Assembly (NCBI GenBank): GCA_039028615.1
Contig: JBCCHT010000001.1
Coordinates: 512,001-576,000 of the forward strand
DNA from: Myxococcota bacterium
Lineage (GTDB): Bacteria > Myxococcota_A > Polyangia > Nannocystales > Nannocystaceae
Direction: 5' to 3'
Length of the DNA: 64,000 bases
Shown here: in pieces, positions 1-64,000 of the stretch
How the letters are laid out: each line of letters begins with the position of its first letter
Numbering within the stretch: the stretch's first letter is position 1
Translations under genes and position numbers: made by a program
Notes under the pieces: model-generated
The model's database searches: none
The model's input: the letters and a program-made list of their open reading frames with translations, nothing else
Told to the model about the DNA's origin: nothing

Positions 1-865
1 GAAGCTGAAGCAGGCGCCCCTTGGCCGCCATGAGTTCACGAACGAAGGCGTCTGCTCGATCGAGGTCGTCGACGGTGAGCAAGCGCCCGGCCGCGGCTTC
101 GCGGTGCTGGCCCTCGAAGCGCAGCAGGCCTTCGACCGTGTCGGACGGCGCCTGCCACACGAGGTCGACGCTGCGCAGCCGGGGGTCGAGCAGCTCGTCG
201 AGCGAGCCCACGCCACGAAGCTTGCCCTTGACCAGGATGGCGACCCGGTCGCACAGCGCGGTGGCGTCCGCGAGGATGTGGGTGCAAAAGAACACCGTCG
301 TCCCGCGGTCGCGCAGCTCGAACACCAGATCGCGGACCTCCTTGCGCCCGACCGGATCGAGCCCGCTCATCGGCTCGTCGAGTACGACCAGCTCGGGCTC
401 GCCCATCAGCGCCTGCGCCAGGCCGACCCGCTGCATCATGCCCTTGGAGAACGACCGCAGCGGCCGATTGCCCGCGTGCCCCAGGCCCACCCGCTCGATG
501 AGCTCGACGCTCCGCTTCCGGCGCGGGGCCTTGGCCTGCCCGTGCAGACGCCCGACCATGTCGAGTAATTCGGGGACCGAGAGGTAGTCGTAAAAGTAGG
601 GGTTCTCCGGGAGATAGCCCACGCGGGCCTTGGCGGCGCGGTCGCCCGCGGGCGCGCCCAGAAGATGCGCCGTGCCCGACGTGGGAAAGATGAGCCCCAT
701 CAAGATCTTGATGGTGGTGGTCTTTCCCGCGCCATTGGGCCCCAGGAAGCCGAAGATCTCGCCGGGCTCCACCTCCAGGCTGATGCCTCGCAGGGCCTCG
801 GTGCGACGACGCAGCAAGCCTCGGGTGAAGGTCTTGCGGAGCTCACTGACGTGCAGGACGGCCAC
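1..865 (-). CDS. ABC transporter ATP-binding protein (3' end runs off the window)
   Basis: Manual minus-strand translation from GTG 865: MAVLHVSELRKTF...GEIFGFLGPNGAGKTTT (Walker A)...FSKGMMQR (signature)...LVVLDEP (Walker B)...CTH. Not in the ORF track because it has no stop in the window. Confidence 0.9.
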   Translation of the reverse strand, partial: MAVLHVSELRKTFTRGLLRRRTEALRGISLEVEPGEIFGFLGPNGAGKTTTIKILMGLIFPTSGTAHLLGAPAGDRAAKARVGYLPENPYFYDYLSVPELLDMVGRLHGQAKAPRRKRSVELIERVGLGHAGNRPLRSFSKGMMQRVGLAQALMGEPELVVLDEPMSGLDPVGRKEVRDLVFELRDRGTTVFFCTHILADATALCDRVAILVKGKLRGVGSLDELLDPRLRSVDLVWQAPSDTVEGLLRFEGQHREAAAGRLLTVDDLDRADAFVRELMAAKGRLLQL

Positions 866-965
866 GGTCGGGGGTTGGCGCGGCAGGCGAAGCGAGGGAG
901 AGCACTTTGCCGCCGGGAGCGACTTTCCTCGGGTCGGCGCTAGGATACGATGAGCGCCCCCGACG

Positions 966-1874
966 ATGCGACCCTCGGACCTCACGCGCCGCGCGATGCT
1001 GACCGGTTTGACGGCTACGGCCCTCGTCCCGGCCGCCAGCCTGGCCAAGCCCCAGCGCCCGGCCGGCCCCACTGCCGCGCCCCCGAGCCCTCCCGGGCCG
1101 CCTCCGCCCGGTCCTGTCGTGCCCGAGCCCGCCGACATCGTCCCGGCCGCGCCCTCGGGCGCACCGTGGGACGCCCCCACCAGTCCGGGGGTCGAGACCT
1201 CCACCATCAGCATCGATCTCCCGCAGCTGCGCTACGAGGGCGAGTGGAATCCGCGGGCCGGCGCCATGCGAGTGCTCGCCCGCGAGCTGCGGCTGCGGAC
1301 GCGACTCGAGCCCGTGCTCGAGCCGGGGCAGGTCACCGCCGACGCGGCCGAGCTGTTCTCGACGCCGTTCCTGTACGTGGCCGGGCAGCGCGAGCTGCCG
1401 CCGCTGTCGCCCGCGGCCGAGCAATCGCTGGGGCGCTTCATCGACCTGGGCGGACTGATTCTGTTCGACGCCGCCGACGGTGGCACCGACCCCGGCTTCG
1501 TGCGCGACGTCAAAGCGCTGCTCGGGCGCATCGCCCCCGCCTCCGAGATTGCCCCCGTCGGTCGCGACCACGTCATCTATCGCAGCTTCTATATCGTCGA
1601 CACGCCCATGGGTCGCACGCGCACCCATGACCACGTGCTCGGCGTCCAAGACGAGGGCCGACTCAAGGCGCTGATCATGCGCAACGATCTGGGCGGAGCG
1701 CTGGCCGAGACCAACGAGGGCCTGCCCGCGTTCCCCTGCACCCCGGGCGGGCACACCCAGCGCGAGTGGGCGGTGCGCTTCGGGGTCAACATCCTGCTCT
1801 ACGCCACCTGCACCGACTACAAGGCCGACCGGGCCCACGTCGAAACCCTGCTGCGGGCGCGTCGCTGGCGATGA
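966..1874 (+). CDS. Tat-exported DUF4159-family protein
   Basis: Twin-arginine-like signal (LTRRAMLTG), Pro-rich linker, then PFLY...GGLILFD...HVIYRSFY...NDLGGA...GVNILLYA, typical of DUF4159. Confidence 0.75.
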   Translation: MRPSDLTRRAMLTGLTATALVPAASLAKPQRPAGPTAAPPSPPGPPPPGPVVPEPADIVPAAPSGAPWDAPTSPGVETSTISIDLPQLRYEGEWNPRAGAMRVLARELRLRTRLEPVLEPGQVTADAAELFSTPFLYVAGQRELPPLSPAAEQSLGRFIDLGGLILFDAADGGTDPGFVRDVKALLGRIAPASEIAPVGRDHVIYRSFYIVDTPMGRTRTHDHVLGVQDEGRLKALIMRNDLGGALAETNEGLPAFPCTPGGHTQREWAVRFGVNILLYATCTDYKADRAHVETLLRARRWR

Positions 1875-4246
1875 ACGAGCGTTGGAGCCTGGCGGCGGGG
1901 CACGTCCCCGATCTGTTCGTCCTGGTGCTGCTGGGCGTGGCGCTGGTATTGGCCGTCGGCGAGGGCCTGGGTGCCTTTCGTCGGCCGCGCTCGCCCGTGC
2001 CCAAGTCGGTCTCCGCCGCACTGCTCGCGCTGCGCCTGGGTGCGCTGGGAGCCCTGCTGGCGGTGGCCTTCGAGCTCACCCTGCGCATCGAGCAGGTCAG
2101 CCCGTCGGGCCGCCGCCTCGTGGTGCTGGTCGATCGCTCCGCCAGCATGGCCCTGGCCGACGCCCCCGCCTCGGGTGAGGCCGAGGCCACCCGCCAATCC
2201 CGCATGGAAGCGATCTGGGAGCGCGCCGCCGATGCCCGCGTGGGCTGGCGTGACGACGGCCTGATCGTCGAGGTCCGCGGCTTCGATCTCGCCTCGCACC
2301 CGTTCACCGGAGACCTGGCCGAGACCCTCGCGGGTGAACCGGACGGCGCGGGCTCCGACCTGGCCCGGGCGCTGGGCGAGCTGTCGCAGCCCGAGCCCGA
2401 CCGCGCGCCGCTGGCCGGGGTGGTCGTGCTCTCCGACGGTCTCGTCGCCACCGACGACGCTTCCGATGCCCACGTGCAGACGGTCGGCGCGGGGCTGGGC
2501 GTCCCCATCACCACCGTATCCGTGGGCGCGCCGCATATCCGCGACCTGAGCGTGGCCGAGGTCAAGGCCGGAGAGTTCGCGTTCGTAGAGAACGTGGCCG
2601 AGTTCGAGGCCACCATCGTCGCCCACGGCCTGGCCGGCACAGCCGGGGTGGTCGAGCTGCGCCGCAACGGCCAGACGGTCGCCACTCGCCGCATTCGCGT
2701 GGGCGCCGACGGAGTCCCGAGCACGGTGCGCTTCGAGGTCGCGCCGGACCGCGTCGGCCAGTTCGTCTACGAGATCGTCGTCCCCCCCGTCGCGGGCGAG
2801 GCCACCGAGGCCAACAACACCCGCGCCTTCGTGGTGAAGGTGCTGCGCGACAAGGTCCGCGTGCTGCACGTCGCCGGTCGCCCCGACTGGGACGTCCGGG
2901 CGCTCCGCACCCTGCTGCGCCGCGACCCCAACGTGGAGCTGCTCAGCTACTACATCTTGCGGGGCCTCGACGACATCTCTCGCGAGGACACCACCGCCCC
3001 GCTGAGCCTCATCCCCTTCCCCACCGACGAGCTGTTCGAGGAGCAGCTGGGCTCCTTCGACCTGGTCATCCTGCACAACTTCGACTCGGTCAAGCACCAC
3101 GTCGAGCAGTACCTCGACAACATCGCGCAGTACGTCGAAGAGGGCGGCGCGCTGGTGCTCATCGGGGGTGACCTGGCGTTTTACGACCTCGGCTACGGCC
3201 TGCCCCAGCTCGCCTCGCTGCTGCCCATCGACAGCCGCACCAAGGCCCCGCTCGAGCGCGACCCGTACCGACCGTCGCTGACCGATGCGGGACGCCGCCA
3301 CCCCATCACCGCGTGGCTGGCCGCGGCCGACGAGGGCTGGGCGCAGCTGCCCGCGCTCGAGAACTACAACCCGCTGTCGCCCAACCCGCGGGGCGAGACG
3401 ATCAGCGCGACCTCGTTGCTGACCCACCCCGAAGACATGGACGCCCGCGGTCGCCCGCGACCGATCTTGGCCGTCGCCGAGCCGGGACAAGGGCGCACCA
3501 TGGTGCTGGCCACCGGGTCCACCTGGAAACTCGGCTTTGCTCCCGACCTGCCGCTCATCGACGGCGCCCGCCCCTACGACCTGCTATGGCTCGGGGCCGT
3601 GCGCTGGCTGCTGCGCGACGACACCTCGGGGCGCCTGACCCTCGAGACCGACAAGCCGCGCTATCGCGTGGGCGAGCCCGTCGCGCTGCAGGCCAAGACC
3701 TGGTCGGCCAGCTATGCCCCGGAGGCCGACGTCAATGTCGACTGGTCGCTCCGTCCCCTCGCTCCGCCCAAGGATGGCGAGCCGCCGGCCGCCGTCGCCG
3801 AGGGCAAGTGGAAGACCGATGGCCTGGGCCGCGCGGGCGAGACCCTCGAAGACCTCGCCGTCGGGGCCTACGTCGGCACCGCCAAGCGCGAGCTGGGCAG
3901 CGAGCAGACCCAAGCCGAAGACCAGGACGGGCTCGGTCAGCACGAAGTACAGCGGGTGTTCATCGTCGAGCCCCCCGGGCGCGAGCTCGCCCAGGTCGAC
4001 GCGGATCCCGGCATCGCTCGACTCGATCGCCTCGCCAAGGCCACGGGCGGCGAGTCCCTGTCGGCGCTCGGCGACGACGAGCTGCCGCGGCGGATTCCCC
4101 TCGCCGAGCCCACCGTGCACCGCGATGGTCTCCGGGTCGATGCCCGTCGCGACATGCCCCTGTGGAACGGCTGGTTCGCGCTGCTGTTGCTGGTCGCCAC
4201 CTTCGGCGGCGAGTGGCTGCTGCGTCGGCGCCAAGGCGAAGTCTAA
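1871..4246 (+). CDS. Membrane protein with VWA-like and glutamine-amidotransferase-like (DUF1355-type) domains
   Basis: ATG 1871 overlaps the upstream stop (ATGA). N-terminal TM helices, LVDRSASM (MIDAS-like), [20 protein letters not shown], and a C-terminal TM ending EWLLRRR. Confidence 0.75.
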
Positions 4247-4425
4247 GCCGGCCCGTGCCGTGGTCGGTCAGCGCCGCGTGTACGCCTGTCGCGACGACCA
4301 GTGACCGAGCGGTATGGGGCACGGCGTCGTGTTCGTCGGTTCGCCGCGATGCCTCGCAAACGGCTCAGGAACGACCGCAGGGGCGGTTGTCTTGCCGCCA
4401 CGCCGACCCGCCGCACACTGAGAGC

Positions 4426-4869
4426 ATGACGATTCCTCCCATGCGACGCGACGCTCGAGTCGAGGTCTTCTTCGACGGCGAATGCCCGTTGTGCATGCGG
4501 GAGATCAACCTGCTGCGGCGCCTCGACCGACGCCGCAACCTCATCGCGTTCACCGACATCGCGGCGCCCGACTTCGCGCCCGAGCGCTACGACACCACCA
4601 TGGATGCGCTGATGGGGTCGATCCACGGCCGCGATGCCCAGGGCGAGTGGATCACGGGGGTCGAGGTCTTTCGCCAGCTCTACGCGGCGGTCGGCCTGGG
4701 CTGGCTGGTGAGCCTCACGCGGGTGCCCGGCATTCGTCAGCTCCTGGACGCGGGCTACCGGGTCTTCGCGCGCAACCGGCTGCGCCTGACCGGGCGCAAC
4801 ACGCCGGCCTGCGACGGCGACCGATGCTCGGTCCCCGCCGCCGCGTCCGCGGACTCCGTCGCCCGCTGA
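4426..4869 (+). CDS. DCC-family thiol-disulfide oxidoreductase (DUF393)
   Basis: FFDGECPLC (DxxCxxC) and Y..FARNR motifs. The real gene is the 3' part of track ORF 3313..4869. Confidence 0.85.
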
Positions 4870-4885
4870 CGACGAGCTCGCTCGC

Positions 4886-5425
4886 CTACTTCTGGGCATC
4901 GAGGAACTCGCCGATGGCGACGTTCGTGCGCTCGAGGTTGGGCTTGATGAGCGACACGATGAACTTCTCGACCTGCGGACCGATGGTGCGGGCGAGGAAG
5001 CGAGGGATGCCCTTGACCTTCGAGACGTCGACGCTGAGCTCGCCGTCGAGCACGATGCGGGTCGACTCGCCCTCGGCCACCAGGCGGGTCTGGCCCGAGC
5101 ACGAGAACGCCTCGGTGAAGGCCCGGGTCACGATCTTCCACTCGCAGCGTTGATCGGCGGTGAACCACTTGGCGTGGTCGTCCCAGAACAGGTGCTCGGG
5201 CTTGACGAACTTCTTGGCGACGGAGGGAATCTCCTTGTCGCTGGCCCACACGTTGTGAAGCGTGACCACACCGTCCTGCTCGTCGCGCGCCTGCACGACG
5301 ATCTCGCGGATGTCGTCGAGGTACGCGGCGACCTCGGGCAGGCGATCGCGATAGGCCTCGAAGACGCTGGCAACGGGATGGGCGATGACGGATTCGCTTT
5401 GGATACGCACCGTGGGCGGGACCAT
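4886..5425 (-). CDS. DUF2505/START-like (SRPBCC-fold) protein
   Basis: 3' part of track ORF 4886..6166 (VIAHPVASVFEAYRD...GPQVEKFIVSLIKPNL). Start is ATG 5425 or GTG 5410. Confidence 0.6.
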   Translation of the reverse strand: MVPPTVRIQSESVIAHPVASVFEAYRDRLPEVAAYLDDIREIVVQARDEQDGVVTLHNVWASDKEIPSVAKKFVKPEHLFWDDHAKWFTADQRCEWKIVTRAFTEAFSCSGQTRLVAEGESTRIVLDGELSVDVSKVKGIPRFLARTIGPQVEKFIVSLIKPNLERTNVAIGEFLDAQK

Positions 5426-5472
5426 GGCAGGGGTTGCGCCGCGAAGGCAAGCCCGCGCCCGGAGCACCCCCG

Positions 5473-6123
5473 CTACTGCTGCGCCATCGCAGCGCGCAGA
5501 CGCGGCGGAATCTCGTCCACCGTGCAGGAGACGCGGAACTTGCCCTCCAGCACCTCGAGCTGCGGCGCGCACGGCAGCACGTCCGTGGGCGGCAGCGGGA
5601 ACACCAGCGGCTCGACCCCGGGGATCGGCGCCGCCAAGACCACCGTGCGCCCCTTGACCGTGGCCGTGGCCTGGACCTCGACGCCCTCGACCTTGGCCTT
5701 GATCGCGCCCGGCGTGCAGTGGACCTCCTGCCCCACCACCTTGCTGACCTGCTCGTCGGCGATGAAGCCCTGGACTCGCGCCGCGCCGATGTCGGTAACC
5801 ACCAGGCGCTGCTCGTCGATCAGCGCGTCGGTGTCGATGGAAATCGTCTCGACGTCGAGGCTCAAGTCCTGGGCCTCGAGCCCCTGCTCGCGCACGCGAT
5901 CGATCTTCACGTGCAGCGCTTCGACCTGGCCCGTCGCCAGCACACCGAGCACGAAGGGGAAGCCATCGAAGGTCACGTGCACGCCTTCGGCCTGGGTCAG
6001 CGTGCTGGTGATCCGATCCTCGGCGTGCTCTTCGGCGAGCCCGCGCACTTTCATGTCGGCAAAGAGCACGCCACCGATGACGAGAACCAGGAGGATGAGC
6101 AGGACCAGGAGCAGCTTCTTCAT
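5473..6123 (-). CDS. LmeA/DUF2993-family phospholipid-binding protein
   Basis: N-terminal TM or signal, then V.F.GFPF...LATG.V motif. GAGGA RBS and a CATAAT -10-like box upstream. Confidence 0.65.
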   Translation of the reverse strand: MKKLLLVLLILLVLVIGGVLFADMKVRGLAEEHAEDRITSTLTQAEGVHVTFDGFPFVLGVLATGQVEALHVKIDRVREQGLEAQDLSLDVETISIDTDALIDEQRLVVTDIGAARVQGFIADEQVSKVVGQEVHCTPGAIKAKVEGVEVQATATVKGRTVVLAAPIPGVEPLVFPLPPTDVLPCAPQLEVLEGKFRVSCTVDEIPPRLRAAMAQQ

Positions 6124-6421
6124 CGGGGACTTCCTCGGTCGTCGAGGCCGTCCGCATTATGCTCAACCATCGGGGATCGGCGAATTGAACGTCGACATCG
6201 AGGGGCGAAATAGCGCATTCCCACGAACCCGGTGGTGCCAGTAAACACCCCCCTACGGCCTCCTACGGGCATTTTCGTTCTTTTTCGTCACAGTCGAATA
6301 CATTCCCCGACAGTGGGGCACTTAAGGCCGCGAATCGCACGCCGTGGCCCCCCGACTGCAATCGCGAACCCGAGCCCGAGCCCTCACGCGTCGCGCCGGA
6401 CGATCTCCGAGCCGTCCAACG

Positions 6422-6697
6422 ATGAGCGCGGCGACGTACCGTTGTTGCCAGGGGATCATCGTCGGCTTCTATCTCGTCAACGTGATCGCGCCGTGGCTCC
6501 CCATGCCCGCCGCCACCGTGCCGCTATTTCCCTGGAGCGGGCTGCTCGTGTTCGTCATCCATGCGGTGCAGCTGGGCATGTACACCAAGCTTCGCCGCAG
6601 CTACGGCGCCACCGTGCCCCCAGCCGAGGTCGGCGGCATCCTGCTGTACGGCATGCTGCACGTCCGCGCCCAGGTCCACCGCCCTCCCCTGCCCTGA
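6422..6697 (+). CDS. Small membrane protein (DUF1145/YhhL-like)
   Basis: 91 aa hydrophobic ORF with 'VIHAVQ' and 'ILLYGMLH', resembling the DUF1145 pattern. Confidence 0.5.
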   Translation: MSAATYRCCQGIIVGFYLVNVIAPWLPMPAATVPLFPWSGLLVFVIHAVQLGMYTKLRRSYGATVPPAEVGGILLYGMLHVRAQVHRPPLP

Positions 6698-6789
6698 GCA
6701 CCCACCAAAAACAACGAAGACCGACGTCGCCCGGGCGAGGAAACCCGAGGCGACGCCGCCCTTCGACGGGGACGATTTTTAGCAACCGA

Positions 6790-7860
6790 CTAGGTCACTA
6801 CGATTTGCGCAGAGTTGGTCTCGCATGCCTGCTGCTGCAGATCGGGTGCGGTACGCATGGCCTGCGCTTGAGGATTCCAGTGGTCGAGCTCGAGGCAGGC
6901 CAGCACGTCGCGGGGGGCGAACGAGGTGCGGTGCGGATCCTGGAGCTCTTCGATCGCGGCCATCGCCTCGGGCAGGCGATAAAACGGGATCTTGGAGTTC
7001 AAGTGATGGATGTGGTGGAAGCCGATGTTGGCGGTCAGCCAGCGCATGACCGGGCCCATGACCAAGTAGCTCGAGCCGTGGAGGGCGGCCTCGGTGTAGT
7101 CCCACTCGTCGCGGCTGAAAAAGCGCGTCTCGGGGAAGTTGTGCTGGGCGTAGAAGAGGTAGCTCGAGAAGGCGTGGTTGACGAAGGTCGGCGCAAACAC
7201 GCACAGCGCAGCGAGCAGCGGGCTGGCCAGCAACGACACGACCACGAGCGCGGCGACGTGGAGCACGATGGCGACGGGCCCGACCCAGTGCCGCTTGGGG
7301 GCGCGGCGGAAGGCGGCCAGGCACATGCCGCCGATGCCCACCGTGATGTAGCCGCCCAAGATGCCCAGCCAGTGCCGCGTGCGGCGGTAGGCCTTGCGCG
7401 TGTCGGCGTCGGCGTCCTCGAGCTGCTCGGAGGTCATGACCGGGTAGGAGCCGATCGACGCCCACTCGAGCTTGCCGTTGTTCCAGTGGTGGAAGTTGTG
7501 GGTCTCTTTCCACACCGAGCGCGGGGTCAGCAAGAACACCCCGATGGCCGACATGATCCGACGACCGGCGGGCGACTTGGCGAGCACGGAGCCGTGGTTG
7601 TGGTCGTGGTACAGCGAGAACAGCCGGAACTGCACCAGCCCGGCGAGCACGGCGAGCGCGACCTGCAGCACGAGCCACGGGGCGAGGGCGACACCAGCAA
7701 TGCACGCGCTATAGACCGCGAGGGTCGCGAACAGCTCGGACCAGGACCGCGCGACGTCTTCGTCCTGGAAGGGCTTGGTGGCGAGGATCAACTCGCGGCC
7801 GGTTCGTCGCGCCGACTTCGGGGCGGGGGGCTCGACGGTGGTGGGGGCGTTCATGCTCAT
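6790..7860 (-). CDS. Membrane fatty acid desaturase
   Basis: Three His boxes (HDHNH, HNFHH, HHIHH), a QH motif, IPFYRL and TM segments. Confidence 0.9.
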   Translation of the reverse strand: MSMNAPTTVEPPAPKSARRTGRELILATKPFQDEDVARSWSELFATLAVYSACIAGVALAPWLVLQVALAVLAGLVQFRLFSLYHDHNHGSVLAKSPAGRRIMSAIGVFLLTPRSVWKETHNFHHWNNGKLEWASIGSYPVMTSEQLEDADADTRKAYRRTRHWLGILGGYITVGIGGMCLAAFRRAPKRHWVGPVAIVLHVAALVVVSLLASPLLAALCVFAPTFVNHAFSSYLFYAQHNFPETRFFSRDEWDYTEAALHGSSYLVMGPVMRWLTANIGFHHIHHLNSKIPFYRLPEAMAAIEELQDPHRTSFAPRDVLACLELDHWNPQAQAMRTAPDLQQQACETNSAQIVVT

Positions 7861-8208
7861 CCGATCGAAAGTCACCGTCGGCGGAGAACCCCCTGACCCA
7901 CTCGGGCACAGGGCGGCTCGCCACGACCGGCGGCTGCTACATCCCCTTATTGAGCGCGGGCCGGATTTGGATTGCTTGTCTCAGCACTTTTTCGACGAAA
8001 TCTCGGGGCTCGATCACACGCTTTTAAACCCTTTGAAATCAAAGGCGAATTCTCGCGGCTTGGATGCCGCGCGGAGACCGGGTCGTGGTCGCATCGAGAC
8101 GACGACGTGGAGATCGCCACACGCCCTCGAAACTGCCCCGTCCCTCCGTGAAGTCGGGAATGGGTTCTCCGACAATCGATCGGGACGGACGACGCCCCCC
8201 CGATCGGG

Positions 8209-9552
8209 TCACTGGCGCGGTCGCAGCACGCCCGGCATGCGCCCCGCGGGGCTCAACGTGATCCCCGCTTGCGCCCGCATGCCCCGCGCGGGCACGTCGA
8301 TCCGCACCCGCGGCACGATGGAGGCGAGCATGACCTTGGACTGCATGGCGGCGAAGTGATTGCCGACGCAGGTGCGCGGCCCGAGGCCAAAGGGCGCGAA
8401 CGCGTTCTTCGGTCGCGAGCTCGCGCGCTCGGGGGAGAAGCGCAACGGATCGAAGGTCAGCGGATCGGTCCACGCGCTCGGGTTGCGATGCAGCAGCCAC
8501 GTGGACACCGCGACCATCGTGCCCTTGGGGATGTGATAGCCGCCGAGCTCGTCGTCCTCGAGGGCGATGCGCTCGTTCGTCCAGATCGGCGGAAAGAGGC
8601 GCATGGCCTCGTCGAGCGCCCACCCCGAGTACTTCAGCTGGCCGAGGTGCTCGAAGGTCAGGGCCTCGTCTCCGACGACTTCCTGCACCTCGCGTCGGAT
8701 CCGGCTGGCGACGTTCCAGTGCTGGGCCAGGAGCCCGATGATCCACGTCAGCGCGGTGGCCGACGTCTCGAAGCCCGCGAAGAACAGGTTGAGGATCTGA
8801 TCGCGCAGCGCCTCGTCGTCTTCGGTGGCGTTGTCGTCCTCGTTTTCGGCGGCGACGAGCATGGCCAGGATGTCGTCGCCGCCACCCCCCGCGCGCCGCT
8901 CGGCGATGAGGTCGTAGACCCAGCGATCGATGAGGTCGAGCGAGCGATGAAAACGGCGGTTACGGGGCGTGGGGTAGCGTAGCGGCAGGTTCCAAGGACG
9001 GTCCGCCCGCAGGTTGGAGCGCTCCACCGCGGTGTCCAACGCGGCCCCCAGCTCCCCCCCGAGCTCGTCGCCGCTGACCCCGAACAACGCTCCGCCGACG
9101 ACCCGCCGGGTGAGCACGCTGAGTTCCTCGTAGACGTCGATTTTGGGGTCTGAACGGCTCAGCCAGCCATCGACCACGCGGCGGCTGGTGTCGGCCATCG
9201 CCTCGACCAAGCGGGCCATGCGACGGGGCTGGAACGCGGGTGCGAGCTCTCGCCGTTGCTGCCGCCAGACGTCGCCGTTGGTGGTGATGACGCCCTTGCC
9301 CAGCACGCGCTCGAGCACGGGGTGCTTGGCCGACTTGAAGTAGCCCCGGTAGTTCTTGAGCAACACGTGCTGGATGTCGGCCGGGTTGGCGATGACCACG
9401 TAGGGCAGCCGCCCCGTGTCGTACAGCACGATCTCGCCGTGGCGACGAAACCCGTACTCGAACAAGCGCAACGGATCTCGCTGCATGGCCGCACGAACGG
9501 CCGCCTTGGGCCAGGACAACCGAGGAGGAGGAGTGCTGGAGCGGGCGGGCAT
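8209..9552 (-). CDS. Cytochrome P450
   Basis: I-helix AGFETS, EAMR (ExxR), FSPER and heme motif FGLGPRTCVG. Confidence 0.95.
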   Translation of the reverse strand: MPARSSTPPPRLSWPKAAVRAAMQRDPLRLFEYGFRRHGEIVLYDTGRLPYVVIANPADIQHVLLKNYRGYFKSAKHPVLERVLGKGVITTNGDVWRQQRRELAPAFQPRRMARLVEAMADTSRRVVDGWLSRSDPKIDVYEELSVLTRRVVGGALFGVSGDELGGELGAALDTAVERSNLRADRPWNLPLRYPTPRNRRFHRSLDLIDRWVYDLIAERRAGGGGDDILAMLVAAENEDDNATEDDEALRDQILNLFFAGFETSATALTWIIGLLAQHWNVASRIRREVQEVVGDEALTFEHLGQLKYSGWALDEAMRLFPPIWTNERIALEDDELGGYHIPKGTMVAVSTWLLHRNPSAWTDPLTFDPLRFSPERASSRPKNAFAPFGLGPRTCVGNHFAAMQSKVMLASIVPRVRIDVPARGMRAQAGITLSPAGRMPGVLRPRQ

Positions 9553-9692
9553 GGGGGACGAGCGGAACTCTAGCAGGTGAGCGCCGATGTCGAGCGAGTG
9601 GCCTACTTTGAAAACCCGGATCCGATCGTCGAGCGATGTCGAACGCGGATCGACGTTCGGTCGCCCGGGCCGAGCGATGCTATGTACGAGCC

Positions 9693-10526
9693 ATGAAACT
9701 GCCCTCCAATCCTCGCGCGGTCGTGACGGGAGCAGCCAGCGGCTTCGGCCAGGCGCTCGCCCTGCGCTTGGCGTCGCGTCGGGCTCGACTCGTCCTCGCC
9801 GACATCGACGACGCCGGACTCGAGGCCACCGCCACGCAAGCTCGCGAGGCCGGCAGCGAGGTCCATGTCCTCCACTGCGACGTGCGTGAAGCCGAACAGA
9901 TCGAGGCCCTGGCCGTGTGTGCCGACGCCGAGTACGGCGGCACGGACCTGCTGGTCAACAACGCCGGGGTGGCGGTGGCCGGGCCCGTGGGCGACGTGCC
10001 GCTCGCCGACTGGCGCTGGCAGCTCGAGATCAACCTCTTCGGCGTCATCTATGGCTGCCATGCCTTCGTCCCCCGCATGAAGGCGCAGGGCAGCGGCCAC
10101 ATCCTCAACGTCTCGTCGGCGGCCGGCCTCGTGTGCGGCCCGAAGATGGGCCCCTATAGCGTGTCCAAGGCCGGTGTCATCGCCCTGAGCGAGACCCTCT
10201 ACGGCGAGCTCAAAGACGACGGCATCGGGGTCAGCGTGCTGTGCCCCACCTTCTTCCGCACCAACATCCACCAGGGCTCGCGCTTCTCCGACGACGACCT
10301 GCTGAAGCTGACGACCAAGCTGGTGACCAAGGCCGACTGGAGCGCGGAGCAGATCGTCGACTACACCTTCGAGGCGATCGAGCGGGGCGAACTCATCGTC
10401 ATCCCACAGCCCGACGGTCGGGCGATGTGGCGAGCCAAGCGGCTATTCGGCGCTGGGTTCCACGGCTGGATGAACCGGCTCACGCAGTCCCCCCGGTTGA
10501 TGCGACTGCTGACGAGGGGCCGGTAG
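9693..10526 (+). CDS. Short-chain dehydrogenase/reductase
   Basis: TGAASGFG, NNAG and YSVSK motifs; start at ATG 9693. Confidence 0.92.
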   Translation: MKLPSNPRAVVTGAASGFGQALALRLASRRARLVLADIDDAGLEATATQAREAGSEVHVLHCDVREAEQIEALAVCADAEYGGTDLLVNNAGVAVAGPVGDVPLADWRWQLEINLFGVIYGCHAFVPRMKAQGSGHILNVSSAAGLVCGPKMGPYSVSKAGVIALSETLYGELKDDGIGVSVLCPTFFRTNIHQGSRFSDDDLLKLTTKLVTKADWSAEQIVDYTFEAIERGELIVIPQPDGRAMWRAKRLFGAGFHGWMNRLTQSPRLMRLLTRGR

Positions 10527-10529
10527 CCC

Positions 10530-11399
10530 ATGGCCGGCAAGCGACGCTCGGTCGTCATCACCGGGGCCTCCTCGGGCATCGGACGCGCCGCCGCCGAGGC
10601 GCTCATCGCCGAGGGTTTTCACGTGTTCGGGAGCGTGCGCACGCAAGAGGATGCCGAAGCGCTACGCCGCGCCTTGGGCAGCTCGGTGACTCCGCTCCTG
10701 TTCGACGTGACCTCGCGCGAGGGCATCGCCGATGCGGTCACCACCGTACGCGAGGCCATCGGCTCCACCACCTTGAGCGGGCTGGTGAACAACGCGGGCG
10801 TGGCCGTGCCCGGGCCTCTGATGCACCTCGACCTCGACGAGCTCCGCGGACAGTTCGAGATCAACGTCATCGGGCTGCTCGCGGTGACCCAGGCCTTCTT
10901 GCCCTTGCTCGGGGCGAGCCGAAACCCACCCGGGGCGCCGGGTCGGATCGTCAACATCAGCTCGATGAGCGGCCGCATGGTGGTGCCCTTCCTCGGGGCC
11001 TACGCAGCGTCGAAGCACGCGGTCGAGGCCATGTCCGACGCGCTCCGCTGCGAGCTGATGGTCTACGGCATCGACGTCCTGCTGATCGAGCCGGGGTCGA
11101 TCAAGACCTCGATCTGGGACAAGGCCGAGGCCGCCGACCTGTCGCCCTACGACGGCACCGACTACGCCGACATCTTGAAGCGCTTCCGAGCCAACGCGGT
11201 CCAGGCGGGGCGCAACAGCCTCGAGACCAGCCACGTCACCGGGCCCATCGTCGAGGCACTGACCTCCGACAAGCCGCGGACTCGCTATCCACTGCCCAAC
11301 AACGTGTGGATGGGCTGGCGAATCCCGCGGTTGATGCCGGACCGATGGGCGGACCGCATGGTCACCCAGCGGCTCGGGCTGCGTCGCTTCCGTCGCTGA
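10530..11399 (+). CDS. Short-chain dehydrogenase/reductase (retinol/17beta-HSD-like)
   Basis: TGASSGIG, NNAG, YAASK and IEPG motifs; starts 3 nt after the previous SDR. Confidence 0.92.
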   Translation: MAGKRRSVVITGASSGIGRAAAEALIAEGFHVFGSVRTQEDAEALRRALGSSVTPLLFDVTSREGIADAVTTVREAIGSTTLSGLVNNAGVAVPGPLMHLDLDELRGQFEINVIGLLAVTQAFLPLLGASRNPPGAPGRIVNISSMSGRMVVPFLGAYAASKHAVEAMSDALRCELMVYGIDVLLIEPGSIKTSIWDKAEAADLSPYDGTDYADILKRFRANAVQAGRNSLETSHVTGPIVEALTSDKPRTRYPLPNNVWMGWRIPRLMPDRWADRMVTQRLGLRRFRR

Positions 11400-11402
11400 G
11401 GC

Positions 11403-14400
11403 TCAACCCGGGGCATGGCCGACCGAGCGCAGCCACTGCTCGACCTCGGTGAGCGGTGAGCCTTCGCCGCGCTCCATGTCTCGCTCGAGGTAGGTCGCCC
11501 GGGCCGTGCGCGCCAGCTCGAGCGCGCGCCCTCGCTGCTCGGGGTCGGGCCACAGCGCCTCGGCGAGCTTCGCCTGCGCCTCGGCGATGGTCTCCGGCGC
11601 CATCGTGCCCGACTCGCGCAAGCGCAGCGCTCGTTCCAGCGCCTGCCGTGCCCCCGTGGGATCGCCCAGGGCCGTGCGGGCGCAGCCCAGACCGAACAGG
11701 GCGAAGCTCAGGTGCGGGTGGTCGGGTCCGAGGCCCTGCTCGAGGATCGCCAGCGCCCGCGTGTCGTCGTGCGCCGCCCCCTCGTAGTCCTCGAGTTCGA
11801 TCTTCGCCAGCGCCATGTTGCTCAGCGTCATCGCGGTATTGGGATGGTCGTCGCCGAACGAGGCCGACATCCTCTTCAGCGCCACCTCGAAGCGCAGCAG
11901 GGCCTGCTCGGGGCGAAGGGCCCTACGATGGATCTGGGCGATGTTGCCGTCCGCCACCGCGACGCGCGGGTGCTCCTCCCCCATGATGGTGATGAAGATC
12001 GACTGCGCCCGCTCGAGCGAACGAATGGCCTCGTCGAAGCGCCCCAGCTCGGCCAGCACGATGGCGTGGTTGTTGAGCACATCGGCGAGCCCGAGCGAGT
12101 CTTCCTGCTCGTTGGCATCGATGATCTCGAGCGCGCGCTGGTAGTGCTCGGCCGAGGTCTCGTAGTCGCCCAGCTTGCGGTGAGCGATGCCCAGCCTCGA
12201 GTGACACGAGGCCACCTCGGGATGCCGAGGGCCGAACGACTCCTCGAGGATGCGAAGGGAGCGGCCGATCAATGCCAACGCGGACTCGGAGTCGCCCAGC
12301 TCGAGCTGGATGTCGGCGATGCTCTGGAGCGAGGAGACGACCTCCGGGTGGTCCGGGCCCACGACGCCTTCGATCAAGGCCCGCGCGAGCTGGAACTGCT
12401 CCATCGCCTCGGGCAGGTGGTTTTGGTTGCGCAGGGCCCAGGCGAGCTCGCGACGAATCGAGCCGCGCTGCAGATCGCCCAGCTCGTTGTCGGCCGCCAG
12501 CGTGAGCGCTTCCCGAAGCAGGCGCAGCGCCTCGTCGAAGTCGGCCCGCTCGTTCGCCAGCGAAGCCGCCTCTTGCCGCAGACGTACGCCCAGGCGCCCT
12601 CGCTGCGCGCCCAGCCGATCGACGCGGGCGCGGGCCTGGGCCAGCCAGTGCGCTGCGGCTTCAATGCGATGGCGATTGTTGGCCAGGTTGACCCGCGACA
12701 GCGCGACGCGAGCGGCCAGCTCGTCGAGGCCATGCTCCACCGCCAGCGCGTAGGCAGCCTCGAACTCGGCCTCGGCGTCGTCGAAGCGAGCCAGGTGATG
12801 CAGCGCCCGACCGAGCTCGAAGCGCGCCTCCGCGGACAACGGGGCAAAGCCCAGGGTTTGGGCCCGCTCGACGACCCCCGCGGCTCGGGTCCGAGCTTCG
12901 TCGTAGCGGGCGGCATACTGCATGGCTCTGGCGGCCGCGAGCTCGTCCCGCAGCATCGAGACCTCGGCGGCGAGGCCGGGATCGGCCGGCACCGCGCGCT
13001 CCCCCTCCCCGGCGTCCGGGCCCAGGCACGGATCGATCGGAGTCAGCCGACCGGTGGCCGCGATCGCATCGCGCGACACGACGGCGTCGGCGGAACCGAG
13101 CACGTCGACCAAGGCCCGCATCTCCGTGCGGCGCCGCTCGAGGCAATCCATGCTCCGGTCGAAGCCAACGGACGACTCGGCCTGCTCCGTGTTCGCCTGG
13201 CAAGCCTGGGCGTAGCCGTCGTTCCATCGCTGGGCGTAGTCGTCGAGCCGTCGCTCCACCGCATCCGCCGTGGCCTGGGTGTACGACAGATCGAGCCCGC
13301 GCAGCGTGTCGCCGACCGCCGCCCGGCGCTGCTCGTCCCAGACGCCATCGAGTTTGGTCTCGGCATCGGCACAAGGATCATGCGTGGGTCGACGGCTCGC
13401 GACCGCGACCCCGAGACCGACCAGCACGAGGGCCGCGCCCGCGACGGCGAGACCGGCTCCCAGCGGGCGCGCACGCCGAGTCCGGCGAAGCGCGGCGAGC
13501 AGGTCTTCCATCGACGCGAAGCGATCGGCGGGGCGAGGCGCGAGGCCCTGCATCAAGACTCGCGTGAGCGTGGGTGGCCCGACCGGTTGCTTGGGCGGCT
13601 CGGGCAGGGTCGCCTTGGCCGCTCGCAGCTTCGCGTGGTCCCGCCCCTGGAAGGGCCGCTCCCCGTACAGCCCCTCCCACAAGGACACGCAGAACGCATA
13701 CTGATCGGAGCGAGCCTCGGGCACGCCGAAGACGAACTGCTCGGGCGCCATATAGGCCGGGGTACCGAGCACGAGACCGGTCTGGGTGAGGCTGGCCGAG
13801 CCGACGTCGATCGAGGACGAGCTCGATACGAGCTCACGATCCGCGGATGAACGCAGCTCCGGCCCGAAGTCGACCCCGACGGAGCTGGACTCGTCGATGG
13901 GTCGAGCGAGCCCGAAGTCGAGGACGCGCACCCGACCGTCGTCGCCGACCATGACGTTGGCCGGCTTGAAATCGCGATGCACCAGGCCCATGCGATGCGC
14001 GGCCGCCAGCCCCTCGCCCGCGGCCAGGAAGTGCTCCACGACGTCCTGCCAGCGTCGCGACGACGCCCGCAGCCAGCTCGAGAGCGTGCGCCCCTGCACC
14101 ATCTCCATGGCCACGAACACCACGCCCGCGTGCTCGCCCACGTCGTACACGGGCACCACGTTCGGGTGGGACAGCTGGGCCATCGCCCGAGCCTCCCGCA
14201 TCAGCCGTTGCCGGGCGGTGGACTCGAGCGCCCGCTGCAGCAGCTTGATGGCGACCTCGCGCTGGAGCTCGGTGTCGAGCGCCCGCATCACCCAGCCCAT
14301 GCCGCCGCGCCCGAGATTCGCCAGCAGCAGGTATCGCCCCACCGAGTCGCCGATCCCGAACGAAGGCTCGGGCGAGGCGTTCGGCCGCCCGCCCACGGCA

Positions 14401-14528
14401 GAGAGGGTCTGCCCCGCCACGTCCGACGCGATCGCCCCCCCGGCCGCCGACTCGAGGTCTCGCGTCGGCACGTCTTCGCCGCGCTCGGTCTCTCCTACGA
14501 GAGCAGGCATCGGAGACGAGGACGACAT
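11403..14528 (-). CDS. Hanks-type Ser/Thr protein kinase with TM helix and C-terminal TPR array
   Basis: LGRGGMG, VAIK, HRDFKPAN, DFG and YMAPE motifs, a TM, then repeated 'G..HP.VA..L.N' TPRs. Confidence 0.95.
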   Translation of the reverse strand: MSSSSPMPALVGETERGEDVPTRDLESAAGGAIASDVAGQTLSAVGGRPNASPEPSFGIGDSVGRYLLLANLGRGGMGWVMRALDTELQREVAIKLLQRALESTARQRLMREARAMAQLSHPNVVPVYDVGEHAGVVFVAMEMVQGRTLSSWLRASSRRWQDVVEHFLAAGEGLAAAHRMGLVHRDFKPANVMVGDDGRVRVLDFGLARPIDESSSVGVDFGPELRSSADRELVSSSSSIDVGSASLTQTGLVLGTPAYMAPEQFVFGVPEARSDQYAFCVSLWEGLYGERPFQGRDHAKLRAAKATLPEPPKQPVGPPTLTRVLMQGLAPRPADRFASMEDLLAALRRTRRARPLGAGLAVAGAALVLVGLGVAVASRRPTHDPCADAETKLDGVWDEQRRAAVGDTLRGLDLSYTQATADAVERRLDDYAQRWNDGYAQACQANTEQAESSVGFDRSMDCLERRRTEMRALVDVLGSADAVVSRDAIAATGRLTPIDPCLGPDAGEGERAVPADPGLAAEVSMLRDELAAARAMQYAARYDEARTRAAGVVERAQTLGFAPLSAEARFELGRALHHLARFDDAEAEFEAAYALAVEHGLDELAARVALSRVNLANNRHRIEAAAHWLAQARARVDRLGAQRGRLGVRLRQEAASLANERADFDEALRLLREALTLAADNELGDLQRGSIRRELAWALRNQNHLPEAMEQFQLARALIEGVVGPDHPEVVSSLQSIADIQLELGDSESALALIGRSLRILEESFGPRHPEVASCHSRLGIAHRKLGDYETSAEHYQRALEIIDANEQEDSLGLADVLNNHAIVLAELGRFDEAIRSLERAQSIFITIMGEEHPRVAVADGNIAQIHRRALRPEQALLRFEVALKRMSASFGDDHPNTAMTLSNMALAKIELEDYEGAAHDDTRALAILEQGLGPDHPHLSFALFGLGCARTALGDPTGARQALERALRLRESGTMAPETIAEAQAKLAEALWPDPEQRGRALELARTARATYLERDMERGEGSPLTEVEQWLRSVGHAPG

Positions 14529-14645
14529 CCCTGTCTCCGAAGATAACGCACCGCGCCGACGACGGGCACGCTCGACCCGGGGGGCCGCTCGTGAGGGAAA
14601 GCGGTCGTCACCGCACGGGACGAAGTACCCGCTACGAAACGAACT

Positions 14646-15974
14646 TCAGAAGCACTGAAGGGCGTTGACCTCGTCGATGTACCAGCCCTGCTCGAAGCCG
14701 CAGCAGTCGTCGAAGGTGTCGTACTCGAAGCGAAGCCGGCCGGGGAACCCCAGGTACTCGGACGAGTCGATCTCGATGTCGTCCCAGTCCGCCTCGCCGC
14801 GCGCGCTGTCTTCGTTCTGGCAAAACGGCAGGTCGGCGTTGGGGCCCGCGTAGCAGTCGACCAGCGCGTTCCAGGTCACCCCGTTGTTGATCGACACCAG
14901 CACGCGCTTGTTGTCGTAGGACTCGTCGCCTCCTTCGTCGACGTGCCAGGAGCGAAAGCGGATCGTCTCCCGGATGACGAAGGGCGTGGAGGTCGCGCGG
15001 GACGTCTCCACCTCGGTGCCCGGATAGGGCGCGACTCGATTGCCGTCGGTGCCGATGACCGCGCCCTGCGTGGCGAACTCCAGCCCTCCCCAGTCCTCGC
15101 TCACCGGAGCGCCAGTGTAGAGGGCCCAGCCGCCGTCCATCTCCCAGCCGTCGATGTGCTCCTCGTCCGAGAAGGTGAGGCGGCAATCGCAGCTATTGGT
15201 GCAGCCGTCGTCCGCGTCCTCGTTGCCGTCGTCGCACTCCTCGGCCTCGAGGTGGCGGATCCCATCGCCACAGCTGGCCATGGTGCAGTCGGTGAGGCAG
15301 TCGTCGCCGTCGACCCCGTTGGCGTCGTCGCACTCCTCGGCGCCCTCCTGGACGAAGCCATCGCCGCAGCTCGCCACGAGGCAGGTGCTCAGGCAGCCGT
15401 CGGTGTCGACGTCGTTGCCGTCGTCGCACGCCTCGCCGACCTGGATCTCTCCGTCGCCACACGTCGCGATCGCGCAGTCGTTACCGCACTCGTCGTCATC
15501 GACGTCGTTGCCGTCGTCGCACGCCTCGCCCGGGCCCACCGCTCCGTCGCCGCAGAACTGCGCCGTGCAATCGGCCTTGCAGATGCCGTCGTCGGAGTTG
15601 TCCGAACCTTGGTCGCACTCTTCTCCCTGATCGATCCATCCGTCACCACAGGTCCCGACCGACAGCACACAGACTCCGTCGTCGCAGCGCAGGCCGGGAT
15701 CACAGGCCCCGCCCAGCGTGCAGTCACAGCCCATCGACCCGACTTCACAGTCCTCGGGATCGATCGGCGGAGGATCGGGCATCGGCGGCTGCGGCCGAGG
15801 ATCGTCTTCTTTTCCGCCCCCGCTCTCGCCCTCGCCCGGCTCCCACGCGGCGGAGGTCCCGAAGGTGCTCTCTCCCGACGCGCAGCCGACCATCGCAAAC
15901 GCCACCACGGCCGCCCACGCCACCCAGGCGTAGCGACCTCGCGTGCGACGGACGGGGCGCCCATCGCCATGCAT
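14646..15974 (-). CDS. Lipoprotein with Myxococcus cysteine-rich repeats (DUF4215-like) and C-terminal beta-sandwich domain
   Basis: Five CGDG...E.CDDGN...D.C repeats, lipobox AMVGC and C-terminal GWYIDEV. Start uncertain. Confidence 0.8.
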   Translation of the reverse strand: MHGDGRPVRRTRGRYAWVAWAAVVAFAMVGCASGESTFGTSAAWEPGEGESGGGKEDDPRPQPPMPDPPPIDPEDCEVGSMGCDCTLGGACDPGLRCDDGVCVLSVGTCGDGWIDQGEECDQGSDNSDDGICKADCTAQFCGDGAVGPGEACDDGNDVDDDECGNDCAIATCGDGEIQVGEACDDGNDVDTDGCLSTCLVASCGDGFVQEGAEECDDANGVDGDDCLTDCTMASCGDGIRHLEAEECDDGNEDADDGCTNSCDCRLTFSDEEHIDGWEMDGGWALYTGAPVSEDWGGLEFATQGAVIGTDGNRVAPYPGTEVETSRATSTPFVIRETIRFRSWHVDEGGDESYDNKRVLVSINNGVTWNALVDCYAGPNADLPFCQNEDSARGEADWDDIEIDSSEYLGFPGRLRFEYDTFDDCCGFEQGWYIDEVNALQCF

Positions 15975-16178
15975 TCCGCAGTGAAGACTCGTGGTCGTCG
16001 AACTCGTCGTACCCATCGTGCGCAACCCACCAATGACGGGAACGAGAGCAGACGACACGCCGACGCCTCTACTCGTCACGATGGACGCACGCGACGCGCC
16101 CTCCGTGAGCCTCCCTCCCATCGAGGAGTCACCCACCGCGGAGGTGAGTATTCGTCCTACCCCCAACTTTTTTCGAGA

Positions 16179-17192
16179 TTACGGGAGCGCGAGCGAATTC
16201 GCGGCGCCAGGGCCCATTTCCTCGAAGATCTCGGGGAGCAGGCACGCCCCGAGCCAGTCGAACTCGGGATCATCTTGGTAGTTCCATACCGGAAAAAACT
16301 CGCAGGTCGTGCCGGGCGTGGCGCACTCGGGCGCCTGCAGATCGCACCACTCGGTGCAGCAGCGCTCGCCGCTGCAGTCGGGCAGCCAATCGGCGGGCGC
16401 GCACAGCTTGCCCTCCCCGCACTGCCCGAAATCACACTCGGCGCCGACCGGCAGATCGGTCTCGGGCGGCACCGACCAGCACTTCATCGAGCCATACAAC
16501 CACGCCGGATAGAAGGTGCACTGCATCCCGTCGGGACACGTGCTCGGCACCAGCGGCTGGCATTCGTAGTGCAGGCACGCGGCGGGAAAATCCGAGCCGT
16601 TCTCCACCGCCAGGTCCGTGCCCGGGTACGCGTCGCAGCCGTAGTCGTCGCCGACGAAGGGGGCACAGAAGCCATGATCGGCGGTGCCGTAGACCTCGAG
16701 GCAATACGACTCGGGCCCGCAATCGTCGGTGATCTCGAAGCCGATTCCGTTGGGGAGGCTGCACGGCTCGAAGGGCTCGCGGTCTCCGGTCACCTCGATG
16801 CACCGCGACCAGTTGCGTCGGCCAAAGCCGGGCCGAAGCTCGGCCCACACGCACTTTTGACCGGCGGGGCAATCCTGGTCGACCACGCTGCACTCGATCG
16901 GCGGCGGGCCACCGTCCGGGTCGCAGATGAAGGGGCACGAGTCGGTCCCTTCGTCCACGGGTCCGCTCTCCATCGCGGCCGCAGTGGAGCCGACGCTGGT
17001 CCCCGTCGCGTTGCCGGCCGATGTCGCGGCGCTCGTGCTCCCGTCCACGCTCGGCGAACCGCTCGTGCTGCCGACGCTCACCTCGCTCGTCGAGCCCCCG
17101 CCGTCGGCGGTCGGAACGACGGCGCGATCCGAGCAGCCGACGAACAGGCCCGCACTCAGCCCGCATGCCGTCAGGACTCTGCGCGAAACCAT
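16179..17192 (-). CDS. Cys-rich secreted lipoprotein (paralog family of 19787, 49773, 50813)
   Basis: Lipobox LFVGC, Ser/Thr/Gly linker, 'C...QDCP.G.KC.W' and 'CC..CDL...C....C' blocks. Confidence 0.75.
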   Translation of the reverse strand: MVSRRVLTACGLSAGLFVGCSDRAVVPTADGGGSTSEVSVGSTSGSPSVDGSTSAATSAGNATGTSVGSTAAAMESGPVDEGTDSCPFICDPDGGPPPIECSVVDQDCPAGQKCVWAELRPGFGRRNWSRCIEVTGDREPFEPCSLPNGIGFEITDDCGPESYCLEVYGTADHGFCAPFVGDDYGCDAYPGTDLAVENGSDFPAACLHYECQPLVPSTCPDGMQCTFYPAWLYGSMKCWSVPPETDLPVGAECDFGQCGEGKLCAPADWLPDCSGERCCTEWCDLQAPECATPGTTCEFFPVWNYQDDPEFDWLGACLLPEIFEEMGPGAANSLALP

Positions 17193-17268
17193 ATTCAATG
17201 CATATCACACAAAACTAACCCTCAACAGGGCTCGAATCGTACGTGCGGGAGGCCTTCCGCGACGCCTC

Positions 17269-18867
17269 TCAGCGACGGAACCGACGGAACAGCCGCGCGG
17301 GCATGCTCCACAGCAGGTCCGCCCCCGGATAGCCGAAGGCCCGAAGCACGCGAGCGTAGACGAGAAAGCCGACGCCGATGAGCACGAGCAGCACGGGCGC
17401 GAGCACATAGACGGGCCAGTCGCTCAACCCCAGCTGCGGCGCGAGCTCGGTCGCACCCCACCACGCCCCGAACACCACCGCCCCCATCACCGCATTGGCG
17501 CACAGCAGCGCGCCCGCCCGGGCCAGTCGTCGCTCGACCGGCAGCGCCCCGACGATCCGCGAGAAGGCGACGCGCAGCACGAAGATGTTGGTCAACGCCC
17601 CGAGCCCGGTCCCGAGCGCGATGCCGGGCGTCCCGAGCCGCTCGTGGGTCAGGGCATTGAACACGATGTTGACCGCCACCGCGCTCGCCGAAGCCAGCAG
17701 CGGGATGCGGGGGCGGTCGATCGTATAGAAGGCGGGCGCGAAGATCTTGACCAGGCTGTAGGGCAACAGACCCAGCATGTACGCCTGCAGCACGAAGCCG
17801 ATGGCCTCCGCGTCGGCGACCGAGGTCGCGCCGTGGGCATAGACCAGCCGGGTCACGGGCACCGCGAGCACGAGCAAGCCCACCGCCGAGGCGCTGGTGA
17901 GCATGAGACCCGCGCTGGCGCTCTCAGCCACCCGCGCGAGCAGAGCGCTGCGATCCCCCTTGGCGGCTTCCTCGGAGACGTGCGTCGTGGTCACCGTGGC
18001 CAGAGCGACGCCGAACACCCCGAGCGGCAAGAAGAACAAGCGGAAGGCGTAGCTCAGCTGAGCCACCGCCCCGTCGCTCAGCGAGCCGGCGAAGCGCGTA
18101 TTGACGAAGATGTTGATCTGCACCGCGGCCAGGCCGACGAGCGCGGGGGCCATGAGCCGAGCGATGCGACGAATGCCGGGGTCGTTCCAGACCCCGCGCA
18201 GGCGCAGCCATGGCCGGTAGCCCAGGCGCCACAGCGACGGCAGCTGCAGGCCGGCCTGGGCCGCACCCGCGGCCAGCGTGCCCATGCTCCAGTACATCAC
18301 GCCCTGCTCGACCGGTGCCCCGAGCAGCCACACCACCGCTCCGGCGACGATGCTGACCACGTTGAACAGCGCGGGCGCCAGGGCGGGCATGACGAAGCGT
18401 CGGCGGGCGTTGAGCATGCCCATCCACACCGCGCCCAGCGTCACCAACGAGAGGATGGGCATCATCACCCGCGCGAGCCGAGCGGCCAGGGCCACCTTGT
18501 GCTCGTCACCGCCGAAGCCCTCGGACATCAGGATGACGATCTCCTCGCTCCACACCATGCCCGCGAGGGTGAGGGTGCCGGTCAGGATGAGCTGCACCGA
18601 CAGCAGCAGGTTGCCCAGCGCATGCGCTCGCTCCTCGCCCTCGTTGTGCAGCGCCGCGGTGAAGGTCGGCACGAACGCGCTGGACAGCGCGCCCTCGGCC
18701 AGCAGGTCCCGCAGCAAGTTGGGGATGCGGAAGGCGACCGTGTACGAGTCGGCCACTCCGCCCGCGCCGAACAGCGCAGCAAAGACGATCTCGCGCACCA
18801 GGCCGAGCACCCGCGAGCCGAGGACGGCGACGGAAACACGACCGGTCGAACGGAGGGCCTGAGCCAC
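17269..18867 (-). CDS. murJ: Lipid II flippase MurJ
   Basis: SRVLGLVRE, AFRIPNLLRDLLAEGALSSAFVP and YAFRLFFLPLG motifs; many TM segments. Confidence 0.95.
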   Translation of the reverse strand: MAQALRSTGRVSVAVLGSRVLGLVREIVFAALFGAGGVADSYTVAFRIPNLLRDLLAEGALSSAFVPTFTAALHNEGEERAHALGNLLLSVQLILTGTLTLAGMVWSEEIVILMSEGFGGDEHKVALAARLARVMMPILSLVTLGAVWMGMLNARRRFVMPALAPALFNVVSIVAGAVVWLLGAPVEQGVMYWSMGTLAAGAAQAGLQLPSLWRLGYRPWLRLRGVWNDPGIRRIARLMAPALVGLAAVQINIFVNTRFAGSLSDGAVAQLSYAFRLFFLPLGVFGVALATVTTTHVSEEAAKGDRSALLARVAESASAGLMLTSASAVGLLVLAVPVTRLVYAHGATSVADAEAIGFVLQAYMLGLLPYSLVKIFAPAFYTIDRPRIPLLASASAVAVNIVFNALTHERLGTPGIALGTGLGALTNIFVLRVAFSRIVGALPVERRLARAGALLCANAVMGAVVFGAWWGATELAPQLGLSDWPVYVLAPVLLVLIGVGFLVYARVLRAFGYPGADLLWSMPARLFRRFRR

Positions 18868-18894
18868 GACGACGATGGTGACCCCGCGCGGGGC

Positions 18895-19773
18895 TCAGGT
18901 CGAATTAGCGGCGGGGACGCCCACCTCGGGGACCGGAGGCCACCGCACCTCCACCAGGGTGAGTCCGGCCGCGGGCGCCGTCGGGCCCGCGCGGCGTCGA
19001 TCGGGGTCCGCGAGCAGGTCGGAGATGAGCTCGGGGGGCCGACGGTGCCGGCCGATCTCCACCAGCGTGCCGACCATGATCCGCACCATGTTGTAGAGGA
19101 AGGCCCGGCCCCGCACGTGGATCTGCACGAGGTCGGGGCCCTGCCCCGGGTCGCCGCCGTCGTGGCCTCGCGCGTCGAGTCGCCCCACGTCGCGCGCCGG
19201 ACCGCAGGGCGACGCGCCCCACTCCACCGTGACCGAGTCGATGGTGCGCTCGCTGGTCAGCGACTGGCATCGCGCCCCGCGGAAGCTGCCGTAGTCGTGG
19301 GTGCCCGCGAAGGCCTGCGCCGCCCGATGCATGACGGCGGGATCGACGCGCCGACCCAGGTGCCACTGCCGCGTCGCCGCCAGCGGATCGCGAGCCCGCG
19401 TGCAGCGAATCTCGTAGCGGTAGTGCTTGCCTTGGTTGTGGGCCCGCACGTCGATGCGGTCGCCGTCGGGGCCGTACTGCTCCCACGCCGCCACCACCGT
19501 GAGGTCCCGAGGCAACCGCCCCGACAGCGCTCGCGCGACGGACATCGGCTCGATCTCGAAGGGCGGCTCGTAGGCGACCAGCTGCCCCTGCGCATGCACC
19601 CCCGCGTCCGTTCGCGAAGCGCCGCGGGTGAGCACGGGCTGCTGATAGAGCCGCGTGAGGCCGGCCTCGAGCTCGCCCTGCACGGTCCGAACCGGGCCCT
19701 TGGGTCCGTCGGCCTGGCGGGCGAACCCATGGAAGCCGGCCCCGTGATAGGCGACGCGCAGCAGGATGCTCAT
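18895..19773 (-). CDS. truA: tRNA pseudouridine(38-40) synthase
   Basis: AYHGAGFHGF, ASRTDAGVHAQGQ, FLYNMVRIMVGTL and TAPAAGLTL motifs. Confidence 0.95.
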   Translation of the reverse strand: MSILLRVAYHGAGFHGFARQADGPKGPVRTVQGELEAGLTRLYQQPVLTRGASRTDAGVHAQGQLVAYEPPFEIEPMSVARALSGRLPRDLTVVAAWEQYGPDGDRIDVRAHNQGKHYRYEIRCTRARDPLAATRQWHLGRRVDPAVMHRAAQAFAGTHDYGSFRGARCQSLTSERTIDSVTVEWGASPCGPARDVGRLDARGHDGGDPGQGPDLVQIHVRGRAFLYNMVRIMVGTLVEIGRHRRPPELISDLLADPDRRRAGPTAPAAGLTLVEVRWPPVPEVGVPAANST

Positions 19774-19786
19774 GGGCTCGGGGGGC

Positions 19787-20302
19787 TCAGCTGCCGGTCA
19801 CGCACAAGCCGACGTGCGAGTAGCAGTTGGTCGGATCGTTGGGGAACATCGGCGCGCAGGTCATGCCGGTCCCGCACTGCGGCGCTCCGGTATCGCAGAT
19901 GGCGACGCAGCAGCCGGGGCCACCGCCATCGCAACCGCCCGCGCCCCCGAGCAGGCACGACAGCCCCTCCTCGCAGCCGGACGCGCCGCCGCACGTCTCG
20001 CCCAAGCCCGCTTCCTCGCTGCCCGGCGCCACTGCTTCACACACGAACTCGCCGTCGCTGGCGATGCACTTGTCCGAGTCGGCACAGGCCGACGCGAGGG
20101 GGTCGCAGGCGGGGGACTCGAAGCACGCCGCCGCCTCCGTCTCGCCCATCTGCGGCGTGCCGGTTTCGTCGTTGGCGTCGCTGGTCGCCGAGTCGTCGCC
20201 GGTGTCGATGATGCAGCCACCACTCGACAGCGCCCCTGCGACAGAGACAATGATCACGAACGAGGACACCCACCGGTGCCGTGGACTCGAGGCGGTGTTC
20301 AC
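19787..20302 (-). CDS. Short Cys-rich lipoprotein (C-terminal half of the paralog family)
   Basis: Hydrophobic signal plus GGC, 'CDPLASAC...CC..CD...C..GMTC.P...VGLC'. Start uncertain. Confidence 0.65.
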   Translation of the reverse strand: MNTASSPRHRWVSSFVIIVSVAGALSSGGCIIDTGDDSATSDANDETGTPQMGETEAAACFESPACDPLASACADSDKCIASDGEFVCEAVAPGSEEAGLGETCGGASGCEEGLSCLLGGAGGCDGGGPGCCVAICDTGAPQCGTGMTCAPMFPNDPTNCYSHVGLCVTGS

Positions 20303-20432
20303 TCCTGGCACTGTCGCCGTTGTGCTCAATGAAATCAATGGGTTGCCCGCCGAGCGCGCGGCCCTGCTACCGTCCCGCCACGATGCGACCCCTCGCGGGT
20401 CGAGGGTCGCGAAAAGCGAGGAGAAATTCGGC

Positions 20433-21620
<1,188 letters not shown>

Positions 21621-21817
21621 GTCTTCGGGGCTCCGGGAACGGAGCGATCCGGCGAGGGCTCACGCCGATCTCCGCGGAGACTGGAACCAACCGGGGACAG
21701 GGGGCTGCGGTCCAGGCCGCCGGCAATGGTCGGCGATGTTTCGGGACGCTGGATCACGCAAAATGATGGTGGGCGGTAGCCCCCACCGCCGTTCGGGCGT
21801 GGCACGATCCTCGGCGA

Positions 21818-23776
21818 GTGAAGGCCGGATCCGAGATCGAGAACGCTTTGGACGACCTCTTCAACGATGAAGAGGGCAACGCGACGGGTCCCGGTGCGCC
21901 CACCGTGCCCAAGGTCGCGCCGCCCAAGATCGGAGCGCCGCGGGTGCGAGGGAAGGCGCCGGTCGTGCCCAAGGTTCCCGCGCCGCCCGTCAGTGGGACC
22001 AAAGCGCCGCGCATCGGTGCGCCCCCCGTGCCCAAGGCCAAGCCGATGGCTCGACCCACGGCGCCCAAGCTCGCGCCGCCGCCGACCGGGGCTGCACCCA
22101 AGGTCGGCCGCGCACCGAAGCCTGACGCTGCGCCGAAGCCCACGGTCACCCCGAAGCCGGCCGTGGCCGCGAAGCCGACCGCGCCCGCTCGCTCGATCGG
22201 AGAAGCCCTCGGGGCCCCGACCGTGGCGGCCCAACCGGCGAGTGCTCCTGCGCCCGAGGTTCAGGAGCCCGCCCCCGTCGCCGACCCGGCTCCTGCTTCG
22301 CCGATCCCGGAAGTCACCCCCGAGCTGGACTCGGCGCCGATCGACATCACTTCGCCCGCGGTCGCGCTCGACGTTTCGGAGCCCGAGCCCGAGCCCGCCC
22401 CGGCGCCGCTCGCCTCACCCGAGACCCCGGTCCCTCCACCGGATGCCGCGTGGGTGGCCGATCCGATGGTGCCTCCGCCACCGGAGTTCTCGCCTCGGGC
22501 GTCCTCGTCGGAGCTCCCGCTGGAGAACGAGATCAGTGGCGACGCCGACTCTGGAGCGCAGGAGGCCGCCGACATCGACATCGATCCCGACGAGTCGGGC
22601 GACTCGCTGTCCCTCGACTTTCGCGACGAGCCCCCCGCGGCGGTCGGTGACGACGACGAGTTCGACGTCGACCTCGAAGCCACGGGCAACAGCCCGATCG
22701 CGATCGAGACCGGGCCCGTCGCATTGGCCCGCCCCGCCGTAGAGGTCGTGCGAAAGCCGGTGCCGACGACCGGCCCCCGCCCTCCGGTCCCTCGCGGCCA
22801 GACGTCGGTGCCGTTCTCCCACCTTCCCTCCGCCGACCGCCGACCCAAGAAGGCGATGTGGATCGGCGCGTTGGCGGCTTCCGTCGTGCTCGTGGGCGCG
22901 ATGGTCTGGCTGGGAGGGGGCGACGACTCGAACAGCGACGCGACGCAGGTCGCCGCCAACGACAGTGCGCCGAAGACGAAGGCCGCTCCCGCTGCCGCGG
23001 TGGAGCCCGAACAGAAGGAGGCTCCGCCCCAGCCGGCGAGCGCGGAGGCGGAGCCGAGCGCAGCCGCTGCGGCCGTCCCCGCCGAGCCTGCGGAAGAAGA
23101 CCCCACCGAGACTGAGCTCTCGGAAGCGGACGCCGCCGAGGCCGAGGCCGCCGACGCGGGTGAACCCGCCGCGGCCGATGTCGCCGATCCCGAAGCGGCG
23201 GAGCCCGTCGCCGAGGAGGAACCTGCGGTCGAGGCCGAGCCCGAACCGGAGCCCGAACCCGAACCCGAACCGGAGCCTGAACCCGAGCCGGCACCGGCTC
23301 CGACCGCCTCGGGCACGTCCGCCGAGTACACGGCTGCCGCCGCCGAGTATCGACAGTCGAAGAGCCAGGAATCGCTGCTCGCGATGACCGTGGCCGCCTG
23401 CCGCATGGACGACGGCTACGCTGCCCGTGACGCCTTCCGCAAGCTCAAGGGACGCTCGCTGCGAACCTCGGCCATCGTCGACTGCCGCGCAGTGAACATC
23501 GACGTGCTGGCCCGCGTGGACGACTACACGGGCCCCGAGTACCTACGGAAGGCCCAGGCGGCGATGGACGCGGGGGACACCCAGGGCGCCCTGAACTACG
23601 CCCGCTCGAGCAATCGCGTCAAGCGCAGCAGCGCCGCGCTGGCCATGATGAGCCTGGCCGCCTGCAAGCTCGGTGACGCGGAGGAGGCCGAGCGCCTGTT
23701 CCCGCACGTGTCCAAGAAGGCCCGGCCCGCGCTCATCGACAGCTGTGCGAAGTTCGGCGTCGAGCTGGACGGCTGA
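21818..23776 (+). CDS. Pro/Ala/acidic low-complexity single-pass membrane protein with C-terminal helical-repeat domain
   Basis: PK/PA-rich N-terminus, one TM (WIGALAASVVLVGAMVWL), EP repeats and two 'AAC...A...F' helical units. Confidence 0.7.
   Translation: MKAGSEIENALDDLFNDEEGNATGPGAPTVPKVAPPKIGAPRVRGKAPVVPKVPAPPVSGTKAPRIGAPPVPKAKPMARPTAPKLAPPPTGAAPKVGRAPKPDAAPKPTVTPKPAVAAKPTAPARSIGEALGAPTVAAQPASAPAPEVQEPAPVADPAPASPIPEVTPELDSAPIDITSPAVALDVSEPEPEPAPAPLASPETPVPPPDAAWVADPMVPPPPEFSPRASSSELPLENEISGDADSGAQEAADIDIDPDESGDSLSLDFRDEPPAAVGDDDEFDVDLEATGNSPIAIETGPVALARPAVEVVRKPVPTTGPRPPVPRGQTSVPFSHLPSADRRPKKAMWIGALAASVVLVGAMVWLGGGDDSNSDATQVAANDSAPKTKAAPAAAVEPEQKEAPPQPASAEAEPSAAAAAVPAEPAEEDPTETELSEADAAEAEAADAGEPAAADVADPEAAEPVAEEEPAVEAEPEPEPEPEPEPEPEPEPAPAPTASGTSAEYTAAAAEYRQSKSQESLLAMTVAACRMDDGYAARDAFRKLKGRSLRTSAIVDCRAVNIDVLARVDDYTGPEYLRKAQAAMDAGDTQGALNYARSSNRVKRSSAALAMMSLAACKLGDAEEAERLFPHVSKKARPALIDSCAKFGVELDG
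23236..23290 (+). repeat. Degenerate 6-bp (Glu-Pro) coding repeat
   Basis: gagccc/gaaccg/gaaccc units encoding EPEPEPEPEPEP. Confidence 0.7.
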
Positions 23777-23825
23777 CGTCGGCTGAAGTCCCGATCACCG
23801 ATCGGTCGTACTATGCTCGCGCGCC

Positions 23826-25010
<1,185 letters not shown>

Positions 25011-25104
25011 GCGTTCCGCCGCGCTCGCGAGTACGTCGCTGGGGGCGCCGTGTGTGGGGGGAGCCCACCTTCCATGGCGCCGGGCAGCGATGTAACGATG
25101 AGCC

Positions 25105-26295
25105 GTGACTCGTCGAACGCTCCTCGTCGCATCCATGCTCGCGGCCCTGCCGATGACGGGTTGCCCCGCGAACGACCCCGCGCCGAGCCCCGCCGCCGAC
25201 ACCGGCTCGACCGACACGGGCACCACGCCCACGCCCGATCCGGTTCCCAGCGACGCGGCCGACTCCACCGGCCCCGTCGCCACGGACAGCAGCGAGAGCG
25301 GTGAGCCGCCGCCGGGGCTCGAGCCAGGCCCCGACGTCGTCATCCATGCCTTCGAGCAGGCTCACGTGTACTTCTCGGGCTGGGACGAAGGCCAGAACTT
25401 CCGCAGCATCGACACCGAGGTCGAGTTTCCCTCCGCCGACCTCGGCTACGAGAACATCGGCCTGTACATCACGCTGCGCTGCCCCGAGGGCGGCTGCGAC
25501 TTCTGGGACCGCTTCGCGACGCTCGGCGTGGTCGAGAATGCGGGCACCGACGACGAGCGTGTCATCGAGGTCAGCCGCTTCATCACCCCCTATCGCGTGG
25601 AGGGCAGCTGGGGCATCGACGTCTCGCGTTTGCGGCCGCTGCTCACGGGAACCCAGACGCTGCGCGTGCACATCGACACCTGGGTCGGCCCGGGGCACGC
25701 CCAAGGAGCGGGCTGGCTGGTGGACGCGCGCTTCGAGTTGTTCGGGGGCGTGCCCTCCCCGCGACCGGTCGAGGTCATCCCGGTCTGGAACCGCCGCGAC
25801 TTCGAGATCGGCTGCCCCTCCTGCGACGTGGCCGAGGCCCTGCCTCCCCAGACGATCGAGATCCGCGAGGATGCGGCCCGCGTCGACCTCGTCTCCGTCA
25901 TCACCGGTCACGGCCAGGGCAACCTCGACAACTGCGCCGAGTTCTGCTCGCTCGAGCACACGCTGAACGCGGGCGCCTCGACGCTCGCCCGCACCATCTG
26001 GCGCGATGACTGCGACCAGAACCCCATCAGCGGGCAGCAGGGCACCTGGACCTTGTCGCGCGCGGGATGGTGCCCCGGCGACGACGTGGACCCGTGGGTC
26101 GAGGACATCACCCCGGCCAAGGGCACCACCAGCATCGACGTCTCGTACGCCCTCGACGGCTACAGCAACACCTGCCACCCCGAGTCCCCCGTCTGCGAAG
26201 GCTGTGCCCTCGGCACGGGCTGCGATTTCGACGGCGGCAACCACACCGCGCCGCAGATCAAGATGTCGAGCCTCGCCGTGGTCTACATCGACTGA
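25105..26295 (+). CDS. Peptide-N-glycosidase F-like lipoprotein
   Basis: Lipobox MTGC; CDFWDR, RFITPY, ITGHG, CAEFC and RAGWCPG motifs of the PNGase F N/C domains. Confidence 0.8.
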   Translation: MTRRTLLVASMLAALPMTGCPANDPAPSPAADTGSTDTGTTPTPDPVPSDAADSTGPVATDSSESGEPPPGLEPGPDVVIHAFEQAHVYFSGWDEGQNFRSIDTEVEFPSADLGYENIGLYITLRCPEGGCDFWDRFATLGVVENAGTDDERVIEVSRFITPYRVEGSWGIDVSRLRPLLTGTQTLRVHIDTWVGPGHAQGAGWLVDARFELFGGVPSPRPVEVIPVWNRRDFEIGCPSCDVAEALPPQTIEIREDAARVDLVSVITGHGQGNLDNCAEFCSLEHTLNAGASTLARTIWRDDCDQNPISGQQGTWTLSRAGWCPGDDVDPWVEDITPAKGTTSIDVSYALDGYSNTCHPESPVCEGCALGTGCDFDGGNHTAPQIKMSSLAVVYID

Positions 26296-26418
26296 TCCGG
26301 ATCAGCGGGTGTCATCTCGGTCGGCTCGACTACGCCGGTCACGAACACCACCACAATCTTCGCTCCAATCGCCTCACGTCGTGATCGATTGCACGTCGGT
26401 CGTGACTGAGGCCTTCGG

Positions 26419-29013
26419 ATGCATGCACAACCGAGTCTCCTCCTCGCGCTCGCGGCCCTGGGGGTCACGAGCGCGGTGCCGCCAGGTTGCACCACCGAAC
26501 CGGTCTGTCCCGGGCGTGGCTGCGGCTTTCCCTATCAACCCGAGAGCCTGCCTCCGGTTCATCGGGAGTCGAGCTACGACACGCCGACCTCGCTGTACGC
26601 GACGCGTAGCCACGCTACGCCGCCCACCGCGATGACGGAGGCGGGCGGGTTCTTCATCGCCGATGGGCGCCTGTACGACGCCGACGGCGGGGAGTTCGTC
26701 ATTCGCGGGATCAACAACCCCCACGCCTGGTTCGACGACTACGACCGGGACTGGGCCTACGACGCCCTGGAGTCGATCGCGGGCTACGGCTTCAACACGG
26801 TGCGGATCGTCTGGGAGACCGACGAGAGCACCACGCAGCTGCAGCGGATCATCGAGCGCACCGTCGAGCTGCGCATGATCCCGATGATCGAGCTGCACGA
26901 CGTCACGGGGGACGAAAGCGGCACCCGGCTACGCGAGACCGCGTCATACTTCCTGCGCGACGGCGTGCTCGAGCTGCTTCAGGAGCACCGCCGCCACCTG
27001 CTGCTCAACGTCGCCAACGAGTGGAGCGGTGACGACTGGTACGACGAGTACGCGCAGACGGTGGACATGCTGCGCGACGGTGGCCTGGACCACACGCTGG
27101 TCATCGATGCGAACGGCTGGGGGCAGAACGCACAGGTCATCCTCGACGATGGCCAGGCGCTGCTCGACCACGACCCGGAGCACAACCTGCTGTTTTCCGT
27201 GCACATGTACGAGTCCTACGACGACGTCGAGACGATCACCGAGACGCTCGAGGCGGCCGTCGATGCCCAGCTACCGCTCATCGTGGGCGAGTTCGGCTGG
27301 CAGCACGGCCACCCGGTGGAGACCATCGATTTTCGTCGGATCATGGCCGACTGCGAGCGCCTCGGCCTGGGCTATGTGCCGTGGTCGTGGAAGGGCAACA
27401 ACGAGGTCGTCGAGTACCTCGACATGAGCCACGACTGGGGCGGCAACGACCTCACCGAGTGGGGCCGCGCCGTGATCTACGAGGCCAACGGGATCAACGC
27501 GACCTCGCACCTCGCCAGCGTGTTCGCCCCCGAGGGCGGGGAGGTGCCCGAGCCCGTCGAGCCCGTGTGCCCCAGCTTCTCCGAGGGGGTGGAGACCGGG
27601 GCACTGCAGACCGGTTCGGTCGTGGAGGCCTCGGGCCTGGCGGCGAGTCGCCAGAGTCCCGGCGTCCTGTGGACCCACAACGACTCCGGGGACGGCGCTC
27701 GGATCTTCGCCGTCGACACCGACGGTCGAAAGCCGGGCACCTTCGGCTTGGCGGGCGCGGACGCGATCGACTACGAGGACATTGCGATCGCGGGCACCGA
27801 CCTGTTCGTGGGAGACATCGGTGACAATGCCGAGTGGCGCGACGAGATTGCCGTGTATCGCGTCGCCGAGCCGTGGGTCGATCCCGCGGGCGAGGCGGTC
27901 AGCCTCGAGCTCGCCACCACCCGCCTGCGCCTGCGATATCCCGACCGGGCTCACAACGCGGAGACGCTGCTCGCCGACCCGGAGAGCGGGGACCTGTTCA
28001 TCGTGACGAAGGAAGGCTCGGGCAACTCGCGAGTCTTCCGGGCCCCTGCGCCCCACGACCCCGCCGAGGTCATCACCCTCGATCACGTCGCGACTCTGCC
28101 CTTCGCCAGCGCGATGCTCCCGGGGAACCGCTACGCTACGGGCGGCGACGTCTCCCCGAATGGCGACGGCGTGCTGCTGACCTCCTACGACCGCGCCTTC
28201 TATTGGCCACGGCCGCTGGGCGAGCCCCTGTGGCGGGCCTTCGACGTCGACCCCTGCCCCGTGCCGCGCCGCTACGAGCCCCAGGGCGAGGCCATCGCGT
28301 TCACGTCGGGCGGAGACGGCTACTACACGGTGAGCGAGGGTCAGTATGCCCCGCTGTACCTCCAGGGCGAGGACGGAGGCATCGCGCCTCCCGTCGATCC
28401 CGGGGCGGAGCCCGAGCCCGATCCGGGGGCCGAGCCCGATCCTCCTGCCGAGTGCGTCCCGCAGTGCGGAGCCCAGCAGTGTGGCGCCGATCCAGTCTGC
28501 GGACAAAGCTGCGGCGCCTGCAACGGAGAAGACCTCTGCGATGGCGTCGGCGCCTGCATCGGAGCCATCGACGGCGCCTTCATCCTCCGCAACGACTACC
28601 AGGACGACGAAATCGGCTCCTACGTACAGAGCGAGGCTGATGCCCTGCGTGTGCACCATCGGCAGTGGGGTCGCCAGTGGATGTGGGTCATCAACACGTC
28701 CACGCCCATCTCGGTGGTCGCGGGCGACCGCTACCGCGTGCGCTTCGAGTTCGCCGACGCGCCCGACCACCCGGTGCAGGGGCTGTCGGTCGGGCTCACC
28801 CGGGGCTGGACCAGCCACCACCCGCAGCTGCTCGACGACCCGGTCTGGGTGCCGTCTCCCGGCCTGGGCGGTGAGTTCGGCGCGCTCGAAGCCACGATCA
28901 CCGCATCGGAGAGCGGGCCAGTGAACCTCGCCATCGAACTGTACTGGGGCGAGAAACCGCCCTTCGAGATCGATGCTTGGCTCCGCGACATTCGTGTCAG
29001 CGCGGCGCCCTGA
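26419..29013 (+). CDS. Multidomain secreted GH5 glycoside hydrolase (mannanase-like) with beta-propeller, Cys-rich linker and putative CBM-like domain
   Basis: RGIN.PHAW, ELHD.TG, NVANEW (acid/base), SVHMY, IVGEFG (nucleophile) and WSW; then EASGLAAS...WTHNDSG propeller and a CVPQCG..CG..CG.C repeat. Confidence 0.85.
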   Translation: MHAQPSLLLALAALGVTSAVPPGCTTEPVCPGRGCGFPYQPESLPPVHRESSYDTPTSLYATRSHATPPTAMTEAGGFFIADGRLYDADGGEFVIRGINNPHAWFDDYDRDWAYDALESIAGYGFNTVRIVWETDESTTQLQRIIERTVELRMIPMIELHDVTGDESGTRLRETASYFLRDGVLELLQEHRRHLLLNVANEWSGDDWYDEYAQTVDMLRDGGLDHTLVIDANGWGQNAQVILDDGQALLDHDPEHNLLFSVHMYESYDDVETITETLEAAVDAQLPLIVGEFGWQHGHPVETIDFRRIMADCERLGLGYVPWSWKGNNEVVEYLDMSHDWGGNDLTEWGRAVIYEANGINATSHLASVFAPEGGEVPEPVEPVCPSFSEGVETGALQTGSVVEASGLAASRQSPGVLWTHNDSGDGARIFAVDTDGRKPGTFGLAGADAIDYEDIAIAGTDLFVGDIGDNAEWRDEIAVYRVAEPWVDPAGEAVSLELATTRLRLRYPDRAHNAETLLADPESGDLFIVTKEGSGNSRVFRAPAPHDPAEVITLDHVATLPFASAMLPGNRYATGGDVSPNGDGVLLTSYDRAFYWPRPLGEPLWRAFDVDPCPVPRRYEPQGEAIAFTSGGDGYYTVSEGQYAPLYLQGEDGGIAPPVDPGAEPEPDPGAEPDPPAECVPQCGAQQCGADPVCGQSCGACNGEDLCDGVGACIGAIDGAFILRNDYQDDEIGSYVQSEADALRVHHRQWGRQWMWVINTSTPISVVAGDRYRVRFEFADAPDHPVQGLSVGLTRGWTSHHPQLLDDPVWVPSPGLGGEFGALEATITASESGPVNLAIELYWGEKPPFEIDAWLRDIRVSAAP

Positions 29014-29023
29014 ACCCGAACTG

Positions 29024-29767
29024 CTACTTCCGCCCCACGGCCACCAGCGCTTCGGCGCCGGGGCCATAGGGGCGGCCGTCGAGGCCCCCGTAGAGCTTCA
29101 CGTCGCTGAGCCCCGCCCAGTTCATCAGCTCGCGCAGCTCCTTGCCCGAGTACAGCGTGTGCTCGAAGCCGAAGCGCTCGACCTCCTTGCCGCGAATGAG
29201 CAGCCACTCGCTCCGGGCCCGGCACCAGTCGTCGAGGATTTCCACCCGCTGAATGAGCAGCGAGCCGTCACGCTCCCGCGTGGGCTGGCGGTTCAAGGGT
29301 AGACGCTCGGCCAGCGCCTCCTTGCCCACCATGTGCAGCACCACGACGCCGTCGTCGTGAATGCTCTCGACCATGTTCTTGAGGGTCCGCATGTCGTCGG
29401 CCTGGACCGCGAAGTAGCCGAACGACGTGGCCAGGTTGACCACCACATCGAACGCCCCCGGATCCACGAACTCCCGCATGTCCTTGCGCACCCAGTCCAC
29501 CGCCGCCTTGGCGTCCTGCGCTCGCCCGCGGGCCTTGTCGAGCAGGTACTGGCTGAGATCCACGCCCGTCACCTGCATGCCGAGGCGAGCGAGGGGAATC
29601 GCGTGACGGCCCGGACCACAGCACAGGTCCAGCAAGCGCCCCGAGCTCACCCCCGCCAGCTCGAGCAGCTGCGCCGCCTCGTCGTGGGCCCCGTCGAAAC
29701 GATCGGGGGAGAACATCAAGGGGTACATCCGCTCCCACACGCCCTCGTCCTGCAACCAGTCCGCCAT
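29024..29767 (-). CDS. Class I SAM-dependent methyltransferase
   Basis: LLDLCCGPGRH, VTGVDLS, DMR and TSFGYF motifs. Confidence 0.9.
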   Translation of the reverse strand: MADWLQDEGVWERMYPLMFSPDRFDGAHDEAAQLLELAGVSSGRLLDLCCGPGRHAIPLARLGMQVTGVDLSQYLLDKARGRAQDAKAAVDWVRKDMREFVDPGAFDVVVNLATSFGYFAVQADDMRTLKNMVESIHDDGVVVLHMVGKEALAERLPLNRQPTRERDGSLLIQRVEILDDWCRARSEWLLIRGKEVERFGFEHTLYSGKELRELMNWAGLSDVKLYGGLDGRPYGPGAEALVAVGRK

Positions 29768-29900
29768 CGCAACCATCTTGCCACGGCCACCCCACCTTCG
29801 TGCGGACGGAAATTGGACTGGGGCCGTCGGGCGCGGTCCGGCTCAGAACGCCATATAGCGGCGTTGTGATGCACCAAGGAGAACAGACCGCGACCGGTCG

Positions 29901-31724
29901 TCAGCTGCCCAGGCGCAGGTGCTGGTTTCTCGGCACCTCCTCGAACTCCAGCACCGTGCCCGTCAGCGGCCACGTCAGCTCGACCCGGTGCAGCGGCGCA
30001 TCGCCGTCCTCGAAGCCGAAGTATGCCGCGGCCTCGGCCTGGCCCGAGTAGTGGCTGCCGACTCCGATCGTGCGCAGCTGAACGGGACCGCCCGCGGTCT
30101 CCTGCACGCGAACTTCGACCCCGATGCCCTGCGAGTTGCCGAAGCCTCCCGTGGTCGTGACCTCGAGCCACGAGCCGCCCTGCTGGTCGTTGCGGAACAG
30201 CCCCGGAGACTCGGTATTGGAGTGCACCAGCAGGTCGAGGTCGCCATCTCGATCGTAGTCGAAGGCCACCAGGCCCCGCCCCTGCCGCTGGTAGTCGACG
30301 CCCTGCTCCACCGCCAGCTCCGGCCACGGTCCCGCTCCGGTGTTGAACCAAAGCCGCACGGGGTCGTTGGCGTAGACGGTCGCCGGGAAGCCCGAAGCCA
30401 GGGCCAGGTCGAGGTCGCCGTCGAGGTCGAAGTCGAACATCGAAGCGCCCCAGCCCCAGCCGCCGTCGCGCACGTCGAGTTCGTCGGTGACGTCGGAGAA
30501 GACCAGGCCGCCTTCGTTGCGGAACATGCGATTGCCGGGGTCTTCGAGGCTCGGCGACATGATGGCGGAGACGAACCAGTCGAGGTCGCCATCGTCGTCG
30601 TAGTCGCCAAAGGTCGAGCCCATGCCGTTGCCCTCGGTGCCGATGCCCGCGGCGAGGGTTCGATCGACGAATCCACCCGCGCCGTCGTTCCACCACAACC
30701 TCGAGGCGCCGAAGTCTGCGACCAGGGTCAGCTCGGGGTATCGGTCACCATCGAGGTCGACGAACGCGGGCGCGAAGCCCCAGGCGCCCGGCGGGGCCCC
30801 GACTTGGGCGGAGACCGACCGCATGTCGATGCCCACCTGCTCGGTGACGTCCTCGAAGGTCCCCGGTCCGAGCAAGCCGCGGTTGCGCAGCAGTCGGTTG
30901 TAGTCGACGTCCCCGTCGAGGGCGATCGTGGACCGCCAGTCCCCCACGAACAGGTCGACGAAGCCGTCGAGGTCGTAGTCGCCCACCGCCACGCTCGTGC
31001 CCACCCGGATGAACCCGGACTCGAGGGCGACTCCACGCTCGACGCCTTCCTCCGAGAAGAACCCGGCGCCGTCGTTGACGTACAGGTAGTGGCGAGTGTC
31101 GCCCAGGGCGGTGAGCATGAGGTCGAGGTCACCATCGCCCTCGATGTCGACCCACGCGGCGCCCCCCGTCACGTGGGGGCGGCTCAGCCCGCGCGCCTCG
31201 GCCACGTCGACGAAGGTCCCGTCGCCCTGGTTGTGCAGCAGCCAGTCGGGCCCCTGCACCCGGGTCAGGAAGATGTCGGGCCAACCGTCGCCATCGAAGT
31301 CACCGATCGCCGCCGCCCCGAGAGCGCGCTCGGGCAGGCAGTAGTCGCCGAGATCGTCGGGGTGACTGCTGATGTTGTCGAGGACGCAAAAGGGTGGCGG
31401 CATGATCTCGCCTGGATCGAGATCGAGACCGGCCGCCTCCGTCACCTCGACGAAATTCGGCATCGGGGGCGGGGGCACCTTGCCGGATCCGAGGTCCGGC
31501 GGGAGCGGAGGCTCGGGCGAGTCGGTCGTCGAACCGCTGGTGGAGTCGACCGCACCGGAGCTACTGTCGGCGACGGGCTCGGAGACGGTGGTCCCGCCCT
31601 CCGACGCGCTGGACGGCAGTGCGCCCGAGGAACTCCCCTCGACCGACACTGGGCTGTCGGGGGATTGGCAAGCCGCGATCGAAATCGCCATGCCCACGCT
31701 CCCCCACCGTGCTCGCAATCCCAT
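29901..31724 (-). CDS. CRTAC1/ASPIC-UnbV FG-GAP repeat lipoprotein
   Basis: Multiple D.D.DG..D repeats and a C-terminal GIG..V...FG...V.LTWP UnbV domain. TACGAT box 9 nt before ATG 31724. Confidence 0.88.
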   Translation of the reverse strand: MGLRARWGSVGMAISIAACQSPDSPVSVEGSSSGALPSSASEGGTTVSEPVADSSSGAVDSTSGSTTDSPEPPLPPDLGSGKVPPPPMPNFVEVTEAAGLDLDPGEIMPPPFCVLDNISSHPDDLGDYCLPERALGAAAIGDFDGDGWPDIFLTRVQGPDWLLHNQGDGTFVDVAEARGLSRPHVTGGAAWVDIEGDGDLDLMLTALGDTRHYLYVNDGAGFFSEEGVERGVALESGFIRVGTSVAVGDYDLDGFVDLFVGDWRSTIALDGDVDYNRLLRNRGLLGPGTFEDVTEQVGIDMRSVSAQVGAPPGAWGFAPAFVDLDGDRYPELTLVADFGASRLWWNDGAGGFVDRTLAAGIGTEGNGMGSTFGDYDDDGDLDWFVSAIMSPSLEDPGNRMFRNEGGLVFSDVTDELDVRDGGWGWGASMFDFDLDGDLDLALASGFPATVYANDPVRLWFNTGAGPWPELAVEQGVDYQRQGRGLVAFDYDRDGDLDLLVHSNTESPGLFRNDQQGGSWLEVTTTGGFGNSQGIGVEVRVQETAGGPVQLRTIGVGSHYSGQAEAAAYFGFEDGDAPLHRVELTWPLTGTVLEFEEVPRNQHLRLGS

Positions 31725-31874
31725 CCCCGCCTCATCGTACGGGCAGGGACTGCCGCCCGCTACCACCGTTGTCGGCGATGCGGGCGCCTGATCGTCGATG
31801 CACGCACCGAGATGGCTCGGCCACGACACGGATGTCGTGATGTCGCCCGGGGGCGCAGCACCAGCACCCGTGAC

Positions 31875-32897
31875 CTAGGGTGCCGTGGGCTCGTAGTGAC
31901 CGTCGGGCAATACCGTCGGCAACGCATAGGCCCGGTCGGTCATGAGGCCGTGCATGGCCACATCGATCGTCTCGAACTGCTCGGGCGTGCACGCTTCCCA
32001 CTCGATGGCGATCTCGTTGCAACGACTGCCGAAGTCCTGCCCACCCAGCCAGCTCGTGAGCGCCCAGTAGAAGTACTCGGTGGCCATGCACTCGTAGTCG
32101 CAGGTCTGATCGTCGTAGTGGTACCAGGCCTCGCGCGGGTAGCTGGCGGGGACGGATTCGAAATGACCGCCGCGCGCCACGTCCATCGCCTCGGCCATGG
32201 CGCTGTCCCGCTCACCGAACACGTCGGGGTAGGTCTCCGACCAGCCGTAGTGCGTCACTAGGTGCAAGACCTCTTCGAGCGACGCATCGAAGTCGCCCTG
32301 CGCGGCTCCGTCGGGATGGGTCTCGGCGTCATAGAGATCCTGGAGGCCATAGCCCTGGTCGAACACCCCTTCGAGCTGACCGATGTTGGCCTCGAGCTCG
32401 GCCTCGGTCGCGAACATCACGATGGACGCCCGGTTGCCCTGGAGCGTGGCGAGCACGGCCGGATCGTCCACTTCACAGTTCTCGTCGTTGTCGAGGTACT
32501 GCCCCAGCACCCCGACCGCGTGCACGAGCTTGGCTTCACCCACGCTCGGGGTGGCGTAGATGTGCAGCCCCCACACGCTGGCGTCGCGATCGAAGACCGC
32601 ATCGAAGCCCGGCGGGGCGTCGTCCGGGAGCTCGGAGATGGTGATCGCCCCCGCGGCGCAGTCCTCCGCTCCCGTGGTGGCGCCCGTCTCGGCCGCGCCC
32701 GTCGTCGTGTCGGCCGCGGTGTCGTCCGAGTCACCGTCGGCGGCATCGCTGCCCTCTCCGTCCGAGGTCGAGCCAACGCCGCTCGTGGTCGGGCTCCCAT
32801 CGTCTCCGCCGGGGACCTCGCTCTCACCGCAGCCGAGCGCGAGGAGCAAGATCGCCGGCAAGCCAGCCCGCGAAAGAGACCGCATATCGAAGTTCAT
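31875..32897 (-). CDS. Lipoprotein with zincin-like EExxH motif (putative metallopeptidase-fold protein)
   Basis: Lipobox ALGC, acidic linker, EEVLHLVTH and C...C..TEYFYW. Confidence 0.6.
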   Translation of the reverse strand: MNFDMRSLSRAGLPAILLLALGCGESEVPGGDDGSPTTSGVGSTSDGEGSDAADGDSDDTAADTTTGAAETGATTGAEDCAAGAITISELPDDAPPGFDAVFDRDASVWGLHIYATPSVGEAKLVHAVGVLGQYLDNDENCEVDDPAVLATLQGNRASIVMFATEAELEANIGQLEGVFDQGYGLQDLYDAETHPDGAAQGDFDASLEEVLHLVTHYGWSETYPDVFGERDSAMAEAMDVARGGHFESVPASYPREAWYHYDDQTCDYECMATEYFYWALTSWLGGQDFGSRCNEIAIEWEACTPEQFETIDVAMHGLMTDRAYALPTVLPDGHYEPTAP

Positions 32898-33067
32898 GTA
32901 CGAACCCTAGGCCGCGACACCGGGTGCGGCCACGACGGGGCTGCGAACGGTGGGTCAGCGTCGATGAACGGTCCTCGTGCGCGACGATCGTCGCCGCCGG
33001 CATCGCCCCGCCAACTGCGTTCTGGCTCGAAACTGGCGAGTATCGCCGTTGCGGGCCGTTTTGACGA

Positions 33068-33096
33068 TTGACAAGGATCGCCGCTCCGCCGACGCT
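33068..33096 (+). promoter_or_regulatory. Putative sigma70-type promoter of the TOMM operon (possibly leaderless)
   Basis: Perfect TTGACA at 33068-33073, a 17-nt spacer, weak -10 GACGCT at 33091-33096, and GTG 6 nt further on. Confidence 0.4.
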
Positions 33097-33102
33097 TGGA
33101 AC

Positions 33103-33585
33103 GTGCCGTGGTCCTTCGAGCGTCATCGCCCCGAACGAGGTGCTCGCGGTGTCGTCGTCGGTAGCGTCTGTTGTAGCTCGTGCTGTTGCTGCTGCTGCTG
33201 CGTGCACACGGTGGCCGGCATCGTCGGGAGCGTGCAGGGCTCGGTCAAAGCGATCAAATCCCAGAGCGACCCCGAGGCGATCGCAGGCGCCGAACGACTG
33301 GTCACCACCTACTGGGTCATCGCCGGCGCGATCGCGTGGCTGGTCGTCATCCTGGGCATGCTGACCGGGCAGCTCATCGCGGGCTTGATCGCGGTCGCCT
33401 TCGTCGGCCCGCTGCTCCAGCTGCTCGTGTCTCTGCTCTGCTTGCCCATGGCGCAGAGTCAACCGCTCGCTCGCCGGGCCGGAGCCATGGCCGCGCTCAA
33501 GCGAATGACCCTGGGTGGCTTGCTCGGGCTCGCGATCGGCATTGCCTTCGGTGGCTTCACCATCGTCGTGTTCATGGGCCTTTAG
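33103..33585 (+). CDS. Putative membrane-embedded TOMM precursor/substrate with poly-Cys motif
   Basis: 160 aa: MPWSFERHRPERGARGVVVGSV-CCSSCCCCCCC-VHT..., then about 3-4 hydrophobic helices. First gene of the YcaO operon. Start inferred. Confidence 0.65.
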   Translation: MPWSFERHRPERGARGVVVGSVCCSSCCCCCCCVHTVAGIVGSVQGSVKAIKSQSDPEAIAGAERLVTTYWVIAGAIAWLVVILGMLTGQLIAGLIAVAFVGPLLQLLVSLLCLPMAQSQPLARRAGAMAALKRMTLGGLLGLAIGIAFGGFTIVVFMGL

Positions 33586-33588
33586 CTG

Positions 33589-34209
33589 ATGGGCAAGTCA
33601 CCGCTTCGCCGTCGCCTCGCCGTAGGCTCCGCCCTGCTCTTCGCCGGCCTGTGCGTCTACGCCTGGTACCGGGGCACGGTCCCCGACGACACCTGGCGCG
33701 AGCCCTCCTCCGCCGACGAGCGCGTCCGCTGCCAGCTCGTCGAGTCCCCGGTCGGCACTCCCGTGCGCTGCGTGGCCTTCGTCGACCTGCCCTCCGCCGC
33801 GCTCATCGAGGCGGTCCGCGACTACGAGTCCTTCCCCGAGATCTTCGATGGTCCCTGGGGCTCCGTGGTGCTGACCAGCATCCAGTCCAAGCCCCCCGAT
33901 CGTGTACACCTCGACGGTCGCGTCGAGGTCCTGGGCGCGCACTGGCCCATCGACATGCACATCGACCACGAGACCACCGACGAAGGATTCGTGGCCGGCT
34001 GGGATGCCCATGACGACGAGGGTCGGGTCAATCGCGGGCGCTGGGTGGTCACCGCCAAGGGAGACGCGACCGCCATCGTCGCCTACGAGCTCGAAGTGCA
34101 AGCGCCGTGGAGTCCCACCTTCTTGGTCAACGACGTGCTGCTGACGCGCATGAAAGACCCGCTGCGGCGGATCATCGAGCACGCGCACGCCGAGCACGAC
34201 GGCGCATGA
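33589..34209 (+). CDS. Membrane-anchored SRPBCC/polyketide cyclase-like (START-fold) protein
   Basis: N-terminal TM, 'VRDYESFPEIF', 'NRGRWVV' and 'VAYELEVQ..W.P.FLVN'. Starts 3 nt after the precursor stop. Confidence 0.7.
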   Translation: MGKSPLRRRLAVGSALLFAGLCVYAWYRGTVPDDTWREPSSADERVRCQLVESPVGTPVRCVAFVDLPSAALIEAVRDYESFPEIFDGPWGSVVLTSIQSKPPDRVHLDGRVEVLGAHWPIDMHIDHETTDEGFVAGWDAHDDEGRVNRGRWVVTAKGDATAIVAYELEVQAPWSPTFLVNDVLLTRMKDPLRRIIEHAHAEHDGA

Positions 34210-35015
34210 GCGAGACCACCCTCGTCCCCGTCGCACCGCTCACCGTGGTGCCACAGCCGGGCTGCGTGCGCGTCTTGGCCGGCGAGGACCTGCGCTTCAC
34301 GGTGCGCGGCGAAGGACTCGAGACTTGGTTGCCCGCAGTCTTGGCCGCCCTCGGGCCAGGGGTGTCGGGCACCGAAGCCTCCGCGCATGCTCCCCTCGCT
34401 CAGCGCAACGATGCGCTCGAGATCCTCGCCCGCCTCACCACCGAGCGACTGCTCGTCGAGCAAGCGAGCTCGAAGCCGACCGCCGCCCTCACCGTCGAGG
34501 TCGTCGGTGAGGGGCCCTTGGCGTCGCGCCTGCGCGATCAGCTGCCCGCTCCCGATACGGGCGCTTCGGGTGCCCCCCGGCTGTCCCTCATCGTTCAGAG
34601 CACGCTCGACTACCGCTGGGCCCGCGAGGCTGATCTGCGGGCCGCCTCCGAGGGTCACTGGCGGCTGTGGGTCAGCGATGGCGCGGCGGCCCGCGGCTGG
34701 GTGGGGCCGGTGATGCGCCCCGAAGGCGGCCCCTGCCTCGACTGTCTGCTCACCGCGTTCGAGCGCCTCTCCCCCGAGCCCGAGCTGTGGCGAGCGCTGC
34801 TGGAACACCCGGGCCCCTTCGCCACCTCCACCGTGCCCGAGGCCGCGCGCGACATCCTGTGCCGCATCACCGCCTGGAAGCTCTCGGGGGCGACCGAGTC
34901 CGACGTTCCGGCCGCGGTCCATCGCCTGCACGTGCTCGAGCTGGCGACCTTCGAGGTGAACAGTCACGTCGTGCCGGTCGATCCCGATTGCCCCCGGGAG
35001 CACGCCGCCACATGA
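34206..35015 (+). CDS. TOMM cyclodehydratase scaffold (RRE plus E1/ThiF-like C protein)
   Basis: ATGA overlap. N-terminal RRE-like region ending LARLTTERLL, V.VVGEG, WVGP...PEGGPCLDC and C-terminal PVDPDCP. Confidence 0.8.
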   Translation: MSETTLVPVAPLTVVPQPGCVRVLAGEDLRFTVRGEGLETWLPAVLAALGPGVSGTEASAHAPLAQRNDALEILARLTTERLLVEQASSKPTAALTVEVVGEGPLASRLRDQLPAPDTGASGAPRLSLIVQSTLDYRWAREADLRAASEGHWRLWVSDGAAARGWVGPVMRPEGGPCLDCLLTAFERLSPEPELWRALLEHPGPFATSTVPEAARDILCRITAWKLSGATESDVPAAVHRLHVLELATFEVNSHVVPVDPDCPREHAAT

Positions 35016-36232
35016 GCCGAGCGCTCGAGGCATGGCTGTGCAACCCCTTCACCGGGGCGCTGGTGGCCGAGGGCGAGGTCCCGCGACGCCCCCACGATCC
35101 CGACGTGTTCGTGCATGCGGCCACCGTCGCCCCGCGCGGGCCCCAGCGGCAGGCGCTGGTCGTCGGTGGGGCCGGCTTCACCCCCGAAGCGGCTCGGGGC
35201 GCCGCCCTCGGCGAGGCGATCGAGCGCTTCGAGAGCTGGCCACGACCGAGCGACGGAGCCCTAGCCCGACCGCCCCAAGGCGAGCCCGCCTGGGGCCCCG
35301 ACGATTTCGTGCTGTTTTCGGCGCAGCAGTACGCGGCCGATGGTTTTCCTTTTGCGCCGCCCGACGAAGCCTCGCTGTCGCCCTACGTGTGCGCGCGAAG
35401 GATCGACGACGGCCACCCCGTGTGGATCCCTCAGGCCTTCGTCTACCTCGATGCCCCCGGCGGACACCACGTCGCGCCGATGAGTTCGACCGGCCTTTCC
35501 GCGGGGCCACCGGGACACCCCACCGTGTTGCGCGGCCTCCAAGAAGTCATCGAACGGGACGCGCTGGTGCGGGCGTGGTGGGGCGAGTACGGCATCGAGC
35601 GCTGGGATCCCGAGCTCGTATGGGAGCAGCTCGGTCCCGAGCTCGCTGCCATCGCCCGGCGTCCGAACCTGCGCTACGCCTTCCACCGCATTCGCACGCC
35701 CTACTGCGCGCACGCCTGCGTGGTCACGCTGGTCGGCGAAACGCTCGAGGGCGACTGCCTCAGCGTGGGCTCGGCGTGTCGCGCGACCCGTCGGGAGAGC
35801 CTGACCAAGGCGTTGCTCGAGGCCATCCAGGGGCGGCACTACGTGCGCTATCGAATCTCGCAGGACGACCCCTGGTCGGAGGTCCCCGTGAGCTTCGAAG
35901 AGCACGCGTGCTGGTACAGCCGCTGGCCGGAGCGTTGGGCCGACACCGCGTTCGCGCGTGCCGATGCCGCCTGCGATCCCGACGCGGCCCAGCGCACCGA
36001 TGACCTCGCCGCGCTGCTGGGCGCCCTCGGGCCCGACCACCCCGCCGTCGTGCGCATCGTGACCCCGCCCATCGTGGCCCGCCTCGCCCCGGGGTGGCGC
36101 GTGCTCAAGGTCGTCGTGTCCGGCCTGGTGCCGCTGCACGGCGATCACCGCATGGCCCACCTGGGTGCCGCTCGGTGGCGCAACCGGCCCTTCGAACAAT
36201 GGTTGGCGTATCCACCCCACCCCTTTGCATGA
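35012..36232 (+). CDS. YcaO-family azoline-forming cyclodehydratase (D protein)
   Basis: ATGA overlap. GGAG...ALGEAIER, SSTGLSAG, GLQEVIERDA, KALLEA and Pro-rich C-terminus YPPHPFA. Confidence 0.92.
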   Translation: MSRALEAWLCNPFTGALVAEGEVPRRPHDPDVFVHAATVAPRGPQRQALVVGGAGFTPEAARGAALGEAIERFESWPRPSDGALARPPQGEPAWGPDDFVLFSAQQYAADGFPFAPPDEASLSPYVCARRIDDGHPVWIPQAFVYLDAPGGHHVAPMSSTGLSAGPPGHPTVLRGLQEVIERDALVRAWWGEYGIERWDPELVWEQLGPELAAIARRPNLRYAFHRIRTPYCAHACVVTLVGETLEGDCLSVGSACRATRRESLTKALLEAIQGRHYVRYRISQDDPWSEVPVSFEEHACWYSRWPERWADTAFARADAACDPDAAQRTDDLAALLGALGPDHPAVVRIVTPPIVARLAPGWRVLKVVVSGLVPLHGDHRMAHLGAARWRNRPFEQWLAYPPHPFA

Positions 36233-36245
36233 GCGATGATATGGC

Positions 36246-36977
36246 ATGAGCGTGAAGCGTCCGCGACTTCGCCCGCTGCTGCCCGAGCTCGACCCCACGA
36301 GCTTCCCCGCGTTTCGCGATCGCATCCTCGAAGCCGAAGCCGACGCTCCGAGCCACGCGGTGCGTCGCTATCCCGGCTTCCCGCGCGTCGAGCTGCCGCG
36401 CCCCCGGCATCGCCGGTTGCCTCGCTTCGACGACGTCGTCACCCGACGGCGGACCTGCCGAGCCTTCGAGCCCCGGCTTCCCGACGCGAAAGCCCTTTCG
36501 GCATGGCTGGAGCTCGGCCATGGCGTCACGGGTCCCGATGGTCGGGGACCCACGCCATCGGCCGGCAACCTCCAGGCGGTTCAGCTCGTGCTCGTGCCGC
36601 TGTGTTCCGGTTGGCTCGGCGCCGGGGCCTACCACTACGACCGGGGGCAACACGGGCTCGCACGGATCGGTGACGGAGCCCCCGACTGGAACGAAGTGGT
36701 GCCGTCGCTGAGCCAAGCTCCGGGCGCGCCGTTGCTGGTCGTCATCGCCGGAGAAGAGACCGCGGTCGCGCACAAGTACGGTGAACGCGGGCTGCGGTTC
36801 TTGTTGCTGGAAGCGGGCCAGGTCCTGCAGTCGCTGGGGATGGCCGCGGCTGCTGGAGGCCTCGCCGTGACTCCGATGGGCGGGTTCTTCGAAGGCCAGG
36901 TGCACGCACATACCGGACTGGGCGCGGACGACCTCGTGCTGGCGACCGCCGTGGCGGGGATCCCCGCTCGGCCGTGA
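36246..36977 (+). CDS. SagB/McbC-type FMN-dependent azoline dehydrogenase
   Basis: RRRTCRAF, PSAGNL, GAYHYD, KYGERGLRFLLLEAG (Lys-Tyr catalytic motif) and GGFFE. Confidence 0.9.
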   Translation: MSVKRPRLRPLLPELDPTSFPAFRDRILEAEADAPSHAVRRYPGFPRVELPRPRHRRLPRFDDVVTRRRTCRAFEPRLPDAKALSAWLELGHGVTGPDGRGPTPSAGNLQAVQLVLVPLCSGWLGAGAYHYDRGQHGLARIGDGAPDWNEVVPSLSQAPGAPLLVVIAGEETAVAHKYGERGLRFLLLEAGQVLQSLGMAAAAGGLAVTPMGGFFEGQVHAHTGLGADDLVLATAVAGIPARP

Positions 36978-37061
36978 CTCTATTGAACATCGCCTCCACG
37001 TCGTGCCCAAGCGCGCGCTCACCATGGCGCCTGCACATCGCGGTGCTAGAGTCCTCGATCG

Positions 37062-38075
37062 ATGCCCGCCTGGGTGCCAGCGCTCTCGCTCGCGTTGCTC
37101 AGTGCACCGTCTGTGGATGAGGCTCGGCTTCGGGTCACCATCGAAGGCGAGCCCGGCTGCATCGACTCCGAGCGGGTGGTCGAGGCTGCGATCGAGCGCT
37201 TCGACGACCAGCGTTGGCAGCCGGTGCAAATGCAGGTCTGGCTCGACGAGGCGCCCAACGGAGGTCACGCCGCGCGCTATCGGCTCGAGTCGGCGGCGGC
37301 GGTAGGGCGCGGGCAGGTCGTCACCACCGATTGCGCCACGCTCACGGCCGTATTGGCCATCAAGCTGGGTCTGGCCGCCGTGCCGGGTCGAGCCCTCGAT
37401 CTTCGTCCGGGGCCCCATCCGCTGGAGGGCACCTGGGAACCCGCGGCGACCGAGAGTGCAGTCGCGGCCTCGGACACCGAGCGACCGCTCGACGCCCCAC
37501 CCACGGAAGCACCGACCTCGATGGCCAGGCCCCGCCTCCCCCAAATTCGGCTGGGGTCCGGCGCGGGCGTCATGCTCGGTGGCCTCGGCCCAGCCAGCGG
37601 TCGTTTCGAGCTCGGGGCCGCCCTCGCCGAGCAGCCCTGGGTCGTGGAGCTGTACGGCACGATGGCCGTGGCCCCGACGACCCGACTCGATGACGCGATC
37701 ACCCGGCGTCTCCGCTCGTACGGTGCCGGCCTTCGAGGTTGTGCTGCCGCTCGCTGGCGCCGCCTCGAAATTCCCGCGTGCCTCGGGATGGAGGCCGCCA
37801 CTGTCCGCATCGACGTCGCCGGTCTCCCGCAGGGCGGCGTGGGGCACGAGCCGTGGGTCGTCGCGGCGGCGCACGTCCGCCCGCAGGTCGCCATCACGCG
37901 GCGCGTCGGACTGTGGCTCGCGACCATGGCCGGCGTCTCACTGCGGCGCCCCGCCTTTTCCGTGACCGGACTCGGCACCGTCTTCCGCAGTGATTCCATA
38001 CTGTTGACGGCCACGGCGGGAATTTCGATCGCAATCGCCGGGCCCACGACGGATCCACGGGGTTCCGTACAGTAG
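37062..38075 (+). CDS. Secreted/outer-membrane hypothetical protein co-operonic with ECF sigma
   Basis: Signal peptide, a Cys pair and a C-terminal amphipathic beta-strand region. TAGAGT box upstream; stop overlaps the sigma start. Confidence 0.6.
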   Translation: MPAWVPALSLALLSAPSVDEARLRVTIEGEPGCIDSERVVEAAIERFDDQRWQPVQMQVWLDEAPNGGHAARYRLESAAAVGRGQVVTTDCATLTAVLAIKLGLAAVPGRALDLRPGPHPLEGTWEPAATESAVAASDTERPLDAPPTEAPTSMARPRLPQIRLGSGAGVMLGGLGPASGRFELGAALAEQPWVVELYGTMAVAPTTRLDDAITRRLRSYGAGLRGCAAARWRRLEIPACLGMEAATVRIDVAGLPQGGVGHEPWVVAAAHVRPQVAITRRVGLWLATMAGVSLRRPAFSVTGLGTVFRSDSILLTATAGISIAIAGPTTDPRGSVQ

Positions 38076-38602
38076 TGAAGCTGGTGGCCCAGGCTGCACC
38101 CAGTGAGCGCTTCGATGCGCTGTTCCGTGAACACCGTGGCTTCGTGTTTCGCTCCCTGCGGCACCTGGGGAGCCCGCCCGAGGCCACCGAAGACCTGACC
38201 CAGGAGGTCTTCATCACCCTGTATCGGCGCTCGTCGGACTTCGACGCGTCTCGTTCTGCTCGCGCGTGGCTGTTCACCACCGCTCGCAACGTGCTGGCCA
38301 ACTACCGTCGGGTGAGCGCCCGGGCCCAGCGCAAGCTGAAGGCGCTCGCCGATGCTCCGAACGAGCCCACGCGGACCTTCGATCCCCAGCGGCTCGAGAC
38401 GGCGCGGACGGTGGAGCAGCTGCTCCTGCAAATGGACGAGCCCAAGCGACTGGTCCTGCTGCTGGCCGACGCCGAAGGCCTCACCGGGCCCGAGCTCGCC
38501 GCCGCCCTCGACATCCCCCTCAACACTGCCTACTCGCGCCTGCGCTCCGCTCGGTCGGAGTTCGAGCGCCTCGTAGCCCCCCTGGATGGGTCGACGCCAT
38601 GA
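38075..38602 (+). CDS. ECF RNA polymerase sigma factor
   Basis: EDLTQEVF, RAWLFTTARN and ELAAALDIPLNTAYSRL (regions 2 and 4). Confidence 0.93.
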   Translation: MKLVAQAAPSERFDALFREHRGFVFRSLRHLGSPPEATEDLTQEVFITLYRRSSDFDASRSARAWLFTTARNVLANYRRVSARAQRKLKALADAPNEPTRTFDPQRLETARTVEQLLLQMDEPKRLVLLLADAEGLTGPELAAALDIPLNTAYSRLRSARSEFERLVAPLDGSTP

Positions 38603-39342
38603 CCACGCCACCTCCGCTCAGCGAACACGCGCGGGATCGACTCGCCTCCGTCCGGGAGCTCCGCGAGCCGATCGTCGACATCGAGCAGAGCCTCGCCGCG
38701 GTCCACGAGCGCATCGGCACCCAGACCCCGCCTCCCGGAGGCACCGCGGGCTCGGGTGGTGCGCTGAAGCTGGCGGGAGGATTGGCCGCATCGGTGGTGG
38801 TCGGCGCGGCCACGTGGATGTTGCTGTCGAGCGCACAACCTCAGACGCAGCCGCCCGCGGATCCGGTCGCCGTCACGCAGCCCCCGGAGAGCGTCGAGCC
38901 CGAGCCTCCCCATGCCCTCGCCGCGGCCCCTACCCCCGCCCCCGCTGCGGCCAAAGAGCCATCGACCACCACCACCGTCATCGAAGCCTCTGCTCCACCG
39001 AGCACTTCCGAGACGAAACCTGCTGCCCCTCGACGCACCGCCCGGCGTCGTCGGGTTCAGGCCCCGTCCGGCGAAGATGCCCTGACGGCGGAGCTCCGCC
39101 TCATCGATCGCGCCCGCGGCCAGCTCCGTGCCCGTCGCTTCGATGCGGCCATCCGCAGCCTCGAGCGCCACGCACGGACCTTCCCGTACGGACAGCTCGT
39201 CGACGAACGCAACGTCATGCTCGTCGAGGCCCTGTGTGGAGACGGCCAAACCGAGCGCGCCCGCAGCAAGGCTCAGGCCTTCCTCGCCGCTGCCCCGGGC
39301 TCTCCCTTCGCGCCGCGGCTTCGAGACTCCTGCGCACACTAG
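38599..39342 (+). CDS. Putative anti-sigma factor (TM, Pro-rich linker, TPR-like C-terminus)
   Basis: ATGA overlap with the sigma gene; L.AEL.LI..AR...H...FP.GQL..ER...ALC motif. Confidence 0.75.
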   Translation: MTTPPPLSEHARDRLASVRELREPIVDIEQSLAAVHERIGTQTPPPGGTAGSGGALKLAGGLAASVVVGAATWMLLSSAQPQTQPPADPVAVTQPPESVEPEPPHALAAAPTPAPAAAKEPSTTTTVIEASAPPSTSETKPAAPRRTARRRRVQAPSGEDALTAELRLIDRARGQLRARRFDAAIRSLERHARTFPYGQLVDERNVMLVEALCGDGQTERARSKAQAFLAAAPGSPFAPRLRDSCAH

Positions 39343-39373
39343 TGCTGCGCCGCACACCGACCCGACGGATTCG

Positions 39374-40513
39374 ATGACGCTCGTACAGCCCTTGGTGATG
39401 ACTGAACGACGCCCCCGCGCTCATCTCCTCGCCCCCGTGCTGCTGGCCATCGGTAGCTACGGATCGGCATGCAACACGCCGCCCGAGAACGTGGGCTCGA
39501 TCCACGAGACCGAGGACCCGCCCGCGACGACCGGCGACGCGAGCATGTGCGGGACCGACTGCGAGACCTCGAGCATCCCCGACATCCCCGCCGACACCAG
39601 CGACATCGACCCCACCGCCGGCTGCGAGAAGGTCGATTTCCTGTTCGTGGTGGATACCTCGGGCTCCATGGACGAGGAACAGCTCAACCTCGAGGCGAGC
39701 GTGCCGGGGTTCCTCGCTCAGATCGAGCAGAGCGTCGCCACCGACTACCGCATCATGGTCATCGACCACGACGCGGGGCCGGACTACTGCGAGATCATCA
39801 ACGACGGCACCGACGACTGCACCCCGTGGTGCGAGAGCGAATGCCCCCTGGGCTGTGACTGCTGGTGCGGCCTGGGCATCGATTTCGAGAACCTGCCCCC
39901 CGAGGCGGCCTGCGCCGTCCCAGACATCGACGAGTGTGCACTGGTCCTGGGTAGCGGCATCACGGCCGACACCTACGGTCACTCCTGTGGACTCGAGGGT
40001 GGAAATCGCTACATCGATCAAGACCACCCATCGCTCGCCAGCACCTTCGGCTGCCTGACCCAGATCTCGCTCGCGGGTCACGACGCGGAGACTCCCGTCG
40101 CCGCGCTCATCGCCGCCTTGGGGCCACAGGAGCAGGTGGGCGGCTGCAACGAGGGGTTCTTGCGCGACGACGCTCTGCTCGTGGTCACCCTGATCACCGA
40201 CGAGGACGACCAGGAGTCGGTGGGCAGCCCCGAGCAGTGGAGAGACACGCTGTTGGCCCTCAAGTCCGGCGACGACCCCGAAGGCGGCAGTCGGGCCGAG
40301 GATCGCGTCGCGCTGCTGTCGATCATCGCCGATGGCGGCCAGCCCGGCTCGAGCTGCGACCCTGCCCAGAGCGCCGCACGCCTGCAGGCCTTCACCGACG
40401 CGATGCACCACGGCACCGTGGGCTCGGTGTGCGCGAGCGACTACGGGCCGTTCTTCGCCCAAGCCATCGACGTGGTCGACACCGCGTGCTCCGAGTTCGT
40501 GCCGGTGGGCTGA
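39374..40513 (+). CDS. VWA-domain lipoprotein
   Basis: KVDFLFVVDTSGSM (MIDAS), GFLRDDALLVVTLITDEDD and SVC..DY..FF. Start is 39374 or 39398. Confidence 0.8.
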   Translation: MTLVQPLVMTERRPRAHLLAPVLLAIGSYGSACNTPPENVGSIHETEDPPATTGDASMCGTDCETSSIPDIPADTSDIDPTAGCEKVDFLFVVDTSGSMDEEQLNLEASVPGFLAQIEQSVATDYRIMVIDHDAGPDYCEIINDGTDDCTPWCESECPLGCDCWCGLGIDFENLPPEAACAVPDIDECALVLGSGITADTYGHSCGLEGGNRYIDQDHPSLASTFGCLTQISLAGHDAETPVAALIAALGPQEQVGGCNEGFLRDDALLVVTLITDEDDQESVGSPEQWRDTLLALKSGDDPEGGSRAEDRVALLSIIADGGQPGSSCDPAQSAARLQAFTDAMHHGTVGSVCASDYGPFFAQAIDVVDTACSEFVPVG

Positions 40514-40520
40514 GGCCCTT

Positions 40521-41060
40521 TCACTGGCGGGGCGTAGGCTCTGGAGACTCGGGTCGCACGCGCTTCAACGCCTTCTGCACTTCCTGCACGTAGCGGCCCT
40601 CGGGCGCCAGCTCCAAGTAGCGCTCGTAGGGACCGATGGCCTGCTCACGCTCGCCGGCGATCTCCCGCAGGAGCCCGATGGTCAGCCAGCAGCCGGCCGT
40701 GCTCGAGTCGACCGCCACGCACCGTTCGGCGGCCTCCATCGAGCCGTCGACGTCTTCCAGCTCCAGAAGCACCTGCGAGTAGATGAGCCAACCACTCGCG
40801 TTGTCGGGGTTGGCGGAGACGAAGGCGCTCAGCTCGGGCGCCAGCGGTTCGAGCCGCTCACGCTGACTCATGGCCTCCCCGTAGCGCCGCTCGAGGTCGT
40901 CGATTTGCGCTTCGGGTGACGGCTCGGCCTGCTCGACCTGCTCGGCTGCGGCGGCCGGCTCCGGCGGGGCCGTCGGCTCGGCGGGTGACCGCGCACAACC
41001 CATCGCCAGCGCGGCCACGAGAACCATCCATCGGTTTGAACCAGGCCGAGCGACATCCAC
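40521..41060 (-). CDS. TPR-repeat lipoprotein
   Basis: Lipobox LAMGC and TPR-like YERYLELAPEG. Start uncertain (41060 or 41027). Confidence 0.7.
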   Translation of the reverse strand: MDVARPGSNRWMVLVAALAMGCARSPAEPTAPPEPAAAAEQVEQAEPSPEAQIDDLERRYGEAMSQRERLEPLAPELSAFVSANPDNASGWLIYSQVLLELEDVDGSMEAAERCVAVDSSTAGCWLTIGLLREIAGEREQAIGPYERYLELAPEGRYVQEVQKALKRVRPESPEPTPRQ

Positions 41061-41171
41061 GGGACGATACGTAGCAGCCCGCAGCGTCGAATCAAGTGCG
41101 CCACGCCTCACCGCGGCGCCCGACTGGGCACGGGGACGTCGGCCCGATGGCCCTTCGACCACCCGCGATCG

Positions 41172-43307
41172 TCAGCGCGCCACTCGGCGCACGTTCTGCA
41201 CGTAGGGCAGCCGCTCCAGCCGACTGAGCACGCGCAGCAGCTGCTCGCTCTCCCGAATGTCGAGCGTGGCGATCAGCACCACCGTACCGTCGCGATCTTG
41301 CCCCTCTGCGGCCGCACTGCGCATGTTGACCCCTTCGCGCGTCACCACGTCGGCGATGTCCCGCAACAGGCCCGCCCGGTCGCCGGCCACGACGCGAATG
41401 TCGACCGGGTACGCCTCGCCGACCTTCGCCCCCCAATCGAGGTCCATCAGGCGCTCGGGCTCGGGGTGATTGACGACGTTGGGGCAGTCCCGTCGATGAA
41501 TGATGAGCCCTCGCCCGCGGGTGATGTAGCCGACGACCGCGTCGCCGGGCACGGGATGGCAGCACTTGGCGGGGCTGCTCATCACGTCGTCGACCCCGGC
41601 GATGCTCACCCCCGTGGTCGAGGGGCGAGTGCTGCGGGGCGCCTTGGTGGGGGGCGGCGGAGCCTCGACCTTCTTGCGCTCGCGCTCGGCCTCGAGCAAG
41701 CGGTTGCCGACGTGCTGGGTGCTGATGTCACCGAAGCCGAGCCGTGCCAGGAACTCGGTGGTGTCCTCGGCCCCGCACAGGCTCGCGACCTCGTCGTGCG
41801 AGATGCCATCGACGCCCAAGCGCCGCAGCTCGCGATCGACAAGCTCGCGCCCCTGGGTGATGGAGGTGTCTCGGGCCTGCTGCCGAAAGTAGTGGCGAAT
41901 CTTGGTGCGGGCGCTCGCCGTGTGCGTGTAGCCCAAGTGCGGATTGAGCCAGTCTCGCGAGGGCCGACCGTTCTTGGCGGTGATGATCTCGACGCGGTCG
42001 CCCGTCTGGAGCTGATGGTCGAGCGGCACGATGTGCCCGCCCACCTTGGCCCCGCGACAGCGATGACCCACCTGGGTGTGAATGCGATAGGCGAAGTCGA
42101 TGGGCGTGGCGCCCGAGGGCAGGTCGACGACCTCGCCGCTGGGCGTGAATACGTAGACCTGCTCGCTGAAGACGTCGGCCTTGAGCGACGCGGCGAAGTC
42201 GGCGGGGTCGGTGACCTCCTTTTGCCACTCCATCAGCTGCCGCAGCCAGTTGATCTTCTCGTCGAAGCGGCGGTTGGCCTTGTTGCCCTCTTTGTAGCGC
42301 CAGTGGGCCGCGATGCCGTACTCCGACTCCTCGTGCATCTCGCGGGTGCGGATCTGGACCTCGAGGTTGCGTCCGCCCGGGCCGACCACCGCGGTATGCA
42401 ACGAGCGATAGAAGTTCGACTTGGGCTTGGCGATGTAGTCGTCGAACTCACCCGCGATGGGCTCCCACGAGCCGTGCACGAGACCGAGCACCGCGTAGCA
42501 CTGGCCGAGCTCCTCCACCAACACCCGCACCGCGGAGACGTCGTAGATCTCCTCGAAGCCCAGGCCCTTGCGCTGCATCTTCTTATAGATGCTGTAGATG
42601 TGCTTGGGCCGCCCCATGAGCTCGGCCGGGATGTCGGCCGCCTCGAGCTTGGAGCGCAAGATGCCGATGACCTCTTCGATGGCCGCGCGCCGAGCCGCCC
42701 GCTTCTCGGCCAGCAGCTTGCCCACCTGGCGGTAGGTATCGGGCTCGAGCTGACGAAAGGCCAGATCCTCGAGCTCCCACTTGAGCTGCCAGATCCCCAG
42801 GCGATTGGCCAGCGGAGCGAACACGTCCATCGTCTCGCGAGCCCGCCGCACCCGAACCGGGGCCGGATACTGGTCGACCCGCCGCATGAGGTACGCGCGG
42901 TCGGCCAAGGCGATGAGCACCACGCGAATGTCCGAGGCCATGGCCAAGAACATCTTGCGCAGGTTCTCGGTGGCCTCCTTCTCGAGGGCGTCCCACTGGA
43001 TCTCCTCGAGCTTGTGCACGCCCTCGATGAGGCCGCAAACCTCCGAGCCGTACTCCTCCTCGAGCGGACCGGGCTCCATCGCCTCCTCGAGTCCCGCCAG
43101 GAGGATCCCGGCCGTGATCGTCGAAGCATCGAGGCGCAGATCGAGCAACAAGGTCGCGACCTCGAGCGCCCGCTCCACGATCGGCTCGTCACCGTGCTCC
43201 ACCGTCTGCTCTAGGGCCAAGCACGGTCCCTTGGCGTCCGCGTCCCCGAACAGCTCGAGCAAGCGCGGACTCAGCTCCGAAGCGGTGACCTCGCGGCGAT
43301 CGGCCAT
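41172..43307 (-). CDS. relA: Long RSH (p)ppGpp synthetase, RelA-like (degenerate HD, SYNTH, TGS, ZFD, ACT)
   Basis: APLANRLGIWQLKWELEDL, GRPKHIYSI, EFDDYIAKPKSNFYRSLHT, EVQIRT, TGS (DFAYRIHT), CC.PVPGD and ACT (DRAGLLRDI). True start is ATG 43307. Confidence 0.93.
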   Translation of the reverse strand: MADRREVTASELSPRLLELFGDADAKGPCLALEQTVEHGDEPIVERALEVATLLLDLRLDASTITAGILLAGLEEAMEPGPLEEEYGSEVCGLIEGVHKLEEIQWDALEKEATENLRKMFLAMASDIRVVLIALADRAYLMRRVDQYPAPVRVRRARETMDVFAPLANRLGIWQLKWELEDLAFRQLEPDTYRQVGKLLAEKRAARRAAIEEVIGILRSKLEAADIPAELMGRPKHIYSIYKKMQRKGLGFEEIYDVSAVRVLVEELGQCYAVLGLVHGSWEPIAGEFDDYIAKPKSNFYRSLHTAVVGPGGRNLEVQIRTREMHEESEYGIAAHWRYKEGNKANRRFDEKINWLRQLMEWQKEVTDPADFAASLKADVFSEQVYVFTPSGEVVDLPSGATPIDFAYRIHTQVGHRCRGAKVGGHIVPLDHQLQTGDRVEIITAKNGRPSRDWLNPHLGYTHTASARTKIRHYFRQQARDTSITQGRELVDRELRRLGVDGISHDEVASLCGAEDTTEFLARLGFGDISTQHVGNRLLEAERERKKVEAPPPPTKAPRSTRPSTTGVSIAGVDDVMSSPAKCCHPVPGDAVVGYITRGRGLIIHRRDCPNVVNHPEPERLMDLDWGAKVGEAYPVDIRVVAGDRAGLLRDIADVVTREGVNMRSAAAEGQDRDGTVVLIATLDIRESEQLLRVLSRLERLPYVQNVRRVAR

Positions 43308-43427
43308 CGCCAGCAGGGTGCCCCGAAGCAGCCCCCTGCGCCAGGGTCGCGAGCAAAATGGGCCTACCCCCCAAGAATCGACGTCGCGCCGAGAACCTTC
43401 CGCGAATCCGGCTGTCACCCCTAACCG

Positions 43428-45647
43428 ATGCCGACGCCCGACGACGAACTCCTCGCCTTTCGTGATTCCCGGCGCCGCCGCACGTTGTTGCTGGCCGGAA
43501 CCTCGTTGCTCGCGCTCGGGATCGCGTTGAACCTGCCGCGGCTGTTCCCCGCCACGCCGCCGTCCGTCGAGGCCATGAGTCGTCCGCTCGACGGCGCGGC
43601 CGAGGCCGAGGAGTACGAAGGGTCCGACGACGAAGCCGGAGGCAGCGGCACCCGCCACAAGGGCGAAGAGGGCAAGATGGGCAAGCCCTCGTCCAAGTCC
43701 AAGACCGGCTTGTACGCCATGAAGGGCCCCAAGAACGCCCAGCCGCAGATGGCCCGCGACTTCGACGTCTGGGGCGGCCTGACGGGAACCGAAGTCGGTG
43801 AAGCGTACGGCGTCGGAGGTCTCGGTCTGACGGGCACGGGCCGGGGCGGAGGCGGTACGGGTCAAGGCATCATCGGCCTGGGCAACACGGGCCTCATCGG
43901 CAAGGGCAGCGGCAGCGGCCACTTCCTGGCCAGCCCCGCGCCCTCGCACCCCGACGAACCGATGGGCCCGTCGGGCATGCATGCCGTGCCCCCCAATCCC
44001 ACCGATCACACCCACTTCATCGCCGTCGCCGACGACCCGAAGTCCACGTTCTCCATCGACGTCGACACCGCGTCGTATAGCAGCACGCGGCGCTCGATCA
44101 CTCGCTCGCGCACCCTGCCCCCGGCCGACTCGGTGCGCGTAGAGGAGTTCATCAACTACTTCGACTACGACTACGCCCAGCCCGAAGGCGAACAACCGTT
44201 TTCGATCACGGCCGAGGTCGGCGAGTGCCCGTGGGCGCCCGACCACCAGCTGGTCCACGTCGGCCTCCAGGGTCGCACGCTGGCCACCGACGAGGTCCCT
44301 CCGCGAAACCTCGTGTTCCTCATCGACGCCTCCGGCTCGATGCACAGCCACGACAAGCTCCCCCTGGTCAAGCACGCCCTGACTCGGCTCACCCGCACCC
44401 TGCGGGCCGAAGACCGGATCTCGCTGGTCGTGTATGCCGGCAATGCCGGGGTCCGGCTCATGCCCACCCCGGGCAACGAACACGAGGCCATCATCGCGGC
44501 CCTCGATCGTCTCGAGAGCGGCGGGGGCACCAACGGCGGGGCCGGCATCCAGCGCGCCTACCAGCTCGCCCAGCAGTCCTTCATCGAGGGCGGCGTCAAC
44601 CGGGTGCTCCTGGCCACCGATGGCGACTTCAACGTCGGAGTCGCCTCGCACGACGCCTTGGTGCGGCTCATCGAGCGCAAGCGCCGAAGCGGTGTCGAGC
44701 TGTCCGTGCTCGGCTTCGGCATCGGCCACAGCGACCACACCATGGAGCAGCTGGCCGACAAGGGCAACGGCAACTACGCGTACATCGACGACCGCCAGGA
44801 GGCCGAGAAGGTGCTCGTCGAGCAGTCCAGCGGGACCCTGGTCACCATCGCCAAGGACGTGAAGCTGCAGGTCGGCTTCGACCCCGCCAAGGTGCAGAGC
44901 TACCGCCTCATCGGCTACGACAATCGCCGCCTCGCCCACAAAGACTTCGCCGACGACACCAAGGACGCGGGCGAGATCGGGGCCGGGCACACCGTCACCG
45001 CGCTCTACGAGGTGGTGCCGCAGCCCGAGGCCCCTGCGGACGCACCATGGATGACCGTCGATCTCCGGCACAAGGCGCCCAAGGGCAGCCGCAGCTCGTT
45101 GCACCGCGTGCCCGTAGTCGCCGATGCGCTCGACCTCGACGACACCAGTGACGACTTCCGGTTCTCCGCCGCCGTCGCCTCGTTCGGCCTGCGGCTGTCC
45201 GGCGACACCGTCGAGTCCGGCGACGAGGACACGCCCGAGCAGTATGCCTGGTCGACCATGCGCGAGCTCGCGGCCGGCTCGCTGGGCGAGGACTCCCAGT
45301 GTCGCCGTCATCAGTTCGTGGGGCTCGTATCGCAGGCCGCCATGCTCTCGGGCGACACCGAGCTCGAGCCGCTCGACGTCCGATGCACGCCCAACGGAAC
45401 GCGTCACATCAAGCCCGTGCCACCGCCCGAGCCCGTCGTCGACGCCCCGCCGCCGCAGCCCGATCTGCTCGCCCCCACCGACGAGCCGCCGCCTCAGCGC
45501 CCGGCCCGTGGCGCCGACGAGTCCCCCGAGGACGAGCCCGGCTGGGGCGACCAGGCCCTCGAGGTGCTTCGCTTGCTGCCGCCCCTGCTCGCGTTCCCGC
45601 TGTTCGTCATGGCCTACCGCCGGCCTCGCCGACGCCGCGAGTTCTAG
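43428..45647 (+). CDS. YfbK-type VWA protein (vWF_A, VWA, DUF3520) with Gly-rich N-terminal segment and TM ends
   Basis: STFSIDVDTASY, VRVEEFINYF, LIDASGSM, ATDGDFNVG, YRLIGYDNR and DAGEIGAGHTVTALYE motifs. Confidence 0.9.
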   Translation: MPTPDDELLAFRDSRRRRTLLLAGTSLLALGIALNLPRLFPATPPSVEAMSRPLDGAAEAEEYEGSDDEAGGSGTRHKGEEGKMGKPSSKSKTGLYAMKGPKNAQPQMARDFDVWGGLTGTEVGEAYGVGGLGLTGTGRGGGGTGQGIIGLGNTGLIGKGSGSGHFLASPAPSHPDEPMGPSGMHAVPPNPTDHTHFIAVADDPKSTFSIDVDTASYSSTRRSITRSRTLPPADSVRVEEFINYFDYDYAQPEGEQPFSITAEVGECPWAPDHQLVHVGLQGRTLATDEVPPRNLVFLIDASGSMHSHDKLPLVKHALTRLTRTLRAEDRISLVVYAGNAGVRLMPTPGNEHEAIIAALDRLESGGGTNGGAGIQRAYQLAQQSFIEGGVNRVLLATDGDFNVGVASHDALVRLIERKRRSGVELSVLGFGIGHSDHTMEQLADKGNGNYAYIDDRQEAEKVLVEQSSGTLVTIAKDVKLQVGFDPAKVQSYRLIGYDNRRLAHKDFADDTKDAGEIGAGHTVTALYEVVPQPEAPADAPWMTVDLRHKAPKGSRSSLHRVPVVADALDLDDTSDDFRFSAAVASFGLRLSGDTVESGDEDTPEQYAWSTMRELAAGSLGEDSQCRRHQFVGLVSQAAMLSGDTELEPLDVRCTPNGTRHIKPVPPPEPVVDAPPPQPDLLAPTDEPPPQRPARGADESPEDEPGWGDQALEVLRLLPPLLAFPLFVMAYRRPRRRREF

Positions 45648-45660
45648 CGAGCACAGGCCG

Positions 45661-47973
45661 TTACTCGAGGCTCTGGAGGTACGCCACCAGGGCCTCGAGT
45701 TGTTCGGCGGTGAGCGTGCTCGTCATGCCGTGCTGATCGCCCGGGTTCGCGGTCGTCAGCACGTCGAGCACCGTGGCCGCCGAGCCGTCGTGCAGGTAGG
45801 GCGCGCCGTTCCACAGCCCGCGTAGCGTCGGCGTGTCGATGCCCGGCAGCGGTCCACCGAGTCGTTGCCCCGAGGCCTCCGTCAACGTGCCCACATCGTG
45901 GAGGACGGGGCCCGGGCCGAGGAAGGCGGAGTCGGTGAGCCCGAGCCCGCCATGACACGTGGTGCACCCGAGCACGGGCGAGAGGAACAGCACCTCCCCG
46001 GCCTGGGCTTGCGCGGTGAGGCTGCCGTCGGCGAGTCGATGCGGGCTGCGGGGAAAGTCGGTCAGCGAGGAGACATAGGCCGCCAGCGCGTCCAGCTCGA
46101 CCGACAGGCCCGCCTTGGGGTCGCCGAGCGTGTCGGCGGTGGTGCCCGACTCCCAGTCGGCGTCGTCGAGCAACCCGGAGCCCTCGGCCGCGTGGCGGAT
46201 GTCGTTTTCGAAGTCCTGGACCTCGTCGAAGTTGGCGCTCCAGTGGATGGGGCCGTGCTCGGTGCCGCCTCGTCCCATCAGGTCGATGGTGTTGCGCAGC
46301 CCCTCGCCGCGATCGGTGAAGTCCCAGGTGCGTCGGTCTGCCTCACCGTCGAGATGGCAGTGGGCGCAGGCGAGGTAGCTGTCTTTGGCCAGCCGAGGAT
46401 CGAACGCATCGTTGAACAGCTGCTTGCCGCGCAGCAGCTCGGGGGACAGCGGCTCGGCGGAGGGAATGGTCAGCGACGCGATCGGTAGCGGCAGGACGCT
46501 GAAATCCGAGACGTCGTAGACCACCAGTTCACGAGCGACAAAGGCATCGACGAACAAATGGCGATCGTCGGCGGAGAGCACGAGCCCGGAGGGGGCATAA
46601 CCCACGTCGAGCAAGGTGCCCGCGCCCGCTCCGGTGAAGGTATCGACCCGATCCACGGCCCGGCTGCCCCGACCGGCGACGAACAGGTAGTCGCCCCGGC
46701 TCGAGAACACCCCGGCGGCCATGAACCCGCGGTTGTCGAAGCGCTTGCGGCGGTTGAAATCCTCCTGCATGGCCGCGCCCTCGGACCCGGGCAGGTCGAG
46801 GAACGCAACGACGCCTCGCACCGTGGTCTCGAAGGTCAGCGCGTTGCCGTCGAGGAACTCGCCCTGGCCGATGTTGGCTTGCAACGTGGGCACGGCGACC
46901 TGGTCACCGATGGGCGAGACGAGCACTTGGTCGAGGTAGGTCGGTACGCCGCCCGACTCGGTGTCGGAGGGCGGCGTCGGATCGAAGGGCAGCGGGACCG
47001 CCTCCACCGAGCCGTCGGCGGGGTTCAGCACCGCCACCTGGCCCTCGGTGTCGGGCGAACGCCAGCGCGTCACGGCGAGTCGACCATCGGGCATCAACGC
47101 CACGCCGCGGGCATCCTCGATCGCCGGCCACGTGTCGATGAGGCTCAGCGGATCACCGCTGGCGTCCACGGCCACCAGCTCGCCTCGGGCCTGCAGCGTG
47201 ACCCACAGCTGGTCGCCTTGGGCCACGACCCCGTAGGGGCGCGCACCGTAGCCCAGCGACAGCTCGAGCGACGGACCTCCCGCCGGGTCGAGCACCATCA
47301 CCGCGTCGTCGTCCTGACAGGTCACTGCCACGCGCCCGTCGGCCAGCGGTGCCGCCGTTCGCGGTCGAGCACAGGTTGGCCGCCGATCCAACACCACGAA
47401 CTCGCCCTCCCCCGCGGGTCCGGCCAGCATCAGCTCGTCGGAGTCCGGGCTGACCACCGCGACACGGCCGTCCTCCAAGCGCACGACCGTGCTCGAGTGC
47501 CGCGGCACATGGGAAGGAACGTGCGTGACGGTGACGGTGACCGAAGCCGACAGCTGAACGCCTCCCTCGCCAAACACCGTGAGCACGGGGTGGTATCGCC
47601 CCGGCTCGTCGTAGGTCACGGTCGCGGTGGGATCGGGGCTCGGCTCGGTCGGCGGCGTACCGTCGTCGAAGTTCCACTGGAAGAGCGTCGCCCCGATCGA
47701 GCCGGAGCCGTCGAGCACGACCTCCTCGTTCACGAACGCGTAGAAGGGAGGCCCCGGGTCGGGCTCGACAGGCAGGCCCGCCGTCGTGTCGGCGCCCCCC
47801 GAGCTGCTCGCGTCGGTGGAGGTCCCGTCCCCCTCTTCGGTGCTCCCTCGCCCGCCGGACCCAGCCGGGCTCGTCTCGGCCCCGCCCGAGCTCCCGCTGC
47901 CCCGAGACGGAGCAGGGACATCATCGGACTGGCACCCCGCCAATCCCAAGGCCAGCGCGAAGACCCGGCGCAT
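45661..47973 (-). CDS. Lipoprotein with PKD, beta-propeller and di-heme cytochrome c (peroxidase-like) domains
   Basis: Lipobox LAGC, PKD (WNFDDG...YDEPGRY), CAHCH and CTTCH heme motifs, HWSANFDE and TPTLRGLW..APYLHDG. Confidence 0.85.
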   Translation of the reverse strand: MRRVFALALGLAGCQSDDVPAPSRGSGSSGGAETSPAGSGGRGSTEEGDGTSTDASSSGGADTTAGLPVEPDPGPPFYAFVNEEVVLDGSGSIGATLFQWNFDDGTPPTEPSPDPTATVTYDEPGRYHPVLTVFGEGGVQLSASVTVTVTHVPSHVPRHSSTVVRLEDGRVAVVSPDSDELMLAGPAGEGEFVVLDRRPTCARPRTAAPLADGRVAVTCQDDDAVMVLDPAGGPSLELSLGYGARPYGVVAQGDQLWVTLQARGELVAVDASGDPLSLIDTWPAIEDARGVALMPDGRLAVTRWRSPDTEGQVAVLNPADGSVEAVPLPFDPTPPSDTESGGVPTYLDQVLVSPIGDQVAVPTLQANIGQGEFLDGNALTFETTVRGVVAFLDLPGSEGAAMQEDFNRRKRFDNRGFMAAGVFSSRGDYLFVAGRGSRAVDRVDTFTGAGAGTLLDVGYAPSGLVLSADDRHLFVDAFVARELVVYDVSDFSVLPLPIASLTIPSAEPLSPELLRGKQLFNDAFDPRLAKDSYLACAHCHLDGEADRRTWDFTDRGEGLRNTIDLMGRGGTEHGPIHWSANFDEVQDFENDIRHAAEGSGLLDDADWESGTTADTLGDPKAGLSVELDALAAYVSSLTDFPRSPHRLADGSLTAQAQAGEVLFLSPVLGCTTCHGGLGLTDSAFLGPGPVLHDVGTLTEASGQRLGGPLPGIDTPTLRGLWNGAPYLHDGSAATVLDVLTTANPGDQHGMTSTLTAEQLEALVAYLQSLE

Positions 47974-47977
47974 CGAC

Positions 47978-49639
47978 TCAGCCCCCGATCGTGGTGAGCG
48001 TGATGGAGAACGGCTCGGTCACCCGATTGCCGTTGTAGTCGGCGACGCCCCCGGCCGGGATCTCGAACGTGTACTCGGTGCCCGGGTCGAGCGGCGTGCG
48101 GGGCACGAAGTTGACCACGTTCTCCTGCACGCTGATGTGCCCCATCACGGGAACGGGCTCACCGTCATCGCCCGTTCGGTACAGGCGCACCGAGCCGAAC
48201 CACGCGCTCTTGACGTCGACCATCTCGTTGAAGGTCACGCCCACGCGGGTGGTGATGGGCAGGCCGGTCGCTCCGTCCGCGGGGACCGACCAGTTCACGT
48301 ACGGCGCGACGGTATCGACCTCGGTCAGGTAGGGCGCGACCGCGGAGCCTTCACCCGGGGTGCCCTCGTCGTCGACGGAGAGCACGACCACATTGCCGAT
48401 GGGCGTGACCGTGTCGAGGTCTCCCTCGAGATCGAGGGTCGCCACCTCGGCCATCGCGGCGGGATCGGAGATGTCGTAGATGCCGGCGAAGGACGACTCG
48501 CCGACGAAGGCCAGGTCGTCCTTGGCGAACACGTAGCCTCCGTTGCCCCCGCTGTCGTAGTGGCCCGCCAGCACCGGGTTCGCGGGGTCGCGGATGTCGT
48601 ACATCATCACGCCGCCGTTGCCGTTCTTGATGGCGTAGTAGACGTAGCCGCCGCCCACGTTGCTGAAGTACGACTCGCGGATCACCCCTTCGCCATCGAC
48701 GATCTCGAAGTCGCCGCCCGCGATGGGCTGCGGGAACTCGGGCACGCTGACGTCGAGCAACACGGTACGGGGGCCCTCCGCCGCGGTGGCGATGAGCATG
48801 TTGCCCACCACGTTGACCTGCCCCACGCGCATCGTGGGTTGGAAATTGTACTGCCCCGCCAGCTGCGGCTGGGTCGGGTCGGTCGCGTCGACGATGTAGA
48901 TCCCGTTGTCGGCCGCGCCCACGTAGATGTACGGGGCCTGCCACGCTGCGCTCAGCACCACCCGCGCATACGCATCGGGATACAGGTGCCCCGGCAGGTT
49001 GAGGACGGCCGCCTCCTGGGGCGCGACCACGCTGGTCACGTCCCAGATCATGATCCCACCGTCGATGTTCAGTAGCCCCTCGTCCACGGCCGCGACCACG
49101 GCGTACCAGTGATCGTCGACGTTGGCGAAGCCGGTGGCATGGGTCTCCCGCATGCGGGGCCCGGGCGTGCTCGAGAGCGGCAGCGCGTTGCAGGGGTCGC
49201 TGATGTCGAAGAAGGTCAGCCCCCCGATCCCCCACTCGGGCGCCCACGGCATCATCAGGTAGCCATCGAACATCACCACCAGGTTGTGGTGATCGAGGTC
49301 TCCCGTGCCGCCGTGGAGAAAGGCACAATTGACGTAGAGGTCCTCCGCGGCGAACTCCACCGCGGGGCCGCCCGGTCCCGTGCTCGGGGGATGAGCATCG
49401 GGCTCGGGGTAAACGGGGCCCTCGGGCTCTCCCGTGCCCGAGGACTCCTCGGCGTCGCTCGTGCTCCCCCGGGGTCCGTCCGAGCTCCCCGTGGAGTCGA
49501 GCGAGCTCCCGGTCGAAGGCACCGTCTCCTCACCGGTCGTCGTTCCCGCATCCGGCGGTGCTGCCCCGCCGTCGTCGCCACAGCTCGCCGCCACCAGCAG
49601 CAACGCCAGCGCATGCGTTCCAGTACGCATCATCCCCAT
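47978..49639 (-). CDS. LVIVD-repeat lipoprotein with C-terminal bacterial Ig-like (Big_5) domain
   Basis: Lipobox AASC, repeated 'I.D.SDP..P' units and C-terminal DT.AP...VP.DGA...F.P...L.PGTEY. Ends 4 nt upstream of the di-heme gene. Confidence 0.8.
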   Translation of the reverse strand: MGMMRTGTHALALLLVAASCGDDGGAAPPDAGTTTGEETVPSTGSSLDSTGSSDGPRGSTSDAEESSGTGEPEGPVYPEPDAHPPSTGPGGPAVEFAAEDLYVNCAFLHGGTGDLDHHNLVVMFDGYLMMPWAPEWGIGGLTFFDISDPCNALPLSSTPGPRMRETHATGFANVDDHWYAVVAAVDEGLLNIDGGIMIWDVTSVVAPQEAAVLNLPGHLYPDAYARVVLSAAWQAPYIYVGAADNGIYIVDATDPTQPQLAGQYNFQPTMRVGQVNVVGNMLIATAAEGPRTVLLDVSVPEFPQPIAGGDFEIVDGEGVIRESYFSNVGGGYVYYAIKNGNGGVMMYDIRDPANPVLAGHYDSGGNGGYVFAKDDLAFVGESSFAGIYDISDPAAMAEVATLDLEGDLDTVTPIGNVVVLSVDDEGTPGEGSAVAPYLTEVDTVAPYVNWSVPADGATGLPITTRVGVTFNEMVDVKSAWFGSVRLYRTGDDGEPVPVMGHISVQENVVNFVPRTPLDPGTEYTFEIPAGGVADYNGNRVTEPFSITLTTIGG

Positions 49640-49772
49640 GATTCCCTCCGCTCACCCATCGTCCGGGGTGCGCTTCGTGAAGGTCAAGAGGACAGCCCCT
49701 TTTCTCATGCGACGATTCAGCGCCAGCGGCGGTGCTCGTCGACCGTAGGCTCCATCGTTGTTCTGCCCGTGT

Positions 49773-50801
49773 TCAGCCCAAATCGGCGGTCAGCCAGTAA
49801 TCGCCGCCGAGCAACCAACCGTCGTTCGGCGCCTTCGCGATCACTGTGCAGACCCCGAGCCCCTCCAGACCGGGGGGCTCCACCCCCGGCTCGTACCACG
49901 GCACGCAGGTCGTGGCCGGGTCGGCACAGTCGCCGAGCGCTAGATCGCAGATCGAGGCGCAACAGCCCATACTCCCCGCGCAAGCGTCGAACGCAATCGG
50001 GTCGATGCACACCGAGCCCCCATCGCAGACGTTGCCGTAGTCGCACGGCTCCGCCGCCGCGAAGGGCTCGGAGATCCCCGGCACACACGACCACTCGCCG
50101 TGGCGATCGGGCACGCAGACCTGGCCCGCGTCGCACTCGGAGGCCAGCGGGTTGCACGGCGGCAGGCACAGGTTCACCGCGCCGTTGTTGGTCAGCTTGC
50201 AGCGAGTCCCGTCCGCGCACACGGGCGTCGCCTCGTCCCCCTCGCAAAACGGGACGCACTCGCCGATGTTGGTGGCCGGGTCGACGTTCCAGCACATCGC
50301 GCCGAGCTCACAGGAGTCGATGCCGCTGACCGCCGCGCCTTCGACCGTGCAGGACTCGCCCGGGGCGTCGGCGCGCGGAGCCACGGGCGAGCAGCGGGTC
50401 CCGTTCCACACCGAGCCGCCGTCGTTGGCCCACGGCAGGCACTTGTCCCCGCGGGCACAGTCCTGCGCAAACAAGTCGCACACGAAGGACACGCTGCCCG
50501 AGTCAGGCTGGCAGTACCAATGGTGCTCGTCGCCGACGTTGCAGAACAGGTTCCCGTCGGAGACGCCGTCGTCGCTGCTGTCGATCGGGCCCCCGCCGGT
50601 TCCGCTGGTCCCGAAGGTCGTGGTGGTGGTGTCGGGCGGCACCGTGGGTGAGTCGGGCGGCACCGTCGGCGCCTCCGAGGTGGAGCCGACCGGGTCTCCC
50701 CCGTCTCCTTGGGTCGGGCGCCCACTACAACCGAGCAGGAGCCCCAACGAGCCCACAGACCACAACGCGACGACGAGACCTCTACGCATGATGTCCTGCA
50801 T
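49773..50801 (-). CDS. Cys-rich secreted lipoprotein, tandem paralog 2
   Basis: Lipobox LLGC; CDLFAQDC..GDKC.PWANDGG.VWN.TRC and GIDSCELG.MCWNVDP. Confidence 0.8.
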   Translation of the reverse strand: MQDIMRRGLVVALWSVGSLGLLLGCSGRPTQGDGGDPVGSTSEAPTVPPDSPTVPPDTTTTTFGTSGTGGGPIDSSDDGVSDGNLFCNVGDEHHWYCQPDSGSVSFVCDLFAQDCARGDKCLPWANDGGSVWNGTRCSPVAPRADAPGESCTVEGAAVSGIDSCELGAMCWNVDPATNIGECVPFCEGDEATPVCADGTRCKLTNNGAVNLCLPPCNPLASECDAGQVCVPDRHGEWSCVPGISEPFAAAEPCDYGNVCDGGSVCIDPIAFDACAGSMGCCASICDLALGDCADPATTCVPWYEPGVEPPGLEGLGVCTVIAKAPNDGWLLGGDYWLTADLG

Positions 50802-50812
50802 TCACTGTGGGC

Positions 50813-51844
50813 TCAGGCTGGATCGTAGGTCAAGCTCGGCAGCGGCAGCTCCCAACCTCCCGCAGGCGTCGGAACATCCACGGTGCAGATGCCCGTCCCG
50901 CCCAGGCCCGGGGGGTCCTGCTCGGGCGCGTACCAGGGGACACACGTCGCGGCCGGATCGTCGCACGTGGGGAATTCCAGGTCGCACAACGCCGCACAGC
51001 ACCCCTCGTTGCCCACGCATGCATCCGAGAGCTCGGCGTCGACGCAGATGGACCCCGCCTCGCAGACGTTGTCGAAATCGCAGGGCTGTCCCGCCTCGAA
51101 GGGGGTCGAGACGCCGGGCACGCAGGTCCATAGGCCGCCGTAGTCGGGCACGCAGACCTGGCCATCGTCGCACTCGGCGGCCAGGGGATTACACGTGGGC
51201 AAGCACAGGATGATCGCGCCTTCGTTGGAGAGACGGCAGTGGTCGCCGTCGGCACACGTGGGCGATGACTCGTCGCCTCCGCAGACGGCCACGCACTCGC
51301 CGAAATTGGTCGTGGGGTCGACGTTCCAGCACACCGATCCGAGCTCACAGGAGTCGATGCCGCTGACTCCACTCCCTTCCACCGTGCACGTCTCGCCGAT
51401 CGCATCGGGGGTGGGAGGCAAGGGCGCACAACGGGTGGAGTTCCACACCGCCCCTCCGTCGTTCGCCCACGGCATACAGGTCTCCCCCTTGGGGCAGTCC
51501 TGCACGAACATGTCGCACTCGAACTGAAACCCGCCGCCGTCGCTGCTGCAGTGCCATGGATCGTCGTCGCCGCTGTTGCACAAAAAGCCCGCGGTCGTGA
51601 GCCCATCGTCGCTGCCGCCCCCCGTGTCGAACCCACCGCCGCTGGTGTCGACCGCGGTCGTCGCTCCCGTGGTGCCCGCGGAGGGAACCGGCGGCGTGGG
51701 GTCGGGCGCGCCCGTCGATTCCGCCGCGCCCGAGGTCGATCCCATCGCCCCATCGTCGTCCCCTTGGGTCGGCCGCGCACTGCAACCGACGACAATTGCC
51801 ATCACTCCCGCGAGGGAACCCAGTCGAATCAAGCCACCATTCAT
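50813..51844 (-). CDS. Cys-rich secreted lipoprotein, tandem paralog 1
   Basis: Lipobox VVGC; Cys spacing nearly colinear with 49773..50801. Confidence 0.8.
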   Translation of the reverse strand: MNGGLIRLGSLAGVMAIVVGCSARPTQGDDDGAMGSTSGAAESTGAPDPTPPVPSAGTTGATTAVDTSGGGFDTGGGSDDGLTTAGFLCNSGDDDPWHCSSDGGGFQFECDMFVQDCPKGETCMPWANDGGAVWNSTRCAPLPPTPDAIGETCTVEGSGVSGIDSCELGSVCWNVDPTTNFGECVAVCGGDESSPTCADGDHCRLSNEGAIILCLPTCNPLAAECDDGQVCVPDYGGLWTCVPGVSTPFEAGQPCDFDNVCEAGSICVDAELSDACVGNEGCCAALCDLEFPTCDDPAATCVPWYAPEQDPPGLGGTGICTVDVPTPAGGWELPLPSLTYDPA

Positions 51845-52041
51845 AACTTCCAAAACTATTATTGACCCTATTTCGATCGAATGTCTCGCACTTTCTCTCG
51901 AATGGGCGAATTACTCATAGCCCCCGAAAATCGAGCCTGAGGAGTCGATTCCACATGATCCGCCGGTTGCGCACCTCGATCCGGCGACAGCAAGCCCAGT
52001 GGCCGGTTCAACCCCGACGAGGACGGCGCAGGGCCGTCGGC

Positions 52042-53223
52042 TCAGCCGCCCGAGGTCGCGTCTTCGGCCTCGGCACAGGGCGGCGTCGCGTCGTCGAGCT
52101 CGTCGAGGTAGCCGTCGGGCAAGGCCACCTTTTGGGTCCCGGCCGACTTGCCGCGAGGCACTCGCACCGCCGAAGGCGGAAACCGCTCGGTGGGATCCAA
52201 GCGCCCCAAGACCTCGGCCAGCGCGTCCACGGTGGCGGCCTGCATGATCTCGTGGCGCAGTCGGGCACTGCCGGGGAAGCCCTTCGTGTACCAGGTGGCG
52301 TGGCGCCGAAACATGCGAACGCCATGCTTCTCGTCGACCCACTCGACCAGCCGTCGCACGTGCTCGAGCATGATCTCGACCACCTCGCCCAGGCGCGGCG
52401 GGTCGGCGGGCGAGCGACCGTCGAACACGTCGCTGAGATCGCGAAACAGCCAAGGTCGACCCAGGCAGCCGCGGCCCACCACCACGCCGTCGCACCCGGT
52501 CTGCCGCATCATACGAAGCGCGTCTTCGGCCTCCCAGATGTCGCCGTTGCCGAGCACGGGGATCGACCGCACCGCCTGCTTGAGCTCGGCGATGGCCTCC
52601 CATCGCGCCTCCCCGTCGTACAGCTGCGCGGCCGTACGGGCATGCAACGCCACCGCGGCGCATCCTTCTTCTTCCCCGATCACCCCGGCCATGGGCGAGC
52701 TCAGGTACTGATCGTTGATGCCCATGCGGAACTTGATGGTGACCGGAATGTCCTCGGAGGCCTGCACGGCCGCCCGCACGATGCTCCGCAGCAATCGCGG
52801 CTTGATCGGGATCGCCGAACCACCGCCCTTGCGGGTGACCTTGCGAACGGGGCACCCGAAGTTCATGTCGATGTGATCGACGGCCCCCTCCCCCACCAAG
52901 CGCTTGACCGCCTCGCTGACGTAGTGCGGATCGACGCCGTAGAGCTGGAGGCTGCGGGGGCGCTCCTCGGGGCCGAAGCCGGCCAGGCGCAGGGTCTTGG
53001 CGTTGCCCATCACCAGCGGGCGCGCGGTGATCATCTCGCTGACGTAGAGGCCGGCGCCGAACCGGCGACAGATGGCGCGGAAGGGGTAGTTGGTCACCCC
53101 TGCCATCGGAGCGAGAACCACGGGCGGCCAGACCTCCATGGGCCCGATGTGGATCGGCTTGAACTCACCGGGCGTCGCCGGGGGCACGTCACGATTGAGT
53201 TCGCTGCGGTAGATCGGGTCCAC
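52042..53223 (-). CDS. dusB: tRNA-dihydrouridine synthase B
   Basis: LAPMAGVT, IDMNFGCPVRKV, HARTA.Q.Y, GNGDI and VGRG.LGRPWLF motifs. Confidence 0.93.
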   Translation of the reverse strand: MDPIYRSELNRDVPPATPGEFKPIHIGPMEVWPPVVLAPMAGVTNYPFRAICRRFGAGLYVSEMITARPLVMGNAKTLRLAGFGPEERPRSLQLYGVDPHYVSEAVKRLVGEGAVDHIDMNFGCPVRKVTRKGGGSAIPIKPRLLRSIVRAAVQASEDIPVTIKFRMGINDQYLSSPMAGVIGEEEGCAAVALHARTAAQLYDGEARWEAIAELKQAVRSIPVLGNGDIWEAEDALRMMRQTGCDGVVVGRGCLGRPWLFRDLSDVFDGRSPADPPRLGEVVEIMLEHVRRLVEWVDEKHGVRMFRRHATWYTKGFPGSARLRHEIMQAATVDALAEVLGRLDPTERFPPSAVRVPRGKSAGTQKVALPDGYLDELDDATPPCAEAEDATSGG

Positions 53224-53299
53224 GGAGCGGATCGGATAGCACGATCCCGCGCAGAGGGGGCCGAGCGCTCCCGACGCGACGTCGCGCCATGGGATCGAG

Positions 53300-54004
53300 T
53301 CAGCCCGCGGCCGCCACCGACGGGTTACGGCCTTCCGCCCACGCGAGGGCGAGGAGCATCGAGATGTAGGTCATGCCCAAGACCGGCACCGTGGTGCCGG
53401 ACAGCGCCGGGCTCGCTTCGATCCCGAGCAGCTCTCCCGTCGAGTGCGTGGCCGTCAGGTACAAGAACGCCAAGCCACCCCCGAATACGGCGGCCCACGT
53501 CACCCAGGTCGCGGGTGTGCGACGGATGCCCGCGGCCGCGTCGGTGCGCAGCACCCAGGCCATGGTCACCACGATGAACGCCAGCTCGAGCGTGATCGCC
53601 ACGTAGGGCGCAGTCTCGTAAAAGCCCGTCGCGACGACCTGGCTGTCCGGGCCGAACACGAAGTGCTCGAAACCACCGACGTAGTCGGTCACCGCGTGCA
53701 CCAGCACCAGCGCCGCGCCCACGAGCCCCGGCTTCCAAGCGCCGAACAGTGCCCGCCCTGCGACCAGGGCCAATGCTGCCCACAGCGGCATCGGCAGGAG
53801 GTCGTGGCTGTAGGTCATGTCGACGTCCAAGGTCTGGAGCGTCACCACCAACACGTTGTCGGGCAGCGTCGGCTCGAGCCCGAGGTAGTGGAAGCACAGC
53901 CACAACAGATCGGGCAGCTGACACGCCACCAGGTAGAACGCGAAGTGCCCCAGCGGAGCCCGTTGTTTGGCCAAGATTGCAGTGGTGAAATGTCCAGCGA
54001 GCAT
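53300..54004 (-). CDS. Membrane-bound metal-dependent hydrolase-like protein (YdjM/YbcI-like)
   Basis: M.AGH, QLPDLLW, YSHDL and H..TD motifs; GGAGG RBS upstream of ATG 54004. Confidence 0.7.
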   Translation of the reverse strand: MLAGHFTTAILAKQRAPLGHFAFYLVACQLPDLLWLCFHYLGLEPTLPDNVLVVTLQTLDVDMTYSHDLLPMPLWAALALVAGRALFGAWKPGLVGAALVLVHAVTDYVGGFEHFVFGPDSQVVATGFYETAPYVAITLELAFIVVTMAWVLRTDAAAGIRRTPATWVTWAAVFGGGLAFLYLTATHSTGELLGIEASPALSGTTVPVLGMTYISMLLALAWAEGRNPSVAAAG

Positions 54005-54061
54005 CGTCGTCCTCCTTCGTGCCAAGCACGCATTGAGCGCGCCTCGGAGCCTTCGCTCCTT

Positions 54062-54138
54062 TTTCGTACCGAGTGGTACAAATCAGATAATTGACACACA
54101 GAGTGGTGTCAAGGCGTTTTGTACCGTAAGGTACGAAA
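54062..54138. promoter_or_regulatory. Divergent promoter region with two palindromic TetR-type operators
   Basis: GTACC-N4-GGTAC at 54066-54079 and 54121-54134 flank a central TTGACAC-N8-GTGTCAA (54091-54112). Confidence 0.75.
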
Positions 54139-54141
54139 TAG

Positions 54142-54744
54142 ATGACGGAGCCGGGCAAGCGGGCGCGCGGACGCCCCCGTTCGGTCGATCGGCAGTCCGC
54201 CGTCGACCTCGCCATGGACACCTACTGGCGCCTCGGCCTGTCGGCGCTGTCGCTCAACGAGATGTGCAAGCGCGTCGGCTTGTCCAAGCCCGCGCTGTAT
54301 CGAGAGTTCGGCGGCGAAGATGGATTGCAAGCCGCAGCCCTCGCGACCTACCGACACCACGTCGTCCGTCCGATGCTCGATCAGCTCGACGGCGACGCCC
54401 CTTTGGCGACGATGCTCGAAGCCGCGGTCGTGGGCCTCACCTCCGACCGCGGCACTCCGCCCGGCTGCCTGTTCACCAAGCTGCGGATCGCCAAGTCACG
54501 CCTGGGCCCGGCCGCCCTCGAGGCGATCGACGGACTCGAGCGAGAGCACCTCGCCGACTACCGGGCGCTGTACCAACGCGGGCTCGATCGCGGGCAGGCC
54601 AACCCCGAGCTGGACGCGGAGTTTGCCGCCATCTACATCGACACGCAGCTCGCCTCCGTGCTCGTGCAGATGGGCATCGGCATCGACCCGATGCAAGTGC
54701 GTCGGCAGGGCCTGCTGGCGATGCAAGTCCTCGTCGCGCGCTAG
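54142..54744 (+). CDS. TetR/AcrR-family transcriptional regulator
   Basis: RGRPRS, HTH GLSKPALYREFG and GCLF in the C-terminal domain. Confidence 0.9.
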   Translation: MTEPGKRARGRPRSVDRQSAVDLAMDTYWRLGLSALSLNEMCKRVGLSKPALYREFGGEDGLQAAALATYRHHVVRPMLDQLDGDAPLATMLEAAVVGLTSDRGTPPGCLFTKLRIAKSRLGPAALEAIDGLEREHLADYRALYQRGLDRGQANPELDAEFAAIYIDTQLASVLVQMGIGIDPMQVRRQGLLAMQVLVAR

Positions 54745-54888
54745 CACCCACCTCGAAGACACTCAGCGTGCCACTTCGCCGCCGCTTCCATCGATCACAC
54801 ACTTCGTCCGTACACTCATCGTGCCACTTCGGCGTGGCCTCACCTTCTCGACCGATGACAAGCGACGGCGGGCCGCTACTCTCCACCG

Positions 54889-56325
54889 GTGGCATCGCTC
54901 CCCGTCGCGGGTCTCCCTGGTCTTCGCCCCATCCCCCTCATCGGTCCATCGCTGGCGCTGATCCGAGTGTTCACGGATCCGTTGCGAACCCTGCCCAAGC
55001 TCTACGCCGAGCACGGCTCCATCGCCGCCATGGGCCGAGGCGACGCCACCGTCGTGTGTGCGTTCGGGCCGACCTACAACCAACAGCTGCTCCCTCGCGC
55101 GCAGCAGTTCGAGGTCTCGACCGATCGCCCCATCCCGCTGCCCGACAACACCGCCTTGTCGCGGCTGTCGGGCAACCTTTCGCGCACCAACGGCGACGCC
55201 CACCGCCGGATCCGTCGCCTGATGATGCCCGCGTTCAGCAAGACGGCGATGAGCGGCTACCACGGGGCCATGACCGACGTCCTGACGACGCACATGAGTC
55301 GCTGGCGCCCGGGGGAAACCGTCGACCTGGCGCTGGCGATGCATCGCATCACCTTGGACATGTTCTCGACGTGCCTGTTCGGCGTCTCGCCCGAAGCCGG
55401 ACACCACGGGGAAGAAGGCCTCGCCCAGCTCGCGGCGGTGTTCCTGCGGGGCATGACTTCGCCCGCCACGATGCTGCTGCCGGTCGACTTGCCCTTCCTG
55501 CCCTTCGGCAAGCACATGCGACGCTGCGAAGAGCTGGAGCTGCGCATGCAGGCCCTCGTCGCCCAGCGGCGCGCCGAGGGCCTCGAGGGGCGCAAAGACG
55601 CGGTCTCGCTGCTCCTACGAAGCTGCGACGAGGACACCGAAGGGCACACGCCGCTCGACGAAGCGGAGATCATCGCCAACATGATCCTGCTGTTCCTGGC
55701 CGGCTACGAGACCACCGCCAACGGCCTGTGCGGTGCGCTGATGCTGCTGGCGCAGCACCCCGAGCGTCAGGTGGAGCTCCGCGAACAGCTCGACGGACGC
55801 TTCGGCGGCGGCACCCCGAGCGTGGAAGAGCTCGCCGAGCTTCCGCTGCTCGGCGCGGTGGTCAACGAAGCGCTGCGCATGCTGCCGCCGGTCTACATCA
55901 CGCTCGTGCGCCGCTCCACCGCGCCCTTCCGCCTCGGCCAGTGGGAGCTCCCCGCCGACGCGAAGCTCGTGCTCAGCCCGCTCATCACCCATCACATGCC
56001 CGAGGTCTGGGCCGATCCCAAGCGCTTTTCGCCCGCGCGATTTTTGGAGCGCAAGCCCACGCCCTACGAGTTCATGCCCTTCGGCGGCGGCTCTCGGCGC
56101 TGCATCGGGGCGGCGTTCTCCGACCTCGAGATGCGCCTGGGCCTGGCCATGCTGCTACAGCGCTTCTCCTTCGGCCTCGAGGCGGGCCAACGCATCGACC
56201 TGCAGACTCGGGCCATCACCCTGGGCGCCAAGGGCTCGGTGCGCACGCGGCTGTTCGCGCCCATCGACCAGCCGCGGCGTCCCACCTCGGTCGACGGGGA
56301 CATCCAAGACTGGGTCCGGTGGTGA
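54889..56325 (+). CDS. Cytochrome P450
   Basis: AGYETTA, EALR, FSPARF and FGGGSRRCIG motifs; TACTCT box 6 nt before GTG. Confidence 0.95.
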   Translation: MASLPVAGLPGLRPIPLIGPSLALIRVFTDPLRTLPKLYAEHGSIAAMGRGDATVVCAFGPTYNQQLLPRAQQFEVSTDRPIPLPDNTALSRLSGNLSRTNGDAHRRIRRLMMPAFSKTAMSGYHGAMTDVLTTHMSRWRPGETVDLALAMHRITLDMFSTCLFGVSPEAGHHGEEGLAQLAAVFLRGMTSPATMLLPVDLPFLPFGKHMRRCEELELRMQALVAQRRAEGLEGRKDAVSLLLRSCDEDTEGHTPLDEAEIIANMILLFLAGYETTANGLCGALMLLAQHPERQVELREQLDGRFGGGTPSVEELAELPLLGAVVNEALRMLPPVYITLVRRSTAPFRLGQWELPADAKLVLSPLITHHMPEVWADPKRFSPARFLERKPTPYEFMPFGGGSRRCIGAAFSDLEMRLGLAMLLQRFSFGLEAGQRIDLQTRAITLGAKGSVRTRLFAPIDQPRRPTSVDGDIQDWVRW

Positions 56326-56398
56326 ACGCAAACACACCCATCGAGCCGACCAAGGTCGGTCCGATGGGTGCGCGGTGTCGATATGCTCGCGGTCGTGG

Positions 56399-57247
56399 CT
56401 AGCTGAACAGCGACACGACGAGCCACAGGATCGGGTACAGCGCGAAGATCACGTAGAGCACCGAGGCCTGCGAGCGCGCCCGCTTCATGGGCACGAAGAG
56501 CCAGACGAAGGCGACGCCGCTAATCGCCAGCAAGCCCTGCATCTGCTCTTGGAAGCACAGCCAGGCCAGCACCACGAGCACGGCCCGGCACGCCCAGATC
56601 GCCCCCTTTTGGCCGAGCAGTACCGCGGTGGTGATCTTGCCCTGGATCTTGTCCGTCTTCATGTCGGTGATCTCTCCCGACAGCTGCAAGGCCGCGACGT
56701 AGAGCGACGCGATGACCGCGAGCACGAGCGACGGCCCGGGCAGATCGCTGACCATGGACGGCATGAACAGCGCGTGCAGGTAGACGTACACGACGATGAC
56801 CAGCTCCAGCGGGCCCCGACGGCTGAGCTGGAAGGGCTTTTCGTTGTAGCTCGCGTTGGCGAACAAGAACGATGCGACCAACGCCACGATGCCCAGCATG
56901 CTGGCCCCCGCCCACCACATGCAGGCACCCACCGCCAGCGTGGACAGCACGATCGTGCGCGGGACCCAGGCCATCTCCGTGTGCGAGTAGGCCATGCCGA
57001 AGGCGTTCACCAGCAGGTTGTCCTGCGTGGTCTTGCGCTTGCAGTGCGCATCCACGTCGGCGTCGCGCAGGTCGTTCCAGGCGCAGGCGATGAAGTTCAT
57101 GGGCACGACCACGATGGCCAGCCCCAGCCACAGCATCCAGCCCCGAAGATCGGCCGGGTCGGGGATGGCGAACATGTAGACCGCCGAGGTTACCCCCCAC
57201 ATCCCCGGTCGAGACATCATCACGTAGCGTCGAATCGCATCACTCAT
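56399..57247 (-). CDS. UbiA-superfamily prenyltransferase (or UbiA-type cyclase/elongase)
   Basis: SRP..W start, NDLRDADVD (NDxxDxxxD), YN..PF and ITDMKTDKIQGKITTA (DxxxD..G.T); many TMs. Confidence 0.85.
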   Translation of the reverse strand: MSDAIRRYVMMSRPGMWGVTSAVYMFAIPDPADLRGWMLWLGLAIVVVPMNFIACAWNDLRDADVDAHCKRKTTQDNLLVNAFGMAYSHTEMAWVPRTIVLSTLAVGACMWWAGASMLGIVALVASFLFANASYNEKPFQLSRRGPLELVIVVYVYLHALFMPSMVSDLPGPSLVLAVIASLYVAALQLSGEITDMKTDKIQGKITTAVLLGQKGAIWACRAVLVVLAWLCFQEQMQGLLAISGVAFVWLFVPMKRARSQASVLYVIFALYPILWLVVSLFS

Positions 57248-57251
57248 TGGT

Positions 57252-57752
57252 TCATTTGCCCTGTTCGGTAACTCGCCAGTCGTCGATGGCGAGCGCTTTG
57301 GTCAGCAAGCCCTCACACGCTGCCGCAGCAGCGTCTGCCCCCAAGACCCCTTGCGGACCGATGAAAATGGCCTCGGTATCGTTGCGCGCGTGCACCCGAT
57401 TCCCCACGATCAAGTTCGTCTGGAATTGCAGCAAGCGGCCGCTCATGCCGAGCGCCCGCGTATCGAGCGTGTAGCGGGTGTTCCGGCTCAACTCGCGGCG
57501 ATAGACGATGCGCTGGGAGGCCACGACGGCCTTCACTCCCTGGCTCCGCCAGCGCATGAGCGCCCCCGAGCGGATCAGCCAATCCGCGCGAGACAGCTCC
57601 ATGACCTGGGCGTACACCGCCTGGTTCATGTGCAAGTTGATGTCGATTTCGCCGAGGCGAACCCGACGATGGATCCGGGAAACGAGCGCTCCATCCCGCG
57701 CTACGGCTGCGCGTAGCAGGACGGGAAGTGTGCGACTGAGGTAACTCAACAT
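57252..57752 (-). CDS. Hotdog-fold thioesterase (4HBT-like)
   Basis: EIDINLHMNQAVY motif; ends 4 nt upstream of the UbiA gene. Confidence 0.85.
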   Translation of the reverse strand: MLSYLSRTLPVLLRAAVARDGALVSRIHRRVRLGEIDINLHMNQAVYAQVMELSRADWLIRSGALMRWRSQGVKAVVASQRIVYRRELSRNTRYTLDTRALGMSGRLLQFQTNLIVGNRVHARNDTEAIFIGPQGVLGADAAAAACEGLLTKALAIDDWRVTEQGK

Positions 57753-58197
57753 TGGCGTGATTCAGCCGATCTTCGAGATTCGGTCGATCCTGAGATCGTC
57801 CGAACTCCGAGGATGAACACCGCGAACGCTCGACCGCGCGAGAGTTCGGAGTGTATGGGAGATGGTCTCCGAGTCCAGTCGTCTCGCACCGACACGAGGA
57901 GTCGTGAATGTGCGCTGTCGCAGGGTCTCGGGACGTGATTGCACGATGGCCGCCGGGTGAATACACCCATCGTGCCGCGAAGTCAGCACCCCCAACGTGC
58001 GACCCGGAGCCGCGGTCGTATCGTGGTCGTCAATCGATGAGTTCGCAGGTCGTTCGCCATTCGTGCCAAACGAGTCACGCGTGGGTCCGGCTCACGCGTC
58101 GATCGTCGTCGAATGTCGACGCGGCATTGCTCATAGGGGTTCCAACGACACGACATCGCACGCTGGCACGATGGGAGTCTTTTCGCAGAAAGTCGCA

Positions 58198-59010
58198 TCA
58201 CCGCTGCGACGCGATGTCGTACCTCTTCGCCGGTCGGCGCCACAATCCCACCAGAAGAAGCAACGCCCACGCGCCGCCGAACCGATCACCCGACAGCCCA
58301 CAACTCGCACAACCTCGATCGCTCACTCCGACGTCGGTCTGCCCCCCGTCCCCACCGGAACCCGTCGTGCTCCCCGTGTTCGGGAGGCTGGGCCCGCCGC
58401 TGGTGCTGGTGGATTCTGGCCCCGTGCCGTCGTCACCCGCCACACCGGTCGATCCCACCGTGCCTGCGCCCCCGCTCGAGTCACCGCCCGTCGGCAGGCA
58501 CATCGCCCCCCGCCCCGTCTTCGCGCACTCGAGCGAGCCCTTGCACTGCTCGAGGAAGCGAGACTGGCCGCCGTTGTCGGCACACAGGCGCACAGCTCCA
58601 CGGGAACAGAAGGTCTCTCCCGGCGTGCAGACCTGCGGCTCGCACGTACTGCTGGCGAGGCAGTACTCGCCTCGGCCACAGTGCGCGTCTTCGAGGCAGG
58701 CTTGGCACGTCGAGTCATCGAGGTCGCAGTGGGGCTGCCGCGGCGGGCAATCGGCATCGGTGCGACACGCGAAGATGCACTCGCCATGGCTCGCGCACTG
58801 CATGCCCTCCGTGCAGTGCTCGTCCTCGACGCACTCCTCACAGGTGCCCTCGGGGATGTCGCAATACGGCGCCCAGTCGTTGAAGCAATCCTCGTCCTCG
58901 GTGCAGGGCGGATTGCCGATGTCGAAGATCGGAACGCCCGCGATGGCTGGCGAGGCCGCGACGAACAACGAGCCGCAGTACAGACCGGAGCCGAGCAGGA
59001 GCCTTCTCAT
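58198..59010 (-). CDS. Cys-rich secreted protein with MYXO-CTERM-like sorting signal
   Basis: Signal peptide, C..D.DC....P.CD...C.EC repeats, G/S/T linker and GCASC...WALLLLVGLWRR tail. Confidence 0.8.
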   Translation of the reverse strand: MRRLLLGSGLYCGSLFVAASPAIAGVPIFDIGNPPCTEDEDCFNDWAPYCDIPEGTCEECVEDEHCTEGMQCASHGECIFACRTDADCPPRQPHCDLDDSTCQACLEDAHCGRGEYCLASSTCEPQVCTPGETFCSRGAVRLCADNGGQSRFLEQCKGSLECAKTGRGAMCLPTGGDSSGGAGTVGSTGVAGDDGTGPESTSTSGGPSLPNTGSTTGSGGDGGQTDVGVSDRGCASCGLSGDRFGGAWALLLLVGLWRRPAKRYDIASQR

Positions 59011-59116
59011 CGCTTCATTGAAGCGCAATCGCGTGCCCACGTGAACATGCCGAGGCACTGCGGGCTCGGTTCTCATGGCCGAAATCGCGCTAGCACCCCC
59101 GACGGCGCCGCTCGCA

Positions 59117-60172
59117 TTACTCGGCGGCCGGAGCGGGCGGCCAGACATGGGCAAAACGCTCGCTCAATCGCCCTTCTTCGTGCCCGAACCAGTACGGCGG
59201 TCGGGCCTCGGGGCCGTCATAGATCCGCGCCAACCAGCTGATTCCCCCGCGGCCGACGTAGTGATCGGTGCGGTCGAAGACCGGATCCGCCAGTGCCTCC
59301 GCAAGGCCGACCAGCACCCAGCCACGTTCGCGGAAGTCCGCCAGCACGTCGGCGAGGTGATCGGCCGCCAGTTCGTTGACGTGAAAGAGCACCGTCTGGG
59401 GTGTGTCGGCACCGGTCTCGTGGCGAGCCAGCAGCCGCCCCTGCTCCACCGCCTCGACCATGTGCGTGCGATAGGCCTGCACCACCTCCGCCTTCAGGAC
59501 TTCGTCGCCTTGCGTCATCGCCTCGCGATAGACGAAGGCCAGCAGCCATTCGGTGGTCGCCACCGTGACGTGGGCATTGTCGTAGCCCAGCGCGGCCAGC
59601 CGATCGCGAGCCTCGTCGCGCAGCTGCACCGTGTCCCCCTGGCTGAGGTAGGGGTAGCGAAACCACGTGGGCGGCTGCGGCAGACGGGCGCTGAGCTGCT
59701 CGTGGCAGCGGGCGACGTCGTCCATCCACGCATCCAGCGGCGTGTCGGCCAAGTTGGCGTGGCTGCTGGTGTGGTTGCCCACCACCATGCCCGCCTCGGA
59801 CCACAGCTCCACGCTGCGTTCCTGCGGCCGCAAGCGATCGCAGTTGAAGAATACGGAGGCGGGCGCTTCGAACTCGTGCAAGGTCGCCAGGATCCGCCGA
59901 TTGAGCGCCATGACCTGCTCGGGCGTGGGGCTCGGGCTGCCGCCATCGACATAGGGCGCATCGTCGAAGCTCAGGTGCACGCGCAGCGGGGCCTCGGCGT
60001 CCACGGGGGGCTCGGCGTCGGCTTCGGGCACCACGACGGGCTCCGGCCGCTCCGCGGGGACCGTGCTCGGCGTCGAGCAGCTGGCCACGACCGCCGCGAG
60101 CAACAACACGACGCCCAAGAGGAACCAGCCGTTGGACGCGACGTCACACGGGTCGGTGAATCTCGATCGCAT
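59117..60172 (-). CDS. Polysaccharide deacetylase (CE4) lipoprotein
   Basis: SFDDAP, GNHTSSH, FRYPY and LFH motifs; lipobox VASC. Start uncertain. Confidence 0.88.
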   Translation of the reverse strand: MRSRFTDPCDVASNGWFLLGVVLLLAAVVASCSTPSTVPAERPEPVVVPEADAEPPVDAEAPLRVHLSFDDAPYVDGGSPSPTPEQVMALNRRILATLHEFEAPASVFFNCDRLRPQERSVELWSEAGMVVGNHTSSHANLADTPLDAWMDDVARCHEQLSARLPQPPTWFRYPYLSQGDTVQLRDEARDRLAALGYDNAHVTVATTEWLLAFVYREAMTQGDEVLKAEVVQAYRTHMVEAVEQGRLLARHETGADTPQTVLFHVNELAADHLADVLADFRERGWVLVGLAEALADPVFDRTDHYVGRGGISWLARIYDGPEARPPYWFGHEEGRLSERFAHVWPPAPAAE

Positions 60173-60977
60173 CGGCACACGTCTCGACATCGTCGGCGTA
60201 GGTCCCTCGATGGTACCCGAGGCGATAGTTCGCCAGGCAGACCGAGAAGTTGTCGTGCTCGGTGCCCGCGGTGTCGCCCCCCGCTCGCTTCGCGTTGCCG
60301 TGGCTGAGATGCACCACCCGACCCAGCGCCCGTCGCCGCGCCAGCCCGGACAGCTGCAGCCGCGCCACCAGGTCGAGGTCTTCCCAGCCCCAGCCCACCA
60401 GGTCCGAGTTCATGCCGTCGATGGCCTCGAAGTGGTCCCGCTGCAGCACGATGAGCCCGGGGCCGCTGCGGCTACCGTCGTCGAAGCGCAGGCGGTTGGT
60501 CTCGATCCACACCGTCTCGCCCTGCGCGGTCACGAGCCCCACCGCGTTGGCGATGCCCTGCACGCCCTGCACGCCCTGCACGGGGGTCGGCGAGACCTCG
60601 GGGGCCTCGGATTCCACGACCTGCTCGACGGTCACGAACTCACCGCTGGCGACGCGACCGAGCGCCTCGTCGACGAAGTCGGCGTCCAAGATCACGTCGC
60701 AGTCGAGGAAGAACAGGTGCCGCCCGCGAGCGGCGTGCACGCCCAGGTTGAGCGCCAGCGCCTTGTTGAAGCCGTCGGCGGGGACATCGACTCGGGTCAC
60801 GGGCACGGCCAGGTCACGCATCGCGTCGGCCAGCCACTGCTCGTCGCCCGCACAGTTGACGACCACGACCTCCACGCCATGGCGCTCGAAGATCGCCGCG
60901 TTGTCGGCCAGGGTTCGCGGCAGCTCGGCCCGATCGCACCACGGGATGATCACCGACAGCTCGGGGGCCACGGTCAT
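60144..60977 (-). CDS. Glycosyltransferase family 2 (galactosyltransferase-like C-terminus)
   Basis: SVIIP, FNKALALNLG, FLDCD (DxD), GWGWEDLDL and HLSH motifs. Confidence 0.88.
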   Translation of the reverse strand: MTVAPELSVIIPWCDRAELPRTLADNAAIFERHGVEVVVVNCAGDEQWLADAMRDLAVPVTRVDVPADGFNKALALNLGVHAARGRHLFFLDCDVILDADFVDEALGRVASGEFVTVEQVVESEAPEVSPTPVQGVQGVQGIANAVGLVTAQGETVWIETNRLRFDDGSRSGPGLIVLQRDHFEAIDGMNSDLVGWGWEDLDLVARLQLSGLARRRALGRVVHLSHGNAKRAGGDTAGTEHDNFSVCLANYRLGYHRGTYADDVETCADAIEIHRPV

Positions 60978-62449
60978 GCCGCTGCCCCTCGCTGCTGCGC
61001 GGCGGCAGAGACCAGGAGCAAGCCATCATCGACCAAGCGTTGCAGCGTGTTCCACCGCGCCGTGCCCGGAGTGGCCAGCGAAGCAGCGTGCTGGGGCCCA
61101 GCGCAAGCCTCCACCCAGGGGTCATCCTCGAGGTCCACTGGCAACGCAGCCGGCCACGCGGGGTCGAGCAGTCGAAGCCGTCCGTCGCCCCAGCGCACCA
61201 AAGGAGCGGCCCACCGCACGTGGCTGTCGTCGGTGAGCGTCGGCGCGGCGGTTTCGACATAGCGCGCCACGGGCTCGGCAAACGACTCCCACGCGGGCAC
61301 GGTGGGCGGCAGCAGCGACGGCTCGGCCGACGGCGTGGGCGGTGAAGTCGTCACGATCGTCTCCCCCAAGCCCTGGGCTCGCCTCGCGATGGCGTCCTCG
61401 AAGGCCCGGCACAGAATGTCGGAGCACACCGCCTCCGAGTAGCCGGAGCTGGCGTGCTCGGCCGCGGCCACGCTCATGGCCTCGTGGCGGTCGGCATCGG
61501 ACATGATCCGCACGACCGCGTCGACCCCGGCGTCGGCATCGATGCGGATCCCGCTGCGGGTGATCCACGTGGGCATCAAGGCACCCGTCACCCCGGGCCG
61601 CACGGAGTCCTTGAGGCCACCGTGCGCCGCCCCCACCACGGGGACCCCACAGGCCATCGCTTCTACCGGCACGTAGCCGAAGTTCTCGTCGATTGCGCTG
61701 GTCGGGTGCAGCAACACGTCCATCGCCCCGAAGGCCATGGCCAGCTCCTCGTCGCTCAGGTTGGCGGGAAAGCAGACCAGATCCTCGGCGATCCCCAGCC
61801 GCTGCACGAGGGCCGCGATGTGTTCCCGATACTGGGCGCAGCCGTAGTCGAGCACGGGATAGCTGGTGTGGAAGTTGCCCACCACCAGCGCCACCACCCG
61901 CTGGGGAGCCATCTGCTCCCGGATGCGCGCGAAGGCGCGGAGGAACACGTGCAGGTTCTTCTGCGGCACCAGTCGGCATACGAAGCCCAGCACGTGGTCG
62001 CAGGGCGGAAGCTCGAGCTCCCGACGGCAGTCCCCCTGGTCGTAGGGGGTGAACAGCTCGGTGTCGACGGGCAGGGGCAGGCGCACCAGGTGCGGCGTGG
62101 GTCCCTCGCACAGGTCCTGCATGATCTCGGCGTCGGAGCGGCAGTTGAGCAGCAGCGTATCGTTACGATGCAGGTGCGGGAACCGATCGCGCAAGCCCGC
62201 GTGGCTCACCACCGGGCCCCCGTGCATGGCGAGCACGATGGGCGTATCGGCGGGCCGCGGTTGCGAGAACCACTGCGAGCCGTGAAACGACAAGATGGCA
62301 TCGACCGGTGGCGTGGGCTCGCCTTCGCCGACCGCATCGAGGTCGACCAGCTCGAAGCGTCGACGCAAGGCTCGCTCGTAGAACTTCCGGGTCCGCTCGA
62401 CGCTGACCCACTCGTGGGGGCCGAAGCCCCAAGTGCCAATGCGATGCAT
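60974..62449 (-). CDS. Glycosyltransferase family 4 with C-terminal extension
   Basis: VD.ELF.P, RLVPQKN and ENFGYVPVEAMACGVPVV (EX7E); ATGA overlap with GT2. Confidence 0.9.
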   Translation of the reverse strand: MHRIGTWGFGPHEWVSVERTRKFYERALRRRFELVDLDAVGEGEPTPPVDAILSFHGSQWFSQPRPADTPIVLAMHGGPVVSHAGLRDRFPHLHRNDTLLLNCRSDAEIMQDLCEGPTPHLVRLPLPVDTELFTPYDQGDCRRELELPPCDHVLGFVCRLVPQKNLHVFLRAFARIREQMAPQRVVALVVGNFHTSYPVLDYGCAQYREHIAALVQRLGIAEDLVCFPANLSDEELAMAFGAMDVLLHPTSAIDENFGYVPVEAMACGVPVVGAAHGGLKDSVRPGVTGALMPTWITRSGIRIDADAGVDAVVRIMSDADRHEAMSVAAAEHASSGYSEAVCSDILCRAFEDAIARRAQGLGETIVTTSPPTPSAEPSLLPPTVPAWESFAEPVARYVETAAPTLTDDSHVRWAAPLVRWGDGRLRLLDPAWPAALPVDLEDDPWVEACAGPQHAASLATPGTARWNTLQRLVDDGLLLVSAAAQQRGAAA

Positions 62450-62461
62450 GCTTTCGTGCTC

Positions 62462-63466
62462 CTATCGGGTGCGGGTCGTGGCCGGCTCGGCCAGCAAGAC
62501 GCGACTGCCCGCGTCATCAAAAACGAACGGGAACTCGGTGTAGGCGGCCAAGTCGCGCCGAATGGCGGATTGATGCTCGGGCGAGGCCACGAGCAACAGA
62601 CAACCCGTACCGCCCGCGCCCAGCAGCTTGCCGCCGAACGCACCTCGAGCGCGCGCCCGGTCGTAGGCCTCGTCCACATGGGCGGGAGAGATGCCGGCCG
62701 TCAGCCTTCGTTTGACCTGCCAGGTCTCGTCGAGCAACGCCCCCAGCTCCGCGACGGGAGCCCGACGGCGCAGGGCGGCCCCGAACGCTTCGCACTGACC
62801 ACGGATGGTGCGCAGGCGCTCGGTCTGATCCGCGCTGGGCTTCGCCAACGGCTTGAGCAGATCCCCCGCCCGCCGCTGCCCGCCGAGATAGAACAGCATC
62901 AACGACGCCTCGAGCTCGTCCCGGTACGCCACGGGAAGCTCCATCGGCCGCGCGTGCACCTGCTCGTCGGGCAAGAAGTGCAGGTTCTGGCAGCCCCCCA
63001 CCGCGGCGATGGTCTGGTCTTGGCGTCCGATCGGCTGCCCCAGGCGATCGGTCTCGAGTCGAAAGGCTCGCTCCGCCAGCGTGCGCCAGTCGGTGGGCTC
63101 TCCCCGCAGCCGAGCCAGCCCGTGCAGCAGCCCCACGCAGAAGCTCGACGACGACCCCAACCCGGTGCCCCCCGGGACGTCGCTCGAGGAGCTGATGTCC
63201 AGCGGCCCCGTCTGGCCCGTCGCACGCAGAGCCTCCCGCACGATCGGGTGCTCGATCGCGTCGATGTGCTCCGCCTCCTCGTACATGCCGCAGGCGATCC
63301 GAAAGCGCGGGCCCGACCCCTCCGGTCGTTGTCGCAGCATCACGTCGATGTGCAGGCCGATCGCCGTCGAGATCACCTCGCCGCCGTGCTCGCGATAAAA
63401 CGACGGCAGGTCGGTCCCGCCGCCCACGAAGCTGGTGCGTAGCGGCGTGCGGGTGACGATCAACAT
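62462..63466 (-). CDS. hddA: D-glycero-alpha-D-manno-heptose-7-phosphate kinase (GHMP kinase)
   Basis: RTPLR.SFVGGGTD, DVPGGTGLGSSS, GRQDQ and GGKLLGAGG.G motifs; start at ATG 63466. Confidence 0.85.
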   Translation of the reverse strand: MLIVTRTPLRTSFVGGGTDLPSFYREHGGEVISTAIGLHIDVMLRQRPEGSGPRFRIACGMYEEAEHIDAIEHPIVREALRATGQTGPLDISSSSDVPGGTGLGSSSSFCVGLLHGLARLRGEPTDWRTLAERAFRLETDRLGQPIGRQDQTIAAVGGCQNLHFLPDEQVHARPMELPVAYRDELEASLMLFYLGGQRRAGDLLKPLAKPSADQTERLRTIRGQCEAFGAALRRRAPVAELGALLDETWQVKRRLTAGISPAHVDEAYDRARARGAFGGKLLGAGGTGCLLLVASPEHQSAIRRDLAAYTEFPFVFDDAGSRVLLAEPATTRTR

Positions 63467-64000
63467 GCGATCGCCTCCCGGGCCAGCCAGGCCGCGATCG
63501 CGGCGGGAAGATGGGGGAACCACCGAACGCCACGGCGCAGGGCCTCGGACCGAACGCCGTCTCCGAGCAGCAACGGCTCCACACCCGCTCGCATCCCCGC
63601 CTGCGCATCACAGAGGCTGTCGCCGAACATGGCCGAGGTCGCGACGTCGACCCGAAGTTCGCTCATCGCCCGCAGCAGCAGGCCGGGGGCGGGCTTGCGA
63701 CAGTCGCACTCGACCTTGAGTTCGACACGCTCGCCCTCGAAGCCGCGATGGGGATGATGAGGGCAGTAGTAGAGACGATCGAGGTACGCCCCCTCGGCGC
63801 CCAGCTGCCCCTCGAGGCGGGCATGAATCGCGCGCAGCTGCGTCTCGTCGCACATCCCTCGCGCCACGACCGGCTGATTGGTGACCACCACGACCTGCAC
63901 CCCCGCGCGATTGAGCGAACGAATCGCCGAACCGACGCCGGGGAGCAGCTCGATCTGCTCCGGGCGCGAGACATAGCCGACGTGGCGATTGATGGTCCCG
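63460..64000 (-). CDS. gmhB: D,D-heptose-1,7-bisphosphate phosphatase (HAD-IIIA); 5' end outside the window
   Basis: GTINRHVGY...VVTNQ...YYCPHHP...CDCRKP.PG...GD...D. Confidence 0.88.
   Translation of the reverse strand, partial: GTINRHVGYVSRPEQIELLPGVGSAIRSLNRAGVQVVVVTNQPVVARGMCDETQLRAIHARLEGQLGAEGAYLDRLYYCPHHPHRGFEGERVELKVECDCRKPAPGLLLRAMSELRVDVATSAMFGDSLCDAQAGMRAGVEPLLLGDGVRSEALRRGVRWFPHLPAAIAAWLAREAIAC

Follow-up and report, generated by a model that had tools for sequence, protein, structure and literature searches.

Introduction

The known products of azole-forming YcaO systems are small peptides, toxins as well as antibiotics, that are secreted. In peptides of the streptolysin S and microcin B17 types, a B/C/D triad converts Cys, Ser and Thr to thiazoles and oxazoles, and the precursors are small and soluble. 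Systems of the streptolysin S type comprise the substrate SagA and the enzymes SagBCD, accompanied by a CaaX-type protease and an ABC exporter. In microcin B17 the azole synthetase McbBCD acts on McbA, a small soluble exported peptide whose leader is removed by unlinked housekeeping proteases. A Pro-rich C-terminus of the PxPxP type is a mark of azoline-forming YcaOs. YcaO chemistry also reaches a full-size protein in the case of YcaO-TfuA, which thioamidates McrA, but there one thioamide is placed on a soluble subunit of an enzyme, and no C protein, leader or dehydrogenase takes part. Integral membrane proteins of the TIGR04222 family, which carry Cys-rich tails, have been proposed on bioinformatic grounds as substrates of MNIO enzymes (PMC12452194).

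Here, an operon found in a 64-kb stretch of DNA (hereafter the window) was analyzed, in which a gene, here called A, encoding a predicted membrane protein with a Cys tract is followed by genes for a C protein, a YcaO and a dehydrogenase of the SagB type. Its features, all on the + strand, are the following:

33103–33585, +, gene A, candidate substrate, 160 aa (ORF, family of 184 clusters, AF2 model)
33103–33168, +, leader-like N-terminus of A, residues 1–22, with an HRPER motif and then hydrophobic VVVGSV (family alignment)
33169–33201, +, core of A, CCSSCCCCCCC, residues 23–33, presumed thiazole/oxazole site (read from the sequence)
33202–33231, +, post-core motif of A, VHTVAGIVGS (family [L/V]H[S/T]xGGxxGA, H35 nearly invariant)
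33298–33582, +, membrane domain of A, three predicted TM helices (hydropathy; conserved Y70, W71, P103, Q106, G142 and G146)
33589–34209, +, SRPBCC/START-fold protein with an N-terminal TM helix at residues 5–30 (family HMM, AF2, Foldseek)
34206–35015, +, C protein, TOMM precursor leader-binding/E1-like docking (TIGR03882)
35012–36232, +, YcaO cyclodehydratase, the D protein, its C-terminus of the PxPxP type (PF02624)
36246–36977, +, SagB-type FMN dehydrogenase (B protein) with a KY motif (PF00881)

As in SagA/SagBCD, a substrate candidate with a contiguous core of Cys plus Ser/Thr adjoins a stand-alone C protein, a YcaO and a putative SagB-type dehydrogenase. Unlike SagA, proteins of the A family are 150–200 aa long and have three predicted TM helices past the core and a leader of only about 10–25 residues; the operon also has a START partner, while a CaaX-type protease or ABC exporter is not conserved nearby, and its YcaO and dehydrogenase score below the cut-offs of the curated SagD and SagB models. 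The three-part azole synthetase recalls McbBCD, but whereas the core of McbA is rich in Gly, Cys and Ser, that of A is nearly pure Cys and is fused upstream of a membrane domain. LynD, TruD and MusD (PDB 4v1t, 4bs9, 7u58) likewise combine a leader-binding domain with a YcaO; they are, however, single fused proteins that form azolines on soluble peptides, whereas the operon encodes C and D by separate genes and has a dehydrogenase in addition. The locus shares with YcaO-TfuA/McrA a YcaO whose target would be a protein of full size and not a peptide, and differs in having a C protein, a leader and a dehydrogenase in the operon. What it shares with the TIGR04222 proposal is a RiPP-type enzyme that would act on a low-complexity, Cys-rich stretch within an integral membrane protein; there, however, the enzyme is an MNIO and the segment is C-terminal and predicted to be periplasmic, whereas A is linked to a YcaO and has no TIGR04222 match. 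No comparable system tying azole enzymes to a membrane-protein substrate was found in the literature searched.

Results

The operon spans 33103 to 36977 and consists of five co-oriented, tightly coupled ORFs in the order A, SRPBCC/START, C protein, YcaO and SagB-type dehydrogenase. Gene A stops at 33585 and the START gene begins at 33589, leaving a 3-nt gap; one ATGA overlap joins START to C at 34206 and another joins C to YcaO at 35012, and the SagB gene at 36246 follows after 13 nt. Re-reading of ORFs and junctions in the sequence thus agreed with the initial annotation, which had described five co-oriented genes joined in this way.

The assignment of an RRE/E1-like scaffold and a YcaO was likewise upheld by matches to TIGR03882 and PF02624, and the putative SagB-like dehydrogenase matched PF00881. 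The C protein scored 49.4 bits against TIGR03882 (cut-off 36.9), Cys residues 177, 180 and 262 are invariant in its family, and the family profile has a weak match (E 0.002) to LynD in its N-terminal domains, the range for LynD, TruD and MusD being E 0.002–0.05. The C gene was present in 50 of 56 orthologous loci, the other six being cut at a contig end or resting on a partial YcaO match. The YcaO matched PF02624 with E 8e-37 (127.7 bits, cut-off 25.7) and had more than 400 relatives, with 42–53% identity among the 120 listed; its nearest solved structures are MusD, TruD and LynD (E 1e-15 to 8e-13), and matches to TIGR03266 and PDB 6ci7, which are related to YcaO-TfuA, were weak. Its C-terminus, noted earlier as Pro-rich, ends in YPPHPFA, with P402, H403, P404 and F405 invariant in 30 relatives. 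The dehydrogenase scored above the cut-off for PF00881 (E 9e-15, 55.7 bits), and the KY motif reported for it was found conserved: 40 of 46 relatives have K177, and Y178 occurs in every one. Against the SagD-family model TIGR03604 the YcaO reached 122.5 bits (cut-off 219.25), and against TIGR03605 the dehydrogenase reached 58.6 bits (cut-off 78.4). Because both fall below these curated cut-offs, their chemistry could differ from that of the described systems, yielding for instance azolines only, or a thioamide.

The second gene had been read as encoding an SRPBCC protein, a reading that holds on the basis of a helix-grip fold and a family HMM match, although the copy in the window, taken alone, matches PF03364 only weakly (E 0.087). 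All 31 family members match PF03364 at E ≤ 1 (best 2.9e-11) and 28 match PF10604. The AF2 model (pLDDT 95) gave 128 PDB matches at E ≤ 0.001 in Foldseek, led by START domains and TcmN-type aromatase/cyclases. The N-terminus of the protein carries 2.9 K+R and 0 D+E, and the 20 residues past the helix are net negative; from this the START domain is predicted to face the periplasm, where it may bind a hydrophobic polyazole or a lipid.

The protein encoded by gene A includes the sequence FERHRPER-GARGVVVGSV-CCSSCCCCCCC-VHTVAGIVGS, and past it come hydrophobic segments at about residues 65–119 and 135–160. Its core has 9 Cys and 2 Ser in 11 residues and is the sole Cys-dense tract among ORFs of the 64-kb window, the runner-up being 5 Cys in 12 residues in off-frame ORFs. 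A single A gene was detected in this genome. Its start codon is ambiguous between GTG 33103, TTG 33049 and GTG 32977, all upstream of the tract, and no stop interrupts the frame from 32977 on. In the public annotation, gene call P0121 opens at V37, past the tract; no strong ribosome-binding site was seen by eye ahead of GTG 33103; and GC3 is lower over leader and tract (0.63–0.73) than downstream (0.83–1.0). Given the uncertain start and the lower GC3, translation of the tract in this genome rests on conservation in the family, of which one member with 85% identity retains the same tract. Leader and tract of A-type genes tend to be clipped by gene callers (P0121, P0316).

The A family comprises 184 clusters at 50% identity (E ≤ 1e-3), and its members carry the label "hypothetical protein"; the close relatives all come from metagenome bins. 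Searches of Pfam-A (in a local copy from which PF27786 is absent) and NCBIfam, including TIGR04222, returned no family at E ≤ 0.01. The fold had no PDB match at E ≤ 0.001, and the Atlas returned no named cluster. One relative of A has a precomputed match to PF27786. The common architecture is [H/L]PPER, 8–12 residues, 5–11 Cys (median 8) mixed with G/S/T/A, the motif [L/V]H[S/T]xGGxxGA and three predicted TM helices. The Cys tract was present in 144 of the 150 relatives listed (median 8 Cys), and in 133 of 141 it lies 8–12 residues past the ER of the leader motif. The leader consensus is HPPER; E11, R12, C32 and C33 are invariant in the alignment, and most family alignments start at query residue 4–8. 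Tandem copies, up to six per locus, have a conserved leader and a variable core. An HPPER leader at fixed spacing from the tract, together with tandem paralogues of variable core, are traits expected of RiPP substrates and support, at the level of sequence, this role for A.

Hydropathy predicts TM helices in A at about residues 66–88, 91–116 and 135–160, and the mean K+R per segment is 4.9 for the N-terminus, 3.0 for the linker and 3.55 for loop 2, versus 0.16 for loop 1. By the positive-inside rule, this distribution places the N-terminus, the tract and both its flanks on the cytoplasmic side, an orientation that we infer for the family. The earlier description of A as polytopic is consistent with these predictions. 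The AF2 model (pLDDT 88) has helices at residues 30–52, 57–87, 91–118 and 122–159; the leader has low confidence, as expected of a disordered leader. The tract is embedded in 28 consecutive uncharged residues with a hydrophobic score, part of which AF2 packs as a fourth helix, and it might insert into the membrane co-translationally, beyond the reach of the enzymes.

Linkage of A to the enzymes was assessed in 46 loci of YcaO orthologues, each with at least 700 nt of upstream DNA. One to six A genes were found upstream on the same strand in 40 of these C/YcaO/SagB loci, 28 of which also contain the START gene; an adjacent A gene was absent in the other 6. Among five genomes without an adjacent A that were checked, four have A elsewhere beside a START gene, two of them with a SagB there as well, and no A gene was found in the fifth, that of locus L063. 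Searching metagenomes with A gave five contigs, each of which agrees with the operon over the part that it covers. Among 251 Planctomycetota genomes, where only the top-ranked candidates per genome were scored, 7 have A; the YcaO subfamily (E ≤ 1e-160) was found in these 7 and no others, and two of them were known beforehand. The A-linked machinery spans Planctomycetota, Myxococcota, Acidobacteriota and other lineages, and more distant YcaO relatives (L076, L077) use classical short precursors. The initial annotation had named a predominance of A homologues without YcaO genes as evidence against its proposal; what was found, 40 of 46 loci and 7 of 7 genomes, is the reverse. Its statement that no leader protease or exporter lies nearby extends to the flanks of 54 loci, where no conserved protease, C39 peptidase or ABC exporter was seen. 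Its failure to find a small precursor ORF is matched by the lack of any other Cys-dense ORF in the window, and among ORFs of 100 aa and over the loci showed no further family of conserved small ORFs. A conventional small soluble precursor that is cleaved and exported was not found; the sole candidate is A, with its core at residues 23–33.

Complex prediction of the C protein with residues 1–60 of A gave an ipSAE of 0.55, against 0.02 for the best of three controls. Of 157 solved complexes, 116 pass the mark applied, as do 2 of 215 mismatched pairs; passes at or below 0.60 comprise only 18 of the 157 solved complexes, plus both passing mismatches. The runs share at least 55% of contacts, and the partner has a pLDDT of at least 45, the A part being poorly folded. 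Since solved heterocyclase–leader complexes exist, the pass may reflect likeness to known structures. The model weakly supports binding of the A leader by the C protein: structural prediction of the RRE with the leader, which the initial annotation had put forward, separated this pair from its controls, but with a modest score and a poorly folded partner.

Discussion

That A is the substrate of the adjacent B/C/D machinery is supported by linkage, the leader motif, its fixed spacing to the tract and the variable-core paralogues. The reading we favor, with a probability of roughly 0.7, is that gene A is the substrate of the neighboring C protein, YcaO and SagB and that the polyazole is kept on the membrane protein; the chemistry, topology, membrane retention and function of the product are what we infer. 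The C protein would bind the short N-terminal leader through its HPPER motif, and the YcaO, with ATP, would cyclodehydrate to azolines the unbroken run of Cys (and Ser/Thr) that lies some 10 positions downstream, and the SagB-type flavoprotein would oxidize these azolines to azoles, giving a contiguous chain of about 8–11 thiazole/oxazole rings. Modification would take place at the cytoplasmic face, as the tract is predicted to have cytoplasmic sequence on either side. The polyazole would stay covalently attached to the conserved three-helix domain of A, and such retention would make it not a secreted peptide but part of an inner-membrane protein, a rigid element that lacks charge and seeks the membrane.

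A could also be a precursor from which the polyazole is released by a housekeeping protease cutting near [L/V]H[S/T]xGG, and perhaps at the leader too. The core resembles in composition those of linear azole peptides of the cytolysin type, it is closely followed by a conserved Gly-Gly, tandem variable-core paralogues are typical of secreted RiPPs, and processing without a clustered protease is conceivable because microcin B17 relies on unlinked ones. But the Gly-Gly follows the core instead of preceding it, so that two cuts would be required, the flanks of the 54 loci show no conserved protease, C39 peptidase or ABC exporter, and the nearly invariant Y70, W71, P103, Q106, G142 and G146 point to a role of the membrane domain beyond anchoring. 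We consider release unlikely, and give no better odds to its corollary, a freed streptolysin-S-like polythiazole with the membrane domain as mere carrier, export aid or cis-immunity module. It is improbable that the tract escapes heterocyclization altogether, with its thiols used directly for metal or Fe-S binding, acylation or redox, or with A as an immunity or export partner while C, D and B modify an unlinked short precursor. Poly-Cys tracts can bind soft metals, the enzymes score below curated TOMM cut-offs, A lies away from C and D in a few genomes, and the distant YcaO relatives have classical precursors; such a role, however, sits poorly with the strict co-occurrence in 7 of 7 genomes, the adjacency in 40 of 46 loci, the leader-like motif at fixed distance, the variable-core paralogues, and the lack of another Cys-dense ORF in the window or of another conserved small ORF family among ORFs of at least 100 aa.

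Most improbable of all is that the tract is untranslated here, the gene beginning past a (TGC)n-like run that would be 5′ untranslated sequence. The start of P0121 at V37, the drop in GC3 and the weak ribosome-binding context by eye before GTG 33103 would fit this, but the frame is open from 32977, leader and tract are conserved as protein in 144 of 150 listed relatives from several phyla, with most alignments starting at residue 4–8, and the 85%-identical relative has the same tract. If the polyazole is retained, as we favor, a further and speculative step, in our judgment a long shot, would see 8–11 conjugated thiazoles as a membrane-embedded prosthetic element, a new class of built-in cofactor and not an antibiotic. 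On an estimate from general peptide geometry, they might form a rod or hairpin of about 30–40 Å, about the thickness of a bilayer, conceivably held by the three-helix anchor with its nearby invariant His, Gln, Tyr and Trp. Such a rod might, at the same slim odds, lead from the cytoplasmic leaflet to the periplasmic START partner and might, for instance, conduct electrons or ions, perturb the membrane, act as a sensor, or be a handle that is passed to the other side.

What is new here, as read from the sequences, is TOMM-type machinery tied to integral membrane proteins of an undescribed family, with no processing or export genes traveling along. Standard RiPP mining would miss precursors of the A type, since gene callers clip their leader and tract. 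The likely product is a membrane protein carrying a thiazole chain and not a free peptide. If the tract is modified, YcaO/SagB chemistry would reach membrane proteins, an HPPER leader, a spacer of about 10 residues and poly-Cys would constitute a testable substrate motif, and the question would arise of what use a cell makes of a polythiazole chain fixed on its own inner membrane.

Enzymes encoded by the operon

The initial annotation had described five co-oriented, tightly joined genes. Five plus-strand ORFs were found in the window from 33103 to 36977, separated by one 3-nt gap, two ATGA overlaps and one 13-nt gap:

33103-33585 (+), gene A, 160-aa candidate substrate with a leader, a Cys tract and three predicted transmembrane (TM) helices
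33589-34209 (+), START/SRPBCC protein
34206-35015 (+), C protein
35012-36232 (+), YcaO (D)
36246-36977 (+), SagB-type dehydrogenase (B)

The third ORF, previously proposed to be an RRE/E1-like scaffold, matched the leader-binding C protein of azol(in)e-RiPP (TOMM) systems above threshold (TIGR03882, 49.4 bits versus a cut-off of 36.9), and its profile weakly matched the N-terminal domains of LynD (E 0.002). The fourth ORF codes for a YcaO (PF02624, E 8e-37) scoring below the cut-off of the curated SagD-family model (122.5 bits versus 219); the solved structures nearest to its profile were the azoline-forming heterocyclases MusD, TruD and LynD (E 1e-15 to 8e-13). Its Pro-rich C-terminus, already remarked upon, ends in YPPHPFA, with P402, H403, P404 and F405 invariant in 30 relatives. 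The fifth ORF encodes a nitroreductase-fold, SagB-like dehydrogenase (PF00881, E 9e-15) that remained under the cut-off of TIGR03605 (58.6 versus 78.4 bits); the KY motif claimed for it was recovered, with Lys in 40 of 46 relatives and Tyr in all 46. Combined, the domain matches, motifs and nearest structures indicate that the three proteins are probably of the azole-forming kind, divergent but still recognisable as such.

The window copy of the second gene by itself gave no significant match to Pfam or NCBIfam. At the family level its membership of SRPBCC/START is clear, in line with the earlier assignment: all 31 relatives matched PF03364 at E<=1 (best 2.9e-11), 28 matched PF10604, and the AF2 model (pLDDT 95) retrieved 128 PDB matches with Foldseek at E<=0.001, among which lipid-transfer START domains and polyketide aromatase/cyclases ranked highest.

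A scan of 32700-37300 detected no promoter or terminator, and such a scan is uninformative in a genome of 70% GC. Downstream of the operon lie three genes, none of which accompanies it at other loci:

within 37062-39342, 337-aa ORF without family
38075-38602, ECF sigma factor
within 37062-39342, TPR-containing protein, which may be an anti-sigma factor

The window genome carries four other YcaO genes on contigs C50, C17 (two) and C63, with PF02624 scores of 191-338 bits, well above that of the operon YcaO, in open frames of 621-777 aa; these presumably belong to separate systems.

Gene A and its family

Read from GTG 33103, the A protein is MPWSFERHRPERGARGVVVGSV-CCSSCCCCCCC-VHTVAGIVGS..., followed by hydrophobic segments. 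It had no match in Pfam or NCBIfam; its model returned only generic helical bundles in a fold search against the PDB, none at E<=0.001; and it fell in no named cluster of the ESM Atlas, its top feature score of 0.86 being under the level that the tool considers meaningful. An exhaustive HMMER search recovered homologues forming 184 clusters at 50% identity (E<=1e-3), with alignments mostly spanning query residues ~4-8 to ~148. Where they carry a source annotation, it is almost always 'hypothetical protein' (2 of 92 listed relatives carry other generic labels), and one of these 92, P0277, has a precomputed match to PF27786.1.

The family alignment showed a leader motif, [H/L]PPER, in which E11 and R12 (counted from GTG 33103) are invariant. 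In 133 of 141 members, 8-12 residues separate the ER pair from the tract. This contains 5-11 Cys (median 8), its few remaining residues being Gly, Ser, Thr or Ala. Beyond it come the motif [L/V]H[S/T]xGGxxGA, a linker that varies, and the membrane domain, in which Y70, W71, P103, Q106, G142 and G146 are nearly invariant. Pattern matching found the tract in 144 of 150 listed relatives; some of the six that were missed have gene calls truncated at the N-terminus, as does P0121, the public call for the window gene itself, and at least one reflects a failure of the pattern (P0141, whose tract is visible in the alignment). Consistent with the earlier statement that no small precursor ORF lies near the operon, the tract of A is the only Cys-dense stretch among all ORFs of the 64 kb, and the window genome holds a single A gene.

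Tandem paralogues of A were observed at other YcaO loci (six in L029, five in L031, four in L023 and three in L060). These share an almost unchanged leader, e.g. DDLIVRHPPERGR, and their cores range from 2-3 up to 10 Cys; a constant leader joined to a variable core is the pattern of a RiPP precursor family. At a further locus, L024 (3850-4466), the A gene is split across two overlapping frames, which could reflect a frameshift or an assembly error.

Linkage of A with the azole enzymes

More than 400 relatives of the operon YcaO were found, of which the 120 listed are 42-53% identical to it. Scanning a single genome for each species yielded 69 loci, the YcaO match being at least 37% identical in 56. 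In 46 loci, 700 nt or more of sequence precede the first recognised gene; the A profile detected one or more A genes in 40 of these, without exception co-oriented, and a further, partial copy was present at a contig edge. A START gene accompanied A in 28 of the 40. L033, L034, L043, L063, L065 and L071 had no adjacent A. Whole-genome searches for the first five of these revealed a single A elsewhere in four genomes, each adjoining a START gene and, in two of them, a SagB gene as well, so that these clusters are split rather than A-less. Regarding the enzymes, ~1.7-1.9 kb lies between the C and YcaO genes in L019 (995-1747 for C, 3624 for YcaO) and L050 (3579-4331 for C, 6001 for YcaO), whereas the two genes are directly adjacent elsewhere.

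Of 251 evenly sampled Planctomycetota genomes, scored on the best-ranked candidates per genome, 7 contained A and the same 7 contained the YcaO subfamily (E<=1e-160); related genomes in such a sample are not independent, and two of the seven were already known from the loci. One further genome had a weak YcaO match alone (1e-54). The co-occurrence of A homologues with YcaO genes, to which the initial annotation had tied its reading, was thus found in both surveys. A metagenome scan from A, for which the Cys run was the sole usable pattern (at least 593 matching stretches), confirmed A on five short contigs only, a small sample, with gene orders A-START-C-YcaO, A-START-C, A-A-C, A-START, and A-A to the contig end. 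Close relatives of the operon all come from metagenome bins, as apparently does the window genome. Among sequencing runs, a single DNA run, which may be the source of the assembly, and no RNA run was found for it. Among 72 other genomes of the same order there was no A at E<=1e-3 except one weak match at 8e-4, and no operon-type YcaO at E<=1e-20; the operon looks like an island in its lineage, and close kin are therefore uninformative for comparison.

When the ORFs of 100 aa or longer in 54 loci were clustered, no family beyond the five genes occurred in more than eight loci. No conserved protease or transporter was found among them, which extends to the other loci the earlier observation that the window operon adjoins no leader protease or exporter. 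The family present in eight of the 54 loci is a cytochrome P450 (two members scanned) whose gene is divergent and lies upstream of A. It may be an accessory tailoring enzyme, and the window operon has no such neighbour. Examples, in addition to six other loci, are:

L017:915-2330 (-), cytochrome P450
L023:921-2576 (-), cytochrome P450

Comparative genomics supports the membrane protein A as the likely substrate of the azole enzymes.

Predicted topology and interaction with the C protein

Over 132 aligned relatives of A, the mean number of Lys plus Arg was 4.9 in the N-terminus, 0.14 in the tract and Gly-rich segment (28 residues), 3.0 in the linker, 0.16 in loop 1 and 3.55 in loop 2. Such a distribution points to three TM helices and to a cytoplasmic location of the N-terminus, tract and linker, on the side of the signal-less enzymes. 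The uncharged tract region is hydrophobic, and in the AF2 model of A (pLDDT 88) residues 30-52 form a helix beside the three TM helices, residues 1-29 being of low confidence; these features suggest that the tract segment may be embedded in the inner leaflet or reach into it. The START protein has an N-terminal helix (residues 5-30) preceded by a K/R-rich, acid-free segment (mean K+R 2.9, D+E 0); the residues after the helix carry a net negative charge. By the positive-inside rule its START domain should face the periplasm, this being the least certain of the topology calls.

When the C protein was modelled in complex with residues 1-60 of A, the ipSAE was 0.55, versus 0.02 for the best of three controls, with at least 55% of contacts shared between runs and a partner pLDDT of at least 45. 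Among solved complexes, 116 of 157 attain the mark thereby passed, as do 2 of 215 mismatched pairs; at 0.60 or under it is attained by only 18 of the solved complexes and by both of those mismatches. Since heterocyclase-leader complexes have already been solved, the pass may mirror likeness to known complexes. A structural prediction of the RRE plus leader complex had been suggested initially as a check, and the outcome weakly supports binding of the A N-terminus by the C protein.

Proposed mechanism and alternatives

In the mechanism we propose, the C protein would bind the HPPER leader of A, the YcaO would cyclodehydrate the Cys/Ser run about ten residues downstream, and the dehydrogenase would aromatise the rings. 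The resulting contiguous polyazole would remain joined to the membrane protein. The system would work like the azole synthetases of the streptolysin S and microcin B17 type. Those, however, act on small soluble peptides destined for cleavage and export, which the candidate substrate here does not resemble. A streptolysin-like peptide might instead be freed from A by unlinked proteases; this would fit the precursor-like paralogues, but the loci surveyed show neither a conserved protease nor a conserved exporter, and we regard it as unlikely. Still less probable is that A is a thiol-using membrane protein and not a substrate of the enzymes; a Cys-rich tract would suit such a role, but A travels with the enzymes and has a leader with invariant residues.

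That the tract is untranslated in the window genome would agree with P0121, which begins at V37, past the tract, and with a GC3 lower over the leader and tract than downstream:

33103-33213 (+), start of A clipped from the public call

The frame of A is open from 32977, and its candidate starts (GTG 33103, GTG 32977 and TTG 33049, the last with GGCGAG ~9-14 nt upstream) all precede the tract; P0316, an 85%-identical relative, is likewise called late, from V19. Lack of translation appears very improbable.

Modification of A as a whole membrane protein is the reading we prefer. McrA thioamidation is a precedent for a YcaO acting on a whole protein. On bioinformatic grounds, integral membrane proteins of TIGR04222 have been proposed as substrates of MNIO enzymes, which are likewise of RiPP type (PMC12452194), although enzyme class, protein end and membrane side all differ from those of the window system. 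A full-text search of the main texts of open papers, whose supplements could list such clusters, found no YcaO system with a membrane-protein substrate and none with a START partner; a term search of the 2015 TOMM survey (PMC4603692) gave no instance of 'membrane', 'Planctomyc' or 'Myxococc'.

Distant YcaO clades

In more distant YcaO clades (26-33% identity), three loci from Acidimicrobiia, Sumerlaeaceae and Planctomycetaceae bins (L070, L072 and L074; YcaO identity 30-32%) have upstream genes for leader/poly-Cys/hydrophobic-domain proteins:

L070:5134-5946, L072:4501-5142 and L074:4503-4859, short N-terminus, poly-Cys run, and C-terminal parts that are hydrophobic or of Gly-zipper type

At L074 there is a START gene in addition. 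The acidobacterial loci L076 and L077 (YcaO identity 29-30%) provide a useful contrast to the membrane-protein type, with classical short precursors in multiple copies, namely several small plus-strand ORFs (e.g. L077:8209-8397) in which an acidic leader is conserved and the core is of the CxCxC type. The poly-Cys hydrophobic proteins upstream of distant YcaOs suggest that the membrane-protein substrate type may extend beyond the A family. Public gene calls clip the N-terminus of this family, and its leader and core would consequently escape standard precursor mining.

Follow-up and report, generated by a model that had tools for sequence, protein, structure and literature searches.

The locus described here raises the question of what a nearly uninterrupted run of cysteines is doing at the beginning of a gene that is followed directly by genes for azole-forming enzymes. 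The preliminary description of the window (the 64,000-nucleotide stretch of DNA analysed in this study) had proposed that this run is the core of a streptolysin S-like peptide behind a leader of 22 residues, and the core of SagA begins with a Cys run. Both tract and leader were read correctly: the codons TGT TGT AGC TCG TGC TGT TGC TGC TGC TGC TGC at 33169-33201 on the forward strand (residues 23-33) encode CCSSCCCCCCC, i.e. 9 Cys and 2 Ser, and 22 codons lie between the GTG start at 33103 and the tract. In a six-frame scan of the host genome (12.27 Mb on 94 contigs, 68% GC) this was the single stretch with 9 Cys in 11 residues; 11-residue stretches containing 7 or more Cys numbered 13 genome-wide. 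The mixed use of TGT and TGC had been taken as evidence for selection at the protein level, an argument that is too weak alone (TGT accounts for 3 of the 9 tract Cys codons and for 14 of the 99 Cys codons in 15 long genes of the window, and five TGC codons close the tract). Selection itself is supported by conservation: the tract is kept, with differing codons (mostly TGT in locus L002), in genomes of 34-74% GC, which argues for selection on the protein and rules out a microsatellite artefact.

A word search with the precursor retrieved 11 proteins, and a profile of 10 of these sequences matched 473 clusters (50% identity) at E values up to 0.001, 265 of them at up to 1e-10. For the analysis of conservation the window protein was aligned with 138 of 159 others, the excluded 21 being truncated, fused, extended or interrupted by long inserts. 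Among these 139 rows the tract contains 6 to 11 Cys per member, with 0 to 2 Ser/Thr in 133 rows; Cys32 and Cys33 are invariant, and His35 is conserved in 99%. The tract was present in 146 of the 150 listed profile matches, a count that is partly circular because the profile was built on tract-bearing sequences, and in 143 of those 146 an ER motif lies at most 20 residues away. The four tract-less matches among the 150 begin within or after the first hydrophobic helix, one of them being the short call of the window gene itself. The tract, on whose conservation the streptolysin proposal had been made to depend, is thus conserved among homologues. In some members (P0115, P0125, P0133, P0150, P0154, P0159) helix 1 and TM2 are separated by long Pro-rich inserts, that of P0115 with two CxxC pairs resembling a zinc ribbon. 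In P0012, on one contig, leader and Cys tract are joined to an OmpA-like domain via a shared Gly/Ala-rich stretch, either by chimeric assembly or as a real fusion.

Automatic gene calls place the start at GTG 33211, which leaves out the tract (P0003, 124 amino acids; the Atlas record begins at residue 37). A start at this position is ruled out by a motif which homologues conserve upstream of the tract and which places the start no further downstream than 33103; the shortest leaders among homologues are similar in length to that of the window protein. By column conservation across the 139 rows, this motif (33109-33138, + strand; residues 3-12) reads hydrophobic-x-hydrophobic-x-x-H-x-P-E-R and is a candidate RRE-binding strand. 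From the RH.PER element predicted earlier, Glu11 (100%), Arg12 (99%) and His8 (79%) were recovered; the Phe in front of it was not, being found in 21% of the rows at a position that is merely hydrophobic. Columns 3 and 5 are hydrophobic and Pro10 is present in 80%. In the family the motif takes the form hydrophobic-x-hydrophobic-x-x-H-P-P-E-R, always with the membrane domain behind it, and the leader Glu is spaced 20-27 residues from the last Cys in the aligned rows. The alignment of homologue N-termini that had been suggested as a check therefore yielded an HxPER-type motif together with the Cys tract. Prediction of a complex between the C protein of the operon and residues 1-36 gave a score of 0.60, rated weak by the tool, versus 0.00 for the best of three controls; of 157 solved pairs 116 reached the score mark, as did 2 of 215 mismatched ones, and passes at or below 0.60 comprise only 18 solved pairs but both mismatches. 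Contact agreement between runs was at least 97%, with a partner pLDDT of about 52, and the pass may reflect resemblance to solved RRE-leader complexes. In McbBCD the leader joins the RRE sheet as an additional strand (PMC6395948); the alternating hydrophobic pattern ahead of HxPER would fit such a strand addition. A tentative promoter was recognized by eye at 33068-33096 on the same strand (TTGACA, 17 nt, and a weak second hexamer whose end lies 6 nt upstream of the GTG), with a similar arrangement, also by eye, upstream of L013; a consensus scan found 0 sites. Both hexamers would fit a leaderless-type start.

What the preliminary description had omitted are 127 further residues behind the tract, which form a membrane domain. 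According to the open reading frame, the homologues and a structural model, the precursor gene (33103-33585, + strand) encodes a membrane protein of 160 amino acids, consisting of the leader, the Cys tract, a hydrophobic helix 1 and three TM helices. Helix 1 (33190-33258, + strand; residues 30-52) begins within the tract and continues directly after it without a linker; it is Gly-rich and contains His35 and a GxxxG-like motif. In the AlphaFold2 model (139 rows; mean pLDDT 89.5) helices span residues 30-52, 57-87, 91-118 and 122-159, and helix 1 (pLDDT 88-98 over residues 31-50) lies packed against the TM bundle; mean hydropathy in the family is 1.57 for residues 27-47. Residues 1-29 are modelled without secondary structure, resembling a leader plus core. 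The TM helices (33304-33573, + strand; residues about 68-87, 94-119 and 135-157) include the conserved Tyr70-Trp71, Pro103 and Gln106, and the membrane domain is itself conserved, with Trp71 in 99% and Gln106 in 97% of the 139 rows and Pro103 invariant. No Pfam or NCBIfam family was consistent across the 139 members, cluster look-up of 10 homologues returned a single name, 'hypothetical protein', and ESM Atlas matches to the precursor, all below 0.9, pointed to no family. Fold searches with the precursor model retrieved generic helical bundles at most (best Z 7.2), and Foldseek found no match at E 0.001, a lack of matches that does not show a new fold. No description of the precursor family was found in the searched literature, which leaves out most subscription papers; the consulted text of PMC4603692 contains neither 'membrane' nor 'transmembrane', three family motifs are absent from two of its supplements, and a term search of the accessible part of PMC7470986 gave no relevant matches. 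The precursor apparently represents an undescribed family of multi-pass membrane proteins beside thiazole-forming enzymes, which bacteria may decorate with a row of thiazoles.

Our best reading of the locus, which we hold to be moderately probable, is a TOMM-type azole system acting on an integral membrane protein, which probably retains its thiazole tract. The precursor gene is followed on the same strand by genes for a membrane-anchored START protein, an RRE/E1-like C protein, a YcaO protein and a SagB dehydrogenase; a gap of 3 nt and two overlaps of the ATGA type lie between these genes. The START/SRPBCC-fold protein (33589-34209; PF10604 in homologues; model pLDDT 90; best Foldseek START match at E 1.4e-6) has an N-terminal membrane anchor (helix 5-30) preceded by basic residues, so that its START domain should lie outside. 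Its Cys61 is invariant, and a second Cys is found just before Gln49 in 9 of 12 aligned rows, possibly forming a disulfide. The discrete C protein (34206-35015) combines an RRE with an E1-like domain; it scores 49.8 bits with TIGR03882 (cut-off 36.9), and its profile matches TruD (E 6e-5), LynD (E 2.3e-4) and, weakly, PbtF (E 0.35). The YcaO cyclodehydratase, or D protein (35012-36232), scores 128.6 bits with PF02624 (cut-off 25.7) and below the cut-off with TIGR03604. Its ATP-site motifs ExxER and S-x-G-L-x-AG were found in 4 of 4 loci checked, as was its Pro-rich C-terminus ending in PHPFA, which also occurs in L041 and L042. McbD has Pro394 and Pro396 at its C-terminus (PMC6395948, consulted in part), and the terminal Ala instead of Pro in the window YcaO protein counts against our best reading. 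The SagB-type FMN dehydrogenase (36246-36977; PF00881, with CyaGox and SagB-type matches) scores 58.6 bits with TIGR03605, below the cut-off of 78.4, and carries a Lys-Tyr pair, found as KYG in 4 of 4 loci checked; the same source describes a role for Lys201-Tyr202 in the dehydrogenase. Since both D and B score below NCBIfam cut-offs, the enzymes belong to a divergent clade. No MNIO gene is present among the operon genes; these five genes and the scanned flanking genes also revealed neither an ABC exporter nor a CaaX protease, other flanks being inspected by eye.

Several observations concern the surroundings of the operon. Directly behind it (37062-39342) lie an ECF sigma factor gene (38075-38602), a probable anti-sigma gene and, upstream of these, an unknown gene, which were not seen beside the other loci; a Peptide-N-glycosidase F-like protein and a GH5 glycosidase with extra domains are encoded at 25105-29013 of the window. 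The host genome has four more YcaO genes in frames of 621-777 amino acids (C50:27023-28027, two at C17:16438-19248, and C63:10501-11430), probably encoding fused C-D enzymes of other RiPP clusters.

Azole genes adjoin the precursor gene in all 8 loci read (one, at a contig end, by eye only), a genomic context that covers 8 loci of a 473-cluster family and includes the close kin L002 and L041. The order precursor-START-C-D-B is found in 6 loci: the window, L001 (a Sandaracinaceae record), L002, L013, L041 and L042. In G877 precursor, START and D lie at a contig end and C and B at the start of another contig; in this genome only, a gene with weak matches to an M12 metallopeptidase and tectonin (L026:2030-3961) is located divergently from the operon. 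In L004 two tandem precursor copies precede what, by eye, is the beginning of a C-like gene, and the lack of a START gene between precursor and C counts against our best reading. Across 301 sampled genomes the profile of the precursor gave 3 strong (E below 1e-31) and 4 marginal matches, and the C profile matched the same 3 genomes strongly (E below 1e-53) and 5 others weakly (frames of 765-893 amino acids). Precursor and enzymes are thus coupled, the catalytic motifs are intact, and the precursor has the layout of a leader and a core. The tract, being conserved and situated within a C/D/B operon, is a candidate heterocyclisation site, as had been proposed from the outset.

The co-occurrence of precursor and C protein in both directions argues against an alternative in which the cysteines stay unmodified, binding metal or being acylated as in the CYSTM modules of eukaryotes, while the enzymes act elsewhere. 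With Cys32, Cys33 and His35 (99-100%) and Met150 (70% of the 139 aligned rows) the family would possess a soft-metal ligand set, and 2 of the 139 members, the window protein not among them, match CYSTM (PF12734) weakly (best E 0.0023). A metal-related role would also fit the genes for a TonB-dependent receptor, a PKHD hydroxylase and a PepSY protein located directly upstream on the same strand in L002 (3403-7751) and L041 (10063-14398). However, the conserved motif at a fixed distance upstream of the tract speaks against this alternative, Ser/Thr substitutions inside the tract fit azole better than thiol chemistry, and no alternative precursor candidate is conserved across the loci (according to ORF lists, in which short ORFs were not systematically covered). 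An unmodified thiol cluster is therefore quite improbable. The L002 record is labelled Clostridia, yet its TonB/PKHD/PepSY and Skp-like genes suggest a diderm host.

Alternatively, the tract might be heterocyclised and then excised by host proteases as a poly-azole small molecule, with the membrane domain serving as a disposable carrier or export scaffold and the START protein ferrying or sequestering the hydrophobic product. The leader-core layout and the two precursor copies in L004 would be consistent with this, START folds bind hydrophobic ligands, and removal of the McbA leader is carried out by host TldD/E, with no protease encoded in the cluster (PMC6395948). The patchy distribution of the family, as known for specialised metabolites, also fits: no match was found in 72 other genomes of the host's order, there was 1 strong precursor match among 400 others of a phylum sample, and of the other genomes around G436 none matched in a set of 400 and 2 in a set of 250. 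The plasmids and viral contigs searched gave no match. Distant members may be missed, because the searches of large samples scored just 8-14 candidates per genome. Weak genome matches, with E values around 1e-4 to 1e-3, were disregarded (4 in the 400-genome phylum sample, 4 among the 301 genomes, and 1 in 400 plus 1 in 250 around G436); the sole one of these that was read, in G324, is a poly-Gln stretch on the opposite strand. Against a released product, the operon encodes neither an exporter nor a protease, the tract passes without a linker into a conserved helix, the invariant polar residues of the membrane domain suggest a folded, working domain, and the core hardly diversifies, with its 0-2 Ser/Thr in 133 of 139 rows. 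Release of a small molecule is thus unlikely.

The assignment to the streptolysin S family did not hold, as the precursor is a polytopic membrane protein without a match to TIGR03602 and neither operon nor scanned flanks contain an ABC exporter or CaaX protease. According to the consulted text of PMC4603692, both ABC transporters and a CaaX protease are required by the definition of the cytolysins, and their core is recognized by a Gly followed by at least 10 heterocyclisable residues. The window tract has 11 contiguous heterocyclisable residues, preceded by Gly-Ser-Val and not by Gly directly, and only 40 of 146 family tracts contain at least 10 contiguous ones. The family shares with streptolysin S and listeriolysin S the discrete C and D proteins, the SagB dehydrogenase and a contiguous Cys/Ser/Thr run after a short leader; it differs in its precursor, a polytopic membrane protein of 150-200 amino acids, in the added membrane-anchored START protein, in the HxPER leader motif and in the ABC exporter and CaaX protease, neither of which was found in the operon or the scanned flanks. 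A membrane-tethered toxin acting by contact could be envisaged nonetheless, as the tract resembles those of cytolysins (PMC4603692), listeriolysin S remains associated with the membrane and acts by contact-dependent killing (PMC8501752), and 17 of the 139 members match TIGR03602, the streptolysin S model, weakly (best E 8.9e-5). These matches do not include the window protein and are explained by Cys composition, no recognisable immunity gene was seen with the operon, and the hosts appear to be diderms in which a protein of the inner membrane could not reach its target. We consider such a toxin very improbable.

In the retained-tract system that we favour, the C protein would bind the HxPER leader through its RRE, YcaO would cyclodehydrate at least part, perhaps most, of the contiguous Cys/Ser run, and oxidation by the SagB enzyme, judging from its homologues, would turn these residues into a row of thiazoles and oxazoles. 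The product would most likely remain on the membrane domain, which would replace an exporter. Where the tract would come to lie can be considered from charges and covariation. Mean K+R counts are 3.2 for the loop between helix 1 and TM2, 0.4 for TM2-3 and 3.7 for TM3-4, a bias that places the first and last of these loops inside and TM2-3 outside. Two covarying pairs (38-142 and 45-138), the signal among many artefacts since most top pairs reflect invariant columns, suggest that helix 1 runs antiparallel to TM4, so that its Cys end would point outward. Helix 1 might thus dock into the TM bundle, bringing the modified tract close to the outer leaflet; there the anchored START domain could perhaps bind or shield it. 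The N-terminus is basic (mean K+R 4.6), which opposes an N-out helix 1; the model also makes Cys30-33 part of helix 1, so that the enzymes may have no access to them or they may have another role. Both points count against our best reading. Given the basic leader, the lack of an encoded protease and the helical Cys30-33, helix 1 may be re-entrant, with only the first cysteines modified. The most likely use would be an envelope metal-binding or sensing site formed by azoles, His35 and the last cysteines, a guess based on His35, the terminal Cys, Met150 and iron-uptake neighbours; the latter occur in one lineage only (L002, L041), which counts against a metal function.

Among known systems, McbBCD (the microcin B17 synthetase) and TruD/LynD have in common with the window enzymes an RRE plus E1-like scaffold, a Pro-rich YcaO C-terminus and a Lys-Tyr dehydrogenase, whereas their substrate is a soluble peptide that is released and exported (PMC6395948), and the window D and B proteins fall into their own divergent clade. 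The nearest concept is that of the TIGR04222 proteins, proposed MNIO substrates which, in the part of PMC12452194 consulted, are found beside MNIO, bufferins and oxazolins and are likewise Cys-rich integral membrane proteins suggested as substrates of RiPP enzymes; modified-Cys products of relatives chelate copper. They differ from the window family in relying on MNIO instead of YcaO/SagB and in their dispersed, C-terminal Cys, and their modification is itself only proposed; 0 of the 139 members match TIGR04222 at E 0.01. McrA and uL16 are precedents for a YcaO enzyme modifying a protein that keeps its own role (PMC13063428, consulted in part). There, a single thioamide is formed on a soluble protein, while the RRE, leader and dehydrogenase of the window operon point to multiple azoles on a membrane protein.

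The observation itself is real and fits a variant form of a known kind of system, with a fair chance that azole chemistry is here put to a new use, on membrane proteins. It is quite possible, if short of probable, that polytopic membrane proteins, widespread and unannotated, carry a contiguous poly-thiazole tract that is never released, with the leader being read in the cytoplasm, the modified helix docking into its own bundle and the anchored START domain receiving it at the outer face. The known azole-forming YcaO systems act on short peptides, which undergo cleavage and export, and the whole-protein YcaO substrates in the literature examined are thioamidated soluble proteins. Precursors of the kind described here, if real, would be missed by the published rule of fewer than 150 residues with a Cys/Ser/Thr-rich C-terminal half (PMC4603692, in the text consulted) and by gene callers that clip the tract. 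With its five genes the operon is compact enough for direct tests in E. coli. If an integral membrane protein does carry an RRE-guided poly-azole, this would broaden the purpose of azole chemistry, the azole being a membrane-protein modification or built-in cofactor and not a route to a secreted peptide.
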